The position numbers and the translations under genes are program-made. 64,000 nt of DNA from Escherichia phage Bp4: sequence record NC_024142.2; one strand, written 5' to 3'. Each line of letters opens with the position of its first letter. Within the stretch, counting starts at the first letter, position 1. Of the stretch, positions 1 through 64,000 are shown piece by piece. The notes beneath the pieces are model-generated. The model was given only the letters and a program-made list of their open reading frames with translations. It was not told the DNA's origin and ran no database searches.

Positions 1-268
1 CGTTCTCTGAATCCTTGCAGAATTCCTCGATACTTTTCTTACGCAGAGTCTCAGTCATAGCTGTTTCCTCTGCCAGTTTATTAACAAAGGTATGCATTTC
101 TAATTTAGTACGAATGGCTTGTTTCTCTGCCATAGTACTTACATATGAATTAAGCATACCTACTGCTTTAGTTGCTGTACCGAAGGTATCTGCAACAGTA
201 GTAGCAGCTGAGTTAACAGTACCAAGTAAAGTTCCTGCGGTCATACGTACAGTAGCTTGAGTAGTCAT
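1..268 (-). CDS. hypothetical protein, 3' end truncated by window edge
   Basis: Minus-strand frame opens with ATG at 268-266 (MTTQATVRMTAGTLLG...) and runs past position 1 without a stop; the plus ORF 15..260 is its antisense shadow. Confidence 0.35.
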   Translation of the reverse strand, partial: MTTQATVRMTAGTLLGTVNSAATTVADTFGTATKAVGMLNSYVSTMAEKQAIRTKLEMHTFVNKLAEETAMTETLRKKSIEEFCKDSEN

Positions 269-469
269 GATGATAGCTCCAATAGTTGATGATAGGACGA
301 CATGTCCATAACATGCGGAGCATGTGTAACGTGTAAGGTGGGGTAGGGTAGTGGCTACACCGTCAACATACCGGGGGGGATGGTTGAGTGTAAGGGTGTA
401 GCCCCAGCCACACCACTGTAGCCATACATAACTATGCTACTTTTCATATGCAAAAATATGATAGCTATC

Positions 470-796
470 CTACTTATAAGCAGTTAAATAGGAGGAAGGA
501 ATCTGGGAGAGGATGTAGTCATAGTAATAGCAATATGCTTCACTATTGGTAGAGTTTATAGGCATACCTATGTAGTCAAACACCCATAAACAGAAATGAT
601 TGAGTTCGTGGATGAGTGTATGTAAAGGTTCCTTGAAGATACCAATCAATACACGATTACCAGAGTAAGTAGTATACCCTTTACAACCTTCCAAGTCTGG
701 CTCATACCCTTTAAGTTTCTTGTACTTTTTAATGAAGGTATCCCGGTCGAGTACTACTTCTAACTGCACCGGATAGGGTGATGTGTTTAGTTTCAT
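470..796 (-). CDS. small HExxH-motif (zincin-like) protein; may be the 3' part of a frameshifted gene with 729..1004
   Basis: ORF contains HTLIHELNHF (HExxH); 68-nt overlap with upstream ORF 729..1004 in another frame. Confidence 0.45.
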   Translation of the reverse strand: MKLNTSPYPVQLEVVLDRDTFIKKYKKLKGYEPDLEGCKGYTTYSGNRVLIGIFKEPLHTLIHELNHFCLWVFDYIGMPINSTNSEAYCYYYDYILSQIPSSYLTAYK

Positions 797-1004
797 TGTC
801 TTTCCTTATAGATTGGGGTGTTATCCTCGAAGGATAGGATGTACTTGTCTGTATTGAGATGCCATGGACTGAATCTACCCTGCCAGGACATTGGTGTACC
901 TGGTTCAAGTAGATGTACTTCTGCTTTCTTATTGTGTAAGAAAAGCAATCCTTGTAGTTCATGCAAGGACTGTTCGTCTGGAACCAGGATAAGTATATCA
1001 GCAT
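729..1004 (-). CDS. hypothetical protein or 5' segment of the HExxH gene
   Basis: Only open minus-strand frame filling the gap between 796 and 1076; composition rather low-complexity. Confidence 0.25.
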   Translation of the reverse strand: MLIYLSWFQTNSPCMNYKDCFSYTIRKQKYIYLNQVHQCPGRVDSVHGISIQTSTSYPSRITPQSIRKDNETKHITLSGAVRSSTRPGYLH

Positions 1005-1075
1005 CTAGGTTAGCTACTTTTTATGGTGGGTGTATTCATCCCAAGGTATTTCTGAATAAATTTTACTGATAACCA

Positions 1076-1306
1076 TTAGCAGCTCTCGTCGCTAGATAAA
1101 TATGAGGTAGAAGGATACAGGGTAATTAGTCTACCTGTTAGGGTAGTAACTACCATAGGTTCACAAGAGGAGTAGATGTATACAACTACATTCTCTGGAA
1201 CTTCGATGGAAGTATCTATTTTAATAAAGGTAATAGGTACACCCAACATGAGGCAGGTTCCGATGAACTCATCTGCTTTTTCGCATTGTTCGTAGTACAT
1301 GGTCAT
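1076..1306 (-). CDS. small protein, paralog family member A
   Basis: Shares core motif ADEFIGTCLMLG with three downstream ORFs. Confidence 0.45.
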   Translation of the reverse strand: MTMYYEQCEKADEFIGTCLMLGVPITFIKIDTSIEVPENVVVYIYSSCEPMVVTTLTGRLITLYPSTSYLSSDESC

Positions 1307-1395
1307 AGGCGTGCTTATTCTAATCCAGTGAGATTTACCTACCCCAGATTAAGGGGACTGGTACTACGATAACTCAAACCATAGAAGCGCATACC

Positions 1396-1710
1396 TTACT
1401 TCCTTACATAGTAGTAACGGGATTCACCATCCTCATAGCGACAATCCCATTGGTAATCATCAGACACCATCATGTATGGGATAGGTTCCCCGGAGTTAAA
1501 GTTGGTATAGACAGATGGAGGAACAATACATACAACCTTACGGTCATTACCTGCTAAGAAGAGTTGACCCCTTACCTCATGGTAGTCCTCTAAAGTAGGA
1601 ACCAGGATTACTTGCTGGGGGTTGCTGTCCATGACTTCTTCTAAAGTGAAGTCTCCTGCATACATAGCCCCCCTTCCAGTAAAACTAGGGATGGTCATTA
1701 TGAATTTCAT
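1396..1710 (-). CDS. small protein, paralog family member B
   Basis: Core motif LEDYHEVRGQLFLAG; likely start at the internal Met (MTIPSF, about 1698). Confidence 0.45.
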   Translation of the reverse strand: MKFIMTIPSFTGRGAMYAGDFTLEEVMDSNPQQVILVPTLEDYHEVRGQLFLAGNDRKVVCIVPPSVYTNFNSGEPIPYMMVSDDYQWDCRYEDGESRYYYVRK

Positions 1711-2074
1711 GATTGGTTCTCCTTCCTTTAGGGATAGGTCTGAAGTAAATGGAAAGTGTTTTATTAAAGACGTTACGGGAAGCTATCAATTCCCAACCGG
1801 GTACTTTATAGAAGCGTATACCAGGGAAGAACTCTTTGAACCCGCCATAACGGGTGAGGTCATACACCTTTGGTTCGGTAAGTATCTCAGTATTGAGTTG
1901 TAGGTTTGATAAGAAAAGAGAGCCAACAATCTCATGGGACTCTTCACAGTTAGGTAAGAACACAGATTGCCAGGGAGCAATGAACTTACTTACTGTTTCT
2001 GGTTCCCCAAGTAGATAAGGTTCTTGCTTATGAAGTACTCCGGTAATATCAATATCAAAAGCGTAGATGCTCAT
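1685..2074 (-). CDS. small protein, paralog family member C
   Basis: Core motif CEESHEIVGSLFLSN. Confidence 0.45.
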   Translation of the reverse strand: MSIYAFDIDITGVLHKQEPYLLGEPETVSKFIAPWQSVFLPNCEESHEIVGSLFLSNLQLNTEILTEPKVYDLTRYGGFKEFFPGIRFYKVPGWELIASRNVFNKTLSIYFRPIPKGRRTNHEIHNDHP

Positions 2075-2273
2075 AATTGCATTCCTCCAGAAAAAGAAAT
2101 GGGGTAGAGCCTCTCGACTCTACCCTTACCGTTTTCAATCACGGGTCAGTTCATCACCCTAGATACATGTGTATCGTTAGCCTACTAGGTAGGAAAGGAG
2201 CCGGGCAACCCTGACTGTAGAAGTTATTAACTCTTTACGAGTACCGCCACTGTCTACTAGGCGGCATGACTAA

Positions 2274-2564
2274 TCACATCGTCACCGTCATCCGAACACT
2301 GTCTTTGCTTCGCCTGACGGAGACACTATGAGGTAATTTTGTGAAGAACACAATAGCTGAAGGGCGTTTTTCTAAAGAGTAAGTTTCTCTTGGTTCTAGG
2401 ATTTTAATGCCTGGACGATTCTCTAAAAGCATCATCCCAGCTAATTCATGGTAGGTATCTTCATCATGTGTGATGATAATATCATCTGAAAGGATACCTG
2501 CTTTGGTGTGGTCTATCTCTGCGTATTCATCTTTGGAGTCATGGACTCTCATATAGATTCTCAA
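2274..2564 (-). CDS. small protein, paralog family member D
   Basis: Core motif DEDTYHELAGMMLLEN. Confidence 0.45.
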   Translation of the reverse strand: MRIYMRVHDSKDEYAEIDHTKAGILSDDIIITHDEDTYHELAGMMLLENRPGIKILEPRETYSLEKRPSAIVFFTKLPHSVSVRRSKDSVRMTVTM

Positions 2565-2733
2565 AGGTTACTCCTTTTGGGAATAGGGTCATCGGAACAT
2601 TACATACTATTTAGTATCATGAACTTTTTCTATATCATGACTAAAGTGTAACTGTATGGTATCGTTTCTTCAAGGGTAACTCACCCCAAGAAAGAATCTT
2701 CTTTAATAGACATAACTTTGTAGCGAGATAAGT

Positions 2734-3423
2734 ATGAGTGAACTAACTAAGCAGCAGATTGTTAATGCCTTACCTGCTAACTTCAAAAACAGTGTGACCC
2801 AGGAGTTGGTAGACACGATCAACAACATAACCCAAGACCAACTGGTTGCTGAGTCTTTCCGTGAAAACTTTATCTCCTACTCTGGTGTAATGAAGGAAGG
2901 TAAGTTCAAGACACAGGACTACATGAATGCAGTTCAGTATGTGACTTATAAACACATGGGCTATTCAAATAAGGAAGCCTACTTCAAGACATTCCCTAAC
3001 CGACAAGCAGAACTTGTTGCACGAGGAACCAGCGAGAAAGATATTAGTGCTTATGTATCTGCATATCACAGAGGTAAGTTAGTTAACCTCATCATGGAAC
3101 AAAGTTTGGTTCCAGTGTGGATTGTGAACCAGGACAATTATCAGAAGGCAATCAATGTTCAGGTTGAACTGATGACTTCAGCAGCAAGTGAGAAGGTAAG
3201 ATGTGATGCAGCTAACTCTATCCTTACTCATTTGGCTAAACCAAAGGACCAGGTAACAAATATCAATCTGGATTTAAGAGAGAACTCTGGGTTAACTGAC
3301 CTCAAGGCAACACTTGCTGCATTAGCTGAACAACAAATCAATGCAATCAATAGTGGTGTACCCACCAAAGAGGTTGCTGGTTCTAAACTAGTACGTGCTG
3401 ATGAGGACATTACAGATGTCTGA
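2734..3423 (+). CDS. hypothetical protein, possibly terminase small subunit (position only)
   Basis: 229-aa ORF immediately upstream of and overlapping the large terminase start. Confidence 0.35.
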   Translation: MSELTKQQIVNALPANFKNSVTQELVDTINNITQDQLVAESFRENFISYSGVMKEGKFKTQDYMNAVQYVTYKHMGYSNKEAYFKTFPNRQAELVARGTSEKDISAYVSAYHRGKLVNLIMEQSLVPVWIVNQDNYQKAINVQVELMTSAASEKVRCDAANSILTHLAKPKDQVTNINLDLRENSGLTDLKATLAALAEQQINAINSGVPTKEVAGSKLVRADEDITDV

Positions 3424-5005
3424 GTTAATTAAACAGGAACTGGATGAATGGCTAGACCAGGTGGATTACTCCCACCTAAACTCTTCCAACTATGTTCCCA
3501 GTCAGTTTGCTCTTACCTTTGCCAACTTTATTAAGTTGGTTAATGGCAAAGAAGGTGAATCCAACAAAACACCCCCAGTTCACTTGAAGATGCTTGATAA
3601 GATGATTAGCCCGAACCAGTATGTAGTTAACCTGTGCTTCCGTGGTGCAGGTAAGACTGCTGTGTTTATGGAATACTTTACTTTGTTCCTGGCAGTGTTT
3701 GGTCACTTACCAAGTCTGGGTAAAGTAGAGGGAATGATTTACGTATCTGACTCAATGGATAACGGTGCTAAGTCTGCACGTAAGAACATTGAGTTTCGTT
3801 ATAAGAATAGTGAGTTCCTACAGCAATGGATACCTGAAGCTACTTTTACGGATAACCTACTGGAGTTCCGTAATGTAGAAGGGCATCGTCTTGGTGTTAA
3901 GCTGTTTGGTGCTAAGACAGGTCTTCGTGGTACGAAGATATATGGTAAGCGTCCAACACTCTGTGTACTAGATGACTTGATTAGTGATGGTGATGCTAAC
4001 TCCAAGACTAGCATGGAAGCTATTAAAGACACCGTTTATAAAGGTGTGAACCATGCTCTTGACCCAACTCGTCGTAAAGTAATCTTCAATGGTACTCCTT
4101 TTAATAAGGAAGACATTATCATTGAAGCAGTTGAGTCTGGTGCATGGGATGTCAACGTATGGCCTGTATGTGAGAAGTTCCCTTGTAGTAAAGAAGAATT
4201 TCAGGGTGCATGGGATGACCGTTTCTCTTACGACTACATTAAAGCCCAATATGACATGGCAGTTAAGACTGGTAAGTTGGCTGGCTTCTATCAGGAACTT
4301 ATGCTCCGTATTAGCTCTGAAGATGAGAGACTGGTTCAGGATAGTGAAATTAGATGGTATAGCAGACAGCAACTATTAAGGATGAAGTCCTGCTACAACT
4401 ATTATATTACAACTGACTTTGCTACATCGGAGAAACAGACCAGTGACTATAGTGTCATATCAGTTTGGGCTTATAGTTCTAATGGAGATTGGTTCTGGGT
4501 TGATGGTGTGGCTAATCGTCAGCTTATGGATAAAAACTTTGATGACCTGTTCCGTCTGGTTCAAGAATACCAACCACAAAACGTTGGTGTCGAAATCACA
4601 GGGCAGCAAGGTGGATTCATTTCGCTCCTTCAGAAAGAAATGATTAACCGTAATGTCTTCTTTAACTTTGCATCTTCTGAAGGTGGTAAGCCGGGTATAC
4701 GTCCTGTAACCTCTAAGCTGTCACGCTTTAACCTGGTAGTTCCATGGTTCAAAGCTGGTAAGATGTACTTCCCGGAAGAGTTGAGAGATTCAACTATTAT
4801 GGGTCTGTTCATGGGCCAGATTAAACTAGCTACCATTAATGGAATCAAAGGTAAGGATGACTGTATTGATACTATCTCCATGCTGGGTTATCTCAATCCT
4901 TGGAAACCACAAGCAGGTATGACTCTGGTGGATAACAAAGGTGACCCAATGTGGGATGATGAAGAAGAAGATAGTGTTAACCCACTTCGTTCATACATTG
5001 TGTGA
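3416..5005 (+). CDS. terL: terminase large subunit
   Basis: Walker A-like CFRGAGKTAV near N-terminus, ~530 aa, position at head of the structural module; ATG at 3416 (MSELIKQ). Confidence 0.85.
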   Translation: MSELIKQELDEWLDQVDYSHLNSSNYVPSQFALTFANFIKLVNGKEGESNKTPPVHLKMLDKMISPNQYVVNLCFRGAGKTAVFMEYFTLFLAVFGHLPSLGKVEGMIYVSDSMDNGAKSARKNIEFRYKNSEFLQQWIPEATFTDNLLEFRNVEGHRLGVKLFGAKTGLRGTKIYGKRPTLCVLDDLISDGDANSKTSMEAIKDTVYKGVNHALDPTRRKVIFNGTPFNKEDIIIEAVESGAWDVNVWPVCEKFPCSKEEFQGAWDDRFSYDYIKAQYDMAVKTGKLAGFYQELMLRISSEDERLVQDSEIRWYSRQQLLRMKSCYNYYITTDFATSEKQTSDYSVISVWAYSSNGDWFWVDGVANRQLMDKNFDDLFRLVQEYQPQNVGVEITGQQGGFISLLQKEMINRNVFFNFASSEGGKPGIRPVTSKLSRFNLVVPWFKAGKMYFPEELRDSTIMGLFMGQIKLATINGIKGKDDCIDTISMLGYLNPWKPQAGMTLVDNKGDPMWDDEEEDSVNPLRSYIV

Positions 5006-5011
5006 GGAACC

Positions 5012-5722
5012 ATGCAGAAATTATCGGAAGTATACCGTGGCTTGGCACTAAGTACCTTGAAGGGTACTGGTGCAGTCACTGATGACAAATTAGATATTGA
5101 ACCAGATAGTAAGCCAGAGATATTAGCTGCTATTAATGAAGGGCTGGTACGACTACATAGTCGTTTCCCTCTTAGAACTAATAGCTGCATTGTGGAGATG
5201 AAAGAAGGTCGTACTGATTACCCTCTTCAATCCAAGTATGCTTACTCCAGATTTACTAAGCCTACTCTTGAGATTCAATATCCATACATCATGGATGGGT
5301 TCATGAAACCTTTCCAGGATGACGTTATTAAAATCTTAAATGTGTTTGATAACTCGGGGAATCGCCGTAGACTTAACGACGACTCAGACCCTCATGCAAT
5401 TTTCACCCCTCGGCCTGATACTATTCAGTGTATGCGACCTCGACACTTCGAGGCACTTAACGTAACTTATCAAGCTAAGCACCCAGTACTTACTGGTGAT
5501 GAAGAACAGGAAGTTGACTTAGCAGACACACTAATGACAGCACTTCATAACTGGGTGGGTTATCGTTACCACACTGGTTTGAATACTCCGGAAGCTAATG
5601 CTAAGGCAGCAGAGTATCTGCAAACGTATGAAAGCATCTGTGGTGAGGTTGTTGATTACGACCTGGCTAATGGAAGTATTTCAATTACCGAAACTAAATT
5701 TGAACAACGAGGATGGCGATGA
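5012..5722 (+). CDS. virion structural protein (hypothetical)
   Basis: 236-aa ORF in the structural module, tightly packed. Confidence 0.45.
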   Translation: MQKLSEVYRGLALSTLKGTGAVTDDKLDIEPDSKPEILAAINEGLVRLHSRFPLRTNSCIVEMKEGRTDYPLQSKYAYSRFTKPTLEIQYPYIMDGFMKPFQDDVIKILNVFDNSGNRRRLNDDSDPHAIFTPRPDTIQCMRPRHFEALNVTYQAKHPVLTGDEEQEVDLADTLMTALHNWVGYRYHTGLNTPEANAKAAEYLQTYESICGEVVDYDLANGSISITETKFEQRGWR

Positions 5723-7515
5723 ACGCACACACTCCCTTTGATGCAAAACAGGATTGGACCAATCCATACTGCCAGAATAGTTCCAATGACCCTATGGTAG
5801 ATGCACTACTTGGTAATGCTTACCATGTGGTTCGTACTGTCTACTGTAACCTGGGTAACCTGAAACTTATCTATGACTTCCTTAACCAGTATGGAATGGT
5901 ACTTGGTGTACAGTCTGAAGCAGAACTTAAAGCATTAACTACTAAAGCTAAGTATGCACGTATCTACGGCTTCTCTCGTACAGGTGACCGTCAGGTAACT
6001 GACTACTTATACGTAGAGGGTGACCGTACAGGTATTTTACCCGATGACACTACTGCAACCGGTTCATGGATTACTGTTGCTACTTCTGGCTCTACTGGTG
6101 GTGGTGGTACTTCTTCCAGTGAAGGTGCTTATATTCCTTGGGTATACAGCAATGGTTCCGCTACTGGTGGTGAAACCACAATTAACGTACCTGACGGTAC
6201 TGTGGGTGTACCTTTTATCATTATTAATGGTGACATGCAGTATGTAGGGCGAGGCTTTGAGTTTAACGCAGATAACCTGTCCGTAACTCTGGCTCAGCCT
6301 CTGGAAGAGGGTGATGAAGTAGTATTCCTTCTGACTGGGGTTCCTGCTGTACCAGATAATCCTAACGTTAACGACTGGGTTCAGATTAATTGGTTATACA
6401 ACAATGGTGCTGCTGTAGGAGGTGAGCAGGTTATTGCTATCCCTTATACCTTCCAGTCTATTCCTGCCGTGTATAAGAATGGACTTCGTTTGTATAAAGG
6501 ATTAACTACTGAGTCCTATACTGCTGACCCGGATAGCCAACGTATACTTCTTACTGAACCACTGACAACCAATGACCGGTTGATTGTGCAAATTGGTGGG
6601 GAAGCACAGGTACTGGAAGCATCAGACCATACTCTTCAGGAAGTTGCTCGTGCTGCTAATGTTAAAGATAGTGAAGTAATCCTTAGTACTGATACTTCTC
6701 AGATACTTAATGGTAAAAAGGTAATTTTTGATGTAGCTACCCAACACTGCTATGCCTTACCTACTTTGCCCAGTAATGTTTATATTACGTCTGTTAATGA
6801 AGGTCAGTTAACATTTTCCCCGGGTAATATAACAGTTGATTTGTTACCACTGGTTGACTCAAAGGAAAACATTGTTGCTGTGGTTAAGGATATCTATTCA
6901 CAGTCAACTGGTTCGGTATCCGTTGGGCATGGTTCAAGAACTGTTGCTGACAATCTAGATGATATCAAGCATTCAGCTAACTACCCTGATTTACAAGCTG
7001 CAATTGACGCTACAAATCCACGTGATGATCTGCTCATTACAGCAGGTACATACCCAGGTGGGTATACTTCAGGTAATGCAAACCTAATCGGTGTAGGTTA
7101 TGGTGTCAATTTTACCCCGGGTATTGGTAAAACTTCTCTTACACTTTCCGAGTCTTCTCGTTTATGGCAATACCGCCATGCGGAAAACTTTCTAATAACT
7201 GGGTCAGTAGATGTACCACAGGGCATCGGCATTACTTTTGGTGGTTCGCCTACACCGAACCTGGATGGGCGTTGGAATTTTAAACACATTGCATTTGACG
7301 GGCTTGACATTGGTGTATTTAAACCTAAAGGGAATATTGGTAATACATACCAACACTGCAGCTATTTAGGGTGTAATTACGGGCATAAAACTGAGTCAGA
7401 TCCAAATATGCACGTGGGGCTGATACATGGAGGGATTGCCATTTTGCAGGCATCAATACTTATGGTATTTACCTTAACGGTTCTGTTGGTGGCCCTGCTC
7501 CAGGTGGTGGTCTAG
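5713..7515 (+). CDS. tail/appendage protein, N-terminal segment (frame broken at GGGG 7416-7419)
   Basis: Gly/Thr/Ser-rich beta-type composition; C-terminal ~30 residues are hydrophobic out-of-frame read-through; the protein continues in frame 0 from about 7395. Confidence 0.5.
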   Translation: MAMNAHTPFDAKQDWTNPYCQNSSNDPMVDALLGNAYHVVRTVYCNLGNLKLIYDFLNQYGMVLGVQSEAELKALTTKAKYARIYGFSRTGDRQVTDYLYVEGDRTGILPDDTTATGSWITVATSGSTGGGGTSSSEGAYIPWVYSNGSATGGETTINVPDGTVGVPFIIINGDMQYVGRGFEFNADNLSVTLAQPLEEGDEVVFLLTGVPAVPDNPNVNDWVQINWLYNNGAAVGGEQVIAIPYTFQSIPAVYKNGLRLYKGLTTESYTADPDSQRILLTEPLTTNDRLIVQIGGEAQVLEASDHTLQEVARAANVKDSEVILSTDTSQILNGKKVIFDVATQHCYALPTLPSNVYITSVNEGQLTFSPGNITVDLLPLVDSKENIVAVVKDIYSQSTGSVSVGHGSRTVADNLDDIKHSANYPDLQAAIDATNPRDDLLITAGTYPGGYTSGNANLIGVGYGVNFTPGIGKTSLTLSESSRLWQYRHAENFLITGSVDVPQGIGITFGGSPTPNLDGRWNFKHIAFDGLDIGVFKPKGNIGNTYQHCSYLGCNYGHKTESDPNMHVGLIHGGIAILQASILMVFTLTVLLVALLQVVV

Positions 7516-7520
7516 ATGGA

Positions 7521-8435
7521 TTGGCAATTCGTGATTGCATCATGGAGGCAAGCCCAGGTGGTGGCATTTATTTTAAAGGCAATGGATTAGCTCCTGTAGT
7601 ACCACCTACCATCAGCAATGTATGGTTCGAATTGGTAGCCACTGCAGACACAGTAACTGTTGACGGAGTTCCGCAAGCACCTAGACAGTTGAAACTAGAA
7701 AACGTTCCGGTAACTGTTGCAGAGGGATGCTATTTTAACAATATTGAGTTAATAAACTCTACTCTAGTGGCGAAAAACTGCAGGTTTGATAATGCGTCCG
7801 GTGTGTATGACATTAATGTCAATTCCGGTAGTCAAATCATTGCACATGACCTGATTGTTGGTGGCTCTGTTGGGCCAAAGGTTTTTGTAGAATCTGTATC
7901 GGATGTGTCATTCCCTGTTGCTAATAGTCTGGATTTATCCTTAAGAGGAACCTGTCTGAAAGGACGAATTAAGAGGCTTTCCAATGGTCAGGCAATGCTA
8001 TCTGAATCTTTCGCTGGTGCAGGTCCATGGCAGTTCCTGGGTACTTCTACTGTTGATGCAACTTCCGTAACGGATGGTGTATTGTCAGACACTTGCGGTC
8101 AAATAGTAGTACCAGCAGGAGCTACAGTAATGCTAAATGTACCCGCTAGTTTGGCTCAGTACTACACCCTAGTTTGGGGAGCAAGCCTGAAATTGGTATC
8201 CGGCGATGTAACAGCAACTCTATCGGATAGTATTAATATAGGTAGCTTGTATACCAGTACTGGTGAATGGGTGCACACCTTTGGGGTTGGGCAGTTAGGT
8301 ACTGCTGGTACAGTTAAACTAACCTTTTCCTCCGTGGCAGGTTGCGTTTTACGTATGAGTGATGTGTTTGTTGCTCAGTTTGCTAACAAGTATGATGCAT
8401 ATAATTTTGCTAACTCTCGTATGTCTATTGGCTAA
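7521..8435 (+). CDS. tail/appendage protein, C-terminal segment of the same gene
   Basis: Frame 0 is open from 7395 (…ARGADTWRDCHFAGINTYGIYLNG…); adding one G to the G4 run joins both ORFs into one ~900-aa protein. Confidence 0.5.
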   Translation: MAIRDCIMEASPGGGIYFKGNGLAPVVPPTISNVWFELVATADTVTVDGVPQAPRQLKLENVPVTVAEGCYFNNIELINSTLVAKNCRFDNASGVYDINVNSGSQIIAHDLIVGGSVGPKVFVESVSDVSFPVANSLDLSLRGTCLKGRIKRLSNGQAMLSESFAGAGPWQFLGTSTVDATSVTDGVLSDTCGQIVVPAGATVMLNVPASLAQYYTLVWGASLKLVSGDVTATLSDSINIGSLYTSTGEWVHTFGVGQLGTAGTVKLTFSSVAGCVLRMSDVFVAQFANKYDAYNFANSRMSIG

Positions 8436-8438
8436 ACA

Positions 8439-8456
8439 GACTGCCTTCGGGGCAGT
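8439..8456 (+). terminator. terminator-like hairpin after tail gene
   Basis: CTGCC-TTCG-GGCAG stem-loop followed by a T-rich stretch. Confidence 0.35.
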
Positions 8457-8483
8457 TCCTTATAGAAAAACAATGAGGTTTAT

Positions 8484-10598
8484 ATGAACGAAATGTTCTC
8501 ACAAGGCGGTAAAGGCTCTACTGGTATTCTTACCAATAAGCAAGCCATTGCCCGTAAGTTTGGTGTTAAGCAGAATGAAGTAGTCTATTTTTCTGTAGGT
8601 GTAGACTTGGGTGGATACAAAGTCATTTATGATAAGACTACTCAACGCGCTTACTCATTGCCCGTACTTCCAGTAGGAACCACTGCTGTAAGTCTTAGTG
8701 AACATGCAGTCTTGGTTCATTCGGCAGGTACAGTTGATTTGGGTGAACTGGCTGCTGCACGTAGAGAGTTTGTATGCTTATCTGATTCATTTACTACGGG
8801 CTTAGTAGTAAATACTCGAAATGAGCTTTTGATGCATAATGGTATTGGTTATACCTACTTAGGTTCTCTACCCGTAACTATTGTTGAAGGGGCCAACCCT
8901 GTTGGCAACACGGATTGGAAGTCCCAAACGGATCCTAATTTGCGTGCTCAGTTGGCATCTCAGGATGGTATGACTTTAATTGGTAGTGTACCCGACGTAA
9001 CTGCCCTGGCTTCTGTTGGAGCAACAGTAGGGTCTAGTATAATGCTAGATTCGTACTCAGGCTCTTCCGTTGGTGGGGGTATTATGATTGCGGTTCCTAA
9101 TACTACTCCTGTAGATGAAGTTGTAACTTTCACCGGTGCAGGAGTGGTCTGGAAGCGTAAGTTCTTTGATGGCACTGCTACGGTATACGATGCAGGTTAT
9201 ACTGGTACGGGGGATATTGCCCCATTCATTAACAAGGTAAACTCTGCCGGTTACGATTGTCTTGTACCTACATCAGGGACTATTAGTACACCTATCTTAC
9301 TGGATGTAGCTAAGGGGGCTTTAGTAGGAGCCAATAAGTGTACCCTTACGGAAATGGAAGGTGTAACAGGAGAGTATTATTTAACCGTAATCAATTCTAA
9401 TACAGATTACACAGCCCGTGATGCCATTAATGCTACTGCCCTATTAACAGGTATTTCCTTTGTAGGTAAAGGTACTCGAAAGATGTGCTTGGGCAGTAGT
9501 ACTGGAGGGGAGATAGCAGAATTACGTATATCTAACTGCGGGTTTATATCTACCGCAGGTATTGAGTTTAAAGATAATGCATACCGTATCCTGTTTGATA
9601 AGTGCACCATTTCTCGCAGTTTTACTAACTCTGTAATCTTTAATTCCCCGGTTAATGCTGGTGAGGTTATAAAATTCAACCACTGCTGGATGGTTGATAA
9701 TGGGGGTCCATTTACATTTGAGAATGGGCAGTTCATCTTTGATTCATGCTCATTACCAGCAGGTAAAAAGGCAGGCTACTTCGATCCAGTAGTGGCATTA
9801 AGTGATAATGCTACCTTAGTATTTGCTAACGGTAATATTGAGTATCAACCCGGGCAGAGTTTTGTAGGCTTTACTGTGAGTGGAAGCTCACGCCTCAGTA
9901 TTAAAGATTCTACTATTCTGCTTCCAGAAGGCTACAGTACAGTGCCTATTGTTAGTAATGGTGATGGGGTAGTTAGTTTAAATAACTGCTCATTGCCCCT
10001 CTACGGTAACACAACGATTGCTACTGGATTTGCTACAAGACAGTTGATAGGCGGTGCAAGTAAAAAAGTAATGTCCAGAGGGTGCTTCCCTCGTGCAGGA
10101 TTTATTACAACTAACTGGAATCTAGGGAGCATTGTAAGCCCATATATTAATAGTATTAGCAATGGCTCAGGACAGTTTGGAAATACATCTAACTGGACAC
10201 TCTCGCAAACTGGAACAGGTGCTGTCACTGCTACTACAGCAAATGATGTTCCTAACGATTTAATGTTTACAACTTCTTTTGTTTTATCTGTACCATCAGC
10301 AGATGCAGCAGCTAACTTCACTCAAACAATCATTGATTGTGAACCGGGTCGTTATTTTCAGTTTGGTTTTTGGGCTAAAAATACAACAACCACCTTGGCG
10401 TCAATTAGATTCCTGGACCAGCAAGGAAATGCTGTTGCGGATTCCATAGGATATATCATTCCAGTAGTAAACACGTTCAACTTTTACGCTTTGGTGGATT
10501 GCGTTCCTCCAGGAGCTTACAAAGCTGAAATTAATTTTAATGTTTCTTCAGTTGTTGGAGGCGTCGTAATACACAATGCAGTTTATGGATTGATTTAA
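8484..10598 (+). CDS. tail fiber/spike-like protein
   Basis: 704-aa Gly/Thr/Asn-rich ORF in the tail gene region. Confidence 0.5.
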   Translation: MNEMFSQGGKGSTGILTNKQAIARKFGVKQNEVVYFSVGVDLGGYKVIYDKTTQRAYSLPVLPVGTTAVSLSEHAVLVHSAGTVDLGELAAARREFVCLSDSFTTGLVVNTRNELLMHNGIGYTYLGSLPVTIVEGANPVGNTDWKSQTDPNLRAQLASQDGMTLIGSVPDVTALASVGATVGSSIMLDSYSGSSVGGGIMIAVPNTTPVDEVVTFTGAGVVWKRKFFDGTATVYDAGYTGTGDIAPFINKVNSAGYDCLVPTSGTISTPILLDVAKGALVGANKCTLTEMEGVTGEYYLTVINSNTDYTARDAINATALLTGISFVGKGTRKMCLGSSTGGEIAELRISNCGFISTAGIEFKDNAYRILFDKCTISRSFTNSVIFNSPVNAGEVIKFNHCWMVDNGGPFTFENGQFIFDSCSLPAGKKAGYFDPVVALSDNATLVFANGNIEYQPGQSFVGFTVSGSSRLSIKDSTILLPEGYSTVPIVSNGDGVVSLNNCSLPLYGNTTIATGFATRQLIGGASKKVMSRGCFPRAGFITTNWNLGSIVSPYINSISNGSGQFGNTSNWTLSQTGTGAVTATTANDVPNDLMFTTSFVLSVPSADAAANFTQTIIDCEPGRYFQFGFWAKNTTTTLASIRFLDQQGNAVADSIGYIIPVVNTFNFYALVDCVPPGAYKAEINFNVSSVVGGVVIHNAVYGLI

Positions 10599-10606
10599 TT
10601 AAAACT

Positions 10607-10631
10607 AAGGCCCAAACTGGGCCTTTTCTTA
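10607..10631. terminator. bidirectional intrinsic terminator
   Basis: AGGCCCA-AAC-TGGGCCT stem flanked by A-run upstream and TTTTCTT downstream, between convergent genes. Confidence 0.6.
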
Positions 10632-11282
10632 TATAGAGTTTACTGTTTGCATTACCTCAACCGATACTGCTGTTAGGGTAATTACTTGCCCGGATAAGTT
10701 AAACATACCCAACTGAATACCATCTACCATGAAAGGGTCAGATGAACCAAGTGTGTAAGTAGCTAGTACGTTATCCCTATTAGCTATGTCCGTACCCTGT
10801 ACCTTAACACTAGTGTCTGAACCAACTACTGTAGTTCCATTGGTTCGTCTTGTTTGTGTTCTCCATTCTCTTGCTGTACCAGCACCTCCTGTAATAGTTC
10901 CTGATATACGTACACTGAACATTACCTGGGTATTCCTGGTTCTAATAGGGAATTTAAGATTACCTCCTTCAATTGTTAATGCTGCTGTACCCCCAGGTGA
11001 TTTAGTTATCCATGGTAATGAAAAGTAATTGAGCCAGGACTGGTCATTTACTACCTGGCTCCCGGTCCATGTATACAAGTCCAGAAGGAAAGTATCTTCT
11101 AACTCTGTTGGTGGGATGGGTAGTAGTTCAGGGGGAAGCTCTGAAACGTTATTAGCAGAAACTATTCGTTCCCCATAGCTTCCCACGACCAACAAACCAC
11201 CCTTCATTTTGCACACAACATCCTTACCACTTTGGAAAATATCTTTAATAGACATAGATACCTCGTAGTTGATACCAGACAC
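10629..11282 (-). CDS. hypothetical protein on opposite strand inside the late module
   Basis: 217-aa beta-rich ORF, convergent with tail genes and divergent from the lysis cassette. Confidence 0.5.
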   Translation of the reverse strand: MSGINYEVSMSIKDIFQSGKDVVCKMKGGLLVVGSYGERIVSANNVSELPPELLPIPPTELEDTFLLDLYTWTGSQVVNDQSWLNYFSLPWITKSPGGTAALTIEGGNLKFPIRTRNTQVMFSVRISGTITGGAGTAREWRTQTRRTNGTTVVGSDTSVKVQGTDIANRDNVLATYTLGSSDPFMVDGIQLGMFNLSGQVITLTAVSVEVMQTVNSI

Positions 11283-11379
11283 TATGTCTGGATGTACTCC
11301 ATCATACTAAGTATTATCTAAGAGTCATCTTATGATACGACCCTATTGGGGTTTCTAACTTTACAACTACGGTAATATT

Positions 11380-11709
11380 ATGAATGAATCGGGTGAACTG
11401 CTCCTAGTCAGACTGGAGGAACGATTGAAGACTCTGTTTGAGAACCATACAAGGGAAAGGCAGGACCGTGAGAAACTGGAGGAAACTCTGGTGGAACTAC
11501 GGGATTCAATCAATGACATAGGCAATAGACTGAAAAATGTGGAGGATAGCTTAGCTAAGAATGAACCTACTATTGAAGAGTTCATCACCATTAAGCATAA
11601 AGTTGTTGGTGCTGGAATTTTTGGTAAGTGGGTGTGGGCTGGGGCAGGTGCAATTATTGGTGTATTGGCTGCTGCAAGACGGGAGATATTCGCATGGTTC
11701 GCAGGCTAA
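11380..11709 (+). CDS. membrane protein, holin-like candidate
   Basis: Coiled N-terminal region and a C-terminal hydrophobic segment (GIFGKWVWAGAGAIIGVLAAA); sits just upstream of the endolysin. Confidence 0.4.
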   Translation: MNESGELLLVRLEERLKTLFENHTRERQDREKLEETLVELRDSINDIGNRLKNVEDSLAKNEPTIEEFITIKHKVVGAGIFGKWVWAGAGAIIGVLAAARREIFAWFAG

Positions 11710-11954
11710 AAAGAAAGGTAGAGCTAGTACCTAACTGGAAAAGATGCTGGAAGTGGGCATCCATCCAGATTAGTACGCTCGGGTTAATTATGTTTTCTGC
11801 CATAGATATCATTCAACCAATGCTGACAGGATTACCTCGTCACATCCTGGAAGATATTCCCCATGGCTCCAATATTGTAATCGCACTGTTTGCCTTAAAC
11901 ATCATAGGCAGATTAATACGATTCCGACCAAAGGAAGATTCACATGAAAGCTAA
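11694..11954 (+). CDS. holin-like small membrane protein
   Basis: Two predicted TM segments (ISTLGLIMFSAIDII and IVIALFALNIIGRL); overlaps the endolysin start. Confidence 0.4.
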   Translation: MVRRLKRKVELVPNWKRCWKWASIQISTLGLIMFSAIDIIQPMLTGLPRHILEDIPHGSNIVIALFALNIIGRLIRFRPKEDSHES

Positions 11955-12579
11955 ACAGAAACTTGCTGCGAAAGGTGGTGCAGTGGGAGGGGTTGTCGCT
12001 GCTATCCTGGGGGCAGTGTTTTATATGGAAGGGGGATATGTAAATAATCCTCGTGACCCAGGTGGTGAAACCAATCATGGTATTACCCAAGCTGTAGCTA
12101 AATCTCACAAAGAAGTTCTGGCTACTGAATACGGCTGGGATGGTTCTATGAAGGGTTTATCTAAAGAGATGGCTGCTGAGATATACATTGATGACTACGT
12201 ACTTAAGCCTAACTTCGTAGCCTTCGCTGATATATCTCCTGCTGTAACACATAAGCTGGTAGATGCTGGTGTTAATACGGGTGTAACCCGTCCTGCTAAG
12301 TGGTTACAGTTGTCTCTTAATGAAATGTCACGTAATGGCAAAGACTACCCTAAAATACAGGTTGATGGTAAAGTTGGTACAAGTACTGTTAATGCATATA
12401 AAGCATTACAGAAAAAACGAGGCAAAGTTGCAGCATGTCAGGTAATGATTAAGTTACTCGATGCTAAACAACTGAACCACTACACCTCATTAAACATGCC
12501 AGACTTTACGTATGGTTGGGTAGCTAACCGAATAGGCAATGTGCCACTGGAGGCATGTAATGAAGATGCTAATCTCTAA
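11944..12579 (+). CDS. endolysin, GH108-type N-acetylmuramidase with peptidoglycan-binding region
   Basis: N-terminal EGGYVNNPRDPGGETNHGIT, the hallmark GH108 motif. Confidence 0.8.
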   Translation: MKAKQKLAAKGGAVGGVVAAILGAVFYMEGGYVNNPRDPGGETNHGITQAVAKSHKEVLATEYGWDGSMKGLSKEMAAEIYIDDYVLKPNFVAFADISPAVTHKLVDAGVNTGVTRPAKWLQLSLNEMSRNGKDYPKIQVDGKVGTSTVNAYKALQKKRGKVAACQVMIKLLDAKQLNHYTSLNMPDFTYGWVANRIGNVPLEACNEDANL

Positions 12580-13066
12580 AGGTTGGCCTTATCTTCTGGT
12601 GGTGGTCCTAGGGGCCACCATTTACTTTTGGGGTAATTCCAATGGGCAGTCTACTGTTCAAAAGAAGTGGGATGATCAAAAGGTTGAAGATCAAAAGGCA
12701 ATGCAAAAACTACAGGACAAATACAATGCTCTCCAAAGAAACCATAGTTATGAAGTCGGGTTACTCACTTCCCGGTTGCAGACGGCTGAGAGTAATTACG
12801 CAAGCGAGCTTGCTCGCGTTAGCAGTGATTATGACAGCCGGATGCAACAGTCTGAAAGACGAGCATCGGTATATAAACGTCAAGCCGAAGCCGGAACCTT
12901 TGAGTGCAGAAGTCTTGCAAGCCATGCAGCCAGACTCGACAACAGTCTTGAAGAAGGCAGACGTTTGGTTGAAGAACTCCGGGCAACTGTTAGACTCCGT
13001 GACAGCCAACTAATTGAGTTGGGTAAACAGATTCAGGCTGATCGTAAACTTTTTGAACAGGAATAA
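12560..13066 (+). CDS. i-spanin (Rz-like)
   Basis: N-terminal TM ([14 protein letters not shown]) then coiled-coil; directly after the endolysin. Confidence 0.55.
12750..13013 (+). CDS. o-spanin (Rz1-like) embedded in the i-spanin gene, alternate frame
   Basis: Signal-like [12 protein letters not shown] with Cys lipobox-like site, then Pro-rich KPKPEP; fully nested within Rz. Confidence 0.4.
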   Translation: MKSGYSLPGCRRLRVITQASLLALAVIMTAGCNSLKDEHRYINVKPKPEPLSAEVLQAMQPDSTTVLKKADVWLKNSGQLLDSVTAN

Positions 13067-13068
13067 CT

Positions 13069-15339
13069 ATGGAACACCAAGACACTTTTAAGCCTTTACC
13101 AGACCCGGTTCAATCAGAGAAGTTAACGGACTGGAAGAAGGAACCAAGTATCCAATTACTGAAGGGTGATTTGGAATCTGCTAAACCTGCTCACGATGCA
13201 ATCATGGCTCAGATTCGTGAGTGGAATGACTTGATGGAAGTCAAGGGTAAGGCTAAACCCCCAAAGGTTAAAGGTCGCTCACAAGTCCAACCTAGACTGG
13301 TTCGCCGTCAGGCAGAGTGGCGTTATGCACCATTATCTGAACCATTTCTCTCATCTAATAAACTCTTTAAGGTAACCCCTGTTACTTTTGAGGATGAGTT
13401 AGCTGCACGACAGAATGAATTAGTTCTTAACTACCAATTCCGTACCCAGCTTAATAAAGTAAAACTGGTGGATGATTACGTACATAGTGTCGTAGATGAT
13501 GGTACTGGTATTGCCCGTATTGGTTGGGAACGTAAGACCGTTAAGATTAAAACAGAAACACCAGTCTTCCAGTTGTATCCAATTGAGAACCAGGAACAAG
13601 CAGATATTCTTCAGCAGGCTTTACAGCTTCAGGCAGAAAATCCCCGTGAGTATGACGAAACAATGCCGGAAGATATTAAGGAAGCTGTTAACTACTTCAA
13701 TGAAACTGGAGAAGCTACTTATGCAATCCAGACTGGAGTTACTGAGATAGAGGTAGAGAAGGCACTGGTTAACAGACCTACTGTTGAAATGCTTAATCCT
13801 AATAACGTAGTTATTGACCCGAGTTGTAATGGTGATTTGGACAAGGCTCTGTATGCAGTTATCTCATTTGAGACGTGCAAAGCAGACCTCATGAAGAACA
13901 AAGACCGTTATCACAATTTGGATAAGATTGACTGGGAAAGTTCCAGTCCTATGACTGACCCAGACCATGAAAGTAAAACTCCTGGTGACTTCCAGTTTAA
14001 AGATGCACTACGTAAGAAAGTAGTCGCTTATGAATACTGGGGATTTTACGACATTAATGATGATGGTTCACTGGAACCGATTGTTGCTACCTGGATTGGT
14101 TCTACTCTTATTCGTATGGAGAAGAACCCATTCCCTGATGGTAAGTTACCTTTGGTAGTTGTTCCATACATGCCACGTAAACGTGAACTCTACGGTGAAG
14201 CAGATGCAGAATTGTTAGGAGATAACCAAGCAATTCTTGGTGCAACTATGCGTGGGATGATTGACCTGTTAGGTCGAAGTGCAAACGGGCAGCGTGGTTA
14301 TCCTAAAGGGATGTTAGATACTCTGAACCGACGTCGATATGATGACGGACAAGACTATGAGTATAACCCAATGCAGGGCAACCCTAGTCAGGCCATTATG
14401 GAACATAAGTTCCCTGAGTTACCTCAGTCGGCAATAGTTATGACTCAGATGCAGAACCAGGAAGCAGAAGCACTAACTGGTGTTAAAGCATTCTCTGGAG
14501 GTGTAACTGGTGCAGCTTATGGAGATGTGGCTGCTGGTATTCGTGGTGCACTCGATGCAGCATCCAAACGTGAGATGGCAATCCTTCGTCGATTAGCTAA
14601 GGGTATGGCAGACATTGGTACTAAGATTTGTGCAATGAATGCCGTATTCTTATCTGAGAAGGAAGTAGTACGTATTACCAATGAACAGTACGTAGAAATT
14701 AACCGTGAAGACCTTAAAGGTAATTTCGATATTGAGGTTGATATTAATACTGCTGAAATTGATAACCAGAAATCTCAGGACTTGAGCTTCATGGTTCAAA
14801 CGTTAGGTAATACAGTTGACCAGACTATTACATTATCTCTCGTAGCTAAAATTGCAGAACTTAAGCGTATGCCAGACCTTGCTCATGAATTACGTACCTG
14901 GCGACCACAACCAGACCCTATGGAAGAACAGCTTAAGCAATTGGCAATTCAAAAAGCACAGCTTGAGAATGAAGAGTTGAAAAGTAAGATTGCACTCAAT
15001 AATGCTAAGGCTAAAGAAGCTATTTCTAGTGGTGACCTTAAAGACCTGGATTATCTGGAACAGGAATCTGGTACTAAACATGCTCGTGATATGGAAAAAC
15101 AAAAAGCACAATCTCAAGGAAACCAGAACCTTCAAATAACTAAGGCGTTGACAACACCTACTAAAGAAGGTGAAACTACCCCCAACATATCTGCTGCTGT
15201 CGGATATAACGCTTTGACTAACGGGAACTCTTTACAGGAACGTGACTTAGCTGCACAGCAAGACCCGACTTATTCACTTAGTTCCCAACATTATGACCCT
15301 AGCCAAGACCCAGCATCGGCTCTTGGTATGAACTTATAA
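13069..15339 (+). CDS. portal protein
   Basis: 756 aa, between lysis cassette and scaffold/capsid genes; size and position match N4-type portal. Confidence 0.75.
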
Positions 15340-15352
15340 GGCAGACCTTCAC

Positions 15353-15697
15353 ATGAGTAAAGAATCAACAATCGCAGGACTGGAACATCGACTGGAAGCT
15401 GCTAAAGGTGCAGTTGCACACGCAGAGGATGTACGTAAACTTCTGGAGAATCCACTGTTCCGTAAAGTAATCCTTCGACAGTTCTGTGTAGAAGATTGTG
15501 CACGTTACGTGCAGGAGTCTGGTGACCCACTGCTTGAACCGAATAACCGTGCAGATGCACTTAACATGGCTCAAGCTGCTGGTCACTTACGTCGTTGGCT
15601 CGACCTCGCCATTCGTATGGGTGAAAATGAAGCTGACGTTATTCTTCAGGTAGAAGAAGAACTCGATGCAGTTCGTGCTGAACCCGAAGACGAATAA
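15353..15697 (+). CDS. hypothetical head-module protein
   Basis: 114-aa ORF between portal and scaffold-like gene. Confidence 0.5.
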   Translation: MSKESTIAGLEHRLEAAKGAVAHAEDVRKLLENPLFRKVILRQFCVEDCARYVQESGDPLLEPNNRADALNMAQAAGHLRRWLDLAIRMGENEADVILQVEEELDAVRAEPEDE

Positions 15698-15716
15698 TTA
15701 ACCGGAGATATTTCCT

Positions 15717-16937
15717 ATGACTACGGAAGCTGCAACCACAGCTTCCGACATTCTCGCAATGTCGGATGATGAGATTCTGAATATGGAAGCCCCAGCTATT
15801 ATTGCTGAGGAAGATACTTCCACTCAGAACAACCCAGAAACCAACGGCGTACAGACTCCTGATGAAGAAGTTGACACCCCTGCTGTTGAAGAACTACCAA
15901 CCGAAGAAACCTCCCCCGAAACTGACGCAGATGAAGATGATTCAGCAAATTCTTTAACTTCTGATAAAGTTGATGATAAAGTTGTTGACACAGAAGTTGA
16001 TAGTAACGGTAAGCCGATTACTGAAGCTGAACCTTCTACTGCTGAACCAGGCCAGGAACAGAAAGAAGAAGGCAAACAGTCTGAAGGTCTGCCTGCTGAC
16101 TTCAACTATAAGGAAGGTTATGAGAAGTTGATGGCTCCTTTTAAAGCTAACGGCAAAATGATTACTCCCCGTTCTCCGGAGGAGGCCATTAGCCTGATGC
16201 AGATGGGTGCTAACTATACTCGTAAGATGCAAGAACTTCAGCCGTACCGTAAGGTAATGCTGATGCTACAGAACAACGGTTTAATGGATGAGGAAAAACT
16301 TTCTTTCCTGATTGACCTGGATAAGAAGAATCCTGAAGCCATTAAAAAGTTGTTGAAAGACTCTGGTACAGATCCTCTGGACTTTAATCCAGAAGAGGAA
16401 ATTAACTACCAGGGTGGCAAACACCGTGTTACAGACACCGAAGCAGATTTTGCAACCGAAATTGACGACTTAAAGTCTACTCAAGAAGGACAAGCTACAT
16501 TAGGTGTTATTAGCTCGACATGGGATGCTGCCAGTAAAGATGCTCTTTATCAGAATCGTGGCTTACTCCACACCATTCACGAACAGCGTGAGAATGGTAT
16601 TTATGACACCATTGCTAATGAAGTGAATCGTCTTCAGGTGTTAGGTCAGATTCCGGTAGGTACTCCGTTTATTCAGGCTTATAACTACGTTGGTAACCTT
16701 CTTGCACAACAAGGAGCATTTAACCAAGTAGCTAAGCCTGAACCAGTACAAGCAGTTAAACCAGCAGTTCAGCCGGTAGTGCGTGTAGCACAACCTAAGC
16801 AGACTCTGGCTAACAGTGAGCAAGCTAAAGCAGCTTCCCTTAATCGGGCTGCTACACGTAAAGCAACACCTATTGTAAACCCACTCGCTATGAGTGATGA
16901 AGATTTCGCTAAACTCCCAGTACCGGGTAGTCTTTAA
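15717..16937 (+). CDS. scaffolding-like protein (acidic N-terminus)
   Basis: Asp/Glu/Thr-rich N-terminal ~120 aa, immediately upstream of the capsid gene. Confidence 0.45.
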   Translation: MTTEAATTASDILAMSDDEILNMEAPAIIAEEDTSTQNNPETNGVQTPDEEVDTPAVEELPTEETSPETDADEDDSANSLTSDKVDDKVVDTEVDSNGKPITEAEPSTAEPGQEQKEEGKQSEGLPADFNYKEGYEKLMAPFKANGKMITPRSPEEAISLMQMGANYTRKMQELQPYRKVMLMLQNNGLMDEEKLSFLIDLDKKNPEAIKKLLKDSGTDPLDFNPEEEINYQGGKHRVTDTEADFATEIDDLKSTQEGQATLGVISSTWDAASKDALYQNRGLLHTIHEQRENGIYDTIANEVNRLQVLGQIPVGTPFIQAYNYVGNLLAQQGAFNQVAKPEPVQAVKPAVQPVVRVAQPKQTLANSEQAKAASLNRAATRKATPIVNPLAMSDEDFAKLPVPGSL

Positions 16938-16953
16938 ACAGGAATGAGATGAT

Positions 16954-18156
16954 ATGTTAAACTATAACGCTCCAATTGACGGTCAGAAATCTAGCATTGA
17001 TGGTGCTGGTTCCGACCAGATGAATACCTATTACTGGCTGAAGAAGGCTATTATTCAGTCTCGTAAAGACCAGTATTTTATGCCTCTGGCTAACACCGTT
17101 AACATGCCGAAGAACTACGGTAAGACTGTTAAGGTGTACGAGTATGTTCCTTTGCTCGACGATAAGAACATTAACGACCAGGGTATTGATGCTAATGGTG
17201 CTACCATCGTTAACGGTAACCTTTATGGCTCTTCCAAAGACGTTGGTAACATCACTTCTAAACTGCCTCTGCTGTCAGAGAATGGTGGTCGTGTTAACCG
17301 TGTAGGCTTTACTCGTCTGGCTCGTGAAGGCTCTATTCATAAATTCGGCTTCTTCTACGAATTTACTCAAGAGTCCTTGGACTTTGATTCTGATGACCAA
17401 CTGAAAGAACACCTGTCTCGTGAACTGATGAACGGTGCTGTACAGTTGACTGAAGCTGTTCTCCAGAAAGACCTGCTGGCTGCTGCTGGTACTGTACTGT
17501 ATGCAGGTGCTGCCGTCTCTGATGCTACCATTACTGGTGAAGGTTCTACCCCGTCTGTAGTTTCTTATAAGAACCTGATGCGTCTTGACCAGATTCTTAC
17601 TGAGAACCGTACCCCGACCCAGACTACTATCATCACTGGTTCTAAACTGACAGATACCAAAGTACTCGGTGGTACTCGTGTAATGTACGTTGGTTCTGAA
17701 CTGGTTCCAGAACTGAAAGCGATGAAAGACCTGTTTGGTAATAAAGCATTCATCGAAGTTCAGCACTATGCTGATGCTGGTACTCTGATGAATGGTGAAA
17801 TTGGTTGTATTGATAAGTTCCGTATCATCCAGGTTCCAGAGATGCTGCATTGGGCAGGTGCTGGTGCTCAGGTTACTACTAACCCGGGTTACCGTACCTC
17901 TATGGTATCTGGTCAGGAACACTACGACGTATTCCCGATGCTGGTAGTTGGTGATGACTCCTTCTCTACCATTGGCTTCCAGACTGATGGTAAGTCTGTT
18001 AAGTTCACCATCATGACTAAGATGCCGGGTAAAGAAACTGCTGACCGTAATGACCCGTATGGCGAAACTGGCTTCAGTTCTATCAAGTGGTACTATGGTA
18101 TCCTGGTTAAACGTCCAGAACGTCTGGCTCTGATTAAGACTGTTGCTCCTCTGTAA
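16954..18156 (+). CDS. major capsid protein
   Basis: 400 aa, strong RBS AGGAATGAGAT, followed by a strong hairpin; position after portal and scaffold. Confidence 0.75.
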
Positions 18157-18174
18157 TAGTCCGAAATAAAACAA

Positions 18175-18200
18175 GGGGGACATAAGTCCCCCTCTTAATA
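18175..18200 (+). terminator. terminator hairpin after capsid gene
   Basis: GGGGGAC-ATAA-GTCCCCC then TCTTAATAAAA. Confidence 0.55.
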
Positions 18201-18223
18201 AAACTAAATGAACCACAGGAAAT

Positions 18224-18865
18224 ATGAACATGAGCATTAACGATAAACCGACCACTGACGTAGAAGTGAACGTACAGGGCAACGAAGATACCGTTAACGA
18301 TATTGCAATGCCTAGCGAACTTGAAGTTCTTAAGCAACGTGCAACGTTGATGAATATTAAGTTCTCTAACAACATTTCCGTTGAAAAGCTTCGTGAGAAG
18401 ATTGAAGCTGCACAAGTAAAAGATGAACCAGTAGTAGAAGAAGCTGCTGTTAACCCATTGGGTGCTAAGCAGGAAACTGGTGTTAAGAAGATGACCCTGG
18501 GTCAGAAGATTCGTGCAGAACAGACTCGACTGATTCGTGTACGTATCCAGAACCTTGACCCTAAGAAGAAAGACCTGCCGGGTGAAATTATCACCGTAGC
18601 TAACGAATATATGGGTACTGTACGTAAGTTTGTTCCGTTCGGTGAAGTAACCGACAATGGTTATCATATTCCGTACTGTATCTACGAGTTCCTTAAAGAA
18701 CGTAAGTTCATTAACATTACTACTCGTAAAGGTAAGAATGGCTTACCGGACATTCGTGCAACAGAAGCACGTGAGTTCTCCATTGAAGTACTGCCTCCGT
18801 TGACTGAAGCTGAATTGGCTCAGCTGGCTCAAGCACAGATTGCTGCTGGTAGCCTTAACGATTAA
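18224..18865 (+). CDS. virion structural protein (hypothetical)
   Basis: 213-aa ORF after the capsid gene. Confidence 0.5.
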   Translation: MNMSINDKPTTDVEVNVQGNEDTVNDIAMPSELEVLKQRATLMNIKFSNNISVEKLREKIEAAQVKDEPVVEEAAVNPLGAKQETGVKKMTLGQKIRAEQTRLIRVRIQNLDPKKKDLPGEIITVANEYMGTVRKFVPFGEVTDNGYHIPYCIYEFLKERKFINITTRKGKNGLPDIRATEAREFSIEVLPPLTEAELAQLAQAQIAAGSLND

Positions 18866-18885
18866 CGTATAAGCTACAGTTCAAC

Positions 18886-18924
18886 ACGGCTCACTGGGGT
18901 AACTCCGTGGGCCGTTTCTTTTTG
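18886..18924 (+). terminator. intrinsic terminator
   Basis: 9-bp stem ACGGCTCAC/GTGGGCCGT followed by TTCTTTTTG. Confidence 0.55.
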
Positions 18925-18935
18925 AACCAAGAGGA

Positions 18936-19778
18936 ATGATTATGTCTTGTTCTGCTGAGGTAGAAGCTAACCGACTCCTAGAAGAGTTAACTAAGGGTGA
19001 TGACTTTACCCTTCCTGATATTGATATGTCTGGTCCTGAATGGGATATCCCTGGTGGAGATGATTCTCCAATCTTTGGGGCTATTACTAAAATAACCAAT
19101 GAATCTCTTACTACCCGTGAAGTAGGAGGCAGTGGTACGTTTGATGCATTAATGGAATCTGCTCACAATCACCTTAAAGCTGAGTTTAAAGCTAACCGTA
19201 TTACTGGTGGTGAATATACCAAAGCATACATTGCTATGATGGAATCATGCATGAGTAATGCTGTTCAGTTCTTACTTGGACGTGACCAGGCATACTGGGC
19301 TGCTGCTATGGCACAGATTCAGGCAGTTACTGCTCGTGTTCAACTGGCTACTTCTAAGGCTCAGTTTGTACTGGCTAAGATTCAGGCATTGTCTGCTAAG
19401 AGTGAATACGCTCTTACTAAGATGAAGATTGCTACTGAGTCTGAGACGTATTGTGCTGCATTGTTTAATGCTAATCAGATGTTACCTCAACAGCTTAAGC
19501 TGATTACTGAGCAGACCGAAGCACAGCGTGCACAGACACTAGATACCCGTAGTGATGGTGCTACTGTTACTGGTTCTGTGGGTAAACAGAAAGAGTTGTA
19601 CTCTCAACAGATTACTTCTTACCAACGTGATGCAGAAGTTAAAGCATCTAAGTTGTTTACTGATGCATGGATTACACAGAAGACTATTGATGAAGGCTTG
19701 AATCCTCCTAATGGTTTCACTAACGCAAGTATTGATACCATTTTGACCAAGCTGAAGACTAACAACGGGCTGAACTAA
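18936..19778 (+). CDS. virion structural protein (hypothetical)
   Basis: 280-aa ORF with RBS GAGGAA. Confidence 0.5.
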
Positions 19779-19779
19779 T

Positions 19780-20916
19780 ATGGGCTTATTCAGTGGGAAG
19801 ACTAAAGTATACGTAGCATCCTCTGTCTATAACATGGCAGGGGATATACACAAACGTCCTAACTATATGAAGACTGTAGTCATCGGTAACATTGTTTCCA
19901 ATACAGGATTCACTATGGCAGACACTATCTCTGATAGTTATCTGAATGGACCTGGTATTCGTATGCGATTGTTCTCCAGCTGGAGTAAGAACCACTATGA
20001 TTCAGAAGTTGGTATGGCTGGTTCTTCGTTGGGTGTATTGGCTAAGATTGACCCTACTGTTATAGAGGGTCAAATTACACCACCTGCTGGAGAGTCTGTC
20101 TATGTTCAGGCAGCAGAAATTGGCTTTGCTGACTTTGAGCAATGGTGTGACCAATATCTTTATGAAAATGCTCCTAGTCGAATCATGGAACGATTCGACA
20201 TAGACATCAATGAAGATACTAATGAAATTACTATGACCTCCCTGGATGGTGGTTCTACTATTAAATTCACACCTACTAACTTTGAACCAGGTGCTTTGTA
20301 TCTCTATGCTGATTACTCATTCTATAAGTCCCCGTCTATCAATCCACCGGTAGAGGGACCGACTACTGTCTATGATGATGAGGATGACTTACCTTCTACT
20401 TTGTTATGGACTACTGTTTCAAGTGATACAACAGCTAATACAACTAATCTCACTAAGACTATACAGACTCATTCTGTTTATTCTGATGGTAGACCAGATG
20501 AAGACAGTACTGTCACCGAACCAAGTGTAGATAACTGGAACTCTTACATTAAGGTTTACCGTAGAGGATTCACTGAAAAACCTGATGACGTAACTGTAGT
20601 TGTATCTGACAGGGTAATGACTCATAAAAAGTTTGGTGAGATTCAATCCAGTACTTCTGTAACTACCAATGTAGTTGATATAGGTGGTGGTGTTACTCGT
20701 ACCGATACAATCACTACAACCACAGAGACACTGGTTCGTAAGTATTCCTCCCAGACTACTCGTACAGATACAGAGATGACTGCTGTTGGTACACCTAAGC
20801 TGCTTATCTATAAGCAGAACTCTGGTAACGTTGCACTAGACTCACTGTTCGATACCGAAGCTACTGATAACCGATTCTACCATTCATTCCAATCAGGAAT
20901 GATAAGCAATGGGTAG
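19780..20916 (+). CDS. virion structural protein (hypothetical)
   Basis: 378-aa Ser/Thr-rich ORF. Confidence 0.5.
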   Translation: MGLFSGKTKVYVASSVYNMAGDIHKRPNYMKTVVIGNIVSNTGFTMADTISDSYLNGPGIRMRLFSSWSKNHYDSEVGMAGSSLGVLAKIDPTVIEGQITPPAGESVYVQAAEIGFADFEQWCDQYLYENAPSRIMERFDIDINEDTNEITMTSLDGGSTIKFTPTNFEPGALYLYADYSFYKSPSINPPVEGPTTVYDDEDDLPSTLLWTTVSSDTTANTTNLTKTIQTHSVYSDGRPDEDSTVTEPSVDNWNSYIKVYRRGFTEKPDDVTVVVSDRVMTHKKFGEIQSSTSVTTNVVDIGGGVTRTDTITTTTETLVRKYSSQTTRTDTEMTAVGTPKLLIYKQNSGNVALDSLFDTEATDNRFYHSFQSGMISNG

Positions 20917-21107
20917 AGAATGACCCAATCTATCCATACTGTAAGAAAGCTCTTTATAAAGCTACCGGTGGAAAAATTGATAAGGTAGTAACAGAGCTTA
21001 AGAAGAATGATGATATAGGTGATATTCAGTACATTTATGGCACATTTGGCGTATCTCTTAATACTCCTGAAGATACTGCTAAGGAATACATCTACCGTTT
21101 CTTTCAG

Positions 21108-22433
21108 ATGGCTACTGAAGCATTCCCACCTGACCCAACCTATCCAACCTTGGAGGCAGTGATTGCAGGTTATCAGGCAGCTAATGATGCAGTTGATGCA
21201 TATGTAGAATGGTGGAATAGGACTGAAGGGCACACTATTGGAACTCCTCCACCACTGCCAGAATACCCAGTCATACCTAAGAGAGAATTTAGGGTACATA
21301 GTAATAAGCATTACAAGTATGACATGACCATTGGTTGGAATTACGTATCTGAAACTACCCACTCAGGGCAAGCATGGTCTGGTGCTAAGCAAGGACAACT
21401 TCGAGCCAGGTATGCAGGGGATATAACTCTTACTCGCAAGAACATACGAACTGCTAGTAACTCCGGTTCAGCTAAGAAGTTAGAGGTTACCACTACATTC
21501 TATTCTATGCAGGAGTATGAACTGCTTTGGCAGGATGGTAATAACACTTACCGTAAACTCAGAGTACTGGGTCTAAATCACAATAACAGGGTATATAAGA
21601 ATAAGTCAGTGCATATTGATGTTGCCGAAGCAATGGGTGATGCAGAGGAGAGTGGGTTCATTATTCCACTACATACTAACATCTATCGTTCAATGTCACT
21701 GATTCGAAGTACTCAGCTATCCACTGCCTGCTCCTACTTAGTGATGAACTCATATAAGAAGGTTAAGCAGAAGTGGTATCAAACATCTGCCTTTAAGATT
21801 GTGGTTGTTGTGGTTGCTGTCGTTGTATCCGTATTCACTATGGGTACTGGTGGTGCAGGTATACTTGGGGCATATGGAGCAGTTGGGGCGTCACTCGGTT
21901 TTGTTGGATTAGCTGCTGTAATAGTAGGTGCTGTAGCAAACGCCATTGCTGCAATGATTCTGGTATCTATTATCACTAAAGTATCCACTTCACTCTTTGG
22001 TGATAAGCTAGGTTTTATCATTGCTGCTGTTGCTTCAATGGTAGCTATGAATGTTGGTACTGCTCTATCTACTGGTTCATCCTTATCTACCTTAGCCAGT
22101 GAAATGATGAATGCTCAGAACATCATGCAGCTTACCAGTTCAGTAGGTAATGGTATTAGCCAGTATATTAATGCATCTACGGCTGCTACTATTCAGAAAG
22201 CAGAGAAAGTAATGCAGCAGTACAATACTGATATGATGGCAATCAATAAGCAGTATGAAGAGATGTTTGGTACTGCTGGGCAGGGTGTAATTGACCCTAT
22301 GCAATTTGTGTCAATGGAGTCGATGGATTCTTTCCTCTCACGTACTCTCATGACTGGTTCGGATATAGCTGACATGTCTTTAAACATGATTGGAAGCTAC
22401 TCTGATATGACTCTTAATACTGACCTTGTTTAA
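21108..22433 (+). CDS. virion protein with central multi-TM/Gly-Ala-rich region (ejection-protein candidate)
   Basis: ~100-aa hydrophobic block VVVVAVVVSVFTMGTGGAGILGAYGAVGASLGFVGLAAVIVGAV…. Confidence 0.5.
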   Translation: MATEAFPPDPTYPTLEAVIAGYQAANDAVDAYVEWWNRTEGHTIGTPPPLPEYPVIPKREFRVHSNKHYKYDMTIGWNYVSETTHSGQAWSGAKQGQLRARYAGDITLTRKNIRTASNSGSAKKLEVTTTFYSMQEYELLWQDGNNTYRKLRVLGLNHNNRVYKNKSVHIDVAEAMGDAEESGFIIPLHTNIYRSMSLIRSTQLSTACSYLVMNSYKKVKQKWYQTSAFKIVVVVVAVVVSVFTMGTGGAGILGAYGAVGASLGFVGLAAVIVGAVANAIAAMILVSIITKVSTSLFGDKLGFIIAAVASMVAMNVGTALSTGSSLSTLASEMMNAQNIMQLTSSVGNGISQYINASTAATIQKAEKVMQQYNTDMMAINKQYEEMFGTAGQGVIDPMQFVSMESMDSFLSRTLMTGSDIADMSLNMIGSYSDMTLNTDLV

Positions 22434-22446
22434 CAGGAGAATCCCT

Positions 22447-22890
22447 ATGGATTTGTCATTCTTAACAGGCAACCAAACCCCACAGCCAGCTGCTATGTCT
22501 TGGATGTCTAATAACAATCAGAATTTTAATACCCCAGCTATGAACTACAATCCGGGTGCAGCTATTGGTATGAATGCAGGTACAGGAGTAGCCTCCCCTA
22601 CTTCCTTCTTGTCTGGTTCAGCTAATCAGTTGGGTATGAATGTACCCACCTTCCAACTAGGACTCGGTGCACTTGGTTCCTTAGCTGGTATCTATAGTGG
22701 TTTCCAGGCTAACAAGTTAGCCAAAGACCAGCTGAACTTTACTAAGAGTGTTACTAACACTAACCTGAATAACCAGATTAAGTCTTATAACACTGCACTG
22801 GAAGACCGTGCTCGTAGCCGTGCTACAGCAGAAAATCGTGACCAGTCTTCGGCTGATGCTTATATTGCAGCCAATAAACTAACCCGTTAA
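22447..22890 (+). CDS. virion protein (hypothetical)
   Basis: ATG at 22447 preceded by AACAGGAGAA. Confidence 0.5.
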   Translation: MDLSFLTGNQTPQPAAMSWMSNNNQNFNTPAMNYNPGAAIGMNAGTGVASPTSFLSGSANQLGMNVPTFQLGLGALGSLAGIYSGFQANKLAKDQLNFTKSVTNTNLNNQIKSYNTALEDRARSRATAENRDQSSADAYIAANKLTR

Positions 22891-22902
22891 TAGGAAACCA
22901 CC

Positions 22903-23769
22903 ATGGCTCAGATAACGTGGAGAAATGTTGATGCACCTAACTTCTCTGGAGTTGGTGACAGCATTCGCACATTTGGTAGCATGATTGGTAACGCCACCTC
23001 CGGCTTAAGTGATGCACTGGGTAATTTCCAGAACGCTGCCAAGCAGGAGGCTGGCAATGCCGTCATGATGAATGCTATGCAGTACCAAGACCCGAATGAG
23101 TACCGTAATGCTTTGGCATCTGGTGCACTGTTTCAGGGGGTTGATCCTTCACTGGTAAATCAGCGTACCCTCCAAAACCTGGATGAACGAGCAGGTACAT
23201 TACTGACACAACAAGGACAGCAGGGAACCAATGACTACATTGCTTATCGCTTTGGTCGTTTACAGGATACTAACACTGCATTAGATAATGCTTCCCCGGC
23301 TATTCGTTTACTGTCTGAGGCTTATCAGTCCGGTGACCAGAACCGTATTAATGCTGCATTAAGTCAGACCCGTGATGCACTGTCTGCACTCCCTGCTGAC
23401 CAACAACTGGAGATGATGGGTCGTCTACAAGGTCAGGGTGGTCAGGCTATTAATCAGGCACAGAATCGTTTTGATTTAGGTGTTGCTCAACGTAATGATG
23501 CTGACAGTCAGGCAGCTATGGGTGTAATGTCACAGATTACCCGTGGTGCTGAGAACCTAATGATGCCCGTCTGTTGGCAGAAGCATACAGTAAGAACTTG
23601 TCCCCAGTTGCACAGGCACGTTTACAGAGTTTACTGGCTAGTACTTACCGGTGTATACGGCAATGGCGTAGGTGCTGCGTCTGCTCCTGGTACTGCTGGT
23701 ACTCGTCAGGGTTCCCCTTACGATGTTACTTACCAGTTTGCCGGTACATCTACCCTATTACTCAAATGA
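22903..23769 (+). CDS. internal virion protein (hypothetical); about 30 codons read out of frame between 23555 and 23650
   Basis: Open frame, but an alternate frame reads protein-like (EPNDARLLAEAYSKNLSPVAQARLQSLLASTY) where the annotated frame reads Cys/Trp/His-rich. Confidence 0.45.
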   Translation: MAQITWRNVDAPNFSGVGDSIRTFGSMIGNATSGLSDALGNFQNAAKQEAGNAVMMNAMQYQDPNEYRNALASGALFQGVDPSLVNQRTLQNLDERAGTLLTQQGQQGTNDYIAYRFGRLQDTNTALDNASPAIRLLSEAYQSGDQNRINAALSQTRDALSALPADQQLEMMGRLQGQGGQAINQAQNRFDLGVAQRNDADSQAAMGVMSQITRGAENLMMPVCWQKHTVRTCPQLHRHVYRVYWLVLTGVYGNGVGAASAPGTAGTRQGSPYDVTYQFAGTSTLLLK

Positions 23770-24029
23770 GTATTGGTGATGTAATTAAACACCAGGATGG
23801 TATGAAGTCGAATCAAGGTGCTTCACCTGTTGGTGCATTCCAGATTAACCAAGCTACTCTGAAAGACTTCGCTCCCAAAGTTCTTGGTTCAGATTGGCAA
23901 AGCCAGCCTCTTTCTCCTGAGAACCAGGATAAGATTGGTAAGGCTATCTTCGAGTCTCGTAAGAACGGTAACCTTAAAGATACTTGGGCTGCTCTGCCTA
24001 ACTCTACCCAGGTGCTTATAAGGATATGA
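23766..24029 (+). CDS. hypothetical protein, ATGA-coupled to neighbours
   Basis: ATG overlaps the upstream stop (ATGA); 87 aa. Confidence 0.4.
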   Translation: MSIGDVIKHQDGMKSNQGASPVGAFQINQATLKDFAPKVLGSDWQSQPLSPENQDKIGKAIFESRKNGNLKDTWAALPNSTQVLIRI

Positions 24030-24862
24030 CTTGGGAACAGATTAAACCTGTTATTGCTCAAGCTGAAGTAGGGGCTGACCCACTTGCTATGGTTCAGAAT
24101 AATCAAGGTAATCAGGCAGTATCTACTCTGGCTCAGGGTATGATTGGTACTCGTTCTATGCAGGATAACACTGGTAGTCTTAACACAGACTTCCTTGGTA
24201 CTGTCACTGATAATACCCCAGTAGGTGAGATTGCTAATCGTTTGCTGGAGGGTGATTTTAAAGGTGCTGACCGTAACTGGGTACTGAATCGACTGAACGA
24301 TATTTCTCAACGTGGGAATATGTCACCTGCTATGGCTGCTGCTGTTATGCAACGTGCACAGACTGGTGTACCAGAGGGTTATATTAGTCGTGCTATTGAT
24401 GCAGTTAATCCATTCATTACCAATGAAGCAGGTAATGGTATGCGTCTTAATGACCGTCAGGTAGAACAGTTAATCGAGGGTGTGAAACGGGGTGAACCAC
24501 TGGAAGGTAGTGTTCGTAACCTTGGTCGTGCTCAAGCTATGCAGAATATTCAGGCGGCACAGACTGCATATGATGCTGCTGTAGCTGCACTGGCAAATAC
24601 CCAGAATAAGATTAACACCGGACAAAGCGGTCTTACTGCTCTTTTACCTGCACGTCAGGAGGCTGTTACTAAAGCTGCTGCAATGCTCCAAGCTGCACAG
24701 GCACAAGTACAGGCTGACCCAGCTAACCTGGCTCCAAGAGGTTTCCAGTCACAGGCTAGTGTGGATAGAGCACGAGCCAAGGAAGATGAAGAACGTGCTG
24801 CACGGTACTTACGTCAGGCACAAGGACTGCCTGAGTATATGCAACCCAGACAAAATCGGTAA
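24026..24862 (+). CDS. internal virion protein (hypothetical)
   Basis: 278-aa Ala/Gln-rich ORF, ATGA-coupled. Confidence 0.5.
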   Translation: MTWEQIKPVIAQAEVGADPLAMVQNNQGNQAVSTLAQGMIGTRSMQDNTGSLNTDFLGTVTDNTPVGEIANRLLEGDFKGADRNWVLNRLNDISQRGNMSPAMAAAVMQRAQTGVPEGYISRAIDAVNPFITNEAGNGMRLNDRQVEQLIEGVKRGEPLEGSVRNLGRAQAMQNIQAAQTAYDAAVAALANTQNKINTGQSGLTALLPARQEAVTKAAAMLQAAQAQVQADPANLAPRGFQSQASVDRARAKEDEERAARYLRQAQGLPEYMQPRQNR

Positions 24863-24872
24863 TACTAATAAA

Positions 24873-24895
24873 AGCCCTACGGGGCTTTTTCTTTA
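24873..24895 (+). terminator. intrinsic terminator upstream of the giant ORF
   Basis: AGCCC-TACG-GGGCT followed by TTTTTCTTT. Confidence 0.6.
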
Positions 24896-24955
24896 ACTGG
24901 CTTACTGTAGAGTAAGTTACCTATATACGATATAAGTTTGAACAGGAAACATGCT

Positions 24956-27900
24956 ATGTCAACATTTGACCGTCTGGCAGGTTTCGCAGACAGCATCACT
25001 AATGCTAAGCAAGTCGATGTCTCTACTGCAACCTCTCAGAAGCAAGCTGCACAAGGGCAAAGCCCTTTCCAATTAACCCCAGAGAATGCTTACAATCTCC
25101 AGACTGGACGAGTAGGTAATCTTGGAATCGGTGCATTCGAACCAGGTTCACTTCAGGCAGATTTCACTCAAGCCTCCCCATTAGAAATCATTAATAAGTA
25201 CGGTAATGAGCAAGGTTTACAAATTCTTAATAGCCGAGCTAATGCTGCTGATGTTGTACGTCAGGACTTATCTAAACAACGTACTAACGCAGAAGCATTT
25301 GGCGATACTCTTTCTGGTGTTGGTCTTGGTGTTGCTAATACCCTTGGGGGCATTGCTGCTCTTGGTACAGGCTTGGTCAATGATAATGCCGGGGCATCCA
25401 TTGCTTCCGGTCTTGACTGGTTGAATAAAGGTGTACACAACCTACAGTCTGATGCACTGAATGCTCGTCGTAATGTAGTACAGAACCAGAACGTAATATC
25501 TGCTCAAGAGAATGAGAAACTCTATAAGCAAGATATTGCTAAAGGAGAAAGTGAACTCGTTGCTTCTCTGTCTCGTATTGGACGAGATGCCTATGATTCT
25601 GTTGCTAACACCCTGTCTAATGACATGGCTGCTACAGATGGCCTGGCTGAAGGTGTTGGTTCATTCTTTACTGGCGGTCCACTTATCCGTGGTGTATCTG
25701 CACTTGGTAAAGTAATGGTAGGTGGTGATAAAGCTGTTAAGGGTATTACCTTAGCTGCTGAATTAGGTTATCGTCCTGCACGTATTGCACAGACTGCTGG
25801 TCGTGTTGCTGCACCTGCTATAGCAATTGGTGGTATGGAAGCTGGTGGTGCATACCAACAGACTGCTAATGAAATTATGGAAATGCCATTCAGTGAACTG
25901 GCTGCTAAATCTCCTGTATACCAACAGCATATTAAAGACGGTCTGTCTCCTGAAGAAGCACGTCGCCAGACTGCATCTGAAACAGGTATCACTGCTGCTG
26001 GCTTAACTGCTCCAGTTGCTGCTCTTACTGCTCCACTGGTATCCAAGTTTGAACTTAACCCACTTAAGGTAGGTTCACTGGCTGGTGCTGGTTCTAACAT
26101 GCTGCGTGAGACTGTAGAAGAAGGTATCCAGTCTGGTACAAGTCAGTTTGCACAAAACAAGGCAATTCAGGGCAATGTAGATGCTGAGCGTGATTTGCTT
26201 AAAGGTGTGGGTGAACAAACTGGTCTGGGTGCATTGTATGGCTTCGGTTCTGCTGGAGTTGCTCAAGCTCCTGGTGCAACTGTTAAGGCTGCTGGTGCTG
26301 CCGTTGGTCCTGCTGTACGTACTACCCTGGCTGGTGCTTCTTTGGCTGGTAAGGCACTAGCAAAAGTAGCTTCACCTATTACTAACATCCTGGTTCAACG
26401 TGGGGAAGAAGTTGCTAAGCGTAATGAACAAGCATCCCCCGTATCTGATGCTACGGTTAACGCTGCTGCACAAGAAGCTACTGCTCAGGCAGAACAAGCT
26501 CAAGCAACTGTTCAGGAAGCAGTGGATGCAATGGATATTTCTCCAGAAGAGAAAGCTGCTGCTACCCAGTATGCTGCTGACTTAACTCAGGCAATGAAGT
26601 TTGACCCGGTAGAATTGGAACAAACTAACCCAGCAATCCGTGAAGCTGTTTCTGGTTCCACTAACCGTGTAGAAGCTATTCAGAAGATGGCTGACTTGGT
26701 TAATACTGCCGAAGACCCTAACGTTCAAATGGAAGCTGCAATCCAGATGTATGACAATATCATGTCTATGGATAGCTTCATTAACCGTGACCCGGGTGCT
26801 TTGGCTAATCTGGAACAAGGTTCCCCTGCTGCTGCAATCGTAGACCAATTCTCCGGCCTGATGGCTAACGTACAGAATACCCCTAAAGTACTCCGTGCAT
26901 TTCGTGCCATCCATTCCATGATTCAGGAACAGGCTGAAGCGGGTAAGCTGAAAGCTACTGAAGAAGCTAATCAAGCCCAAGCAAACAACATTGCTATGGC
27001 TGCTGATGTATCTCCAGAAGTGCTGGATGCAGATTCAGTGAACATGGTTCTGAAACATGCAAGTGAAGGTAAGATTACACTGGGGAATCGTCAACGTGCT
27101 GCCCTGCAATCTGCTGCTGCCTTATTACAGGGTGCACGAGAGTTCGACGCTAAAGCAGAAGAACTAGGCTTACGTCCTCAAGATATTGTTAGTAAACAGA
27201 TTAAAACCGATGAGTCTCGTTCTAATGAAGGACAGTACTCTGCGTTGCAACATGCGAAACGCATTCGTTCTGCGTATAACTCTGGTAACTTCGATTTGGC
27301 CTCCGCTTATCTGAGCGATTTTATGAAGTTCGCCCAGCACATGCAGAATAAGGTCGGAGCGTTGAATGAGCATCTGATTTCGGGGAATGCGGATAAGAAT
27401 AAGTCTGTTCATTATCAGGCTCTCTCGCCTTCCCGTGAATGGGTACGTAGTCGTACTGGCCTCGGTGTCAATCCTTACGATACCAAGTCTGTTAAGTTTG
27501 CCCAGCAAGTAGCACTGGAAGCTAAGACCGTAGCTGACATTGCTAACGCACTTGCTACGGCTTACCCGGAGCTTAATGTTTCTCATGTGAAAGTTACCTC
27601 GTTGGATTCACGTCTGAACAAGCCAGCTGCCCAGGTAGTTAAAGAGTTCCGTCAAGGTGGTCTTGATGCCACTCAGTCTCAACAGACTAATGAACCAGTG
27701 AATCAGGTTGATGAAACTCCTGCACTAGTGCAAGAGGACACCACTACTGTACAGCCTAAAGATAAACTAGTGGTAGAAAATAAGACTGCTCCTACTAAAG
27801 AGACTAGTCCAAAAGCAGAAGAAGTCTCTACTACTGAATCTGAAAGAGATGCTTATGTGAAAGAAAATACTATTTCACAGGAAATTCTTAATAAGAATGG

Positions 27901-30900
27901 TGACCGTAGAGAAAGCCCTTGGTTGTTTGCTGATGGTACTGTGGTTGGTTCTAATGGCGACCATATCAGCCTGTCCGACGTATTTGGGCATGATGGTTAT
28001 CGTGATATGTCTCTGGATACTGGTGCTATTCGCTCTACCTTCTATAAAGGTAGTGAGCAACCATTTGTATCTCTGCAACTGTTTGATAATCAGAAACTGA
28101 CTGCTGAACAATTCAATACTGTTCAATCTTTCGTTGAAGCAAACAATGCACTGATTCAGGTTGGTGTAGATACGTCTGGGCGTAATACCAATAATGTTGA
28201 GAAGGAAGAAGTATCACTAGCTCAACTGAAAGCAGACTATACCGTCGGTGGTAAACCTCTATCGGAAATGGAAACAGTGTTCCCTGTTTATAACAATGAC
28301 AAGACACCGAACCAGTTCATTAAATCATTCTCTCTTCCAGAAGAACCTAAGTCTCGTACCATTGGTTCCGAATCTCCTTTGACTGATGTTAAGAAAGCAC
28401 TGTCTTCTGCTGCTCGCTTTGAAGCATTTACTCAAAAAGAAAATAACGCTCTCACAAGTGATGTGATTAAGCGTTACCAGGACTTATTTGAGTTTGGTGA
28501 AACTCTGAAGACTACTCTGTCTGACCGTCTGGCTAAGTTCCTTGCTAACAAGAACGTTGGTAAACGTTTTGCGGAAGGTACTGAGGCTAACCGTTGGGTA
28601 GGTGGTAAGTTACTTAACATCGTAGAGAAAGATGGTGACACCTTTAAGTTCAATGACCAGCTATTAGAAACTGCTGTACTTGCTGGTCTGCAATGGCGAT
28701 TGACTGCTACACAGAATGCTGCTGTTAAAGACATGAAAGACGTAGCTGCTATTACTGGTGTGGAAGCATCTCTGCTACCAGAAGGTATTCTGGCTGACTT
28801 CGAGAATGCTCAGACCCTGGTTGAAGCTACTAACTCACTAGCTCAAAAGATTGAATCCTATTGGGGTTTGAATCGTAATCCTAATGCACCTTTGGGGTAT
28901 ACCAAGGGTATCCCAATGGCAATGGCTACAGAGATTCTGTCTTCCCTTATTGAGATGGGTGAAGTTAAAGAGTCCATGTTAGATGTGTCTGAGATTGACC
29001 CAGAATCTAATAAGACTGTTGGTCTGTATACCATTGAGAAGCTGGATGATAACGATGCCATTAATAAATTCCCTACTGCTATTGAGGAAACTGTCCTTTT
29101 AGAACCAGTAGAGAAATTGTATCTGGGTGATGACATTCCTTCCGTGGCTCAAACTCAGTTACGTAACCCGGCTGTTAAGAATACCCCGGAACAGAAAGCT
29201 GCTCTCAAAGCAGAACAAGCTACTGAGTTTCGTGTACATATGCCGATGGTTAATTTCTATGAAGCATTGGGTCGTGACAACATTCTGGAGTTAATGGGTG
29301 CTGGTGCTCTTAATCCAGAATTGCTGAATGTGAATACTGCTAAGTCTCTGGAAGGTAAAAACCTGTCCGTGTCCATGGCGTATGATTCCTTGTTTGGTGT
29401 AATCAATCAAATTAAGGAACAGGAGAATGGACTGGATACACCTATTCACTATGGCTACAACATGACCCGTGTAGGTCGTATGCAGATGCTTGGTAAGAAC
29501 AACCCACAGTCCAGCAAACTGGTACGTGAAGCAATCTTACCAACCTTCTCTACCATCGACTTGAGTAATGAAAACAGTCAAACGTTCTCTGACTTCCAGT
29601 TAGGTCTGGCTCAGGCATTGGGCATCAAAGTTCATAAAATGTCCCGTGAAGTTATGTCGGATGAGCTGACTAAAGCTCTGGAAGGTAAATTGAAACCTGC
29701 CGTTGATATGATGGTCGAGTTTGATAAGTCTGGTCACTTACCTGCTGATGCAGTGGATATTCTGAAGACTTCCTTGGGGAATGATAAATCATTCGTAGCT
29801 CTTATGGCCCTGATGGAATATGCCCGTTACCTGAATAGTGATGATCGTGCCAACTTTAATACCCCACTGTACGTTGAAGCCGATGGTGTAACCAATGGAC
29901 CAATTAACGCAATGGTATTAATGACTGGTGGTAAGTTTACTTCAGACTGGATTAAGAATACTGCTAAGGGTGGTTTGTTCTTTGGTAAAGCTGGCAAGAC
30001 TATGAACGAACACCATTCGCACGAGGATAGTGTTGACCTGTATGAAGCATCCACTAATAGTCTGCAACAGGCACTGAATGAATTACGTAATAATTACCGT
30101 AACAACGTTCCTGTTACGAATCAGATGAAGCATCTTCAGAAGTTAATGGACCTGTTCATTAAAGACTTCAATCTTAATGAAGATGGTACTCTGGACCTGA
30201 AACGTGGTATCGCTAAAAACCCACTGACCATTACCATCTATGGTTCTGGTGCTCGTGGTATTGCTGGCAAAATGGTAAGTGCAATTACTGATACCATCTA
30301 CGAACGCTTCAGTGACGTTCTACAAGCCCGTGCTGCTGACCCTAGCATTTCCCCAGCTATGGCTATGTTTGGTAAGGAGGCTGCGTCTGAGGCTGATGCT
30401 CAGGCTATGCTGGATACTTTCCTTACTTCTATGGAAGCACTAACTGGTAATGTTCCGGTTATGCGTAAAGGTGAGTTGTCTATTCAGCAGGTAGATGGTG
30501 CTCTGACTGGTAAGTTAGACCCTCAGAAGTTTACTGTATCCGGTAATGCTCTGAAGAACTTACAAGAGAACATGCTTCATCTGTTCGTTGAACCAATGCG
30601 TACTGGTATCCGAAATACCGTGGGTGAAGGTCTGATGTACTCTACTGAGAACTTGCAGAAAGCTACCCAGATTCAATCTCTGGTTCTGCAAGACATGTTC
30701 CAGCAACGTGTTCAGGAGAAACTGGCAGAAAAAGAAAAAGACCCAACATGGAAGAAGGGTGATTTCTTAACACAGAAAGAACTGAATGAAATCCAGGCTT
30801 CATTATCTCCACTGGCTCCAATGATTGAGACTGGTTCACAGACTTTCTACATTGCTGGTAGTGAGAATACTGATGTTGCTAACCAAGTATTGGCTACCAA

Positions 30901-33900
30901 CTTAGATGACCGTATGCGTGTGCCAATGAGCATCTATGCTCCTTCACAGGCAGGTGTAGCAGGTATTCCATTTATGACCATCGGTACAGGTGATGGCATG
31001 ATGATGCAGACCCTTTCTACTATGAAAGGTGCTCCGAAGAATACCCTGAAAATCTTTGATGGTATGAACATTGGTATTAATGACATTACTGATGCAAGCC
31101 GTAAAGCTAATGAGGCTGTATATACTTCCTGGCAGGGTAACCCTATCAAGAATGTTTATGACTCCTTTGCTAAGTTCATGAAGAACGTAGACTTCAGCAA
31201 ACTGTCTGATGAAACCAAACAAGCTATCGCTAAATCTGCACTGGAATACGACCAACGTGAGGGTGCTACTGATGACCTGTTACGTGTTGGTGCTGAACAG
31301 ATTGAACGTAATCTGCGTAACATTGCTCTGGGTGTGGATATTCGTCATAAGGTAATGGACCAGGTACAGGTCACTGTTGACCAGATGGCTGCTGTTGGTG
31401 CTCCTTATGTGAACAACGGTAAAATCTCTCTGGAAGGTCTGACTGTAGACCAGCAAGTAGCTAAGCTGAACGAACTGTTTGATGCTGAATTAAACAAGCG
31501 TCGTGATGCAGTACGTGCTGCTAAAGCAGAACCAGTGAAAGAAGTGCCAGCAATGGAACAGGTCGGTCGTGTACTGAAGTCTGGTGTACGTCTGCTGTCT
31601 AATGCTGCCATTACTAAACTGGCTAAAGAGATGTCCCCTGAACAACAAGCAGTACTGAAAGAAATACAGAAATCTCTTGCTGCTAAAGACTATAAGGTTG
31701 TTTATGGTACGCCTTCTCAACTGGATGCCTATGCTATTGAGAAGAACATTACTCGTCCAGCACCGGAAGATATTGAAGCTGCTGAAGCAGGTAATGCATA
31801 TGGCTGGACTAACTTTGAAGATAAAACCATCTACTTAGTTACCCCTTCCTTAGAGACTCTGGTTCATGAATTGGTACATGCCTCTACTTTTGAATCTGTA
31901 CTAGCTCACTACGAGGGTACTCCTAACGAAGCAGTCCAGAATATTGAAGACCTGATGAACCAGTTCCGTGCTCTTGATGTTAAGAATGAATCTCCGGCAG
32001 TACGTGAAGCATATGCCGATGCACTCAATACCATTAATGGCCACTTGTCCAATGGCTTTATTGAACCAGCAATGGCTAAAGCTGCTGCACTGAATGAGTA
32101 CATGGCTTGGGGTTTAACTAACCGTGAACTTATAAGTAAGCAGAAGAAAACCACTGCACTTAAAACTATGGTTCAGGCTGTATATGAAGCAATCAAACGT
32201 CTGGTATTCGGACGTAAGAAAGCTCCTGCTAATGCAGATGATATGTTCTCTGGCTTACTGTTTAACTCTGCTGTAGTAATGCGTGGGCAGGCTCCTACTG
32301 CTGCTGTAGCCAAAGATACTACCTTGTTCCATAACAAAGCATACGGTGACAATACTCGTCTGGAAGAGCTAGGGAAAACCTTCGATAAGCTGATTACTAA
32401 CTACATTGGTTCAGAACCAGTACAGCAAGTAATTCGTAAAGGTAAGTTCTCTGATGCAGTAGTAAAAGCAACTAAAGTAACTCGTGATGTTCAGGCTCAT
32501 GGCTTCACCATGAATATGCAGGAACAGCGTCTCTTCACTAACATTGTTGCTGCACTAGCTACTGAGGCTGCTATTAACCCTGCTGCTATGGCTCGTGCAC
32601 AGGAATACTACACGCATGTTACTAAGAACCTGACTGTTGAAGCGTTCATGGCTGACCCGGATAGTACTAACCCTGCTGACCGTTACTATGCACAGCAGAA
32701 GTTCGATACCATCATGGGTGCTAATAACATTGAGTTTGATGCACAGGGTCGTTCTTCCTTACTACCTACCTTTGTTGGTCTGGTAATGGTAAGTGAAGAA
32801 GTACGTAAGGTGCTGGCTGATATTTCTGTTATGAAAGCAGATAAAAAATCTGGCAATACTGTTGATGCAATGCTGACTAACATCGGTACTGCTGCAATGG
32901 CTAGTCTGAATGCTCGTGTAGCAGGTGATACTAAAGCCACTAACGTACAGGAAGGTATGGATGCACTGGCTCAGACAATCATGCAGACCAGTCTTAACGC
33001 AGAATCCTTCTATGATTCCGTTGCTACTCCTACCGGTAATGCTATCGACCGTGCTAACCAGTATTTGGTGGACTCTATTGATGCATTGTCTACCCGTGCT
33101 TTAGAAGGTGCTCGTGAAGTTGCAGCTAATACCAAGAATCCATTGGTCAAAGGTGCTGCTCATGCTGCACAACTGGTAGCTGCTATTGCTACAGAGAAGA
33201 ATGGTGCAATCGTAGCCGAAGGTGTTATGGCTGCAATGAACCAGGGTAAAGTATGGCAACCTTTCCATGACCTGGTTAATGACATAATTGGACGTACTAA
33301 GAGCAATGCTTCTGTATATGATTTGATTAAAGCAGTACGAGCACAAGTGCAGGCTGACCGTCAACAGTTCCGTGAACACTTGCCTACCACTATCGCATCC
33401 AAGTTCAGCCGTAAACTGACTAATGATGAGTGGAAAGCAATGCATACCGGTATGGGTAAAACTGACTTAGCTGTTCTGCGTGACACTATGTCTTTGGATG
33501 AAATCCGTGACCTGCTGACTGACCAGAAGAATGTTGACCGTGAGGTTAATAAACTGGAAGCAGATTTGCAGAAACAAGCAGGACGTAACTGGCCCCTGAT
33601 TAACCGTAAATCTAAGCAACTGGCTCAGTATATGATTAACGGTACAGTCGGTAATAACCTGCTGCGTAATGCTACTGCAATTTCTCGTTTACTGGGTGAA
33701 CGTAAGACTACACGTTCTGTTGTAGATGTAGCTCAGCTGGATAAACTGATTACCCTGTATGCACTGGAAGCAATGAGTAAGACTGACCGTGAGGTGTTAT
33801 CTTCACTGGCTCAGACAGAAGTTGAAGGCATGGACTTTGCTACTTCTTACCTGGTTGGTCAGCGTAAAGACGAAATGGCTAAAGCCAAGTCTGATAGCCG

Positions 33901-35668
33901 TGCAACCTTGAACCAGTACAAAGGATACATCCCAACTGAGAACAAACAGGGTGTTAACCTGATTGTTGCTGAAGATAATCAGTTTGCTGATTTGATTGAG
34001 AAATCCTATGTACGTCTTGGTACTTATCAGGGTAGCTCTGCTAACCGGGGTCCAGCACGTAGTTACTACTTTGCACCGGTACAGGCACAGGCTCCGTTCT
34101 CACAAGGTATCCTACAGAACGTTCGAAATACTGCTGGTGGTGTAGACCTTGGTACAGGCTTTACGATGGGAACCATGGTAGCTGGTCGTATTACTGACAA
34201 GCCTTCCGTAGACCGTATCACTAAAGCACTGGCTCGTGGTGAACGTGGCAATGAACCACTGCTGCCTGTATATGATGCTAATGGTAATGTAGTTGCTTAT
34301 GAGCAATCTATTGACCCTAACATGCTGAAGCACATTGAGGGTGAGAATCATCTTGCTCGTGCAATCGGTGTATGGCGTGGTCGTCAGGTGGAAGAAGCTA
34401 AGGCTCAGCGTTTCAACGATATGCTAATTGAGAACCTGCATAGCATGTATGAGAACGACATTAAGATGTCTGCTTCTAATAAGTCCCAGTACGTTAACCT
34501 TCTTGGTTCTAAACTGGACCCAGTAACTGCCGATGCCCTTAAGCTGATGAACAGTGAAACTCGTCAGAAAGCAGAAAGTCTCTTTGGTCCAGGTGAATTG
34601 TGGGTGCGTCGTGACATGCTTAATGATGCTCTGGGTTATCGTGCAGCTTCTGTAGGAGATGCCTGGTCTGGTAATTCTCGTTGGTCACCAGAAACACTGG
34701 ATACCTTCAAGAAAGCTATGTTGGGTGTATTCGGCAACCGTGCCTATAAGTATGTAATGGGTGGTGAGAACCTGGTTCAGAACTTAGTTAAAGAAGCTAA
34801 GACCCTGATTGTAGTTAAGTCAGTAGTTGTACCTGCTGTTAACTTCCTGGCTAACCTTTACCAGATGGTTGCTCGTGGTGTACCTGTTAAGAACATTGCT
34901 AAGAGCATCCCACAAAAAACTGCTGAGATTAACCAGTATCTGAAATCTCGTCTGCGTCAGGTAGATGCAGAAGCAGAATTACGTGCAGCTACTAACCCGA
35001 ACCAGATTCGTAAACTCAAGGCTGAGATTCAGTCCATCTCTGATAGCCATAAACGTTTGAGTATCTGGCCTCTGTTGGAAGCTGGTGAGTTCTCTTCAAT
35101 TGCAGATGCTGGTATTGGCCGTGATGACATCCTGATTACTGAAGGTAAACTCCACGAATACATGGAAAAGCTGGCTGATAAGCTGCCTAAGTCTGTTCGT
35201 AACGCAGGTCGCTATGCACTTATCACTAAGGATACTGCTCTCTTCCAGGGTATTCAGAAGACGGTTGAGTACTCTGACTTTATTGCTAAAGCAATCATCT
35301 ATGATGAACTGACTCAGCGTAAAGGTAAGACTCGTGAAGAAGCACTGGGGCGTGTAACGGAAGAGTTCATTAACTATGACCGTCTGCCTGGTCGATTCCG
35401 TGGGTATATGGAAAGTGTTGGTTTGATGTGGTTCTACAACTTTAAGATTCGTTCTGCAAAAGTTGCAGTGTCCATGATTCGTAATAACCCAGTACATGCT
35501 GCTATGGCTATGTTGGCTCCAACCCCTACCATGTTTGGTAACGTTGGTCTTCCTATTCAGGACAACATCTTTAGTATTGCTGCACAAGGCAATCTTGGTT
35601 ACTCCTTTGGTTTCGGTCAAGGCTTACGTGCCCACAACCTGAACCCTTGGCTCAACCTTACTAACTAA
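24956..35668 (+). CDS. giant virion-encapsidated RNA polymerase (N4 vRNAP-like)
   Basis: Single uninterrupted ~3570-aa ORF in the virion module; size and position are diagnostic of N4-like phages; ATG at 24956 with RBS AGGAAAC. Confidence 0.8.
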   Translation: MSTFDRLAGFADSITNAKQVDVSTATSQKQAAQGQSPFQLTPENAYNLQTGRVGNLGIGAFEPGSLQADFTQASPLEIINKYGNEQGLQILNSRANAADVVRQDLSKQRTNAEAFGDTLSGVGLGVANTLGGIAALGTGLVNDNAGASIASGLDWLNKGVHNLQSDALNARRNVVQNQNVISAQENEKLYKQDIAKGESELVASLSRIGRDAYDSVANTLSNDMAATDGLAEGVGSFFTGGPLIRGVSALGKVMVGGDKAVKGITLAAELGYRPARIAQTAGRVAAPAIAIGGMEAGGAYQQTANEIMEMPFSELAAKSPVYQQHIKDGLSPEEARRQTASETGITAAGLTAPVAALTAPLVSKFELNPLKVGSLAGAGSNMLRETVEEGIQSGTSQFAQNKAIQGNVDAERDLLKGVGEQTGLGALYGFGSAGVAQAPGATVKAAGAAVGPAVRTTLAGASLAGKALAKVASPITNILVQRGEEVAKRNEQASPVSDATVNAAAQEATAQAEQAQATVQEAVDAMDISPEEKAAATQYAADLTQAMKFDPVELEQTNPAIREAVSGSTNRVEAIQKMADLVNTAEDPNVQMEAAIQMYDNIMSMDSFINRDPGALANLEQGSPAAAIVDQFSGLMANVQNTPKVLRAFRAIHSMIQEQAEAGKLKATEEANQAQANNIAMAADVSPEVLDADSVNMVLKHASEGKITLGNRQRAALQSAAALLQGAREFDAKAEELGLRPQDIVSKQIKTDESRSNEGQYSALQHAKRIRSAYNSGNFDLASAYLSDFMKFAQHMQNKVGALNEHLISGNADKNKSVHYQALSPSREWVRSRTGLGVNPYDTKSVKFAQQVALEAKTVADIANALATAYPELNVSHVKVTSLDSRLNKPAAQVVKEFRQGGLDATQSQQTNEPVNQVDETPALVQEDTTTVQPKDKLVVENKTAPTKETSPKAEEVSTTESERDAYVKENTISQEILNKNGDRRESPWLFADGTVVGSNGDHISLSDVFGHDGYRDMSLDTGAIRSTFYKGSEQPFVSLQLFDNQKLTAEQFNTVQSFVEANNALIQVGVDTSGRNTNNVEKEEVSLAQLKADYTVGGKPLSEMETVFPVYNNDKTPNQFIKSFSLPEEPKSRTIGSESPLTDVKKALSSAARFEAFTQKENNALTSDVIKRYQDLFEFGETLKTTLSDRLAKFLANKNVGKRFAEGTEANRWVGGKLLNIVEKDGDTFKFNDQLLETAVLAGLQWRLTATQNAAVKDMKDVAAITGVEASLLPEGILADFENAQTLVEATNSLAQKIESYWGLNRNPNAPLGYTKGIPMAMATEILSSLIEMGEVKESMLDVSEIDPESNKTVGLYTIEKLDDNDAINKFPTAIEETVLLEPVEKLYLGDDIPSVAQTQLRNPAVKNTPEQKAALKAEQATEFRVHMPMVNFYEALGRDNILELMGAGALNPELLNVNTAKSLEGKNLSVSMAYDSLFGVINQIKEQENGLDTPIHYGYNMTRVGRMQMLGKNNPQSSKLVREAILPTFSTIDLSNENSQTFSDFQLGLAQALGIKVHKMSREVMSDELTKALEGKLKPAVDMMVEFDKSGHLPADAVDILKTSLGNDKSFVALMALMEYARYLNSDDRANFNTPLYVEADGVTNGPINAMVLMTGGKFTSDWIKNTAKGGLFFGKAGKTMNEHHSHEDSVDLYEASTNSLQQALNELRNNYRNNVPVTNQMKHLQKLMDLFIKDFNLNEDGTLDLKRGIAKNPLTITIYGSGARGIAGKMVSAITDTIYERFSDVLQARAADPSISPAMAMFGKEAASEADAQAMLDTFLTSMEALTGNVPVMRKGELSIQQVDGALTGKLDPQKFTVSGNALKNLQENMLHLFVEPMRTGIRNTVGEGLMYSTENLQKATQIQSLVLQDMFQQRVQEKLAEKEKDPTWKKGDFLTQKELNEIQASLSPLAPMIETGSQTFYIAGSENTDVANQVLATNLDDRMRVPMSIYAPSQAGVAGIPFMTIGTGDGMMMQTLSTMKGAPKNTLKIFDGMNIGINDITDASRKANEAVYTSWQGNPIKNVYDSFAKFMKNVDFSKLSDETKQAIAKSALEYDQREGATDDLLRVGAEQIERNLRNIALGVDIRHKVMDQVQVTVDQMAAVGAPYVNNGKISLEGLTVDQQVAKLNELFDAELNKRRDAVRAAKAEPVKEVPAMEQVGRVLKSGVRLLSNAAITKLAKEMSPEQQAVLKEIQKSLAAKDYKVVYGTPSQLDAYAIEKNITRPAPEDIEAAEAGNAYGWTNFEDKTIYLVTPSLETLVHELVHASTFESVLAHYEGTPNEAVQNIEDLMNQFRALDVKNESPAVREAYADALNTINGHLSNGFIEPAMAKAAALNEYMAWGLTNRELISKQKKTTALKTMVQAVYEAIKRLVFGRKKAPANADDMFSGLLFNSAVVMRGQAPTAAVAKDTTLFHNKAYGDNTRLEELGKTFDKLITNYIGSEPVQQVIRKGKFSDAVVKATKVTRDVQAHGFTMNMQEQRLFTNIVAALATEAAINPAAMARAQEYYTHVTKNLTVEAFMADPDSTNPADRYYAQQKFDTIMGANNIEFDAQGRSSLLPTFVGLVMVSEEVRKVLADISVMKADKKSGNTVDAMLTNIGTAAMASLNARVAGDTKATNVQEGMDALAQTIMQTSLNAESFYDSVATPTGNAIDRANQYLVDSIDALSTRALEGAREVAANTKNPLVKGAAHAAQLVAAIATEKNGAIVAEGVMAAMNQGKVWQPFHDLVNDIIGRTKSNASVYDLIKAVRAQVQADRQQFREHLPTTIASKFSRKLTNDEWKAMHTGMGKTDLAVLRDTMSLDEIRDLLTDQKNVDREVNKLEADLQKQAGRNWPLINRKSKQLAQYMINGTVGNNLLRNATAISRLLGERKTTRSVVDVAQLDKLITLYALEAMSKTDREVLSSLAQTEVEGMDFATSYLVGQRKDEMAKAKSDSRATLNQYKGYIPTENKQGVNLIVAEDNQFADLIEKSYVRLGTYQGSSANRGPARSYYFAPVQAQAPFSQGILQNVRNTAGGVDLGTGFTMGTMVAGRITDKPSVDRITKALARGERGNEPLLPVYDANGNVVAYEQSIDPNMLKHIEGENHLARAIGVWRGRQVEEAKAQRFNDMLIENLHSMYENDIKMSASNKSQYVNLLGSKLDPVTADALKLMNSETRQKAESLFGPGELWVRRDMLNDALGYRAASVGDAWSGNSRWSPETLDTFKKAMLGVFGNRAYKYVMGGENLVQNLVKEAKTLIVVKSVVVPAVNFLANLYQMVARGVPVKNIAKSIPQKTAEINQYLKSRLRQVDAEAELRAATNPNQIRKLKAEIQSISDSHKRLSIWPLLEAGEFSSIADAGIGRDDILITEGKLHEYMEKLADKLPKSVRNAGRYALITKDTALFQGIQKTVEYSDFIAKAIIYDELTQRKGKTREEALGRVTEEFINYDRLPGRFRGYMESVGLMWFYNFKIRSAKVAVSMIRNNPVHAAMAMLAPTPTMFGNVGLPIQDNIFSIAAQGNLGYSFGFGQGLRAHNLNPWLNLTN

Positions 35669-35675
35669 ATGAAAA

Positions 35676-35705
35676 AGCCCCTCTAATGAGGGGCTTTTAT
35701 TTTTA
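35676..35705. terminator. bidirectional intrinsic terminator
   Basis: 8-bp stem AGCCCCTC/GAGGGGCT, loop TAAT, A-run upstream and TTTTATTTTT downstream; between convergent genes. Confidence 0.75.
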
Positions 35706-36194
35706 CTGAGCTAACACCCAATCTTCTGCTAATACATCTGATTGAGATGGAACCCATGGCATAAACTGGTTATCAACGGTTTTAATACCCAGCCAATCCC
35801 GTTTCTCACAAACGGTATTTTCATGTTTATCCATGGCCCAATTTTCACCAGATACTAAGGTGATATACATTCCTTTTCCGTTCCAACCTTTACGGGTCAT
35901 TCTAAAGCCTGATTTGAGAATCTCTACTGCATGACCAAAGGTACAACCTTTTTCTACGTCACGGTATGCAGCTTCGAATGTAGCTTTAGGTGACCAGCTA
36001 ATATAGCCACGGAATTGGGGATGGTTGGACTTAGAGTCTGGATACTCGACTAAGTAGCCTTCTTCTAGCGGGTCTTCATCTGCTGGTACATCCCAACCAC
36101 GAAGTTTGCAGTATGTTTCTTTGCTCATCGGGAAACCATTTACACACTTGGTTCCAATGTAGTTGGTGAAATGGACTTTAATTTCTTCTGACAT
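35703..36194 (-). CDS. DUF2829/Tad2-like domain protein (candidate anti-Thoeris sponge) with N-terminal extension
   Basis: C-terminal ~80 aa: AVEILKSGFRMTRKGWNGKGMYITL … PWVPSQSDVLAEDWVL matches my recollection of the DUF2829 motif; start taken at MSEEIKV with GAGG RBS. Confidence 0.45.
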   Translation of the reverse strand: MSEEIKVHFTNYIGTKCVNGFPMSKETYCKLRGWDVPADEDPLEEGYLVEYPDSKSNHPQFRGYISWSPKATFEAAYRDVEKGCTFGHAVEILKSGFRMTRKGWNGKGMYITLVSGENWAMDKHENTVCEKRDWLGIKTVDNQFMPWVPSQSDVLAEDWVLAQ

Positions 36195-36211
36195 AACTAC
36201 CTCAAATGAGA

Positions 36212-36240
36212 AAGCCCTCACTAGGAGGGCTTGTTTTGTT
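36212..36240. terminator. terminator-like hairpin between two minus-strand accessory genes
   Basis: AGCCCTC-ACTAG-GAGGGCT followed by TGTTTTGTTTT on plus and TTTCTCATTT on minus. Confidence 0.4.
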
Positions 36241-36312
36241 TTGGCTTCATGAGCTTACTACTTTGTCGGGTAGTTCAGTACCTTTCGGTAAAAACTACCA
36301 TACACCTTTGAA

Positions 36313-36693
36313 TCAAATTGTACAACCACCACCATCACAGGTATTGTTTTCTGCAAAGGAAGCCAAAGCTTTAGCAGTCTCTTCCTTCTCATGCAGTGCC
36401 TGACGTAGTAGGTAGCCCTCTAATTCCCAAATCTTATTGAATGCATTTTCATATGCATACTGGCGACCTAACTGCTCATCATAGATAGTTGGGTCTACGC
36501 AAGCAGATACACCTTCAACTTTAAAATTGTTTTCCAGAATGATAACACAATAGGTTACCAGACCCAGGTTAGCCAAATCATCTGCCGGGAGTGCAGAAGG
36601 ATCAACGAATGCAGATTTCACTGCATCAGCACCATTAAAATAGTAAACGCTCTTAATCTTAGCTTCGATTGCTTCTTTACTTACTGTTGCCAT
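36313..36693 (-). CDS. hypothetical accessory protein
   Basis: ORF with start at MATVSKEA; contains YYFNGADAV … ENAFNKIWELEGY; no confident family. Confidence 0.5.
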   Translation of the reverse strand: MATVSKEAIEAKIKSVYYFNGADAVKSAFVDPSALPADDLANLGLVTYCVIILENNFKVEGVSACVDPTIYDEQLGRQYAYENAFNKIWELEGYLLRQALHEKEETAKALASFAENNTCDGGGCTI

Positions 36694-36751
36694 TATTAGC
36701 CTCATAGAGTGGTTTGAATTTGTACTTAAGCATGATTGCGTTCATCAATAC

Positions 36752-36783
36752 TCAAATAAAAAAGTCCCTCCGAAGAGGGACTT
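36752..36783 (-). terminator. intrinsic terminator ending the tRNA-region transcript
   Basis: Minus strand stem GTCCCTC-TTCG-GAGGGAC followed by TTTTTTATTTG. Confidence 0.7.
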
Positions 36784-37009
36784 AGTAGCTTTAACGCAGC
36801 TAACGAGGCTAGGCCAGTTAACTATTACCACCGGTGCTTGTACCAGCAAACAGGATTGATAGTCCGATAATAGTTAACTGTAATTGAGCATTATAGTCTG
36901 CTCATACTCACACCGTTAGGTATGTTTTCAATAATTAGAGTGCCGGACTGTCTCACCGGCATTGTCTTTAGAGTGCAATGCAATCAGGACTATGTTCTCT
37001 ATTAATAAG

Positions 37010-37083
37010 TACCCACTACTGGATTTGAACCAGTGACCTTCCGATTATTAGTCGGTTGCTTTCCCCGTCTAAGCTAAGTGGGC
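37010..37083 (-). tRNA. tRNA, canonical cloverleaf; anticodon loop CUAAUAA, isotype uncertain
   Basis: Hand fold: acceptor GCCCACU/AGUGGGU, D-arm GCUU/AAGC, anticodon stem with one mismatch, T-arm ACUGG-UUCAAAU-CCAGU; no encoded CCA. Confidence 0.5.
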
Positions 37084-37457
37084 ATAAATGAGTGAGTCAT
37101 GCCAGACTTTAACTGGCTCCTTCTTCGCAATCCTTACATACCCCTACATAATTATTGCGTTAAGCTTATATTGTTTAAGTTTAAGTGAAGGCGTTCTTGC
37201 TGACTCATAATAGGGTGGGCGTTTGACGAATGACTAGTTCGTTACTACCCGTTTGCCATAAGTACCTGGCGACTTTGGTTTGAGGCGGGAGTCCGAGTCC
37301 TGTACAGCCTTACCGTTCACACATTGGCAGCGTATCTAGAATAGCACTTCCGGCAACTGGATTTAACTGTTACACCCCAAATCTGGTAGGGGCGTCCAGA
37401 AGTCTCATCTGGTACTTACGCCGTCGTATGGTTACGACTTACCCCCATAATCTTTCT

Positions 37458-37529
37458 AATTCAAAGTAGCACTGCTCCATGTTTGGCCTTTGAACTCCGG
37501 GATGGATTAGTGCAATGCTACTTTGAATT
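37458..37529. repeat. 14-bp perfect inverted repeat with 44-nt spacer
   Basis: AATTCAAAGTAGCA at 37458-37471 and TGCTACTTTGAATT at 37516-37529, abutting a tRNA-like 3' end. Confidence 0.6.
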
Positions 37530-37615
37530 GGTTACCAGTGAGGGATTCGAACCCCCGGTTGGAGTCTATAGCTTACCGCAGCAGCTCTCCAATCTAGCGG
37601 TGTCACACTTAGTCC
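37529..37615 (-). tRNA. tRNA-like element (T-arm, 3' acceptor strand and encoded CCA; no canonical 5' half found by eye)
   Basis: GGGGG-UUCGAAU-CCCUC then ACUGGUA-A-CCA; upstream region does not fold into D or anticodon arms. Confidence 0.3.
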
Positions 37616-37653
37616 AAACTTGAACATATCAAGCTATCTCGTGCAACTGATAA

Positions 37654-37719
37654 TTGGTTCCGGCGTCTGGACTCGAACCAGAACACTTATGCCGTGCACG
37701 ACACTAGTACCTACACCGG
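37654..37719 (-). tRNA. tRNA-like minihelix (7-bp acceptor, T-arm, CCA; about 10 nt too short for a cloverleaf)
   Basis: Acceptor UCCGGUG/CGCCGGA, T-arm UCUGG-UUCGAGU-CCAGA, A-CCA; internal 29 nt have no stems. Confidence 0.3.
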
Positions 37720-37795
37720 AATTAATTGCCAGGGATTCCACCTGGTCCATCTGTTTTTATAGTCACTCAGATATCGTCTGGACTGTAGGCATGGG

Positions 37796-37871
37796 TGGGA
37801 ATCGAACCCACAAACCATTCAGCACTGTAGCCTCACGCTCTACCTATTTGAGCTATCACACACCATTGATT
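37796..37871 (-). tRNA. tRNA-like element (canonical D-arm and T-arm; acceptor and anticodon stems not pairable)
   Basis: D-arm UAGCUCAAAUAGGUAGAGC and T-arm GUGGG-UUCGAUU-CCCAC present. Confidence 0.3.
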
Positions 37872-38156
37872 AACTCCCCGTTTCTAATACACGGACGAGG
37901 ACACTCCATGGTCGTTTGATAATCAGGACGACTCACTCCCGACTGACGCTTGGCTTATTAGGCTGCCATCAGAACAACATCATCGTTTGCATTTATGTTA
38001 TTGGTTCGTTTCTAAAAAACCGCATAATCGCTTACGAAAACTATCAAAGAGTACACTAAGCACAGGTAGCTACCCTGCCGTCTTCTCCACCTACACCGGC
38101 TACAGTGTAAACCTCCGCACGTTAGCTTAATGTACTCATTGATAGGATGTCAGTAG

Positions 38157-38226
38157 GTCGGGGGCTGGATTCGAACCAGCGAGAGAAGTAGCGACCATCT
38201 GCACATGCCTACGTGCTACCTCGACC
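38157..38226 (-). tRNA. tRNA-like element (acceptor with one mismatch, D-arm, T-arm; anticodon region 2-3 nt short)
   Basis: GUCGAGG/CCCCGAC, D-arm GCAC-GUAGGCAU-GUGC, T-arm GCUGG-UUCGAAU-CCAGC. Confidence 0.3.
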
Positions 38227-38401
38227 ATTATAATAGGAGGGAGGGGACGAGTCCTCCCTTTATACCCTATATTGCATGTAAGACCTAACAATTCGATGCT
38301 GTAGGTAGCTATGCTATCCGACATTTAACCCAGCCATATAGGGCTTATGTGATTAAAATGCTCAACATTGAGCGGTTAGTTTGATAAGGGATCTGAAGCC
38401 T

Positions 38402-38429
38402 TATCCCAAAGATACTAACCTTTGGGATA
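38402..38429. other. 10-bp stem hairpin in non-coding region
   Basis: TATCCCAAAG-ATACTAAC-CTTTGGGATA. Confidence 0.5.
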
Positions 38430-38610
38430 TAGCCTATCATTCAGAAATGGCCCCTATAGGGAGAGGCCATTGATTAACCCGAATGTTGCTTTACATTTTC
38501 TGTGATAACCCATTCTTAAAATAGTTTACCTGACGGATGGGGGCCACCCCTAGCGTCAGTGCCATACGGCAAAGATTAAGTTAAGAAAGGTTATGATAGG
38601 AGTTCCTATC

Positions 38611-38811
38611 TCAAAGGATTCTAACAGAACCCTTCACGATATTAACTACTCTTTTTAATGCTTCTACTTCACCCTCTCTATACCAAGCATATGGTACTAA
38701 GATTTTGCAGCCTTCTGATTCAATGTGAAATGCTTTCTTTCCTTCAACGGGTTCTCCACCCATGAAAGAACTAACCTTTCCATTGAGCCAGTGAATAGTA
38801 AATTTGTTCAT
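38611..38811 (-). CDS. hypothetical small protein
   Basis: 66-aa ORF (MNKFTIHWLNGK…) with upstream GAGA RBS-like element. Confidence 0.45.
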   Translation of the reverse strand: MNKFTIHWLNGKVSSFMGGEPVEGKKAFHIESEGCKILVPYAWYREGEVEALKRVVNIVKGSVRIL

Positions 38812-39045
38812 ATTAGTCTCAGTTGAACCAATGGACTTCGGAGAGTATTAAAGTCCACTGGTTCGGTTGTTGTTGTTACTCTGGCGGCTTGTCACCACCG
38901 TGTTTACCACTGCATTTCCACAGGATAATGACAGTGATGATAAAAGCTATGTATGGAGCCGACACGTCTATAATCCTGACCAGTAGTAGCATTAGGACTA
39001 TAAACACTACCACACCTAGCAGCAGCTTCTGAGCCACCTACCAGA

Positions 39046-39486
39046 TTAACTACGTTTAAGGCCAGCGAACAGTGAAGGCTTAGTAGCAGGTTTCTCTGCT
39101 GGTTCTTCAGCCTTAGCCTCTTCCTGCACAACTTCTTCTTGTGCTTCTGGTTCAGATACTGCTTCTTCTTCAGGTTCCGGCGTAGAACTCTCGTTCTGAC
39201 CACCAGTAGAGGTCTGGGTTTCTTCTACCTTTACCTCTTCAACTACTTCTTCCGGCTCTGGTTCTACCGGACGATGTTTAGCTTCCTGTGGGTTCTTACG
39301 AGAACGACGAGTTTTCTTCTCTACTCCCACGGGTGGAGTATCTTCATGAACCTCTTCGTTGATACCAACGGAAGCTGTACCGTCTGCATTGATGACAATA
39401 TTGATGTCACCAGCAAGATTGATTTGATCATCGACATAAGCCTGTACAGCAGCTTCTACTTCGGACTGGTTCAAAATGATTTGCAT
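39046..39486 (-). CDS. acidic protein with Glu/Pro-rich tail
   Basis: C-terminal ~70 aa are E/P/V-rich (EPEPEEVVEEVKVEETQ…). Confidence 0.5.
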   Translation of the reverse strand: MQIILNQSEVEAAVQAYVDDQINLAGDINIVINADGTASVGINEEVHEDTPPVGVEKKTRRSRKNPQEAKHRPVEPEPEEVVEEVKVEETQTSTGGQNESSTPEPEEEAVSEPEAQEEVVQEEAKAEEPAEKPATKPSLFAGLKRS

Positions 39487-39487
39487 G

Positions 39488-40042
39488 TTACGCCTTTATT
39501 AAATTAAGGAGGTTTTGGAAAGCTGGGAGATTTACACCAGCATGGATTGCACCGATTGCATCAGCTAAGTGCTCATTCTTATTCAGAAGTTTGCCCTTCT
39601 TATCTGTGAGCCAGTTGGCTTCAGGATAGATGGCATGAGCAGCACGAATCATCGTGTCCTTAGATGCAGTTTTATCACCGACCAGTGCAAGTTTGTTTTC
39701 AATTGGGGATACTTCAAAGATTGGACAACCCAATGCACGAAATGCACCTATTAATCCTACGCATACGCCATAGGATTTCATACCGTTAGCAGACTGAGAG
39801 CCTACTGGTACTTCTACGAATACTGCTTTAGCAGACCGTAACCATTCCTCACAACCAAGAAACAAATCGTGAGCGGCTTGTATATCTTTGGAGTTGGTTC
39901 GAACTTGTTTGTTGTGGTCAACTTCAGTTTGAACCAGTTTAAGTTCGACCTGCTCGAAGACGCCGGACTCAATGTCCAGCATCCCACGAGCTAAACCCCA
40001 ATTGCGGAGACTAATGTCTGCACCGACAATTGGGATTTTCAT
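39488..40042 (-). CDS. RuvC-like Holliday junction resolvase
   Basis: N-terminal IVGADISLRNWGLA, FVEVP, C-terminal HLADAIGAIHAG, paralleling RuvC catalytic motifs. Confidence 0.7.
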   Translation of the reverse strand: MKIPIVGADISLRNWGLARGMLDIESGVFEQVELKLVQTEVDHNKQVRTNSKDIQAAHDLFLGCEEWLRSAKAVFVEVPVGSQSANGMKSYGVCVGLIGAFRALGCPIFEVSPIENKLALVGDKTASKDTMIRAAHAIYPEANWLTDKKGKLLNKNEHLADAIGAIHAGVNLPAFQNLLNLIKA

Positions 40043-40845
40043 TAACGTTTACCGAACAGTGATTTACCACTAGCAGGAGTAGTACCAGTGCCAGCACCTG
40101 CACCTGGTTTAGGAGGCAAGCCACCTTTACCATTACCACCAGCAGAACTCTTAGTCTTGTCACGAGTTTTGCCTTTGTTCTTTTCCAGCCATGCTGCATA
40201 GAATACAGCCAGTTCTGGGGTTAGTTCTTTTTCAGCCTTCTCTGCTTCCTGAGCCTCGACGACTGTGACCAGCAGTTCCGGGTGAAACACTTTCTGAATC
40301 TCGTTTACTTCACGAGTTTCGTCAGAGTCTACATAACCGTTGTCGCCTTTAACCTGCTTGTTTTCCAGAACTTTTTCCAGAGCGAAGGTAACAGTCTGGC
40401 CTACCAGGTCAACTGGAACCATGACAGATTTATTAACTTCTGCTTTAGCGTCGTAGTCGTAGACTTTAACAATCTTCTCTTCGAAGTCTGCTTCAGGCAG
40501 TTCAGTACCAGTAGCCATCAGCATCATGTCGTTAATGACAGTGTAGCCAGGCAGGAAGTACTCTTTACCATTTTTCTCGTAAGTCGGCTTGTTGCCTTTA
40601 GCATTACCAGAAGTGAAGTACACCTGAGCACGGAACTCGCCAGCAGGCACGCCATCAGAGTTTTTCAGGTCTTCAATAATTAACTGCATCCAGTCTGCAC
40701 CAGAATCAGCTTTGCCTACGTAAGCTACTTTTACAGTACCAGTGTAGATATCGGTTTCTTTTGCACCGAAGCCACCACCACCCAGAGAGTCTTTAGCAGC
40801 TTCAACGTTTTTGGTTTTTTCTTTCAGATTACTGAACAATGACAT
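40042..40845 (-). CDS. single-stranded DNA-binding protein (N4 SSB-like, by size and position)
   Basis: 267 aa with Gly-rich C-terminal tail, next to resolvase and ATPase. Confidence 0.45.
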   Translation of the reverse strand: MSLFSNLKEKTKNVEAAKDSLGGGGFGAKETDIYTGTVKVAYVGKADSGADWMQLIIEDLKNSDGVPAGEFRAQVYFTSGNAKGNKPTYEKNGKEYFLPGYTVINDMMLMATGTELPEADFEEKIVKVYDYDAKAEVNKSVMVPVDLVGQTVTFALEKVLENKQVKGDNGYVDSDETREVNEIQKVFHPELLVTVVEAQEAEKAEKELTPELAVFYAAWLEKNKGKTRDKTKSSAGGNGKGGLPPKPGAGAGTGTTPASGKSLFGKR

Positions 40846-40884
40846 ATGATTTTCCTAATAAGTGATTAACAACCAGACAAACGC

Positions 40885-41637
40885 TTAAGCGTAGTATTCA
40901 GCCAGGTGGTCTAAGAGTTTCTGGGCATCGTTATCAATGTAAGTCTCGGACTTATCGAACATACCCATAGGAGAACGAAGTCGTTTACCAACAGACTTCT
41001 TGGTTGGACGGGTCTGGAATACATGTTTATAGCCTAAATCACGTTCTTCCTCCGTAATTTCAAGCATCTTGTTTCCATACTTCTCCAGTTCTTTAATGTC
41101 TACACGTTCTGCGTAAACCACTGTAGAGAAGTAGGCTTCAAGCCCGTTATTCTTCAGAGAGCCTTTCACTGGGATGAACGTTTTCATCACACCAGCAGCT
41201 TCATCCAGTTCGTCTTTAGCATGAGCAGTAATGATTACTGGCTTACCAAACTTAACGACTTTTTGTTGCAGCAGTATCTTAAAGAACTGTGCAAAATCCC
41301 CCCATGCCTTTTGCGTGTTTGCAGAAGGCAGAACATACTGGGATTCCAGCATATCCATCATAAAAGTTGCTGAGTCAATGATGATACCATCAACATCATC
41401 TGCCATTTCTCCACCAGGAGATGCAACATCAAATGCTTCCCAGATTTGGTATGGGTCTTCGATGTTGTAGGTATTGAACTTGTTACGGAAAGGTAGACGT
41501 TTACCTGCCTCAGTGTTCAGATAGAGCCAGCGTTCCTGGTTCCTGATGTTACGCAGTGATGCTGATTTACCACTCGCTGAGAATCCTGCAATCAGGATTA
41601 GCTGAGTGTTCATATCATTGGGAATTACTTCGGACAT
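40885..41637 (-). CDS. P-loop ATPase (RecA/Sak4-like core)
   Basis: Walker A LILIAGFSASGKS and Walker B-like IIIDSATFMMD. Confidence 0.55.
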   Translation of the reverse strand: MSEVIPNDMNTQLILIAGFSASGKSASLRNIRNQERWLYLNTEAGKRLPFRNKFNTYNIEDPYQIWEAFDVASPGGEMADDVDGIIIDSATFMMDMLESQYVLPSANTQKAWGDFAQFFKILLQQKVVKFGKPVIITAHAKDELDEAAGVMKTFIPVKGSLKNNGLEAYFSTVVYAERVDIKELEKYGNKMLEITEEERDLGYKHVFQTRPTKKSVGKRLRSPMGMFDKSETYIDNDAQKLLDHLAEYYA

Positions 41638-41693
41638 TATTTTTCCTCATTTAATTTAGGAGTCCTTCAAACCAAAGAAAGACTCCTGTTTGC

Positions 41694-43586
41694 TTATTTG
41701 CCAGCGAAGCGTTTAGCCACGGTGACCATTACGGTTGCATTCAATTCATCATCTGGTAATGGATTAGCCAGTTTCTTATTGAATGAGTGGACGGCTTGCT
41801 GTACTTGGGCAAAATCCCAACCACTGTCAACCAATGCCAGTGCGTACTTAATCATTTGATTATTACGATTACCGGTAGCAATACGACTAGCGAACCAACG
41901 CTCCAGATTATCCAACGACTGTACTTCCTTCATCTGGTTCTGGAACTGCTCGTTCTTACTAGTACGAGGAATAAAGTCACGCACGTCCAACAGATTTGCT
42001 TCAAGATTGTAATGATAGGAACCAGTCTCACAGGACATCCATTTCTTGGCTCGCTGGTTAGCAGATTCATCCGTTTCGAACGGTAGCCAAGACATAACGT
42101 TATTCATAAACTCTTTGTATTCCTCAGTGTCGAGGTGTAACTCATAGTTCATTGGAATAATCAGTCGGAAGCGGTTCTCTTCATCAGAATGACGTTTAGT
42201 GGTATAGGTCATGAACTTATATTCCTTCATCAGTTCATGGCACGTATGCAGTGGTACTCCACCATCACAGTCAATAACAATCATGTTAAATCCTGGAATA
42301 ACGTTCTCTTCAGAACGATGTCCATTCTTCATGTGATGGTTTACCCAGTGCATACCGGGAGCTTGGGTTAATACATGCAACTGGTCGAACGGTACACGTT
42401 CACCAATGTAGTCATAAGCAAAGCTATCACTATATGCCACTATCATCTCATTGATGTCAGTTTCTTTCAGAGTCTCACCACGGAAGAACTCAATACCTTC
42501 ATTAAAAGTCTTCTTAATGATGATGTGCTGTTTGTAGCCCCATGCTGTAGCAAGAGTCATCATCTCATTACGAGCTGCATTGCCACTCTTATAGAATGGC
42601 AATGACTCCACCAAGTCAGCATGAGTTACTTCTTTACCTACAGAAGCAATGTATTTAGCCAGCTTCACATAAGCCTTCTCACGATTGAGGATTGTCTGGA
42701 ATGCTGCTCCAGATTCTTCTACAAGCAGAATTGCTTGTTTAAGGTGAGTCATCTCAATGAATGAACTCTGGTCAACAAACGCCAGTGCTCCTGCCAGTTT
42801 AAGTGCTTTGAAATAACGGTGGGAAATTTCAGCTTTACGAATTTCTTCGTGGTCAGCCATAGCTTCTGCTTGTTTCTCACAATCAATTTTGTAAGCAATC
42901 AGAGCAATACCCACTGCATCTTCCACAACCATCTTAAAACCAAACAGGTTTGGATCAGCCAGACTATGGAAATGGTTAGCCCACTTACCAAGAGTCTGTA
43001 CGTTATCTTGTTTAATCAAGTTACGGTAGATTTCTTCCGGGGTTAGTGTTGCATGTGCTCTTTTGTCTAAGTGACCAGTGGCAAACAGACAGCGACGTGC
43101 ATACCCTATATCAAGAAAGCCATAGAACTGGTCTTCAGTCTGACCACCATCCAGTAGCTTACTTGGTGTACCAAACAGCAGCAGGTTAGTTGGAGTTTTG
43201 CCATCCAATTCTTCACCACGAACGCTTTCAGCAGTATTCTTGGTTAGCTTCTGTTTTACTTTTCCCTGGTCATATAACTCCAGGAACAGGGTTAGTACAT
43301 CCATGTTAGCCAACAGGTTCGAACCAATTTCATCAATCTGAAGATTGATTGAACCACATCCAGCCATTAATAGTTTATGGCGTAGTTGTTTAACTGCTGG
43401 TGGAGTACCTGAGTCAAACGTAAACGGATATGCCCCTGCACGTTTATACTCTGCCTCAACTTTATCAAACTCTTCCTGCTGGTCAGTACCCTGCCGTGCA
43501 GAGCGTTCGTTAGCAATCTTCCATAGACGATCATTTGCAATGACGGGCATGGTGTCTTCCATAAAGCGTTTACGGAAGCCAGTCAT
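41694..43586 (-). CDS. primase-like replication protein (DxD motif)
   Basis: 630 aa, MIVIDCDGG resembles the hhhDhD primase motif; position in the replication module. Confidence 0.4.
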   Translation of the reverse strand: MTGFRKRFMEDTMPVIANDRLWKIANERSARQGTDQQEEFDKVEAEYKRAGAYPFTFDSGTPPAVKQLRHKLLMAGCGSINLQIDEIGSNLLANMDVLTLFLELYDQGKVKQKLTKNTAESVRGEELDGKTPTNLLLFGTPSKLLDGGQTEDQFYGFLDIGYARRCLFATGHLDKRAHATLTPEEIYRNLIKQDNVQTLGKWANHFHSLADPNLFGFKMVVEDAVGIALIAYKIDCEKQAEAMADHEEIRKAEISHRYFKALKLAGALAFVDQSSFIEMTHLKQAILLVEESGAAFQTILNREKAYVKLAKYIASVGKEVTHADLVESLPFYKSGNAARNEMMTLATAWGYKQHIIIKKTFNEGIEFFRGETLKETDINEMIVAYSDSFAYDYIGERVPFDQLHVLTQAPGMHWVNHHMKNGHRSEENVIPGFNMIVIDCDGGVPLHTCHELMKEYKFMTYTTKRHSDEENRFRLIIPMNYELHLDTEEYKEFMNNVMSWLPFETDESANQRAKKWMSCETGSYHYNLEANLLDVRDFIPRTSKNEQFQNQMKEVQSLDNLERWFASRIATGNRNNQMIKYALALVDSGWDFAQVQQAVHSFNKKLANPLPDDELNATVMVTVAKRFAGK

Positions 43587-43846
43587 GAACCCGTCTTCAA
43601 TGATATTACTGAGTGACCTTTACCGAAACCAGATGTAGCCAACGCTATAGCGTAGATGTTTACCGGCAGGTCACCACGATCTTTAGTTACGATGGTTGCA
43701 CCCATGCAGGATGCCATTTTAGCCAAGAAGTAGGCTACTTCGACACGGAAAAATCCCCGGTCATTATTCTGGGTTTTATTGCAGAGCACATCTACGATTT
43801 CTTCAATCGCCGGATGATGCACTACTCCGGTAAGGTCAATACTCAT
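43583..43846 (-). CDS. hypothetical small protein
   Basis: Start at MSIDLTG overlaps the upstream stop; end overlaps the next start. Confidence 0.3.
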   Translation of the reverse strand: MSIDLTGVVHHPAIEEIVDVLCNKTQNNDRGFFRVEVAYFLAKMASCMGATIVTKDRGDLPVNIYAIALATSGFGKGHSVISLKTGS

Positions 43847-44823
43847 GATGGAAAATATCTCTCTCTTTGTTTGCAAATGGACGCGACAGGGCAGTATAGA
43901 CAACGCTTAACCTGCCCCTCCACGACCTTGATAGCACCCTTGCCACCTTTTTCAGCCATGAAGATACGAGCAGATGCCATATCGTCAAATTTTTTGGTAC
44001 TTCTGGCTCCAGGTACATCTACCTTAGAAGCATCAGAGAAGTATTTGAACTGTGGCTCTGTTCGCCACAACTCCTCATCAGTACATTCAGGAATTTCCTC
44101 TTCTGGTGCATTCCAGTACTTCTCAATGAGGTGAATCTTCTCTTCTACCCAACGTTCAGTCTTCTCAACAGATAGCAACGGAATATCCTTATGCATAATA
44201 CGATTAGCAGGATAGTTTGGATTGCTATTAGCCATATGCTTCATGAAGTCAGTGAAGATGTAGTTAATACGGATTACATCCTCGGTAATGATGTCGTTGT
44301 GAATCCAACGGTACAAGCTGCCTTGCATCTTGTGTTCATCATCACGGGAACCAGCAACCCAGGAATAGGTTGAGGTAGACTTAAAGTCCTGCAACAGACC
44401 TTCTGTTACGATGTCGAACTTACCACCGATAGTCCAACCCTTAACTACCCTGGTTCCACGCTGTTCAATGTAGATTGGGATAAGGTCAGGGTTAGCATCA
44501 AAGTCTGCTTTGGTTGGGTTAATAACTACTGCATCAATTACTCGTTGAGGATAACCCAACTTCTTCAATGCAGTCTTATGACCCAGCTTCCAGGCTTTCT
44601 CGATAGAATCATGTAAACCAGTACCCATTGATGTGGAGACGAAATCCATAACATCAATTGACTGATCACTTAAATCTACACGATGCTTCATGACGATTTG
44701 CTTAATGGGCTTAAGCAATGTGGTAACAGACAGATACTTAGGGTTATCTACATAGTCATAATCATCCGTTACAAGCCATACAGCTAGTGCAAGACTAACG
44801 TCGTGTTTGTTGGTAAGTTTCAT
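43843..44823 (-). CDS. PD-(D/E)xK family nuclease with C-terminal Cys cluster
   Basis: GKFDIVTEGLLQDFK (D…E…K arrangement) and C-terminal CLYCPVASIC. Confidence 0.45.
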   Translation of the reverse strand: MKLTNKHDVSLALAVWLVTDDYDYVDNPKYLSVTTLLKPIKQIVMKHRVDLSDQSIDVMDFVSTSMGTGLHDSIEKAWKLGHKTALKKLGYPQRVIDAVVINPTKADFDANPDLIPIYIEQRGTRVVKGWTIGGKFDIVTEGLLQDFKSTSTYSWVAGSRDDEHKMQGSLYRWIHNDIITEDVIRINYIFTDFMKHMANSNPNYPANRIMHKDIPLLSVEKTERWVEEKIHLIEKYWNAPEEEIPECTDEELWRTEPQFKYFSDASKVDVPGARSTKKFDDMASARIFMAEKGGKGAIKVVEGQVKRCLYCPVASICKQRERYFPS

Positions 44824-45317
44824 AACAGTCCCAATTGCTTATTAGTTTTAGCAAACTCACCATAATGAGTTATAGCAGCTTCATCATAGAGAACAGCAGC
44901 TTCTCTTGGGTCATCTGTAAAACCTAATGTAATTGGTTTACTGTTAACCCAAATAGTTGCTCTGTATTTACCTAAATTCTTTGAAAAGGATACCCCCTTA
45001 AATCCAGATGTGTTTGTTTTAGATAAAACAGCACTCTGGTTATTCTGCTTGTGGGTCGCTTCTCTGAGGTTATCTATCCAGTTGTGATGGCGAATATTGT
45101 CCTTATGGTCAATCCTATCCGTAGGCCATACACCGTGCACATAGAACCATGCAAGGATATGCCCATAGTACAACACACTATCTACACGGAGTTGAACGTA
45201 ACCACTCTTCATTAGGTAACCAGATACCTTTCCGGTATTCCTACGAGTAAAAATCCCGGAAATAGGGTCATAACTAACAAGCTGTAAAAGCCTGTCATGG
45301 GCAATCCTCTGTTTCAT
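44820..45317 (-). CDS. HNH homing endonuclease with AP2 DNA-binding domain
   Basis: HNH core RIDHKDNIRHHNWIDNLREATHKQNN, then AP2-like SGFKGVSFSKNLGKYRATIWVNSKPITLGFTDD. Confidence 0.8.
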   Translation of the reverse strand: MKQRIAHDRLLQLVSYDPISGIFTRRNTGKVSGYLMKSGYVQLRVDSVLYYGHILAWFYVHGVWPTDRIDHKDNIRHHNWIDNLREATHKQNNQSAVLSKTNTSGFKGVSFSKNLGKYRATIWVNSKPITLGFTDDPREAAVLYDEAAITHYGEFAKTNKQLGLL

Positions 45318-45388
45318 AATTAGTTACTCGTCATGCAATAGCCATACAGCCAGGGCCAGTGATACATCATGGTTGTTGGTTATCTTCA

Positions 45389-45865
45389 TTAGTAAGTAAT
45401 CCTGTATCTGTGAACCCAGTTCCACTTAATTTCACTTAGCTGATTGAAGTTATACGAGTAAATTTCATCTCGTTCATCTTTATAAACAATCTCAATGAAT
45501 GAAAATTCTTTAGTGAAGTGAGGTTTACCATTGTTTGTATGGTGCCAATAACTACCAACGGTATTTACATTCGTAGCAGGATCCGGAAATAACTCACTAG
45601 CTAACTTCTCCTTAGCAAGAATACGATTAGCATAATGAACCAGCTTCTCTGCATCGTAAACAGCAGTGTTTCCAGGTTTACCATTACCCATACGGGCAGC
45701 AGCATTTCGCCATAGAGCTTTAAAGGCACAACCTTCATCGAAGGTCATGCCCAGTGCTTGGATAATATCCTCACACTCTGCTTGGTATGGCTCTTGCTCT
45801 TTCCGTTGAGGGTGCTTAACTGGTACTACATACCAGTTATTCAATCCACCGGAGAGCTTAGCCAT
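45389..45865 (-). CDS. hypothetical protein
   Basis: 158-aa ORF in the replication module. Confidence 0.45.
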   Translation of the reverse strand: MAKLSGGLNNWYVVPVKHPQRKEQEPYQAECEDIIQALGMTFDEGCAFKALWRNAAARMGNGKPGNTAVYDAEKLVHYANRILAKEKLASELFPDPATNVNTVGSYWHHTNNGKPHFTKEFSFIEIVYKDERDEIYSYNFNQLSEIKWNWVHRYRITY

Positions 45866-46170
45866 TATTTCTCCTTGGGAATCATGTTTGCCTGGAACTC
45901 TGGTTCAGACATCAGACCCAGGTTGCTAAGAGACAGATAAACGATGTCTTTCAAGTCAACTGAAGTGTCGAAACGCTGGTCCAGACTGATTTTCAGAGAG
46001 TGATTGGCACGAGCCAAATCTTTATAGGTCACGTAAGGTTCATCTGTGAGCAACATTGTGTTCATGGTAAGCAGGGAACCATCATCCACTTTAGGGAGTT
46101 GGAAGACTACCTGTGCTGCTACCATCCAATGATATTTTCTGACTACAGTTTCTTTAGTACTTTTGGTCAT
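45865..46170 (-). CDS. hypothetical protein
   Basis: 101-aa ORF, start overlaps upstream stop. Confidence 0.4.
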   Translation of the reverse strand: MTKSTKETVVRKYHWMVAAQVVFQLPKVDDGSLLTMNTMLLTDEPYVTYKDLARANHSLKISLDQRFDTSVDLKDIVYLSLSNLGLMSEPEFQANMIPKEK

Positions 46171-46661
46171 GCGAATGCCTTTTGAATTATTTGATGAACT
46201 TCTTCTGGGGTAGCGTGATTTGGAATTTCAATCTCGTTAGCCCACGTTGGGTAAAACAAGGATAGTTCCCCACCCAAACCAACTTCTGGGTGAGCAATAT
46301 CAGGATGGTCTTGCCAGTTAACGGCTTCAACCAAGTGCTTGTTCGTGAATTGCAAAGTATCCATGTTGTCACGAATCATGAAGTACTGAGCATCATGAAT
46401 ATGAATACTAGGACGAATATCTAACCTGAACTCACTGGCTCTGACTTTACGCATAAACTCTGAACCAGCACGGTTATTTAGTAGACACCAGCTTTGCCCT
46501 AAAGCATTACCAGCAGTTCTGCCTTCTGCTTCTGCTTCATACGGAGTCTTACATGTCCCACGTAATACTTGAGCCAGTAAAGGAGTACGCACTCTCAAAC
46601 CGAATGCGGCAGTAACATAACCAGTTTTGGCAGCTTCGTCTAGCTTAGCCTGAACCCACAT
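46167..46661 (-). CDS. DNA polymerase, family A, C-terminal segment (motif C)
   Basis: Frame continues upstream as …YGLMENCGFSEEKAKTTEKRYHDLYVVSDMWVQ…; contains HIHDAQYF; separated from the middle segment by a T4/A4 indel at 46732-46735. Confidence 0.75.
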   Translation of the reverse strand: MWVQAKLDEAAKTGYVTAAFGLRVRTPLLAQVLRGTCKTPYEAEAEGRTAGNALGQSWCLLNNRAGSEFMRKVRASEFRLDIRPSIHIHDAQYFMIRDNMDTLQFTNKHLVEAVNWQDHPDIAHPEVGLGGELSLFYPTWANEIEIPNHATPEEVHQIIQKAFA

Positions 46662-46669
46662 GTCGCTAA

Positions 46670-47143
46670 CTACATAGAGGTCGTGATAACGTTTCTCTGT
46701 AGTCTTAGCCTTCTCTTCTGAGAAGCCACAGTTTTCATTAAGCCCATATATGTACCACCATAGGTAAGCAGGAAGGTTGGAGCCTTCGAGTCACTACGCA
46801 ATGATTTGTACTTATGCTGAATGGAGTTAATGGATTCTACCGTGTCTTCTATGTCCGGCATCTGCTCACCAAAGTAAGCATATGCACGAAGACTGTGACC
46901 ATCATAACCATCGGTATATACCTTGAGCTTCTGCGGATCTTTAGTAGTTAAAGCTGAGATACGGTCTTCAAGGCTTGCAAAGTCCAGTCCACAAAAGATC
47001 CAACCCGGTGGTGCTTCGAAGCATTTCTTAATCTTCTTGGCGTATTTGGAACCAGATGGAATGGTTTGCAGGTTTGGCTCAGAGGCAGATAATCTACCAG
47101 AAACCGTTCCCCCAAATTGAGGTTGCCGAATAGGTAGTGCCAT
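46670..47143 (-). CDS. DNA polymerase, family A, middle segment (motifs A and B)
   Basis: GRLSASEPNLQTIP and GLDFASLEDRI correspond to Pol A motifs. Confidence 0.75.
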   Translation of the reverse strand: MALPIRQPQFGGTVSGRLSASEPNLQTIPSGSKYAKKIKKCFEAPPGWIFCGLDFASLEDRISALTTKDPQKLKVYTDGYDGHSLRAYAYFGEQMPDIEDTVESINSIQHKYKSLRSDSKAPTFLLTYGGTYMGLMKTVASQKRRLRLQRNVITTSM

Positions 47144-48633
47144 CCATCCGGACCAGGTTGGGCATTTCTAAAGGCCGGGATGAAGCTAGTGATAATCTTA
47201 TCCACAAGCTTATAGTCGATAAGCGCATTGAGCAGTTCCTTAACATCTTCGCTCTGCGTATGTGTACGCAGTGCTTTAATGGTGTCACCATCAGTAGCAG
47301 GTTGCTTACTCTTAGTAAGACCAAGAACCGGTAAGCCAATATAGTCAAATAACAGCTTCTGTAATTGTGGACCGGAGTTAGGATTAAACTCGATGTCACA
47401 ATCAGCAAGCGTTACCTGTTTCTTCTTGAGCTTAGCATTCTTATCATCTACCCATTCCTGACGAAGCATCAGGGTGAAGTTCTTCATGAGCTTAGACTCA
47501 CGAATAGTTTTCAGAGCCTGGTTCCTGTCAGTTTCCATCTCCTTAGCTACTTGGTTAACGGTATCCATATTCATGGGCATACCGGTTAACTGCATCTGGA
47601 TTATGTCTTCACATGCTGGTTTAAAGATGTTGTTGTAAACATCTAATTGGTCATCAGCAATGAGAGTATCCCAGTGCTTCTCATAGGTGTACCAGGTACA
47701 CAAACCGTCAATGAGGTTGTAGCGTAACAGTTGCTCATTAGGAATAAGACGAATGTCTTTAATGTCATCCTGAGCATAGTTACCAGCATACTCCTGAGCC
47801 TGGTCTTTTAGACTAAGGTGATTACCAGCACAACTGTTAGTAGCCAGGTAGGTGATTAACTTAGTACAGTCCCAGTTGCGTAGCATGATTTCCATACCAT
47901 GCAGTAAGCCTTCTGTATCAATCAGGTTATCCATGAATAACTGATAGATAAGCACATACACGTCGTAGCTAATGTTGTGATACATCTGCCGTTGAGTGTA
48001 CTTAATGAAGAACTCACGAAGAAGATTTCGAACAACATCATTTCTGTTGATACGCCCGTATGGTGCTTCAGTAGCTCCAGGAATCGGCTCGTAGTCCACA
48101 TTAAAGGCTATGCCTTGTGTCTTACTCCAACAGAACGTAATTGTTCCTATACCTGCGTTATAGTGCTTTAAACCGAATGCCTCGATGTCTATAGCCAGTG
48201 GCTTATTCATCTCAAGCAGTTGGTCTAGCCAGGCTTTAATCTTCTCTGGGGTATCTGGATAAGCCTCAAACTCAATGATTCCCTGACCTGGTTCTGCATA
48301 CTGCCCACGTATGTGGTTAAGTAATGCATCCATACCCTGAGCAATCTTAGATTTCACTACAGGAGGGTCATAAAAGACCTGTCTGTAGCTAGGTGCATAG
48401 ATAACCTTCTGCTTACCCCATACTGAATCACAAACGTAGCCGAGGTTAGCCTCTGCTTTTGCTTCTTTAGTCAGTATTTTGAAGTAGTCAGAATCGGTAC
48501 AGATAATGTATTGAGTCTCTGCATCGTCCAGTACTTGTTGCAACTCCTGCTGTATGAACTCCTTAATCTCCCTTGCAGGAGTCTTCTTCTTGCCGGGGGC
48601 AGAATGAAGTTCGATGAAGATGAAATCTTCCAT
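46948..48633 (-). CDS. DNA polymerase, family A, N-terminal segment with 3'-5' exonuclease domain
   Basis: Exo I-like LAIDIEAFGL; true frame ends near 47110, where a C5/G5 run shifts into the middle segment. Confidence 0.8.
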   Translation of the reverse strand: MEDFIFIELHSAPGKKKTPAREIKEFIQQELQQVLDDAETQYIICTDSDYFKILTKEAKAEANLGYVCDSVWGKQKVIYAPSYRQVFYDPPVVKSKIAQGMDALLNHIRGQYAEPGQGIIEFEAYPDTPEKIKAWLDQLLEMNKPLAIDIEAFGLKHYNAGIGTITFCWSKTQGIAFNVDYEPIPGATEAPYGRINRNDVVRNLLREFFIKYTQRQMYHNISYDVYVLIYQLFMDNLIDTEGLLHGMEIMLRNWDCTKLITYLATNSCAGNHLSLKDQAQEYAGNYAQDDIKDIRLIPNEQLLRYNLIDGLCTWYTYEKHWDTLIADDQLDVYNNIFKPACEDIIQMQLTGMPMNMDTVNQVAKEMETDRNQALKTIRESKLMKNFTLMLRQEWVDDKNAKLKKKQVTLADCDIEFNPNSGPQLQKLLFDYIGLPVLGLTKSKQPATDGDTIKALRTHTQSEDVKELLNALIDYKLVDKIITSFIPAFRNAQPGPDGWHYLFGNLNLGERFLVDYLPLSQTCKPFHLVPNTPRRLRNASKHHRVGSFVDWTLQALKTVSQL

Positions 48634-48705
48634 GCTTAGGTCATTAGGCAGCAGGTAGGTTTAATCATCTCCTCCCTTCGGATTTGATGACCGAGGATAG
48701 CAATA

Positions 48706-48723
48706 GGATACTTACCCGTATCC
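48706..48723. promoter_or_regulatory. hairpin in the DNA polymerase upstream region
   Basis: GGATAC-TTACCC-GTATCC in the 120-nt gap upstream of the pol start. Confidence 0.3.
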
Positions 48724-48752
48724 TGAGAGGTGATGTAACGCATAGCCTTACC

Positions 48753-49283
48753 TTAGAAAATCAGATGGGAAGCTGCATAGTACTCAATAGAGGGAAGAAT
48801 CTTCTCATACTGTTTTATTGCCATAGGATCACCAGCAAGTGTCCAGGCTGCTTCACGAGTACGTGGCAGTTCCTTGTACTTACCAGTCTGGTCCTGGGCT
48901 ACCAGGCATTCAGGTAAAGCATCACGTACATCCTGATAGGACATACAACCACGAACCAGGCGATATACAGTCTGGTTCACAAGGTGTACTTCCATAATCA
49001 GGCGACTGGAGGCTTTCAGATACTTGTCCATTGCAGGCCAAAGTTCTGGATTAAGTGTTAATCGTTCACCGTAGGTTGGAGGTCTGGCAGCATTAGAACG
49101 CTGATAGAACTCCCCTTGATAAAGAAATCCAGCCGATATATCAATACCATTGATACGGTCGTTCTTATCAATGATACCGTTTAACACACTATCAAGACGA
49201 ACCAGTTCTGCTAAGAACAGGTGTTTGACTATCTCACTGCTATTGGCAACCTGACCAATAGTCGCTGAACCAATCTGAGGCAT
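48753..49283 (-). CDS. hypothetical protein
   Basis: 176-aa ORF between helicase and polymerase. Confidence 0.45.
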   Translation of the reverse strand: MPQIGSATIGQVANSSEIVKHLFLAELVRLDSVLNGIIDKNDRINGIDISAGFLYQGEFYQRSNAARPPTYGERLTLNPELWPAMDKYLKASSRLIMEVHLVNQTVYRLVRGCMSYQDVRDALPECLVAQDQTGKYKELPRTREAAWTLAGDPMAIKQYEKILPSIEYYAASHLIF

Positions 49284-49293
49284 ATATCCTCCC

Positions 49294-50604
49294 TTAGAAA
49301 GTTAGACCACCATACTTACTGGCAAGATTGCCATAAAACACTACTCGCTTACGGGCACGAGACACAGCGACGTAAAGCAGACGAGCAACCATATCCGGTT
49401 GGCGACAGCTTGAGAGGTCATCTGCATCAATGAAGATTGTGTCGTAAGTAGAGCCTTGTGATTTATGGACAGTACATGCATGAGTAGCACGTAGGTCTGG
49501 AATGGTTTCTTTAAGACGGAAGTAAGGTTCCCAGTTCTTCTCCTTACCTAGCCACTTAACCAAACGGTTGAAGTATTCTGGGTCGGTAGGTACTGGGACT
49601 TCACTTACAATACCACCATAGCCAAGGTCCAGAGTACTATCACGGACTTCCAGTTCCAGGTCACCTGTAACCTGAATCATGCGAGTACTGCTATCCTGGT
49701 CGATGAGTTTTACGTCTTGCTCGATAGACAGACGGTCTTCCACACCTAAGCGAACAGCAGAGTTAGAAACTAACTGTTCACCGATGGAGTACTCACCCAC
49801 GTAACCATTGGCTTCACGAATGTAGTTATTGTAATTAATAACCTGGTCATTTGTGTAAGCAACAATACGGCTGTTGGTGGGTTGAGTGAAGTGACTGAGA
49901 ACCAGTTTCTCCATCTCTTCTCCCTGTACCCAGTCAATAATGCCTGGAATACACTTAATAGGCAGGAAACCTGTCTTACCTTCCACCGTATCACGTAATT
50001 GTTGGTTCAATGCTTTGAGTTCAGGTACATCGGTACGCATCTGTTCAGTCAGATAGTGTGTTGGGATATTACCTGCATATACCGGAGACTTATTCTCTTT
50101 AACAGGCAGAAGCTGAGAAGCATCACCTACGAATACCAGCTTACACTGGTGAGTACCTTCACGAGCATACTTAAGTAACTGACGGTCAATCATGGATGCT
50201 TCGTCTACGAAGATGATTTTGTTCTTCTTAATATTGAATGATTTGGACGGTACGACATTAGCCTCACCAGTCTTAAAGTCATTCTTAACAATCAATCCCT
50301 GGAAGGAATGATAGGTAGATGTTGGACGCCCAGTAGCTTGAGCCAGAACTTCAGCAGCCTTGTTCGTGGTCGCAGTCATAACGACTTCGTTATACAGGGG
50401 CTTGGTTCCCATAAGGGAGCAAGTTTCCATATATGCAGGCATAGTGTCATCAATGAGGTGCGACATCAGGAATGTCTTGCCAGTTCCCCCTGGGCCACTA
50501 ATATTGAATTCGGTAGCATTAGGGTCGAGCAGGAAGTCGAAGAACTTCTTCGCAACCGCTTCTTGCCCCTTGTTCAGTGGGGCTTTGGTAGGTTTGGAAA
50601 ACAT
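49294..50604 (-). CDS. Dda/RecD-like SF1 DNA helicase
   Basis: Walker A GPGGTGKT, Walker B FVDEASM, HKSQGST and VAVSRAR. Confidence 0.8.
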   Translation of the reverse strand: MFSKPTKAPLNKGQEAVAKKFFDFLLDPNATEFNISGPGGTGKTFLMSHLIDDTMPAYMETCSLMGTKPLYNEVVMTATTNKAAEVLAQATGRPTSTYHSFQGLIVKNDFKTGEANVVPSKSFNIKKNKIIFVDEASMIDRQLLKYAREGTHQCKLVFVGDASQLLPVKENKSPVYAGNIPTHYLTEQMRTDVPELKALNQQLRDTVEGKTGFLPIKCIPGIIDWVQGEEMEKLVLSHFTQPTNSRIVAYTNDQVINYNNYIREANGYVGEYSIGEQLVSNSAVRLGVEDRLSIEQDVKLIDQDSSTRMIQVTGDLELEVRDSTLDLGYGGIVSEVPVPTDPEYFNRLVKWLGKEKNWEPYFRLKETIPDLRATHACTVHKSQGSTYDTIFIDADDLSSCRQPDMVARLLYVAVSRARKRVVFYGNLASKYGGLTF

Positions 50605-50615
50605 TAAAATCTCCA

Positions 50616-50639
50616 GTAAAAAACCCTCCGTAGAGGGTT
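50616..50639 (-). terminator. intrinsic terminator
   Basis: Minus strand AACCCTC-TACG-GAGGGTT followed by TTTTTTACT. Confidence 0.5.
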
Positions 50640-51105
50640 AGATGTAAGGGGTTAAATCCGGGGGAGTGTAGTCTTTCCCTTTCATAACTTTCTTATTCTC
50701 ATTGAAGACAGGTTCACCATCTTCAAACTTAGAATAGTTTGAGCGATTGACTTCAGCCAATGCTCCAGGGACATTCATCCCAAGGAAAGTACCGACGCCA
50801 GTTGCTGTAACAATCTGGTCTGCCAGTGAATCCAGCAAAGCCAAGCGATTGCTATTTGCTGGGAAGATAGCCATGTGGTCTGCTTTCATCAGCAGAGATA
50901 ATTTACCCAAAGCAGCCTGTGCATCGGCTAACACTTGCATACTATCCTCGCAGGATGGGGTCAACTCATCTAACATTTCACATACTTCTTCCAGATGACA
51001 ACCAATCTGGGTACTAATGTTCTTACTTGTTGGATTTGCTACTGCTTTCCGGAACCAGGCTTCCGTATTTGCCAGCGTACAAACGGATGAACTTGTCATG
51101 CTCAC
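50638..51105 (-). CDS. MazG-like nucleotide pyrophosphohydrolase candidate
   Basis: HLEEVCEMLDEL and DSLADQIV acidic helix pair; 83-nt overlap with the upstream ORF. Confidence 0.35.
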   Translation of the reverse strand: MSMTSSSVCTLANTEAWFRKAVANPTSKNISTQIGCHLEEVCEMLDELTPSCEDSMQVLADAQAALGKLSLLMKADHMAIFPANSNRLALLDSLADQIVTATGVGTFLGMNVPGALAEVNRSNYSKFEDGEPVFNENKKVMKGKDYTPPDLTPYI

Positions 51106-51418
51106 TCTCTTGGTTAAGGTGGCGATTATTATATGCCTCCAGAATCAAGTCTCTTACATATGAGCGAATCTCATAAGCAGGACCAACTTGTTCTGACAGC
51201 CAATCAGCCACATGGGTTGGTAAAGGTCGTAATACGTTTTCCATGAACGTCCGACGTGTGTCGGCTGGTTCAATGTTTAGAGAACGCAATCGCAAAGTGA
51301 CTGTGGTTGGGTGAACCCCCAACGTCTTAGCGATAGTTGCGAGGGACAGACCAACAGCATTCATACGAATGATGTCTTCATCAGTTGCTTTGCGATTACT
51401 TCTGAATACTTTAGACAT
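51023..51418 (-). CDS. helix-turn-helix DNA-binding protein
   Basis: GLSLATIAKTLGVHPTTV HTH-like segment. Confidence 0.45.
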   Translation of the reverse strand: MSKVFRSNRKATDEDIIRMNAVGLSLATIAKTLGVHPTTVTLRLRSLNIEPADTRRTFMENVLRPLPTHVADWLSEQVGPAYEIRSYVRDLILEAYNNRHLNQESEHDKFIRLYAGKYGSLVPESSSKSNK

Positions 51419-51436
51419 AGCTTATTTCCTCTTCAA

Positions 51437-51470
51437 AGATAGCCTCACTTTATTATAAGTGAGGCTATTT
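51437..51470. promoter_or_regulatory. 12-14 bp perfect hairpin between rIIB-like and HTH genes
   Basis: ATAGCCTCACTT-TATTAT-AAGTGAGGCTAT. Confidence 0.5.
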
Positions 51471-51480
51471 GAACAGGCTA

Positions 51481-53529
51481 TTACTTAAGGTGGTGCTTCA
51501 GCTTATCAATGGCTTTGCACTCTTCTTCAGTAAGACCCATAGCAGCATAAGACTTCTTAGCTGCATGTTTCAGGTCATGAATGGAGTGGGCTTTCTGATA
51601 ATCAGACATACCACTATCTGCTAGATAACCTCTGATGATGTTGGCATTAGTACTATTAATAGCAGGCTTAGATTTAGTAGGTTTAACTGTCTTATCCTGC
51701 TTAACAGCTTTAGGTTTACCAATAGGCTTAGCTGTATAGGTAGCACGTACATCAGCAATCTTAGCTACTACATCATTACCCACATCGAATGCAGCCCAAG
51801 GCTTACGAGCTTTACCACGCAGTTCTACCAGAAGGTCAGCAGCAGCTAACTTATCTTCTGGGGTTGTTGCAGTAAGGAACTCTTTGACCAGTTCCTGGAT
51901 TTGTTCTTTCACAGTAGGAGCCTTCTTAATAACAGGTTTAAGGTCAGTAGCCTTCACTGGTTCAGCAGCTACAGCTTCATTCAGTGACTCTTCCATGTTC
52001 AGTGCTTCTTTGCTAGCAACTGTACGGAATTGTTCTACAGAACCAGATGTGAGATTAGTGTATTTGAGGTTAGTACCATAATGACCCCCAACCATAATAA
52101 GTGTGGTAGGTGAGCTATGGTTCCCAACGATGGCATCATTAAGCAATTTCTTACCTACTTCTGTCTTAGACAGGTAGATACCATTATTAACATTATTACG
52201 TTCCTCTTCCGGTAGTTCAGCAATAATATGATATGCAGATACACGCATTTTATTGGTGCTGTACTGAGGAACAGCAAATACATCTTCCGGTGCTACTTTA
52301 CCAAGGATGGTCACATTACCACCGAAGCCACGTAGATAGCTCATGGATGCTACGTGCAGACCGTTAGAGCAATCCTGACGACGGTCAGGGTCTACCAGGT
52401 CTTCACGTACCTGCACTTTACAGCCTACCCATTGACGAATGTTACCCGAGTGACAGTCAACGAATACACGTTTACCGTTTTCTATACCACTAGACTTAAG
52501 GCGTTTGAGGAACAGGATTGAACCATCATCGGCAATAGGCAGTTCAGCAGTTTCCATGAACTTCATCAGGTCTTCTACTGAGTGCAGACGGTCTTTAATA
52601 ACCGGAGCCAGACGTTCAAGGAACTTAGTAAAGCCCTTGTAGTCTTTCAGCTTGGCAGACTGACGTAAGTGACGTTGCAGGTTCTCAACTCCGGGGATAA
52701 CCCCATTGTTGGTAACAGCAACAACCACTTCATCTTCCTTCACATCGGTGTGGAAGTTAGCGTTATCAGTACTAATAGCACCCAATGCAGCTAGTTTCTC
52801 CGAGGCAGCAGCCAGCTTATCCTGGTTCGTAACTTTAGTTACTTCAATGTAAGGTGGTGGGGTATGTTTACGACTGGTGAATACAACATGAACCCCTTTG
52901 ATGTGTTCGGCTTGTTTAGCAAACTCACCCATTTCATCATCAGATACTGCACGAACTGCAACAGGCCATTCTTGTTTGAGCATGGTGTTAGTATGTTCAT
53001 ACCCACAACCCATTACGTCGTTAATAAAACGAACCAGTGCAGGATGGTTATGGTCTTTGTCCCAGCCAGTAACCCACATCAGGTTGTCACGTTTGTCGTA
53101 ATAACCATCTGTTACAGTTACTTCTGGTTCATTAGCCTGTACAGCCAGGAAGGTATCCATAGCTTTAGACACTAATGTTTTGGTTGGATTGCCTAGCTTA
53201 ATATCAGAAATGATACGGTCAGGTTGAGTACCTGTACCATCCTGGAAGAACTCTTTCAGTTTAGCTTTAGCTACCTTGAAGAAACGGACGAATCCGTTAG
53301 TGTTCTTCTCTGCTTCCAGATATTCAGTACGCAGGTTTACTTCTGGTGCAATGTTTACTTCTATCTGGTCTTTGGTAGTTCCCAGACCTTTGGTTTGTGC
53401 TTCAGATACAATACGAGCAACCCGTGGGTCGCTCTGAGGATATACAATCGTGGAGCCATCAGGCTTCCACAGTGTAAGGTTACGACTGTCAACTGCCAGT
53501 GCGATGATAGAAATCAGTTCGATTTTCAT
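51481..53529 (-). CDS. large hypothetical protein, possibly rIIB-like (position only)
   Basis: 682-aa ORF downstream of the rIIA-like gene. Confidence 0.3.
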   Translation of the reverse strand: MKIELISIIALAVDSRNLTLWKPDGSTIVYPQSDPRVARIVSEAQTKGLGTTKDQIEVNIAPEVNLRTEYLEAEKNTNGFVRFFKVAKAKLKEFFQDGTGTQPDRIISDIKLGNPTKTLVSKAMDTFLAVQANEPEVTVTDGYYDKRDNLMWVTGWDKDHNHPALVRFINDVMGCGYEHTNTMLKQEWPVAVRAVSDDEMGEFAKQAEHIKGVHVVFTSRKHTPPPYIEVTKVTNQDKLAAASEKLAALGAISTDNANFHTDVKEDEVVVAVTNNGVIPGVENLQRHLRQSAKLKDYKGFTKFLERLAPVIKDRLHSVEDLMKFMETAELPIADDGSILFLKRLKSSGIENGKRVFVDCHSGNIRQWVGCKVQVREDLVDPDRRQDCSNGLHVASMSYLRGFGGNVTILGKVAPEDVFAVPQYSTNKMRVSAYHIIAELPEEERNNVNNGIYLSKTEVGKKLLNDAIVGNHSSPTTLIMVGGHYGTNLKYTNLTSGSVEQFRTVASKEALNMEESLNEAVAAEPVKATDLKPVIKKAPTVKEQIQELVKEFLTATTPEDKLAAADLLVELRGKARKPWAAFDVGNDVVAKIADVRATYTAKPIGKPKAVKQDKTVKPTKSKPAINSTNANIIRGYLADSGMSDYQKAHSIHDLKHAAKKSYAAMGLTEEECKAIDKLKHHLK

Positions 53530-53533
53530 CAGA

Positions 53534-53779
53534 TTAGTTACCTTTCAGTTTATTTAGACGATTACGGTAGAGGGACTTAAACCCAGGAATATCCTCTGGA
53601 TTCTTCTTAAGGTGTTTGACCAAACTACCTAAGTCCAGCGTCTGTAGGATGTCATTTTTATTCCAGCTATAACTGAATAATTCTTTGTAATCATTAAGTA
53701 TTTTAAAGTACTTATGATTACGCGGATTAGTCATTATTGCATATGGCTCTAAGTCATCCACTGACTTAATACAACCCAT
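53534..53779 (-). CDS. hypothetical small protein
   Basis: 81-aa ORF. Confidence 0.4.
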   Translation of the reverse strand: MGCIKSVDDLEPYAIMTNPRNHKYFKILNDYKELFSYSWNKNDILQTLDLGSLVKHLKKNPEDIPGFKSLYRNRLNKLKGN

Positions 53780-53880
53780 TTCAACAAGTTTTTCTTTGTT
53801 GTCGTGTGGTCGATTCCGTAGAAAGTCATATGCCCATTCATATTCTGGTTTAAAAATCAGATTCTGTAATGGTTTGAAGG

Positions 53881-55263
53881 TTAGACCAGTATGTCTAGGA
53901 TTTCCCAGTATTCCCTGTCATCCAGTCCTACGTATTCCAGAATACCAATACGGTGTTCAGTAACATATTTCTTGAAGCCTTTACTGGTAATAACTGGCAT
54001 CAGCTCCATAAAGCGAACATCATCAATGTGGATAGCACCTCTCCGTTTGGCCTTGTTAGCTTCGATTTGATTACGGCAGACAACAGTCTCTGCTCTCATC
54101 TCATCAGATAACTCATACCATTTCCACATGGTTCCAATTCGAGCAGTTACTGGGCTACCTGAACCAACCTGATTGGCTAGTACGTAGTACTTAGGTTGCT
54201 CTACTTCAACGAAACCAGACTTATCATGGCGACTTGGGTCTGCAAATTCCTTCTGAATATAAGGCTTTGGTTCCCAATCCCCATTTTTATTCCGTATTTG
54301 GGTAGCACCAAGAACTGCATTCAATGAAATCAGAGAATTAGTTTTACCTCCTGCCTTGGTTTTATTGGCAGCGATTGTCTTAGACCGTTTCTCAGCAGCT
54401 ATCTTAGCTTTCTCTCTACGGAAGTTAGTTGGTTTGTCCCACTCATTATATTGAGTAAGGTCGATTACCCGATAACCCATAGCAGTGAACTTAGCCACAG
54501 CTTCTTCTGCTGCACCCTTCTTAGGTCCAACGACGTGAACAAAAGCTGTACGCTCCAGGTCACCTCGATCGTACTCAGGGAAGTACGAGAAAGAGTCTGC
54601 ACAGTCAGACAAACGTCGGGTAACTACAACGTTTTTGGTAGTGAATATGCCAATACTTTGGTGGGAGTTATTGTATATCCTAAAGTAGTCAGTAAGTTTA
54701 CCTTTTACCAAGTCAACACGGTTACCTTGATTCATTATGTAACCAGACCACTTAATACCAGAGGTTTTCAAAGCAGCCAGCTGAGGTAAGTGCAGATGGC
54801 GATATACTAATTCCGAGAATGGGGAGTATGTACTTTCTTCACGAGTATCCTTAAGAGCACGCATAGCCTTACCATACAGTTTCTTAAGACCTGCGTATTC
54901 AGGACGAGCTAATAATGCCTTATTGGATAAATTACGCCAGTGCTTGATGTAATGCTTACGTTGCTTAGCCCACAAACTAGAGGACATATAGCGTTGAACA
55001 GTTCTGTCTGTAACAGCACCCAGGAATGATGGATACTCCCAGAAGCGAGTAGAGGATTTAGAAGCATATTCTTCAACCTGCTTAATGGCTTCAGGAATCT
55101 TAGCCTTAATCTCTTTCTCCATACGGTCTACTAAATCTACACATAGAGTAGTAATACCATCGTCGGTTAACTTCTGGTTAGACAGCGTTTCTCGACTAGG
55201 AGCAATAGCTAAAGTGTCTGGTGCAGCCTGAACTACTAGATTAGAAGCACCAATAATATTCAT
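53881..55263 (-). CDS. rIIA-like protein, C-terminal segment
   Basis: Frame is open upstream of the ATG and joins the N-terminal segment once one TACAT unit is removed. Confidence 0.5.
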   Translation of the reverse strand: MNIIGASNLVVQAAPDTLAIAPSRETLSNQKLTDDGITTLCVDLVDRMEKEIKAKIPEAIKQVEEYASKSSTRFWEYPSFLGAVTDRTVQRYMSSSLWAKQRKHYIKHWRNLSNKALLARPEYAGLKKLYGKAMRALKDTREESTYSPFSELVYRHLHLPQLAALKTSGIKWSGYIMNQGNRVDLVKGKLTDYFRIYNNSHQSIGIFTTKNVVVTRRLSDCADSFSYFPEYDRGDLERTAFVHVVGPKKGAAEEAVAKFTAMGYRVIDLTQYNEWDKPTNFRREKAKIAAEKRSKTIAANKTKAGGKTNSLISLNAVLGATQIRNKNGDWEPKPYIQKEFADPSRHDKSGFVEVEQPKYYVLANQVGSGSPVTARIGTMWKWYELSDEMRAETVVCRNQIEANKAKRRGAIHIDDVRFMELMPVITSKGFKKYVTEHRIGILEYVGLDDREYWEILDILV

Positions 55264-55280
55264 GAAGTTGAGGATAAGGC

Positions 55281-56099
55281 CTACAGCTTCTTCACTAGCT
55301 GGGCTGGATACAATTGGTACATTACATTACCGTAGCGAACGTATATGTTACTGCTACCCATATAGCCTTGATACCATCTATCAGACATATCATATGAACC
55401 AGGTTCAAATGGCATGCCTAGTGTATCCAGTAGAGTGTAGTCGCCTTGTTGAATACTATTACTCTCGTCTGTTCTAATGAGTTTGGGAGTACTTAGCTCA
55501 GCTTTAATTTCACCGTTAAACACAATTGATTTGATGTAATGAATAAAGGTATTTAAATCATGTTTGCCTAACTGGAATTTAACTTCCAGACCAGATTCCT
55601 CAGTAGGAATACCAGTAATAATAGGAACAATACCAGGCTTACCATCATTCTCAATTGCAGCCTTAGCTACGTTATATACCGACATCTTCCCCTGGTTCCA
55701 TGAAGTAACCTGGAAGCTATCTGTATAAGCGAATGGAGATTTACATCCCAGACCAAAGCCACCAGTAGCACTACTGTTGGCTTTCTTAGTAGATGCACCA
55801 TAGACACCATAAATGGAACCAATGAGTTCATCTGGAATACCACTACCGTAATCACGGAAGGTAATAAAGTTGTCTGTATCAATGGTGATACGAATAGGGG
55901 TATCAGTTTTACCTGCCTCAATATGAGCATCCCAGCTGTTACATATAGTCTCACGAACTACTGCCAGAGTAGGATTGTTATACAGGGAAGTACTTAATAC
56001 ATGGAAGAATGCCGGGTCATCAGAGATGCCAAAGGCAATTGTTTCTTTGCCACCCAGTGTCGCTGAGGTAGCTATTTCGTTGGTATCTGCAACTAACAT
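55281..56099 (-). CDS. rIIA-like protein, N-terminal GHKL-type ATPase segment
   Basis: ICNSWDAH, FRDYGSGIPDE and GGFGLGCKS match the histidine-kinase-like ATPase fold found in rIIA. Confidence 0.55.
   Translation of the reverse strand: MLVADTNEIATSATLGGKETIAFGISDDPAFFHVLSTSLYNNPTLAVVRETICNSWDAHIEAGKTDTPIRITIDTDNFITFRDYGSGIPDELIGSIYGVYGASTKKANSSATGGFGLGCKSPFAYTDSFQVTSWNQGKMSVYNVAKAAIENDGKPGIVPIITGIPTEESGLEVKFQLGKHDLNTFIHYIKSIVFNGEIKAELSTPKLIRTDESNSIQQGDYTLLDTLGMPFEPGSYDMSDRWYQGYMGSSNIYVRYGNVMYQLYPAQLVKKL
55318..55327. repeat. 5-bp tandem duplication (TACAT x2) that frameshifts the rIIA-like gene
   Basis: Plus strand TACATTACAT; removing one unit gives a continuous …RYGNVPIVSSPASEEAVGLILNFMNIIGAS… frame. 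Confidence 0.6.
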
Positions 56100-56126
56100 T
56101 TATTTACTCTCCAGATTAAATGTTGC

Positions 56127-56375
56127 TTACATTAGAACTTGTTTACACTTATCAAAAATAGCTTTACGAAGTTCAGCTTCTTCCCGTGGTTCATCATTAG
56201 GATGGTGACCTACAGGACTATTTTGAAAAGCATTCATTAGGAATAAGACCTGATACTCGGTTAAACCATTAATCTGAATGCTATACGTTTTCTCTGAGGC
56301 GATATTTACATTAGCCATTGCGTTTACCTGCCATTGCTTGTAATACAAACACAGCCATATCTGATGCCATGTCAT
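56127..56375 (-). CDS. hypothetical small protein
   Basis: Likely start at MANVNIASEK. Confidence 0.35.
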   Translation of the reverse strand: MTWHQIWLCLYYKQWQVNAMANVNIASEKTYSIQINGLTEYQVLFLMNAFQNSPVGHHPNDEPREEAELRKAIFDKCKQVLM

Positions 56376-56685
56376 CTGTTATATCGTTGACCGTTCCATA
56401 TGGTAGTGGGCCGTTCTCTTCCCAGTTATCTAACGTGTTTTGTACTTCAGCTAAACCAGCCTGAATCATTTCCTTGCTTGGTTCCAGCCATAACTTACGT
56501 TCCTCTGCTAGTGCAGCGATGCATATGCATAGAGAGGCAATGTTAGCTGGACAAGCAGCAATATCACCAGTTACTGCAATCTCACTGAGTGGGACAGCCT
56601 TACCGGTTTTACTATGAATTACTTCAGGGTTAATCATGAATTTGCTCCAGGTTATGGGCAGGAATAGGGAAGCATGGATAGTCAC
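56311..56685 (-). CDS. hypothetical small protein
   Basis: Tightly packed minus-strand ORF. Confidence 0.4.
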   Translation of the reverse strand: MTIHASLFLPITWSKFMINPEVIHSKTGKAVPLSEIAVTGDIAACPANIASLCICIAALAEERKLWLEPSKEMIQAGLAEVQNTLDNWEENGPLPYGTVNDITDDMASDMAVFVLQAMAGKRNG

Positions 56686-56842
56686 CGGTAGGGTCCAGTG
56701 TTACTGACACATGCAGTGTATTTGTCATTTGGGTTAGCATCTGAGCAGCATTGAAATCATCCTGGATACAGGCATATACAATGTCGCCCTTCTCACCCTC
56801 ACACATTACGGGTGTGTCTTTGATACGGTATTTAGCAGGCAT
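56630..56842 (-). CDS. hypothetical small protein
   Basis: 70-aa ORF. Confidence 0.35.
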   Translation of the reverse strand: MPAKYRIKDTPVMCEGEKGDIVYACIQDDFNAAQMLTQMTNTLHVSVTLDPTGDYPCFPIPAHNLEQIHD

Positions 56843-56870
56843 ATGCCCTCCTGAAAGAGTTAATTGAAAC

Positions 56871-56896
56871 CAAAAAAGACCTCCCGGAGGAGGTCT
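56871..56896 (-). terminator. intrinsic terminator
   Basis: Minus strand AGACCTCC-loop-GGAGGTCT followed by TTTTTTGG. Confidence 0.55.
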
Positions 56897-56901
56897 TAGG
56901 T

Positions 56902-57156
56902 TTACTTACGATTTTGTTCTACAAATCGTATCATTTGTTTTTTCACTTCTTCTTGCTCACGAATTGCTTCGTAGTCACGAGCAAAGTAGTAAACACACCA
57001 TAAACCAATCTCGCTTACAAAGAACAGAATACTAGCTCGAATGAACTGCATATCTGTTTCTACGACAAAGGCAACTTTGTATGCGTAGGTCAGTGTTAGT
57101 AGGGTACTAATTAGCATTGCGTATAGAGCTAGTTTTTCATTCAGTAATAGTCTCAC
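56902..57156 (-). CDS. small membrane protein
   Basis: Two hydrophobic segments (LALYAMLISTLLTLTYAY and ILFFVSEIGLWCVYYF). Confidence 0.4.
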   Translation of the reverse strand: MRLLLNEKLALYAMLISTLLTLTYAYKVAFVVETDMQFIRASILFFVSEIGLWCVYYFARDYEAIREQEEVKKQMIRFVEQNRK

Positions 57157-58081
57157 CAGGAATTAATTTACGGAATTGGATAAAGTGGAGCAGGTTACCT
57201 GAGTACAGATTCCCTTCTTTATCCATGGATGTAACACCTTGTTCCCAGGTAACTGGGTTCATGTTATTCACATACTTCTCACCAAGGTTCATAGGCGTAG
57301 CTTGATGTTCCGTTGGGGAAGCATGAATAGGTTGGTTTTCCACTAACTTAGCAAATAAGCCAAGGTCTTCCTCAATAGTAGAGGGACGTCCCTCAAAGTT
57401 GTTATAGGAAGCACGAGCACAGCGTGCAGCACTTACCTTGAGAAGTAGTCCATGCACTTCTGCATCACTTGGTTCATCGCGTGTAATTCGATTACGTTTG
57501 CAGAAATTGTAAGCCCCAACACGGTCAATATGAGCAATATATGGCAAATGCCATTGCCCATACGGTAATGCTCTTGGTGTGCTTTCTTCGTGTGCCTTAC
57601 GCATTGCTTGAGCCAGTTCACGAATCTCCGGTTGTGCATCTTTGTGGTCACGCAGTCCATAGAAATTAGCCCAGCTAGTTGAAGTTACCACTACACGGAT
57701 ATGTGTGAATGGTTCCAGAATACGGTTAACAATTTGCTTATGTACTTGCCCACGACGAAGGATTTCAGCATAGATAGCTGCACTTGTGGCAGCTTGTTGC
57801 CATGCAAATGTAGCGTCTACAATCTCCAAAGGGGTGAGTTCTTCCTCTGCTTGCATACCTTTCTGGTTCTTACCCCAGTGACTTGGCATCACTGGTTCAT
57901 TACGAACCTGTTCGATGAACTTAGCGGTAGGGATAGCACGACTACTTGAAGCATTGCGGTTGAATACACGGTGAGTCATAAACTCACTGTGAATGAATCG
58001 GGGATAAACCAATTCAAAAGTTGTGATACGAGTTCCTGTTTCTGGATGAACGGAATCTGCAATTACTGATGCCTTAATCAT
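57137..58081 (-). CDS. thyX: flavin-dependent thymidylate synthase (ThyX-like)
   Basis: THRVFNRNASSSRA resembles the ThyX RHR…S…R signature; sits in a nucleotide-metabolism cluster. Confidence 0.5.
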   Translation of the reverse strand: MIKASVIADSVHPETGTRITTFELVYPRFIHSEFMTHRVFNRNASSSRAIPTAKFIEQVRNEPVMPSHWGKNQKGMQAEEELTPLEIVDATFAWQQAATSAAIYAEILRRGQVHKQIVNRILEPFTHIRVVVTSTSWANFYGLRDHKDAQPEIRELAQAMRKAHEESTPRALPYGQWHLPYIAHIDRVGAYNFCKRNRITRDEPSDAEVHGLLLKVSAARCARASYNNFEGRPSTIEEDLGLFAKLVENQPIHASPTEHQATPMNLGEKYVNNMNPVTWEQGVTSMDKEGNLYSGNLLHFIQFRKLIPGETITE

Positions 58082-58524
58082 TAGAATGACCTTAGATAGT
58101 TGGTGATACCACTTCTCGTCTCTGTGATTCTCTTAACCTGAACATATACCAGCTTAAACTCACTACGAGGTAGTTCTTGTAATACTGCTACACCTTCAGT
58201 AAGAGCCACAGAACACGCTACAGCGGTTTCTTCTTTAAAGGAGTACAAGTCTTCATACATGAGGGCTTCATACTCTTTACGGAGCATACAGAGAGCATTT
58301 CTTGCTTTATCACTTACTTCTTGTGAACCAGCAGACATAGCTAAGCTGTATATGATAAAGACTTGTTCAAAAACAAAGTCCAGTAATCTATCAGGGTTGT
58401 TAGCCCCCATAAATAATTTTGTTGTGTAGGAACGAGCTTTACGGTTGAGTTCATACTCATCCTCTATGCCTTTATTATACAGAACAGGATTTCGTTTCCT
58501 TTTTCTTAGGAATGGGATACGCAT
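58081..58524 (-). CDS. hypothetical protein
   Basis: 147-aa ORF, start overlaps upstream stop. Confidence 0.45.
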   Translation of the reverse strand: MRIPFLRKRKRNPVLYNKGIEDEYELNRKARSYTTKLFMGANNPDRLLDFVFEQVFIIYSLAMSAGSQEVSDKARNALCMLRKEYEALMYEDLYSFKEETAVACSVALTEGVAVLQELPRSEFKLVYVQVKRITETRSGITNYLRSF

Positions 58525-58904
58525 TAGTATTTACTACCTCTTCTATACCAGGGGTAGTGATGAGTAGTGCTCTTACCTTTGAACACATCCTTGGTATAAG
58601 GATTCTTTTGTATTTGAGCCAAGTAAAGATGCATTTCGTCATAACACGGGCTAAGCCAGAACTTATCTATGATTCGGTCTACCTTAGATTTCAGATGGGG
58701 TTCTGGAGGAATGTATGAATGAAAAGGTCTGCTAGTAACCCATCCTTTCTGAACAAGAGCCTGCATTGTTGTGTAAAGATCTAATTCAATTTCATTATCT
58801 ACTTGATCATGTACAGCTTTACCTAAGGTGAGCATTGCAGTTTGTTCCAGCTTACCGAAGTCCAGTCCTTGTAGGATAGACTTACCATTTCGTCTGTTTG
58901 ACAT
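58524..58904 (-). CDS. hypothetical protein
   Basis: 126-aa ORF. Confidence 0.45.
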   Translation of the reverse strand: MSNRRNGKSILQGLDFGKLEQTAMLTLGKAVHDQVDNEIELDLYTTMQALVQKGWVTSRPFHSYIPPEPHLKSKVDRIIDKFWLSPCYDEMHLYLAQIQKNPYTKDVFKGKSTTHHYPWYRRGSKY

Positions 58905-58916
58905 AAGAGTACCTAT

Positions 58917-58946
58917 AATTAAAAAAGCCCACGGGTTAGGTGGGCT
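58917..58946 (-). terminator. intrinsic terminator
   Basis: Minus strand GCCCAC-CTAACCC-GTGGGC followed by TTTTTTAATT. Confidence 0.55.
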
Positions 58947-59059
58947 TGGGTTAGGAGATGGATAAGCAATGAGCTGGAAGCAACTTCCACAAGCATCACT
59001 ATGTAATGATGCTTAGGTTAGTTACTCTGCTTTACTACCACCGTTGGTTTGTACAACAG

Positions 59060-59263
59060 TTACATTTGTAACCTGGTTCTGCCTTTGTTGGACAGTGACC
59101 AAATCAGTGCTACTACCCAGAATACCAGTGACCAGCCTAATACTATATTAAGCACGCCAATGCCCCACTTAGAGGCATGGCCTCGTGCAAAAGCAATGAT
59201 AGTAGGGATAAGGTATACAGCTAATATAAACAACATAACAAGGATTGCTGCTAAAGATTCCAT
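59060..59263 (-). CDS. superinfection immunity (Imm-like) small membrane protein
   Basis: YLIPTIIAFARGH … VLNIVLGWSLVFWVVALIWS matches the Imm-type two-TM motif; likely start at MESLAAIL. Confidence 0.55.
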   Translation of the reverse strand: MESLAAILVMLFILAVYLIPTIIAFARGHASKWGIGVLNIVLGWSLVFWVVALIWSLSNKGRTRLQM

Positions 59264-59336
59264 GATGGTTCCTATGTGGGGTTGAGTTAGTTTCTTCACA
59301 AATAGCCCAACAATGCTGGGCTATTTAGGCAGCTAC

Positions 59337-59546
59337 TTACTCAGCGTCTTTGCTTGCAGGAGCAAGAGCTTTCTTCAGGTAATTACGTACTGAACGATAG
59401 GTTTCTTTGGTATCCATAGTACTATCATTTACGAATGTGATACGTGCACAATCAGACAGTGGAATTTGTTCCACTCCTACTACATTTGCAGCATTAATGG
59501 TTACACGTACATCTGAGGTTGCATGAGTTACTTGAAATACTGACAT
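59337..59546 (-). CDS. hypothetical small protein
   Basis: 69-aa ORF. Confidence 0.4.
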   Translation of the reverse strand: MSVFQVTHATSDVRVTINAANVVGVEQIPLSDCARITFVNDSTMDTKETYRSVRNYLKKALAPASKDAE

Positions 59547-59555
59547 GTTGTTTCC

Positions 59556-60062
59556 TTATTTACTGCTTCTTGCAGCTACTGGTTTGTTTTCCTGGTTCTG
59601 ATACTTGCCATTGTAATTAGCAGGTTCCTGAACCAGATGAAATAATACTTGAGCTATCCCAGAACCAGCCGGGATATGCAGTTTCTTACGACCGTGATAG
59701 ACAAGTTCGAGGGTAAGATACCCTTTCCATCCTGGTTCTATTACGGTATTGAACACAGATAATGCACGTCTTGCCCAGGTAGACTTATCGTGAACGATGG
59801 CTACACAGGAAGGAGACATGTTGAACTTCTCAATTGCTGAAGCCAATGTGAACTTACCGAGATGGCGTGATACTTGATTTCCATCAACGACTTTCACCAT
59901 TGGAATCAACCCAAATAAGCGATAGAAGGTAATATCTTGTTTGATACGAATATCATAACCAGCTTCACCCAATCCATAGCTTACACCATGCTCGGATACC
60001 TTACGGTCTGGGACATCCAGCAACTGAGATGAACGATAAAGAGAATTACCATTAACAACCAT
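59556..60062 (-). CDS. dcd: dCTP deaminase (Dcd/dUTPase superfamily)
   Basis: GYDIRI and STWARRALSVFNTVIEPGWKGYLTLELVYHG … AQVLF parallel E. coli Dcd motifs. Confidence 0.7.
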   Translation of the reverse strand: MVVNGNSLYRSSQLLDVPDRKVSEHGVSYGLGEAGYDIRIKQDITFYRLFGLIPMVKVVDGNQVSRHLGKFTLASAIEKFNMSPSCVAIVHDKSTWARRALSVFNTVIEPGWKGYLTLELVYHGRKKLHIPAGSGIAQVLFHLVQEPANYNGKYQNQENKPVAARSSK

Positions 60063-60580
60063 TATTTCATTCCTTTAGGGATATGAACTACCTCCCCAAA
60101 AGGTACGGTAGCATTAGGATTATTCAGAACACACCAGATGATAGGAATATCAAATGGTAATTCTTTCATTGGGCGAACATACATATCGGAGAATATGATT
60201 GCAGCGGTTGGCTTATTCTTAATAATCCAATCACGTACTGGTTCAAGGCTTGTACCACCACGACCAGTAATCTTAATCTCTTCAAAAGTATCTTCTTCAG
60301 TGATGTCTATTTCTTCCTGGATAATATCGTCGAAGGTAATTAGTGACATCTTCTTAGGATTGAACTGACTTTTAACGTAGGCGACTTCTGAGTTAAAACG
60401 CAGAGAGTCAGCACTACTAATAGAACCAGATACATCCTCAAAGTAGGCTAAGTGACGTAGACGTCCTTCATCATCTTCTAAGGAAGGTAGATAGATGTCA
60501 GTGTAACGACGGTTGGGTCTGGCCCACGTATAATGTGTGTCATCAATGTCGGTAAAAAGTTCATCAGAACTTCCTGCCAT
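60062..60580 (-). CDS. vWA-domain protein, C-terminal segment
   Basis: MIDAS-like DVSGSIS…TGRGGTS; upstream part of the gene lies in other frames. Confidence 0.55.
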   Translation of the reverse strand: MAGSSDELFTDIDDTHYTWARPNRRYTDIYLPSLEDDEGRLRHLAYFEDVSGSISSADSLRFNSEVAYVKSQFNPKKMSLITFDDIIQEEIDITEEDTFEEIKITGRGGTSLEPVRDWIIKNKPTAAIIFSDMYVRPMKELPFDIPIIWCVLNNPNATVPFGEVVHIPKGMK

Positions 60581-60675
60581 GGAACCACTGGTTTAAGGAA
60601 TTGGGTAATAACCTCTTCCATACGACCAGCACCTTTACCAGGCATCTGTCCACCAGCCATTTTCTGGCTCTGCAT
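60478..60675 (-). CDS. vWA-domain protein, middle segment (frame-shifted)
   Basis: Frame open upstream: HFGQSQGAVVNNVVRAMQSQKMAGGQMPGKGAGRMEEVITQF. Confidence 0.45.
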   Translation of the reverse strand: MQSQKMAGGQMPGKGAGRMEEVITQFLKPVVPWQEVLMNFLPTLMTHIIRGPDPTVVTLTSIYLP

Positions 60676-61234
60676 TGCACGTACTACGTTGTTGACAACA
60701 GCACCCTGGGACTGCCCGAAGTGGGGATTTCATGTCGCCAGCAAGACCTGCTCCAGCACCCCCTGACGGCTTCTGCCTTTTCTGAGGGTTCTTCATCAGG
60801 TCATCGTAGATGTCTTCTTCGACCCATCCTTTATATTGAGGGTCTTTGCAAATGCCTTCATCAATGCCAGTGAACTTGTAACCATCTTCTTCTAACTGAA
60901 GGTTAATGAAGTGGTCACAAGCCTGGTTCCAGACTTCTGGGTCACGGCTTCCACGTCGGATGTCGTGTAGATATGCCACATGCCATAATTCATGCATAAG
61001 CACTGTTTCTCTTACATCTGGACACATCCAGATAAAGAAATCTGGGTTGAAATGGAGTTCTATCCCATCAGTACATGCAGTGGGACAATCCTCACGTTTC
61101 CATGAGAATTTAAGACTACACAGTAATGAACCAAAGAAGGCTGCGCTGCGACCTAAAAAAGCCTGCGCTTGGATTCTATCGTACTCCCTCATTAGCTGCT
61201 CATCTGTGAGACTATGCGTAGGTATACTGTTCAT
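60635..61234 (-). CDS. vWA-domain protein, N-terminal metallopeptidase-like segment
   Basis: HELWHVAYLH motif; C-terminal ~30 residues Cys-rich out-of-frame; removing one C from the CCCC run (plus GGGG 60723-60726) restores the frame. Confidence 0.55.
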   Translation of the reverse strand: MNSIPTHSLTDEQLMREYDRIQAQAFLGRSAAFFGSLLCSLKFSWKREDCPTACTDGIELHFNPDFFIWMCPDVRETVLMHELWHVAYLHDIRRGSRDPEVWNQACDHFINLQLEEDGYKFTGIDEGICKDPQYKGWVEEDIYDDLMKNPQKRQKPSGGAGAGLAGDMKSPLRAVPGCCCQQRSTCNAEPENGWWTDAW

Positions 61235-61566
61235 TAGGGTGCTCCATGATTGGGGTGATAGCCATACAGTTTTTCAGCCGCTTTTCTGGCGTCTATGGCA
61301 TCTTGCTTGTCTGCAAAAGTGCCCAAACTTACCAGACGTGTTCCATCAGATATAGCTGCATACCAGATGGAATCACGCTTGTGCCAGTACACACCAGTAA
61401 CACCACTGGAATTAGTTACCCGTTTCTTTTGGTTTCTGGTGTTAGTTCTGCTGTCTACTAATCTAAAGTTACTTAGAAGGTTATTAACCCTATTGTGGTC
61501 TAGGTGATCAATCTGCATACCTTTCGGGATAGGTCCATTGTGCATTTCCCATATGACACGGTGCAC
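61234..61566 (-). CDS. HNH homing endonuclease with AP2 domain (annotated ORF is the 3' two-thirds; gene likely 61234..61713)
   Basis: IDHLDHNRVNN HNH core and SGVTGVYWHKRDSIWYAAISDG AP2-like; the N-terminus (MNWNDILVYINGELFW) lies in another frame, rejoined by adding one T to the T5 run at 61628-61632. Confidence 0.75.
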   Translation of the reverse strand: MHRVIWEMHNGPIPKGMQIDHLDHNRVNNLLSNFRLVDSRTNTRNQKKRVTNSSGVTGVYWHKRDSIWYAAISDGTRLVSLGTFADKQDAIDARKAAEKLYGYHPNHGAP

Positions 61567-61719
61567 TTTGTAACTTTTGCCCTTATAGTTGAAGCATAAA
61601 TAACCATCGCTATTTAGATTACCTACCTTTTTCCAGCAATGCCTCTGGAGGCTACTGTAACTTTCCAGAATAGCTCCCCATTTATGTAAACGAGTATGTC
61701 ATTCCAGTTCATGTTGTGA

Positions 61720-62220
61720 TTACCCGTGAATGTAGCGAGAGATATTAGCAGCAGCCTTACGCCATTCAGGGGTAGCCTGAAGATCTGGTAATGCATTGCC
61801 TACTGTACGGAAGTACAGAATCTTATGGGTGAACGTTTTAAAGCGTTCAATATACTGAAGAACATCAGCAAAGTTTTCTTCAGTAGTTTTGTTAGCCAGA
61901 TGGTTAACGGTAGCCCAACACAGGTTGTTATCTTCTGGTAGTGCACAACCCATAGGGTCTTTGACTACTTTTTCAATCGTAATGATACGATTGTATACCT
62001 GAGTGAACTGAACAAACTCTGTAGCCTTACCAGCAGTAACGTGACCTGAATAGTAGATAGAATCTTCATCAGGAAGAGCACCTTCTGGTAAGTTCTTGAG
62101 GTCTTTATTAACAAAGTCCCAAGTACGAGGGCAACAGAACGTTTTGTTCTTATGTGCTGGGTCGAAGTCATGCAGATAACCAGGGTTAGCATGTAAGAAT
62201 GCAACCAGACGTTCATCCAT
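61720..62220 (-). CDS. MoxR-like AAA+ ATPase, C-terminal segment
   Basis: In-frame continuation of the upstream ATPase after a 1-nt frameshift near 62225-62245. Confidence 0.55.
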   Translation of the reverse strand: MDERLVAFLHANPGYLHDFDPAHKNKTFCCPRTWDFVNKDLKNLPEGALPDEDSIYYSGHVTAGKATEFVQFTQVYNRIITIEKVVKDPMGCALPEDNNLCWATVNHLANKTTEENFADVLQYIERFKTFTHKILYFRTVGNALPDLQATPEWRKAAANISRYIHG

Positions 62221-62771
62221 TGCTGAGGAATCATTACATCTTCAACAAAGATGTCGAAGTTAAGTTCCATTTCAAAGTGAACCACACGAGACTGCATTGC
62301 AGTACCCAGTGGGTTAACAATGGCACGGTCAGTAGCTTTGTTACCAGCACAGACAATCATCACATTAGGATGAAGTTTTTTCTGACCAGTCATACGGTCT
62401 AGAATCAGTTTATATGCAGCAGCTACTACTTCTTTCTTAGCTGAGTTGAACTCATCAAGGAATAAGAGCCAGCCATTATACCCTTCTGGTAATTCATCTC
62501 CCTCAATTGGGAATAAGTCAGCGAATGGAATAAACTCTGCACGGTCACCATTACGGAATGGTAAGCCAGAAAGGTCTTCCGGGGCAGAAGTTGACAGACG
62601 ATGGTCTATCAACTTCATACCAAATTCTTCTGCAATAGAACGAATGATTGCAGATTTACCCATGCCAGGTGATGAAGTCAGGAACGGTACGTTACCTGCT
62701 TTCAAAGCACGGATAATAAAGTTACGAGCTTGACGTGAATTACATACGGTCAAGGAGTCAATGCTTGCCAT
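61965..62771 (-). CDS. MoxR-like AAA+ ATPase, N-terminal segment
   Basis: Walker A SSPGMGKS, Walker B LLFLDEFNSA; last ~80 residues are out-of-frame read-through. Confidence 0.65.
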   Translation of the reverse strand: MASIDSLTVCNSRQARNFIIRALKAGNVPFLTSSPGMGKSAIIRSIAEEFGMKLIDHRLSTSAPEDLSGLPFRNGDRAEFIPFADLFPIEGDELPEGYNGWLLFLDEFNSAKKEVVAAAYKLILDRMTGQKKLHPNVMIVCAGNKATDRAIVNPLGTAMQSRVVHFEMELNFDIFVEDVMIPQQWMNVWLHSYMLTLVICMTSTQHIRTKRSVALVLGTLLIKTSRTYQKVLFLMKILSTIQVTLLLVRLQSLFSSLRYTIVSLRLKK

Positions 62772-62805
62772 TTACTTACTCTCCTAAAGCTAATGGAATT
62801 ACTGA

Positions 62806-63135
62806 TTAAGATTTAGTGCAGGGATAGGCCTTGTGTACTGAGTACACAACAATTTGAGATGTATTCTTCATCTTGAGGATTGCAGAGTCATAAATAACCA
62901 CTTTGGCAATCTTAGGCAGAATGACCGAATATTTAATACCTTCTGGAACACAGTTATCTGTGCTCTCGATGTAAGAGATCATACTGCCCATGAAGAAACC
63001 TTGTCCGAACGCATCACGAGTGTCATCCAGGTAAGCCTGAGCACCTTCCAGAATTGGTTCTGGTTCAATTGCTTGTGCACTTGGGGCTAAAGCTATCAGT
63101 GCAGCTACTGCAATACCTTTAAGTAAAGTTTTCAT
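62806..63135 (-). CDS. secreted/periplasmic small protein
   Basis: Sec-type signal peptide MKTLLKGIAVAALIALAPSAQA with AQA cleavage site. Confidence 0.5.
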   Translation of the reverse strand: MKTLLKGIAVAALIALAPSAQAIEPEPILEGAQAYLDDTRDAFGQGFFMGSMISYIESTDNCVPEGIKYSVILPKIAKVVIYDSAILKMKNTSQIVVYSVHKAYPCTKS

Positions 63136-63321
63136 TTAGTTACCTTTCATTTCATTGAGTTTAAGTACACCGATAGGGGTTAATGACCACCCAAGACCAG
63201 CATTGAACTGAACTAAGCCCAGCTTCTTAAGAGACTGTGCGGTTTTGTTATTACGGTTGCTGGTGGCAGAACCACCTTGAACCATACGAAGGAAGATTGC
63301 TTGGGACTGAGTTAATTTCAA
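63136..63321 (-). CDS. hypothetical small protein
   Basis: 61-aa ORF abutting neighbours. Confidence 0.35.
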   Translation of the reverse strand: MKLTQSQAIFLRMVQGGSATSNRNNKTAQSLKKLGLVQFNAGLGWSLTPIGVLKLNEMKGN

Positions 63322-63527
63322 AGGTAATATCCTTCCAGGTTTATTGGTGTTACAAATGTATTTGCTGATAGATAGAATGATTTACCAGTTTCTACAGCAA
63401 CAGCAGCAGGTTTGCCTTCAGGTAGGTGAATCTTTAAACACACTGTCTGGTTATAAATAAAACCATTAGCAGGCTCTACATCACCGAAAGTTACTTCATT
63501 GTTCTCAGAACGATTTGTTACTTTCAC
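63318..63527 (-). CDS. hypothetical small protein
   Basis: 69-aa ORF, overlapping stop/start. Confidence 0.35.
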   Translation of the reverse strand: MKVTNRSENNEVTFGDVEPANGFIYNQTVCLKIHLPEGKPAAVAVETGKSFYLSANTFVTPINLEGYYL

Positions 63528-63784
63528 TCATCTTCTCCTTCATCCGGTAGCGGTGATAAATCTACACCTAAATGCTTCAGGCGTTTCTCTAAGTCATCTA
63601 CCTTATTTTGATAAAATGACAGTAGCTCAGGTAGTATTCTTGTACGAGCTTGCGGTCCTAAATCCTTATCGTAAAAGGATACTTTCACCATATGTGGAGC
63701 TTTCTTCAAACTAGCTAATTGCTGTCGGTTGTCGTTGTATTCTTCATACAATTTCTCAACCAAATGTAGATTGTGGATATTCAT
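63524..63784 (-). CDS. hypothetical small protein
   Basis: 86-aa ORF with acidic C-terminus. Confidence 0.4.
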   Translation of the reverse strand: MNIHNLHLVEKLYEEYNDNRQQLASLKKAPHMVKVSFYDKDLGPQARTRILPELLSFYQNKVDDLEKRLKHLGVDLSPLPDEGEDE

Positions 63785-63969
63785 TTCTTCTCCGGTACGA
63801 ACTGCATTACACAGCTTTGATTACGAGGGATATTAAGTTCACATTCATGCTTGAGGGTTTGTGTTACAGAGTTTGGAGTAGAACCAAAATAGGTATTGGA
63901 GATAGCTACGAATCCTGCACCTATTAAACCACCTAGTAAGAATGAGAAGAATGCAATCTCTTTATACAT
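63781..63969 (-). CDS. small membrane protein
   Basis: Single TM segment FFSFLLGGLIGAGFVAI. Confidence 0.4.
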   Translation of the reverse strand: MYKEIAFFSFLLGGLIGAGFVAISNTYFGSTPNSVTQTLKHECELNIPRNQSCVMQFVPEKK

Positions 63970-64000
63970 TTCCTGGCTCCAGATGTAGAAAACCCAGTCA

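What the first reader, a model, noticed from the sequence alone, without database searches (positions are those of the whole stretch)
35703..36194. Candidate Thoeris anti-defence sponge: DUF2829/Tad2-like domain fused to a novel N-terminal extension
The C-terminal ~80 residues (AVEILKSGFRMTRKGWNGKGMYITL … PWVPSQSDVLAEDWVL) match my recollection of the DUF2829 signature, the family that includes Tad2, which sequesters Thoeris signalling molecules. The ~85-aa N-terminal part has no obvious counterpart. The gene sits in a two-gene islet bracketed by terminators between the virion module and the tRNA region, a typical accessory location.
Basis: partly seen in the sequence, partly recalled or inferred. 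Interest (0 to 1): 0.7.

Follow-up and report, generated by a model that had tools for sequence, protein, structure and literature searches.

The report
Two-module phage Tad2 immune-signal sponge
This N4-like coliphage gene (the N4 gp49 orthologue) is a real Tad2-type "sponge", a protein family shown to soak up bacterial alarm molecules; its N-terminal half is not unique but a widespread, uncharacterised domain that is mostly found fused to known sponge domains.

Summary

The window is phage PD38/ECBP1-like, and the gene is the orthologue of N4 gp49. It lies in the "anti-signalling hotspot" between primase and virion RNA polymerase described in a 2026 preprint. The upstream neighbour is an Acb4-family (PF13876) anti-CBASS sponge, the N4 gp48 orthologue.

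The "novel N-terminal extension" is not an orphan. It is a conserved ~70-aa domain with no Pfam, NCBIfam or PDB match, found in 2,642 protein clusters. It is homologous to the N-terminal domain of RyR Tad, a domain-swapped dimer of unknown function. Of 149 representatives, 50 also carry Tad2, 41 Sequestin, 13 Acb4 and 3 Acb2/Tad1 hairpin. It also occurs alone and inside three-domain chains.

Most likely the protein is a Tad2 sponge for TIR-derived ADPR signals, joined to a second module that may itself act against signalling. Function is untested. The Tad2 part is a member of a known family; the partner domain is the interesting lead.

The parts
35703..36194 (-). Gene for the 163-aa two-domain protein (N4 gp49 orthologue); stop codon TAA at 35703-35705
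   Evidence: 100% identical to phage PD38 and 89% to N4 gp49; phrog_872 full length, E 5.6e-67
36200..36203 (-). GAGG ribosome-binding site, 5 nt upstream of ATG 36194
   Evidence: read directly from the sequence
35961..36167 (-). N-terminal 'sponge-partner' domain (residues ~10-78), predicted topology beta-beta-alpha-beta-beta-alpha
35712..35942 (-). Tad2-like (PF11195/DUF2829) sponge domain, residues 85-161
35796..35852 (-). Hypervariable beta2-beta5 insertion of the Tad2 domain (residues 115-133). It corresponds to the element that forms the second ligand pocket in HgmTad2 and ModTad2.
   Evidence: Mean pairwise identity 0.32 against 0.73-0.78 for the flanking segments in 60 N4-like alleles, falling into at least 5 discrete sequence types. 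pLDDT dips to 68 here. Literature.
35673..35698 (.). Bidirectional terminator-like hairpin between this gene and the convergent vRNAP gene
36212..36232 (.). Hairpin between the Acb4-like gene and this gene; the T-tail on the minus strand is weak
36313..36693 (-). Upstream neighbour: Acb4-family (PF13876) protein, orthologue of N4 gp48. Likely start is ATG 36693 (126 aa).
   Evidence: PF13876 E 1.7e-25. 47% identity to N4 gp48, which itself hits PF13876 at E 8.8e-35. PF13876 = Acb4.
36762..36783 (-). Terminator-like hairpin closing the upstream tRNA block, ahead of the two-gene islet

Best explanation
The gene encodes a two-module anti-signalling protein of an N4-like coliphage.

The C-terminal module (residues 85-161) is a Tad2-family sponge. 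By analogy with solved Tad2 proteins it should form a homotetramer. Pockets between protomers would bind and sequester ADP-ribose-derived alarm molecules made by TIR proteins of Thoeris systems: 3'cADPR/gcADPR, and possibly His-ADPR or N7-cADPR. The Thoeris effector is then never switched on.

The N-terminal module (residues ~10-78) is a separate, widespread and very conserved domain that keeps company with sponge domains. It most likely forms a domain-swapped dimer, as its homologue does in RyR Tad. My favoured reading is that it is a second, autonomous anti-signalling module, binding or processing another small molecule, rather than a passive tag.

The gene works alongside the adjacent Acb4-family (anti-CBASS) gene in the hotspot between primase and virion RNA polymerase.

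Shown here: family membership, fold, conservation of pocket residues, domain distribution and genomic context. Inferred: oligomeric state, ligand identity, any activity of the N-terminal domain.
For: Tad2 domain:
- PF11195 at E 3.2e-23.
- phmmer against the PDB: ModTad2 9eib and Tad2 8v3e at E 7e-17, SPO1 Tad2 8sme at 3e-15, HgmTad2/AcrIIA7 8kbi at 2.6e-10.
- Residues that bind gcADPR in HgmTad2, which when mutated lose binding (W21/N22/G23, W87, S90, T92, D93), align with W104 N105 G106 W147 S150 S152 D153 here (alignments). W104, N105, G106, W147 and D153 are invariant in 57 homologues, S150 is >=90% conserved, and position 152 is S or T.

Context:
- On the minus strand the order is primase, Sak4-like, SSB, RuvC-like (41% identical to Ab09 Bes1), a 146-aa acidic protein, tRNAs, Acb4-like, this gene, then the convergent vRNAP.
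- This is the hotspot layout in which a 2026 preprint reports Tad2, Tad3, Acb4 and Sequestin in N4-like phages.

N-terminal domain:
- 2,642 clusters at E<=1e-3.
- Among the 149 best representatives, 50 also carry Tad2, 41 Sequestin, 13 Acb4 and 3 the Acb2/Tad1 hairpin.
- Verified examples: CP51 gp007 (domain + Acb4), Klebsiella phage pKP-BM327-1.1 (domain + Sequestin), CB1 gp68 (domain + RyR), and a 73-aa stand-alone copy two genes upstream of an Acb2-like gene.
- It also sits in or beside longer chains: Acb4-domain-Sequestin, domain-Sequestin-Tad2 and domain-Acb2/Tad1 hairpin-Sequestin.
- Its sequence is independent of its partner: mean identity 0.594 with the same partner against 0.596 with a different one. 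The nearest neighbour shares the partner in 46 of 94 cases, against 0.41 expected by chance.
- 31 positions are conserved at >=85%, many of them polar or aromatic: K16, R32, W34, E40, E50, Y51, N57, Y64, S66, W67, S68.
- Fusion to known sponges is the criterion by which Sequestin was discovered.
Against: - No binding or plaque data exist for this protein or for N4 gp49.
- The Tad2 family is functionally plastic. Different members inhibit CBASS, Pycsar and Thoeris types I, II and IV, so 'anti-Thoeris' is only the most likely target.
- The only experiment on a homologue of the N-terminal domain, CB1 gp68 residues 1-86, showed no activity against type I Thoeris. The C-terminal domain alone was sufficient.
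- In that crystal structure the domain's visible role is dimerisation.
- The conserved core is rich in acidic residues, whereas known sponge pockets are positively charged.
- Oligomeric state could not be modelled here.
Confidence: 0.72

Rival explanations
1. The N-terminal domain is only a dimerisation or stabilising scaffold. It raises the avidity, solubility or oligomeric order of whichever sponge it is fused to, and binds no ligand of its own.
For: In the RyR Tad crystal the homologous domain forms a domain-swapped dimer. [quoted passage not shown] In most of the proteins sampled it accompanies a sponge domain.
Against: Tad2, Acb4, Sequestin and Acb2 all oligomerise without it. [quoted passage not shown] Invariant polar and aromatic residues are shared across phages of Proteobacteria, Bacteroidota and Clostridia, which is more conservation than an interface needs. 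It also occurs between two other sponge domains.
Confidence: 0.3
2. The Tad2 domain of this coliphage protein is tuned to a non-Thoeris signal, such as CBASS cyclic dinucleotides or Pycsar cCMP/cUMP. Thoeris would not be its real target in E. coli.
For: Tad2 homologues inhibit CBASS, Pycsar and three Thoeris types. The beta2-beta5 insertion, which forms the second pocket in HgmTad2 and ModTad2, is a hypervariable cassette in N4-like alleles. That pattern would be expected if specificity were being diversified.
Against: The insertion here is about 19 residues. That is at or below the length of the SPO1 Tad2 insertion (residues 36-59), which does not bind cyclic nucleotides, and well short of the 41 residues of HgmTad2. 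The canonical ADPR-signal pocket residues are intact. An Acb4-family gene next door already covers CBASS-type signals.
Confidence: 0.2
3. The N-terminal domain binds a conserved macromolecule (for example RNA polymerase, as Tudor-like CarD, Mfd-RID and UvrD C-terminal domains do, or nucleic acid). It would localise or regulate the sponge.
Confidence: 0.1
4. The protein is an anti-CRISPR of the AcrIIA7 type, as some phage records annotate it.
For: AcrIIA7 carries the same DUF2829 domain. Some records label genes at this locus 'anti-CRISPR protein'.
Against: Li et al. conclude that Tad2 does not antagonise SpyCas9 (section heading), and a later survey notes that the study could not confirm the reported anti-CRISPR activity. 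From general knowledge, E. coli has no type II-A CRISPR-Cas.
Confidence: 0.03

Closest known systems
Tad2 (Thoeris anti-defense 2; Pfam PF11195/DUF2829): SPO1 Tad2, ModTad2, HgmTad2/AcrIIA7
   Same: The C-terminal 77 residues match the family HMM, the solved structures and the fold. They keep the WNG and W-x-x-S-x-[ST]-D pocket motifs that bind gcADPR. The short beta2-beta5 insertion resembles SPO1 Tad2.
   Different: Characterised Tad2 proteins are ~90-104-aa single-domain proteins. This one is 163 aa with an additional folded N-terminal domain. The ligand is untested, and the insertion is one of several cassette alleles in N4-like phages.
RyR Tad (Pectobacterium phage vB_PatP_CB1 gp68; preprint 10.64898/2026.06.04.730250)
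   Same: The two proteins share a homologous N-terminal domain: hhalign probability 95.5%, E 1.5e-8, plus a Foldseek hit to a Yersinia phage RyR-domain protein at E 5.6e-5. Both have the plan 'N-domain + gcADPR-sponge domain', and both sit in the same hotspot of an N4-like phage.
   Different: The C-terminal sponge domain there is an all-helical RyR Repeat12-like fold, not Tad2. The two N-domains are only ~31% identical.
Fused double sponges (Acb4-Tad2 of Pasteurella phage Pm86, Acb4-Sequestin of Ab09 gp59, Tad2-Sequestin)
   Same: Each is a single polypeptide carrying two small modules in an anti-signalling locus. Fusion partners of sponges have themselves turned out to be sponges.
   Different: The N-terminal module here is none of the named families. 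It has no PF13876, PF21825 or PF24729 hit. hhalign probability is 0.2% to the Acb4 neighbour, 0.8% to the protein's own Tad2 domain and 0.1% to Bes2.
Escherichia phage N4 gp49 / PHROG phrog_872
   Same: It is the orthologue: 89% identity, the same position next to vRNAP and the same domain pair.
   Different: The main difference is in the hypervariable insertion. N4 gp49 has no published function that I could find.

Membership tests
Tad2 / PF11195 (DUF2829) | Significant match to the family HMM above Pfam's gathering score | tested here: met
   82.5 bits against a cut-off of 25, E 3.2e-23, profile positions 2-72 of 73
Tad2 / PF11195 (DUF2829) | Fold: N-terminal helix, then an antiparallel beta-sheet with a short helix between the last strands | tested here: met
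Tad2 / PF11195 (DUF2829) | Residues of the gcADPR/ADPR-signal pocket (HgmTad2 W21, N22, G23, W87, S90, T92, D93) | tested here: met
   They align to W104, N105, G106, W147, S150, S152 (a conservative T-to-S change) and D153. W104, N105, G106, W147 and D153 are invariant and S150 is >=90% conserved in 57 homologues.
Tad2 / PF11195 (DUF2829) | Homotetramer (dimer of dimers) with ligand pockets at protomer interfaces | not testable with these tools
   Only monomer prediction was available. It needs AF-multimer/AF3 or SEC-MALS.
Tad2 / PF11195 (DUF2829) | Binds and sequesters a TIR-derived signal and rescues phage from Thoeris | not testable with these tools
   Requires biochemistry and plaque assays
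Cyclic-dinucleotide-binding Tad2 subclass (HgmTad2 type) | Long (~41-residue) insertion between beta2 and beta5 that forms the second pocket | tested here: not met
   The insertion is ~19 residues (115-133), at or below the length in SPO1 Tad2 (residues 36-59). This lowers but does not exclude a second pocket.
RyR Tad N-terminal domain family (unnamed, no Pfam) | Sequence and fold homology to CB1 gp68 residues 1-86 | tested here: met
   hhalign probability 95.5%, E 1.5e-8, 63 columns. Foldseek BFVD hit to a Yersinia phage TG1 RyR-domain protein, E 5.6e-5, TM 0.69.
RyR Tad N-terminal domain family (unnamed, no Pfam) | Domain-swapped dimer (beta1 exchanged between protomers) | not testable with these tools
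   Reported for the CB1 gp68 crystal. Only a monomer model was made here.
Acb4 / PF13876 (considered for the N-terminal domain) | Match to PF13876 or to the Acb4 structure 9e4w | tested here: not met
Acb4 / PF13876 (for the neighbouring gene 36313-36693) | Match to PF13876 above the gathering score | tested here: met
   89.8 bits against 27, E 1.7e-25. Ligand binding is untested.
Sequestin (PF21825), Acb2/Tad1 hairpin (PF24729), Bes2 (considered for the N-terminal domain) | Sequence match to the family | tested here: not met
   No Pfam hits. Bes2 (Ab09 gp61) hhalign probability 0.1%.
Lockin and Acb5 (considered for the N-terminal domain) | Direct sequence or structure match to verified members | not tested
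   No reference sequences were available to me. Indirect evidence argues against both. Lockin was not found in complete INPHARED phage genomes, and the Acb5 homologues there were listed only in Streptomyces, Mycobacterium, Bacillus and Haloarcula phages. This domain occurs in 122 phage records, including N4. No strong PDB fold hit was found.

The most novel reading that the evidence does not exclude
The ~70-aa N-terminal domain founds a new family of anti-signalling modules. It would be a sponge or small enzyme for an immune signal or metabolite not covered by its fusion partner, or a device that protects sponge-carrying phages from sponge-sensing systems such as Panoptes. On this reading N4 gp49-type proteins are dual inhibitors. 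The ~50 sampled proteins in which the domain is joined to an unrecognised partner region would then mark further undiscovered sponge families.
Probability: 0.4. Interest if true: 0.75.

Novelty: new variant of a known kind. Interest (0 to 1): 0.5.

Why it matters
Nucleotide-signal sponges are one of the main known ways phages defeat CBASS, Thoeris and Pycsar immunity. New families have been found by looking at what known sponges are fused to.

The domain found here has no Pfam entry, so it was invisible to that Pfam-based search. Yet in this sample it is the shared partner of Tad2, Sequestin, Acb4, Acb2/Tad1-hairpin and RyR Tad domains, and it is more conserved than any of them.

If it is active, the classic model phage N4 would carry an uncharacterised immune-evasion module that can be tested directly with existing E. 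coli defence panels. The set of unknown partner regions would be a ready list of candidate new sponges. If it is only a dimeriser, it still explains a recurrent design rule for sponge proteins.

The cassette-like variation of the Tad2 insertion in closely related coliphages is a natural experiment on how sponge specificity evolves.

Tried and rejected
- **N-terminal domain against databases.** Pfam (24 members, E<=10), NCBIfam and a PDB sequence profile gave nothing credible.
- **Is it a degenerate copy of a nearby domain?** No: BLASTP against the neighbouring Acb4-like protein found nothing, and hhalign probability was 0.8% to the protein's own Tad2 domain and 0.2% to that neighbour.
- **Is it Bes2?** No.
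- **Unavailable resources.** The afdb50 Foldseek library was not available. The published Acb4 paper PMC12380128 was not held, so I used the preprint instead.
- **Stand-alone copy in context.** One metagenomic context (L006-L009) placed a stand-alone copy between a class II ribonucleotide reductase and glutaredoxin/PhoH genes. That is not an obvious anti-defence island and is uninformative.
- **GTG 36221 start.** Rejected in favour of ATG 36194.
- **Anti-CRISPR annotation.** Rejected on literature grounds.
- **Caveats on the census.** It covers the 149 best-scoring of 2,642 cluster representatives. Cluster representatives may favour longer proteins, so stand-alone copies are probably under-counted. 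The wider architecture count used HMMs I built myself, and its sample is biased towards Tad2 fusions.

Full report
**1. What is there**

The minus strand carries an ORF ending at 35703. The mechanical list begins it at GTG 36221. ATG 36194 is the better start. It is preceded by GAGG at 36200-36203, and the homologues begin MSEEIK or METK. The extra upstream codons also overlap a hairpin at 36212-36232.

The window is an N4-like coliphage. The 1.5 kb around the gene is 99.9% identical to Escherichia phage PD38 and 99.4% to ECBP1. The 3576-aa ORF that ends at 35668 on the plus strand is the virion RNA polymerase. The protein is 100% identical to a PD38 hypothetical protein and 89% identical to N4 gp49.

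**2. The C-terminal half is a Tad2 domain**

- Pfam PF11195 (Tad2-like, formerly DUF2829) matches residues 85-161 at E 3.2e-23. The score is 82.5 bits against a cut-off of 25.
- phmmer against PDB sequences finds ModTad2 (9eib) and a Tad2 (8v3e) at E 7e-17. SPO1 Tad2 (8sme) scores 3e-15 and HgmTad2/AcrIIA7 (8kbi) 2.6e-10.
- An AlphaFold2 model built from 57 homologues has mean pLDDT 88.

Li et al. showed that gcADPR is held in HgmTad2 by W21/N22/G23 and by W87, L88, S90, T92 and D93. The W21A/N22A and S90A/T92A/D93A mutants lose binding. In the alignments these positions correspond to W104 N105 G106 and W147 V148 S150 S152 D153. W104, N105, G106, W147 and D153 are invariant among 57 homologues, S150 is at least 90% conserved, and position 152 is S or T.

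The tested defining features of the family are therefore met. Tetramer formation and ligand binding could not be tested.

**3. Which signal?**

The Tad2 family is plastic. SPO1 Tad2 binds 3'cADPR, and ModTad2 binds His-ADPR and also cUMP. HgmTad2 binds cyclic dinucleotides in a second pocket, and some members block type IV Thoeris.

The second pocket is built from the insertion between beta2 and beta5. That insertion is 41 residues in HgmTad2 and 24 in SPO1 Tad2. Here it is about 19 residues (115-133) with lower model confidence, so a second pocket looks unlikely. This is an inference.

Among 60 alleles from N4-like enterobacterial phages, this insertion has a mean pairwise identity of 0.32. 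The rest of the protein scores 0.73-0.78. The insertion falls into at least five discrete sequence types. That is a cassette pattern in exactly the element that sets secondary specificity elsewhere.

I conclude that an ADPR-derived TIR signal is the most likely ligand. I cannot say which one.

**4. The N-terminal half is not an orphan**

Even so, a profile of this domain finds 5,915 proteins among the 8,000 candidates scored. It finds 2,642 clusters at 50% identity in an exhaustive HMM search. It occurs in 122 complete phage records from hosts as different as Escherichia, Vibrio, Pseudomonas, Rhizobium, Clostridium and Parabacteroides.

It is homologous to the N-terminal domain of CB1 gp68, named RyR Tad. 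hhalign gives probability 95.5% and E 1.5e-8, and Foldseek hits a Yersinia phage RyR-domain protein at E 5.6e-5. The 2026 preprint on RyR Tad makes four points:

- It shows the domain as a domain-swapped dimer in the crystal.
- It reports that residues 1-86 alone have no activity against type I Thoeris.
- It finds the C-terminal domain sufficient for that activity.

**5. The company the domain keeps**

Pfam equivalences from the literature are PF13876 = Acb4 and PF21825 = Sequestin. Among the 149 best cluster representatives, 50 also carry Tad2, 41 Sequestin, 13 Acb4 and 3 the Acb2/Tad1 hairpin. The only other Pfam partners are a WDGH domain in one protein and AP2 plus HNH, which sit together in P0248. 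About 40 have no recognised partner.

I verified individual cases:

| Protein | Architecture |
|---|---|
| Clostridium phage CP51 gp007 | domain + Acb4 |
| Klebsiella N4-like phage pKP-BM327-1.1 | domain + Sequestin |
| CB1 gp68 | domain + RyR |
| Pseudomonas phage HHBS14_1 | 73-aa stand-alone copy, two genes upstream of an Acb2-like gene |

Longer proteins string the modules together. Examples are Acb4-domain-Sequestin (P0308), domain-Sequestin-Tad2 (P0315) and domain-Acb2/Tad1 hairpin-Sequestin (P0352).

The domain's sequence does not track its partner. Mean identity is 0.594 with the same partner and 0.596 with a different one. The nearest neighbour shares the partner in 46 of 94 cases, against 0.41 expected by chance. 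Thirty-one positions are at least 85% conserved, many of them polar or aromatic.

It is not a diverged copy of the adjacent domains or of Bes2. The published descriptions of Lockin and Acb5 do not fit its distribution.

**6. Genomic context**

Reading the minus strand from right to left:

1. DNA primase (41694-43586).
2. A Sak4/RecA-like protein.
3. SSB.
4. A RuvC-like protein, 41% identical to Ab09 Bes1 (39488-40042).
5. A 146-aa acidic protein in the position of Bes2 (39046-39486).
6. Three tRNAs.
7. An Acb4-family gene (36313-36693, 47% identical to N4 gp48).
8. The gene under study.
9. A bidirectional terminator, then the convergent vRNAP.

This is the "anti-signalling hotspot" between primase-polymerase and vRNAP. 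The preprint describes it in N4-like phages and says it contains Tad2, Tad3, Acb4 and Sequestin.

**7. Mechanism and rivals**

Best supported (0.72): a Tad2 sponge for TIR-derived ADPR signals, joined to a second module.

For that second module I give about 0.4-0.45 to an autonomous small-molecule-binding or processing function. The arguments are its modular, bead-like distribution, the stand-alone copies, and polar conservation that does not depend on partner or host. About 0.3 goes to a pure dimerisation scaffold, supported by the crystal evidence and the negative result for gp68 residues 1-86. About 0.1 goes to binding of a macromolecule.

A non-Thoeris target for the Tad2 half (0.2) and an anti-CRISPR role (0.03) are less likely.

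**8. Novelty**

The Tad2 assignment is a new member of a known family, already hinted at by database annotation. The architecture, with an uncharacterised domain that is a shared partner of five sponge families, is a variant I could not find described beyond one sentence in the RyR Tad preprint. Hence "new variant of a known kind" and moderate interest.

Noticed in passing
window 36313-36693 (-): The upstream neighbour is an Acb4-family (PF13876) protein, the orthologue of N4 gp48. Its likely start is ATG 36693, not 36705. It shares with N4 gp48 an unexplained C-terminal tail C-[DE]-GGGC-x-I after the Acb4 core.
   Followed up: partly
window 39488-40042 (-): A 184-aa RuvC-like protein is 41% identical (E 6e-47) to Ab09 gp60 'Bes1'. 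A 2026 preprint reports that protein as helping phages evade CBASS and Thoeris by an unknown route.
   Followed up: partly
window 39046-39486 (-): A 146-aa acidic, low-complexity protein sits directly downstream of the Bes1-like gene. It has the same size and position as Ab09 gp61 'Bes2' and weak similarity to it (33% identity, E 1e-4, similar N-terminus and a C-terminal SLF). It is a possible Bes2 homologue.
   Followed up: partly
window 35796-35852 (-), residues 115-133: The Tad2 beta2-beta5 insertion comes in at least five discrete cassette types among closely related N4-like coliphages. Identity there is 0.32, against ~0.75 elsewhere.
   Followed up: yes
proteins P0230-P0378 (representatives carrying the N-terminal domain): About 50 of 152 proteins with the domain have a partner region with no Pfam hit and no match to my Tad2, Sequestin or Acb4 HMMs. 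By the guilt-by-fusion logic these are candidates for undiscovered sponge families.
   Followed up: no
P0248 (354 aa): In this protein an HNH/AP2 homing-endonuclease segment lies between the N-terminal domain and the Tad2 domain. This suggests a mobile element inserted in, or a gene call merged across, a sponge gene.
   Followed up: no
L001 (phage N4, EF056009) gp48 and gp49: The Pfam name 'Phage_gp49_66 (N4 Gp49 ...)' for PF13876 actually matches N4 gp48 in the GenBank numbering. N4 gp49 is the N-domain + Tad2 protein.
   Followed up: yes
window 37009-37083, 37785-37863, 38155-38226 (-): ARAGORN calls three tRNA genes (Ile-aat, Cys-aca, Ala-cgc) between the Bes2-like gene and the Acb4-like gene. 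The anticodons were not examined further.
   Followed up: no
L006-L009 (metagenomic contigs): A stand-alone 73-aa copy of the N-terminal domain lies between a class II ribonucleotide reductase and glutaredoxin/PhoH genes. This is a nucleotide-metabolism neighbourhood rather than an obvious anti-defence island.
   Followed up: no

Follow-up and report, generated by a model that had tools for sequence, protein, structure and literature searches.

A small phage-encoded protein of 126 amino acids, located beside a Tad2-domain gene and inside the published hotspot of N4-like phages, raises the question of which family it belongs to and what it does among anti-defence genes. In the first-pass annotation of the window, the stretch of 64,000 nucleotides that was analysed, the protein was described as having no recognisable family. 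The gene is in fact already known, as it belongs to the Acb4 family and its exact protein has been catalogued; the finding is real but ordinary. The gene very probably encodes a nucleotide-signal sponge of the Acb4 family (PF13876) in an N4-like coliphage, with ligand binding assigned by analogy.

The protein containing the peptides quoted in the first-pass annotation is present as an open reading frame on the minus strand at 36313-36693, which extends from an ATG at 36693 to a TGA stop at 36315-36313. A GAGG motif resembling a Shine-Dalgarno sequence, read from the sequence, lies 6 bases 5' of this ATG at 36700-36703 on the same strand. An alternative in-frame ATG at 36705 would give a reading of 130 residues; relatives and UniProt entries begin at the position of the 126-residue reading, and this start thus agrees with the N-termini of relatives. 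The protein is conserved over its full length in 106 database relatives, down to 46% identity, and a tblastn search returns 739 phage records with a match, distributed over many genera. Against this conservation, together with the ribosome-binding site, the strong match to PF13876 and the confident AlphaFold2 model described below, the reading of the frame as spurious or as a decaying ORF devoid of function has a negligible probability, and it is the conservation that rules it out.

The family assignment derives from several independent resources. The protein matches the Pfam family PF13876 (Phage_gp49_66, 'N4 Gp49/Sf6 gene 66') with E=1.5e-25, scoring 89.9 bits where the gathering cut-off is 27, residues 5-100 covering positions 2-82 of the 82 in the profile, and the same family is present in all 106 relatives. 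PF13876 is its sole Pfam match at E<=1, with no match to Tad2 (PF11195) or Sequestin (PF21825); between this gene and its neighbour, the Tad2 profile matches the neighbour only. PHROG 322 is matched with E=1.2e-44, and a search of NCBIfam gave no match for the protein, the Tad2-like neighbour or three further ORFs of the hotspot. PF13876 is the Acb4 family according to two papers (10.1101/2024.12.30.630793; 10.1101/2025.07.12.664507), and Chang et al., in Table S3 of the first of these, list the identical 126-residue sequence under A0A385IEE4 (PD38) and J9RVQ1 (ECBP1). Among related records, the automated annotation of Mimir124 already tags the ortholog as anti-defence ('phrog:acr'), with the Tad2-like ortholog tagged as well, and another record cites an InterPro family for the ortholog. 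The description as a protein of no recognisable family is contradicted by the Pfam match, the PHROG match and the published table, and as a routine Pfam scan and the literature of 2024-2026 are sufficient to place the gene, a false 'orphan' is removed.

The founder of the family, gp1.3 of phage SPO1, is a sponge for 3'3'-cGAMP that was named Acb4 (anti-CBASS 4), and the structure of its tetramer with cGAMP has been deposited as PDB 9E4W (Chang et al., 10.1101/2024.12.30.630793). The same study reported that SPO1 Acb4 belongs to PF13876, a family that held 1,331 homologs, and that 3'3'-cGAMP was bound by all eight diverse homologs and c-di-GMP by none (10.1101/2024.12.30.630793). Tetramers have been described both in AF3 models of eight homologs and by SEC-MALS of the SPO1 and Ab09 Acb4 domains (10.1101/2024.12.30.630793; 10.64898/2026.06.04.730250).

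The window comes from an N4-like coliphage. Over the 1.7 kb around the acb4-family gene, identity is 99.9% to Escherichia phage PD38 and 99.3% to ECBP1; these two are N4-like podophages (Schitoviridae, Enquatrovirinae, Gamaleyavirus). The virion RNA polymerase (vRNAP) is encoded on the plus strand by an ORF of 3576 amino acids at 24938-35668, while the acb4-family and Tad2-like genes run convergently, on the minus strand, towards the vRNAP 3' end. As the first-pass annotation had stated, a Tad2-like gene is the immediate neighbour: it lies directly downstream of the acb4-family gene at 35703-36194 on the minus strand, and its product of 163 amino acids, with 89% identity to N4 gp49, contains a Tad2 domain at residues 85-161 (PF11195, E=3.2e-23) preceded by residues 1-84 with no Pfam match.

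This arrangement is shared with phage N4, where the gene order is gp48 (123 amino acids, PF13876 E=8.8e-35) followed by the Tad2-like gp49 (160 amino acids), both converging on the vRNAP gene gp50. N4 gp48 (UniProt A0MZD7; RefSeq EPNV4_gp48) is Acb4(N4), the 'N4 Gp49' of the Pfam name of PF13876. It has the same position and orientation as the gene in the window, immediately upstream of the DUF2829/Tad2 gene, and the two proteins share 47% identity over their full length, including a longer beta1-beta2 connection, as well as a C-terminal tail of the form C-[DE]-G-G-G-C-x-I. The remaining 53% of residues differ, among them the pocket-aligned K58, Y71 and D72, which are T, F and N in N4, respectively. 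Judged from sequence and gene order, the 126-residue gene is the positional ortholog of N4 gp48. A check of synteny across related phages, which the first-pass annotation had suggested, finds the same pair at the same place in N4 and the same layout in related records, where variable small genes are inserted.

The orthology is informative in that N4 gp48 has been examined genetically under the name Acb4(N4) in the Nature 2025 paper on Panoptes (PMC12657230). Its knock-down restored plating of N4 on Panoptes hosts, and its expression alone triggered Panoptes toxicity, making it necessary and sufficient for activation (PMC12657230). The support for N4 Acb4 is genetic, resting on the activation of Panoptes, and does not concern ligand affinity.

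At the level of structure, a single-sequence search of the PDB yielded insignificant matches only (Acb4 at E=0.96 and peptide deformylase at E=0.47). A profile search of PDB sequences, built from 43 relatives of the protein, returned SPO1 Acb4 (9E4W) with E=1.9e-6 as the only significant match; a remote-homology search had been proposed in the first-pass annotation. Structure prediction, proposed there as well, gives the Acb4 fold. The AlphaFold2 monomer model, for which the underlying alignment left out the N4 row, has a mean pLDDT of 88.9 and shows an antiparallel sheet of three strands (residues 13-20, 46-53 and 58-64) with helices at its flanks, including a long one at 73-115. In a Foldseek comparison with the PDB, the best 13 matches were all chains of 9E4W, with a probability of 1.00 and a target-normalised TM of 0.64-0.73, and the next match had E=0.32.

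Given the likeness of an Acb4 monomer to a dsRNA-binding domain, it is conceivable that the protein has a housekeeping role as a nucleic-acid-binding protein acting on phage RNA or replication intermediates. Nevertheless, the top fold matches in the PDB include no dsRNA-binding-domain protein and only Acb4 chains score. In biochemical terms, the family consists of nucleotide sponges, and the N4 ortholog acts as a signal sponge in vivo. The locus, moreover, is variable and, in related records, occupied by further genes directed against signalling. Given the fold search and the sponge behaviour of the N4 ortholog in vivo, such a housekeeping function is very improbable, and the assignment as an Acb4-family sponge is retained. 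The analysis shows directly that the protein belongs to the family, is related to the founder of solved structure, has the Acb4 fold, is a syntenic ortholog of N4 gp48 and has been catalogued with its exact sequence; its assembly into a tetramer, its ligands, the time of its expression and its effect in vivo are inferred.

Comparison with SPO1 Acb4 indicates how far the analogy extends. The two proteins share the Pfam family and the fold, with three antiparallel strands and a long C-terminal helix, as well as the core motif T-x-C ... N-x-F-x-V-x-G-x-S ... G-R-x-x-A and a stacking Phe, whereas their identity is only about 21% and their lengths differ (126 amino acids here and 96 in SPO1). Eleven contacts of the SPO1 ligand were compared, namely K36, F48, E49, V56, Y57, F62, N63, I66, T70, K81 and L89. 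Among those that contact cGAMP, the stacking Phe alone is retained (F48, corresponding to F57 here). The base-reading residues are replaced, with the guanine-reading K36 becoming L45 and E49 becoming K58; F62, I66 and N63 are exchanged conservatively, for Y71, L75 and D72, while V56, Y57, T70 and K81 are changed to C65, V66, Y79 and E90, respectively, and the alignment of L89 is ambiguous. In SPO1 these contacts determine specificity, and the family is not said to be defined by them. Within the N4-type subfamily, K58, C65, V66 and Y71 are nearly fixed.

Two further features separate the N4-type proteins from the founder. K36 of SPO1 lies in the beta1-beta2 connection, a segment that is longer in the present protein and that the model renders as two short helices, the extra length being dependent on the alignment. 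In addition, a tail of 26 residues with a terminal Cys pair, specific to the subfamily, has no counterpart in SPO1 Acb4. These residues, 101-126 (36313-36390 of the window, minus strand), continue the C-terminal helix, with C-D-G-G-G-C-T-I as the last residues, and the confidence of the model is low over the tail (pLDDT 53-60). Of the 106 relatives, 95 have C-x(2-4)-C-x-[I/L] at the C-terminus, in variants such as CEGGGCTI, CESGACSI and CDGCKI, and the Cys-pair tail is absent from SPO1 Acb4 and more distant relatives. The longer connection and the Cys-pair tail occur together in 94 of 109 sequences. Some Acb4 homologs have been reported to carry extensions of unassigned role (Chang et al., 10.1101/2024.12.30.630793). 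It is a tentative and on balance unlikely reading that N4-type Acb4 represents a structurally distinct variant, in which the longer connection would remodel the guanine-reading pocket and thereby alter the ligand spectrum, and the terminal Cys pairs of neighbouring protomers would act as a clamp between subunits, held by metal or disulfide, or as a second binding site. If this reading were correct, these would be features undescribed for Acb4.

The same differences bear on the identity of the ligand. The host here is Gram-negative, and the tested Acb4 homologs from phages of such hosts also bound 3'3'-c-di-AMP (3'3'-cAA) (10.1101/2024.12.30.630793). It could be supposed that the Acb4 fold has been retargeted, so that the N4-type pocket mainly sequesters a signal other than cGAMP, such as c-di-AMP isomers, cyclic trinucleotides or NAD-derived Thoeris signals. 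The loss of the base-reading residues of SPO1, set beside the near fixation of K58, C65 and V66 in the subfamily, points in this direction, as do the longer beta1-beta2 connection and the extra tail. The decoy signals of the systems that detect Acb4 can be cited on the same side, as N4 Acb4 is known through Panoptes, for which the decoy is 2'3'-c-di-AMP (PMC12657230; 10.64898/2026.06.04.730250), and according to the Panoptoo preprint, the decoy of Panoptoo is 3'3'-cAA, which is bound by Acb4 of Gram-negative phages, and this Acb4 triggers Panoptoo. Retargeting is nonetheless improbable, as 3'3'-cGAMP was bound by every one of the eight family homologs and, although weakly, by the Ab09 Acb4 domain protein. 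It also concerns the ligand spectrum within the same mechanism rather than another mechanism; were it true, 'anti-CBASS' would be only a partly apt description.

By analogy with SPO1 Acb4 and N4 Acb4, the following mode of action of the Acb4-family sponge can be proposed. The small protein would be made in the middle phase of infection, from the strand that also carries the replication genes, and would assemble into a homotetramer with deep pockets at the subunit interfaces. These pockets may sequester the cyclic dinucleotides produced by host CD-NTases, presumably 3'3'-cGAMP and, as in other phages of Gram-negative hosts, c-di-AMP species, and CBASS effectors would consequently stay inactive. 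The adjacent Tad2-like protein would play the same sponge role for the gcADPR signals of Thoeris. Such protection may come at a cost, in that hosts with Panoptes or Panoptoo, which guard a decoy pool of c-di-AMP, would detect a sponge of this type.

The first-pass annotation had guessed that the gene is either a partner of the Tad2-like gene or an independent counter-defence gene. Membership of the Acb4 family makes the guess right in kind, and the idea of an independent gene clustered with the Tad2-like gene holds, whereas nothing supports a role as physical partner. A 'partner' subunit of Tad2 was accordingly rejected, the published data treating Acb4 and Tad2 as sponges for different signals.

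Clustering of this kind is a described property of the locus. Acb4 and Tad2 domains are adjacent or often fused, and one of the fusion proteins blocks CBASS as well as type I Thoeris (10.1101/2025.07.12.664507). The region from primase to vRNAP in N4-like phages has been described as an anti-signalling hotspot containing Tad2, Tad3, Acb4, Sequestin, the RuvC-like Bes1 and Bes2 (10.64898/2026.06.04.730250). Fusions of Acb4 with Tad2 or Sequestin (Pasteurella phage Pm86; Pseudomonas phage Ab09 gp59) likewise place an Acb4 module and a Thoeris sponge module at one locus, and in N4-like phages such fusion proteins share the primase-to-vRNAP hotspot with the gene pair found here. In contrast to the Pm86 and Ab09 fusions, Acb4 and Tad2 are separate genes in the window, and what precedes the Tad2 domain in its fusion is another, unnamed domain. 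In Ab09, deletion of the Acb4-Sequestin gene alone gave no sensitisation (10.64898/2026.06.04.730250), which suggests that the effect may be redundant.

Other ORFs are found at positions of interest within the hotspot. An ORF of 184 amino acids at 39488-40042 (minus strand) adjoins the SSB gene and occupies the Bes1 position of the published N4-like hotspot, a place where relatives annotate a RuvC-like resolvase. The next ORF, of 146 amino acids at 39046-39486 (minus strand), has an acidic C-terminal half of low complexity and sits at the would-be Bes2 position. Neither of these two ORFs has a match in Pfam or NCBIfam. Little of the approximately 1.8 kb from acb4 to the next convincing gene is coding, and the same holds for the corresponding gap of 1.5 kb in N4. 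ARAGORN called three tRNAs on the minus strand at 37009-38226 (Ile-aat, Cys-aca and Ala-cgc); in an Rfam scan of 35600-38700, tRNA-Ile alone was above threshold, the Cys-aca and Ala-cgc calls receiving no support above the gathering score.

The gene was also said to lie in a 'terminator-bracketed islet'. Terminator-like hairpins are enriched in the surrounding 3 kb (13 observed against 2.4 expected), and hairpins at 36212-36232 and 36762-36783 do bracket the gene, the second being good and the first weaker; the authors of PhAPEC5 annotated equivalent terminators. The term 'islet', on the other hand, overstates the rarity of the arrangement, given that the same gene pair occupies the same place in N4. 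The hairpin at 36762-36783, upstream (5') of the gene, is a good terminator on the minus strand (-16.4 kcal/mol, z -3.6), followed by a U-run (UUUUUUAUUU), and probably ends the upstream transcript that contains the tRNA. The hairpin at 36212-36232, between the acb4 stop and the Tad2-like start and just 5' of the Tad2-like ribosome-binding site, is weaker on the acb4 strand (z -2.0, with a poor U-tract), and its sequence is nearly invariant across four related phages. Farther along the vRNAP side, a strong bidirectional terminator hairpin at 35673-35698 (-19.6 kcal/mol, z about -5.7 on both strands) separates the converging vRNAP and Tad2-like genes.

The spacer between the two sponge genes differs from its counterpart in N4, where the acb4 and Tad2-like genes abut with no hairpin between them. 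Here a conserved spacer of 118 nt, at 36195-36312 on the minus strand from the acb4 stop to the Tad2-like start, contains two hairpins, the one at 36212-36232 and a conserved nested hairpin with a GAAA loop at 36264-36304 on the minus strand, just 3' of the acb4 stop. The spacer shows 94% mean column identity among the four related phages, whereas the wider region is only about 85-88% identical. The intergenic fold of 121 nt comprising both hairpins has an energy of -32.4 kcal/mol (z -2.5), and these conserved hairpins matched no Rfam family in the scan of 35600-38700. The spacer may act in processing or stability, or it may serve as a regulated terminator.

In terms of phage biology, coliphages of the Gamaleyavirus type carry the same pair of Acb4 and Tad2 as N4. 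On the basis of this pair, they are predicted to be resistant to CBASS and type I Thoeris and, conversely, to be sensitive to the sponge-sensing systems Panoptes and Panoptoo, a predicted sensitivity that is relevant to the choice of such phages for therapy. Beyond this pair and these predictions the gene adds little to biology, the features of the N4-type subfamily and the unnamed, fusion-prone domain of its neighbour being the only further leads.

Follow-up and report, generated by a model that had tools for sequence, protein, structure and literature searches.

All bacteria have the tmRNA/SmpB system, whose tag determines what becomes of each protein freed from a stalled ribosome. Some phages, among them mycobacteriophages and huge phages, carry complete tmRNA genes, often among tRNA genes; these tmRNAs are full and are found by standard tools. 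Besides the one-piece bacterial tmRNA (ssrA, RF00023), the two-piece permuted tmRNAs of alpha-proteobacteria, cyanobacteria and some beta-proteobacteria (RF01849-51, RF04321) illustrate that tRNA-like and messenger parts can lie on separate, base-paired chains; there one gene gives both pieces, the coding piece brings the 5′ acceptor strand and the D loop, and helices 1 and 2 pair. Phage RNAs may also act on host non-coding RNAs by base pairing: AgvB and AsxR, said to have been reported by Tree et al. in 2014, are prophage-encoded anti-sRNAs of enterohaemorrhagic E. coli that sponge Hfq-dependent sRNAs as mRNA-target mimics. Stable RNAs of phage tRNA clusters (T4 species 1 and 2, RNA C and D) and tRNA-like processing signals such as mascRNA do not decode; they have an acceptor/T-arm end like that of a tRNA, are transcribed together with tRNAs and are cleaved by RNase P. 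To our knowledge, a trans-acting template hijack of trans-translation has been described for no RNA. Here we describe, from purely computational analysis, a predicted 172-nucleotide (nt) phage RNA, encoded at 38045-37874 on the minus strand of the analysed DNA, that amounts to a tmRNA without its tRNA-like domain.

The window is a stretch of 64,000 nt (64 kb) of the genome of Escherichia phage Bp4 (NC_024142.2), which is 99.8% identical to PD38 and 99% identical to ECBP1; the RNA features described below all lie on its minus strand. The interval 36785-38610 is best explained as a minus-strand operon of small stable RNAs of a G7C/ECBP1-type N4-like coliphage, which probably runs from a promoter near 38645 to a terminator at 36783-36762. 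The candidate sigma-70 promoter at the upstream edge of the island (38618..38645; TTAATA, a 16-nt spacer and TG-TAGAAT) was found by consensus scan only, and the intrinsic terminator that closes the island (36762..36783; a 9-bp stem with a UUUUUUAUUU tail) by a terminator scan. An initial annotation had judged the interval to be non-coding, and we likewise found no credible protein gene within it; the single tiny PHROG match (phrog_37481) falls on an ORF that overlaps a tRNA-like element. The island holds one decoding tRNA (Ile-AAU), four tRNA-derived elements and the one tmRNA-derived RNA, together with further conserved hairpin modules whose arrangement is reshuffled from one related phage to another; Rfam families such as GOLLD, ROOL and YrlA gave no relevant match. 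An origin of replication, which had also been suggested, is rejected for want of any supporting feature, the GC-skew turn near 36 kb coinciding with the coding-strand switch. The tmRNA-derived RNA, the most widespread and most unusual feature of the interval, had been missed, and several of the 'long hairpins' recorded earlier flank it or form part of it.

The 3′ half of the 172-nt RNA is a complete messenger module, made up of a resume context, a tag frame, a helix-5 stop loop and two pseudoknots. The resume context lies in a 22-nt linker (GAAACGAACCAAUAACAUAAAU; 37991..38012) whose A at -4 corresponds to host A86; as in one-piece tmRNA, AUA occupies -6 to -4 and is followed by GCAAACGA, and AUAAAU-GCA AAC GA is near-identical to the Rfam tmRNA consensus, the comparison having also included E. 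coli ssrA. The linker measures 22 nt in the window, in P1 and in class-2 copies, and the host distance from U68 to G90 is 21 nt. The tag frame that follows (37955..37990) reads GCA AAC GAU GAU GUU GUU CUG AUG GCA GCC UAA UAA, which encodes ANDDVVLMAA and two stops and shares with the one-piece tmRNA the length of 10 codons, the AND start and the small hydrophobic end. The stop (UAA, UAG or UGA) is always codon 11 (43/43 distinct homologous sequences), codon 10 is GCC, GCG, GCU or GCA among these 43 nucleotide versions, and alternative frames vary in length across them. Entropy at codon positions 1, 2 and 3 is 0.76, 0.56 and 1.18, the third position being the most variable, and the 19 tag peptide variants follow A-N-[DE]-x-x-x-x-x-[AV]-A, except for one singleton ending in P. 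As judged from this pattern of variation, the 10-codon frame is under selection at the level of the peptide. An AUG-initiated frame overlapping the tag was considered and rejected, its length ranging from 2 to >11 codons and no Shine-Dalgarno sequence being seen on reading the sequences.

The stop codons lie in the loop of a helix 5 analogue (37943..37972; CUGA-UGGC/GCCA-(AGCG)-UCAG), just as UAAUAA does in the one-piece tmRNA, and the outer helix of this hairpin is 98.5% paired with double compensatory changes at 4/4 pairs. In pseudoknot 2 (37911..37942; stem UCGGGA/UCCUGA, with loop GUCG pairing with downstream CGAC) the two helices are 98% and 91% paired, and the loop pairing occurs in four covarying versions (CCGA/UCGG, CCAG/CUGG, CCAA/UUGG and GUCG/CGAC). 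Pseudoknot 3 (37876..37909) is formed by the hairpin CCUCGU/ACGGGG with the conserved loop CCGUGUAUUAGAA; its loop CCGU pairs with upstream AUGG in the window, compared with GCAG/CUGU in P1, and one pair covaries as C:G, G:C or U:A. Over the family structure as a whole, 88.5% of cells are paired versus 34-48% in slid controls, and double changes are found at 19/36 pairs, a number that 0/500 shuffles reach.

Like one-piece tmRNA, the phage RNA has pseudoknots on either side of the tag, but only two of them downstream, and it lacks acceptor stem, D loop, helix 2 and T arm; it is this missing tRNA-like half that also sets it apart from the complete tmRNAs of other phages. ARAGORN found no tmRNA in any locus, and all scores with Rfam tmRNA models in the window are below threshold: RF00023 reaches 15.5 bits (through the T arm of element 4 only), RF01850 15 against 84, and RF04321 (tmRNA_permuted), the best match of the RNA, which lies on the tag and ends at 37958, 33.4 against 47; the copies in other phages likewise stay below threshold with the Rfam tmRNA models. 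No tRNA-like domain (an acceptor stem with G3:U70, a T arm and a 3′ CCA) is contiguous with the tmRNA-derived RNA, and a flanking one is ruled out by the positions of promoters and terminators: a sigma-70 promoter stands directly at AGAUAG, the RNA 5′ end, in loci L123/L150, L173, L207 and L373, and a terminator just past pseudoknot 3 in L185 and L016. In P1, the stretch of about 300 nt that separates the element from the downstream tRNA genes (Asn, Thr) shows no T-arm; some P1-like contigs have further tRNAs downstream of the element. Acceptor strands of a one-piece or permuted tmRNA were sought round the element in every lineage, and this possibility was rejected, the candidate pairings being unconserved and without G3:U70; those considered included 38205 GGCAUG with CAUGCC, and L126 GGACGGU or GGAUGAU with GUCGUCC. 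Nor is the order permuted, the RNA beginning at the pseudoknot-1 equivalent; in KP13-27 and L016, where the upstream helix H_A includes a T-loop, the parts follow one another as in an ordinary tRNA. A helix 2 equivalent formed from the flanking helices by long-range pairing was rejected as well, since the flanking bases favour local hairpins.

The element is not confined to N4-like phages. A 251-nt query spanning it matches 258 GenBank phage records, its 5′ arm matches 226, and >240 IMG/VR loci are among the matches listed in two scans; the carriers are P1, lambdoid, Jersey-like, Ackermannviridae, N4-like and other phages. It is also present in 137/5426 complete E. coli genomes, annotated in none of them. 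ARAGORN, Rfam, PGAP and the GenBank records all leave it unannotated, and a full-text literature search found no description of it; annotators often lay spurious small ORFs over the element. The P1 copy lies in the ban operon leader, beside a dicF-like RNA. Lambdoid copies lie between PR′-tR′ and holin, a setting similar to that of some enterohaemorrhagic anti-sRNAs, which reportedly map to prophage late regions and Stx transcripts.

A further difference from one-piece tmRNA is the 5′ arm, 33-39 nt long in the family, that is antisense to host tmRNA. In the window copy this putative docking domain (GAUAGUUUUCGUAAGCGAUUAUGCGGUUUUUUA; 38013..38045) is 33 nt long and complementary to E. coli tmRNA nt 68-106, which comprise the 3′ strand of pseudoknot 1, U85/A86, the resume codon and tag codons 1-6; the pairing falls into three colinear blocks on host nt 97-106, 85-91 and 68-79 and, in the window copy, includes two G.U pairs. 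Full-length RNAduplex, permissive Smith-Waterman and G.U-tolerant chain scores were tried and rejected as non-discriminating, random and GC-rich windows scoring as high; because such permissive scores fail to discriminate, we used Watson-Crick-only chains and composition-matched shuffles. In raw duplex energy GC-rich island windows score equally (-35.8 versus a mean of -26, sd 4.7), and BLAST returns the 10-nt block only. The window arm reaches -32.9 kcal/mol by RNAduplex, compared with -20.1 for dinucleotide shuffles (z -5.3; 0/100 reach it), and Watson-Crick-only colinear chains comprise 27-29 pairs at family level (22 in P1), the maximum in 12,792 windows of this phage being 23. For nearly all of 34 representatives the host interval chosen is nt 67-108. 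Among the 33 scored as short 5′ domains, 32 give -27 to -40 kcal/mol (z -2.0 to -5.7, with <=4/100 shuffles as good), L161 being the exception (z -1.5, 9/100 shuffles as good), and the median energy is -34.5 kcal/mol with the host target versus -15.9 with the phage RNA's own homologous region. One host/phage compensatory change was found, U69 of E. cloacae-type tmRNA being matched by an A (UUUUAAG) in the E. cloacae phage MII_001; that there is only one is due to host tmRNA being nearly invariant across the host range. As far as pairing can be predicted, the arm has extended and specific complementarity to host tmRNA that is conserved across the family, as expected of an antisense RNA. Its conservation is partly explained without the host, because the same nucleotides can form an intramolecular pseudoknot-1-like fold for which the linker supplies the 3′ strands (helix 2: 95% paired, one compensated double change), and part of block 3 (GCGG-U) may have been inherited from the 5′ strand of the ancestral pseudoknot 1.

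Our leading reading, to which we give just under an even chance, is that the phage RNA would dock on host tmRNA, mask the host tag template and offer its own. During lytic growth, the 172-nt RNA would be excised from a precursor, RNase P cutting at the flanking tRNA-like elements and RNase III, or an enzyme like it, at the long helices. The 5′ arm of the released RNA would then anneal to host tmRNA and hide the host template, bringing the phage resume codon to 22 nt from the junction, compared with the usual 21 nt for the host codon; alanyl-tmRNA and SmpB would rescue stalled ribosomes as usual, adding (A)ANDDVVLMAA instead of (A)ANDENYALAA. The partner would be an intact host tmRNA paired at its messenger region, unlike in two-piece tmRNAs, and the predicted base pairing with a host non-coding RNA would resemble that of AgvB and AsxR, although none of those is known to target tmRNA or to bring a replacement coding module. 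Against this mechanism, we know of no precedent for a non-covalently tethered template that is loaded into the ribosome with a one-piece host tmRNA, and the phage tags still resemble ClpXP-type degrons by the standards of ssrA tag recognition, so that a benefit of the tag swap is not obvious. In its widest form the proposal is tentative, and we lean somewhat against it: many unrelated Enterobacterales phages would reprogram host ribosome rescue with a template-only RNA that invades tmRNA at pseudoknot 1, the resume codon and the tag start, the phage tag replacing the host degradation tag and the host tRNA-like domain, SmpB and alanylation being used. The phages named for this wider proposal are P1, lambdoid STEC prophages, Jersey-like and Drexler-type siphophages, Ackermannviridae and N4-like phages.

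An RNA that only inhibits would also fit the extended, host-specific antisense arm; in that case the arm would sequester host tmRNA or trigger its cleavage so that tagging is shut down, and the 3′ part would be an untranslated scaffold that stabilises the RNA or mimics tmRNA. The transcripts that carry the element are lytic or late ones (the P1 ban operon leader and the lambdoid region from PR′-tR′ to holin), which agrees with such a role. However, in a scaffold one would not expect a 10-codon frame that any of the three stop codons closes exactly at codon 11, nor synonymous third-position drift, a hydrophobic [AV]-A end and the A(-4) resume context; moreover, a host template that is blocked without replacement would trap ribosomes on peptidyl-tmRNA. 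We consider pure inhibition unlikely.

The remaining features of the island are tRNA-like elements and helices, and the elements came to notice through their T-loops. A pattern scan of the 64-kb window for GGTTCRANTCC bears out the five minus-strand signatures reported earlier: the five exact matches, at 37021, 37543, 37669, 37798 and 38167, are all on the minus strand and span 37021-38177. Five more matches, each with a mismatch, lie elsewhere in the window, and the 10 matches at <=1 mismatch compare with a shuffle mean of 4.5 (0/100 shuffles reach 10). ARAGORN calls three of the five T-loop elements and Rfam accepts one. The one accepted, at 37010..37083, is a tRNA-Ile with anticodon AAU and without encoded CCA, also called by ARAGORN and annotated as tRNA-Ile(aat) in relatives; at 64.8 bits it alone passes the RF00005 gathering threshold (29 bits), in keeping with the earlier view that no other segment folds into a full cloverleaf. 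Its odd anticodon loop, CUAAUAA, is real, a relative also having an annotated tRNA-Ile(aat) with it.

The other four elements were described as keeping T-arm plus acceptor, two with encoded CCA, and lacking a pairable anticodon arm; our analysis agrees, the two encoded ends reading ACCA and none of the four having a working anticodon arm. Element 5 (38155..38226) has an acceptor stem GGUCGAG/CCCGACC, a D arm, a T arm and a near-normal anticodon arm (CGC), and has neither G3:U70 nor CCA; it is 'tRNA-Ala(cgc)' to ARAGORN, annotated as tRNA-Ala in St11Ph5 and 96-100% conserved in relatives, and its Rfam score with the tRNA-Sec model (38156-38226, 26.3 bits) is below the threshold of 47. Element 4 (37785..37863), which starts 9 nt past the tmRNA-like RNA, combines an acceptor stem, a canonical D arm and a T arm with a defective anticodon arm, 3/5 stem positions being paired and position 33 being C in the relative L093; ARAGORN calls it 'Cys(aca)', Rfam matches its T-arm only, and its acceptor 5′ strand, GGUGUGU in the window and GGCAUGU in L093, pairs with CAUGCC in both. 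The ARAGORN models of elements 4 and 5 need extra nucleotides and mispaired anticodon stems. Element 3 (37655..37720) is, as had been remarked, about 10 nt under tRNA length at 66 nt; its minimum free energy (MFE) fold (z -2.6) consists of acceptor UCCGGUG/CGCCGGA, one central hairpin and a T arm, followed by encoded ACCA (37658-37655), and the hairpin stem covaries (GUCG/CGGC versus CGUU/AACG). Relatives label it 'tRNA-Undet', and its acceptor start (UCC...GGA) and T arm presumably resemble those of E. coli tRNA-Asn. Element 2 (37529..37652, about 124 nt; acceptor UAUCAGU/ACUGGUA, T arm, encoded ACCA at 37532-37529) encloses a large core of which about 60 nt are invariant, and among its 8 variants the acceptor stem, T stem and an internal hairpin all change by compensation: U.G, U-A and C-G each occur at pair 3-70, C-G/A-U at pairs 4-69 and 5-68 is replaced by U-A/G-C, and the T stem is either GGGGG/CCCUC or GGAGG/CCUUC. 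Neither element 2 nor element 3 has a 7-nt anticodon loop with U33 on a 5-bp stem or an Rfam match at E<=10.

Long helices and further modules accompany these elements, and long inverted repeats are present, at 21 bp, 18 bp and 13 bp (the last perfect). H_A (38041..38146), with 21-bp arms at 38145-38125 and 38061-38041 (inverted repeat I1) and a variable distal part, has an MFE of -42.9 kcal/mol (z -4.4; 0/200 shuffles as low); its end is the exact start of the tmRNA-like RNA, and in other phages the element is flanked by comparable helices (AGGUAAGAGC...GCUCUUUCC in type). It is possible, from this layout, that H_A is an RNase III site or a stacking helix. A second long helix with 18-bp arms occupies 37458..37529 (inverted repeat I2: 37458-37475/37512-37529), and the inverted-repeat scan places the 13-bp repeat at 36815-36827/36868-36880. 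Module M1 (37722..37784) has two hairpins, GUCCAGACGAUAUCUG...CAGAUGGAC and CCAGGUGGAAUCCCUGG, and is conserved across 12 loci, with Klebsiella phage KP13-27 and Jersey-like phages among them. Blocks B4 and B5 (37090..37450) are structured, non-coding, 90-100% conserved in relatives and without an Rfam match; part of B4 is common to Enterobacter and Pectobacterium phages of about 150 kb. A 10-nt identity of B4 to the 16S rRNA 3′ end was set aside as chance, about 2-3 such matches being expected by rough arithmetic.

Compensatory changes across the tRNA-like elements are restricted to acceptor and T stems, and the order and content of elements are mosaic among relatives; in the four elements, nothing but acceptor stem, T arm and in some cases ACCA has been preserved by selection. 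Damage by assembly errors, once proposed for them, is not supported in view of this conservation with compensatory changes, the elements recurring in dozens of independently sequenced phages. Most simply, the elements would be processing punctuation, since what they have retained is just what RNase P, CCA-related enzymes and end protection require; for RNase P and RNase III the island offers substrate-like anatomy only (acceptor stems and 18-21-bp helices). The likeness to the T4 RNAs and mascRNA is one of general description. Selection confined to acceptor stem, T arm and ACCA, with several different copies per genome, would also suit decoys or sponges for host factors that recognise an acceptor/T-arm/CCA end (candidate targets are the CCA-adding enzyme, EF-Tu, and toxins or defence nucleases that act at the 3′ ends of tRNAs). 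This is distinctly unlikely, as the sequence names no target and the elements stand exactly at module boundaries, where processing signals are expected.

It is highly doubtful that a neighbouring acceptor/T-arm/CCA RNA serves the messenger RNA as acceptor piece, making a self-contained phage two-piece tmRNA. The candidates are 37720-37655, 37652-37529 and the UGUGGUG...CACCACA-N-CCA domain of lambdoid and Jersey-like phages. Acceptor/T-arm elements usually share a transcription unit with the messenger RNA, element 3, with its acceptor, D-loop-like GG, single capped helix, T arm and ACCA, is built like a tRNA-like domain standing on its own, and the lambdoid and Jersey-like domain has a compensated stem and D/T-loop complementarity. 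Yet G3:U70 is missing from every acceptor stem, and the messenger RNA is complementary to none of the candidates, its pairing in cis or trans with other island modules amounting to three 8-9-nt chance matches only. The partners also differ between lineages and are absent from the P1 leader (from the element to the downstream tRNAs), Pollock (L185), L016 and L132; elements 2 and 3 are confined to N4-like phages, whereas the messenger RNA is found more widely. That the island is debris without function, made of decaying tRNA genes and a captured, dying ssrA fragment (close to the 'degenerate tRNAs' of the initial annotation), is scarcely credible: four elements fail tRNA models and content is mosaic and variable between relatives, but purifying selection is strong, stems evolve by compensation, element 2 has an invariant 60-nt core and the tag frame is conserved across phage families that otherwise share little.

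Hundreds of phage genomes contain the element unannotated, including therapy and biocontrol phages (Kuttervirus, N4-like) and STEC prophages, and our analysis offers a working reading for the 'tRNA-Undet/OTHER/Pseudo' calls that recur across N4-like genomes. Because the tag peptides and pairing partners predicted here are explicit, they can be tested directly in P1, lambda-like prophages and BASEL phages. If docking on host tmRNA is true, an RNA that brings its own tag would be a new viral takeover of host quality control, and tRNA-like and template functions would be combinable across two genomes.

A permissive Rfam scan of the small-RNA island (36785-38610, minus strand) revealed a sub-threshold match to the permuted-tmRNA family at 38061-37958 (33.4 bits against 47). 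The matched frame, GCA AAC GAU GAU GUU GUU CUG AUG GCA GCC UAA UAA, encodes ANDDVVLMAA, the E. coli tag being ANDENYALAA, and the UAAUAA double stop that ends the phage tag (37960-37955, minus strand) likewise ends that of E. coli tmRNA. BLAST with a 251-nt query spanning this tmRNA-like RNA (38045-37874, minus strand; hereafter the element) matched 258 phage records from unrelated groups, with almost never any annotation under the match. The P1 copy lies in the ban-operon leader between the dicF-like region and tRNA-Asn, and that of lambdoid phage HK633 between PR′/tR′ and the holin gene; further carriers include Jersey-like siphophages, Klebsiella phages, Grimontviridae, Ackermannviridae, and Cronobacter and Enterobacter phages. 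Two scans of IMG/VR gave more than 240 loci among the matches listed, megablast found the element in 137 of 5426 complete E. coli genomes, in none of which it is annotated by PGAP, and full-text literature searches found no description of it. In P1 (AF234172, 2393-2653), where the ban operon leader is under C1 control, the element begins just past a terminator-like hairpin belonging to the annotated 'dicF-like region', so that two candidate regulatory RNAs stand one after the other ahead of the phage's tRNA genes.

The element amounts to the messenger module of a tmRNA. Its frame occurs as nineteen tag variants of ten codons each. With the first Ala included, the predicted tag is AANDDVVLMAA in N4-like and Jersey-like phages, AANDDLMMVAA in P1 and AANDEQFLAVA in a further version, against AANDENYALAA in the host. 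Across 43 distinct nucleotide versions codon 11 is always a stop (43/43; UAA, UAG or UGA), and each of the four Ala codons occurs at codon 10. Entropy over these versions is highest at third codon positions (1.18, versus 0.76 and 0.56 for the others), and the remaining frames are erratic in length. The upstream sequence ...AUAAAU-GCAAACGA agrees with the tmRNA consensus, including an A at -4 that is the counterpart of A86. A hand-written fold model with pseudoknots, scored on 34 non-redundant sequences, gave 88.5% paired cells versus 34-48% in slid controls, and two-sided changes at 19 pairs (102 cells), a result reached by 0 of 500 shuffles. The covariation count supported a helix-5 analogue holding the stop codons in its loop; also supported were pseudoknot 2, in which the loop pairing is CCGA/UCGG, CCAG/CUGG, CCAA/UUGG or GUCG/CGAC, and pseudoknot 3, in which an upstream CGCA-N faces a hairpin loop N-UGUG with the covarying pair C:G, G:C or U:A. 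RNAalifold independently recovered the nested parts of the fold.

The 5′ arm of the element is complementary to host tmRNA, for which E. coli ssrA served as reference. Most copies have UAGUUUUCGU, facing host nt 97-106, as their longest complement, and RNAduplex, given only the first 33-39 nt, formed three colinear blocks that pair almost the entire arm with host nt 67-108: UAGUUUUCGU(C) with (G)ACGAAAACUA, at host tag codons 3-6; GCGACU (GCGAUUA in the window) with (U)AGUCGC, from host U85/A86 through G90 C91, the resume codon; and UUUGCGG-N-UUUUUA with UAAAAAGCCGCAAA, the 3′ strand of host pseudoknot 1 and the linker. Scored as short 5′ domains, 32 of 33 representatives gave energies of -27 to -40 kcal/mol and z values of -2.0 to -5.7 against dinucleotide shuffles, with at most 4 of 100 shuffles as good. 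The exception was a single phage locus, L161 (z -1.5, 9 of 100 shuffles as good). Against the homologous region of the phage RNA itself the arm reached a median of -15.9 kcal/mol versus -34.5 against the host, indicating that the phage template copy has diverged away from its arm. By a stricter statistic, which counts colinear Watson-Crick helices with a minimum of 5 bp and allows host loops up to 8 nt, class-2 copies had 27-29 paired bases and P1 had 22, against a maximum of 23 among 12,792 40-nt windows from both strands of this phage; the window's own arm forms 27 Watson-Crick and 2 G.U pairs. Raw energies and scores of a more permissive kind do not discriminate and carry no weight in the argument. 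The target region is conserved throughout Enterobacterales tmRNAs. The one common host variant, U69 of E. cloacae-type tmRNA, is met by a matching A in E. cloacae phage MII_001 (UUUUAAG versus UUUUUAG), a single case whose sequence is suggestive of host/phage compensation. From the last paired base to the resume codon there are 22 nt in the phage RNA and 21 nt in the host (U68 to G90).

We prefer, tentatively, a reading in which the element docks on host tmRNA and replaces its template. Selection acts on the tag frame at the peptide level, so ribosomes must read it. Since it opens with GCA and has no start codon, it can be decoded only by trans-translation, for which a charged tRNA-like domain and SmpB are needed; and as many carriers encode no tRNA-like domain, that of the host is the sole universal candidate. 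The arm would anneal where the template of host tmRNA is single-stranded, invading pseudoknot 1, and once docked would hide the host resume codon and tag, so that the phage template would emerge at the same junction and distance as the host's. In the free RNA, arm and linker can instead fold into a pseudoknot-1-like structure (helix 2), an alternative that would compete with docking and might shield the arm. Maturation would involve putative RNase P cleavage at flanking tRNA-like elements, one of which (37785-37863, minus strand) begins 9 nt past the RNA, and putative RNase III cleavage at long helices. The element would work as the coding piece does in a two-piece tmRNA, yet with no acceptor or T arm, and with scores under the Rfam thresholds, it fails membership in all tmRNA families. 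Its antisense arm is alike in principle to prophage anti-sRNAs, none of which is known to be aimed at tmRNA or to bring along a substitute template.

Selection on the peptide argues for decoding, and we consider a role confined to inhibiting host tmRNA unlikely. A phage-encoded acceptor piece is a good deal less probable still. The element itself lacks a tRNA-like domain: ARAGORN predicted no tmRNA in any locus carrying the element, all Rfam tmRNA models stayed under threshold, and in P1 a T-arm is absent from the ~300 nt separating the element from the downstream tRNA genes. In several phage loci (L123/L150, L173, L207 and L373) a good predicted sigma-70 promoter would start the transcript at (A)GAUAG, the first conserved bases of the element, and in phage Pollock (L185) and locus L016 a predicted terminator directly follows pseudoknot 3. 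That the element is junk is scarcely credible given its constant stop and covarying fold.

Long near-perfect helices whose sequence is conserved (AGGUAAGAGC...GCUCUUUCC) flank the element in most lineages; the one in the window has 21 bp (38146-38041, minus strand). In unrelated phages (window 38041-38146; L123-L125, L134, L137 and many others) this conservation of sequence goes beyond structure, in two flavours, N5-6-AGGUAAGAGCAYUG...CARUGCUCUUUCC-N'5-6 or AAUGAGAGC...GCUUUCAUU; the distal parts are hypervariable, with a T-loop hairpin in some (KP13-27, L016, L134, L235). Possible roles for these helices are RNase III cleavage, protein binding or a joint for recombination.

Further RNAs adjoin the element in other phages. 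Lambdoid, Jersey-like and Klebsiella phages have a distinct tRNA-like domain downstream (L123 2285-2400; L124 2275-2375; L125 2285-2440; L173) with an acceptor UGUGGUG/CACCACA, often followed by N-CCA, a D-like hairpin GCGCA-GGCUGA-UGCGC and a T-like hairpin whose 9-nt loop (AGAUCAGUA) complements the D loop (AUCAG/CUGAU); L173 has a canonical D arm and T arm at this position. Salmonella phage pSal-SNUABM-01 (L126 2190-2350) carries, directly 3′ of the element, two tRNA-like RNAs of non-canonical form, each with an encoded CCA (GGAUGAU...GUCGUCC-CACCA and GCGGGUA...UGCCCGC-UCCA), neither called by ARAGORN. In Serratia phage phiMAM1 (L002 2660-4000), ~1.4 kb of dense non-coding sequence lies 3′ of the element, including a tandem GAGAACGUU repeat near 3490-3525 and, near 3596-3790, an RNA of ~195 nt that has an acceptor stem, a T arm and CCA (ACCCGG...GGAGGUUCGAAUCCUC-ACUCGGGUG-CCA).

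The region that holds the island matches Escherichia phage PD38 at 99.8% identity and ECBP1 at 99%; both are N4-like phages of the G7C group (Gamaleyavirus). A 3576-aa ORF (24938-35668, plus strand), which has the size of an N4-type virion RNA polymerase, runs towards the block of minus-strand genes in which the island lies; minus-strand genes run from 35703 on, and the GC-skew turn near 36 kb arises because the coding strand switches there. We found no credible ORF in 36785-38610, in keeping with the non-coding region described in the initial annotation, which was also right about several long hairpins. The sole PHROG match there was a 62-aa ORF overlapping a tRNA-like element, against the tiny phrog_37481, a 40-residue family; GenBank records have small ORFs over this conserved non-coding DNA (38136-38324, minus strand). 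The homologous stretch in some GenBank records is packed with up to nine mini-ORFs, and phage Bas96 (L251 430-1926) has nine 'hypothetical proteins' over conserved non-coding DNA; such small ORFs look like annotation artefacts over conserved RNA genes. Module order and content vary among close relatives, making the island a mosaic of small RNA cassettes. Klebsiella phage KP13-27 and Jersey-like phages also have module M1 (37722-37784), and part of B4, in the conserved non-coding stretch 37270-37450, recurs in ~150-kb Enterobacter and Pectobacterium phages; M1 and B4-type modules had no Rfam match.

The five minus-strand T-loops noted initially are all the exact GGTTCRANTCC matches of the 64-kb window (37021-38177). 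Rfam accepted 37010-37083 (minus strand, 64.8 bits) as the only tRNA, as proposed, and its odd anticodon loop CUAAUAA is real, with anticodon AAU (A34); its anticodon stem-loop AACCGACUAAUAAUCGG is that of a CAU tRNA in a Jersey-like phage (L123) except for C34 to A. ARAGORN departed from a single tRNA, also calling 37785-37863 'Cys(aca)' and 38155-38226 'Ala(cgc)', but each call requires additional nucleotides or stems with mispairs, and neither passes Rfam as a tRNA. By ARAGORN, A34 anticodons also occur in the 'Cys(aca)' tRNA-like elements of the window and phiMAM1 and in phiMAM1 tRNA-Pro(agg). An acceptor and T arm without an anticodon arm, with encoded ACCA, were confirmed for 37720-37655 (66 nt) and 37652-37529 (~124 nt; both minus strand, with 7-bp acceptor stems).

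Damaged genes, one of the possibilities raised at first, do not fit: the tRNA-like elements are found again in dozens of N4-like phages that were sequenced independently (annotated there as tRNA-OTHER, Undet or Pseudo) with compensatory changes, and are, judging from these sequences, under selection. Across relatives of 37652-37529, acceptor pair 3-70 is U.G, U-A or C-G, pairs 4-69 and 5-68 co-switch from C-G/A-U to U-A/G-C, the T stem changes from GGGGG/CCCUC to GGAGG/CCUUC, an internal hairpin is compensated and about 60 internal nucleotides are invariant. In 37720-37655 the ends are kept and the stem of the single hairpin covaries; in 37785-37863 the acceptor 5′ strand is GGUGUGU or GGCAUGU, both opposite CAUGCC, and one relative has lost U33. 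G3:U70 is absent from every acceptor stem of these elements, which are conserved relics and probably processing signals. The initial observation is real, and the centrepiece of the island is the tmRNA-like RNA: derived from tmRNA and found widely among phages yet left unannotated, it has an arm complementary to host tmRNA.
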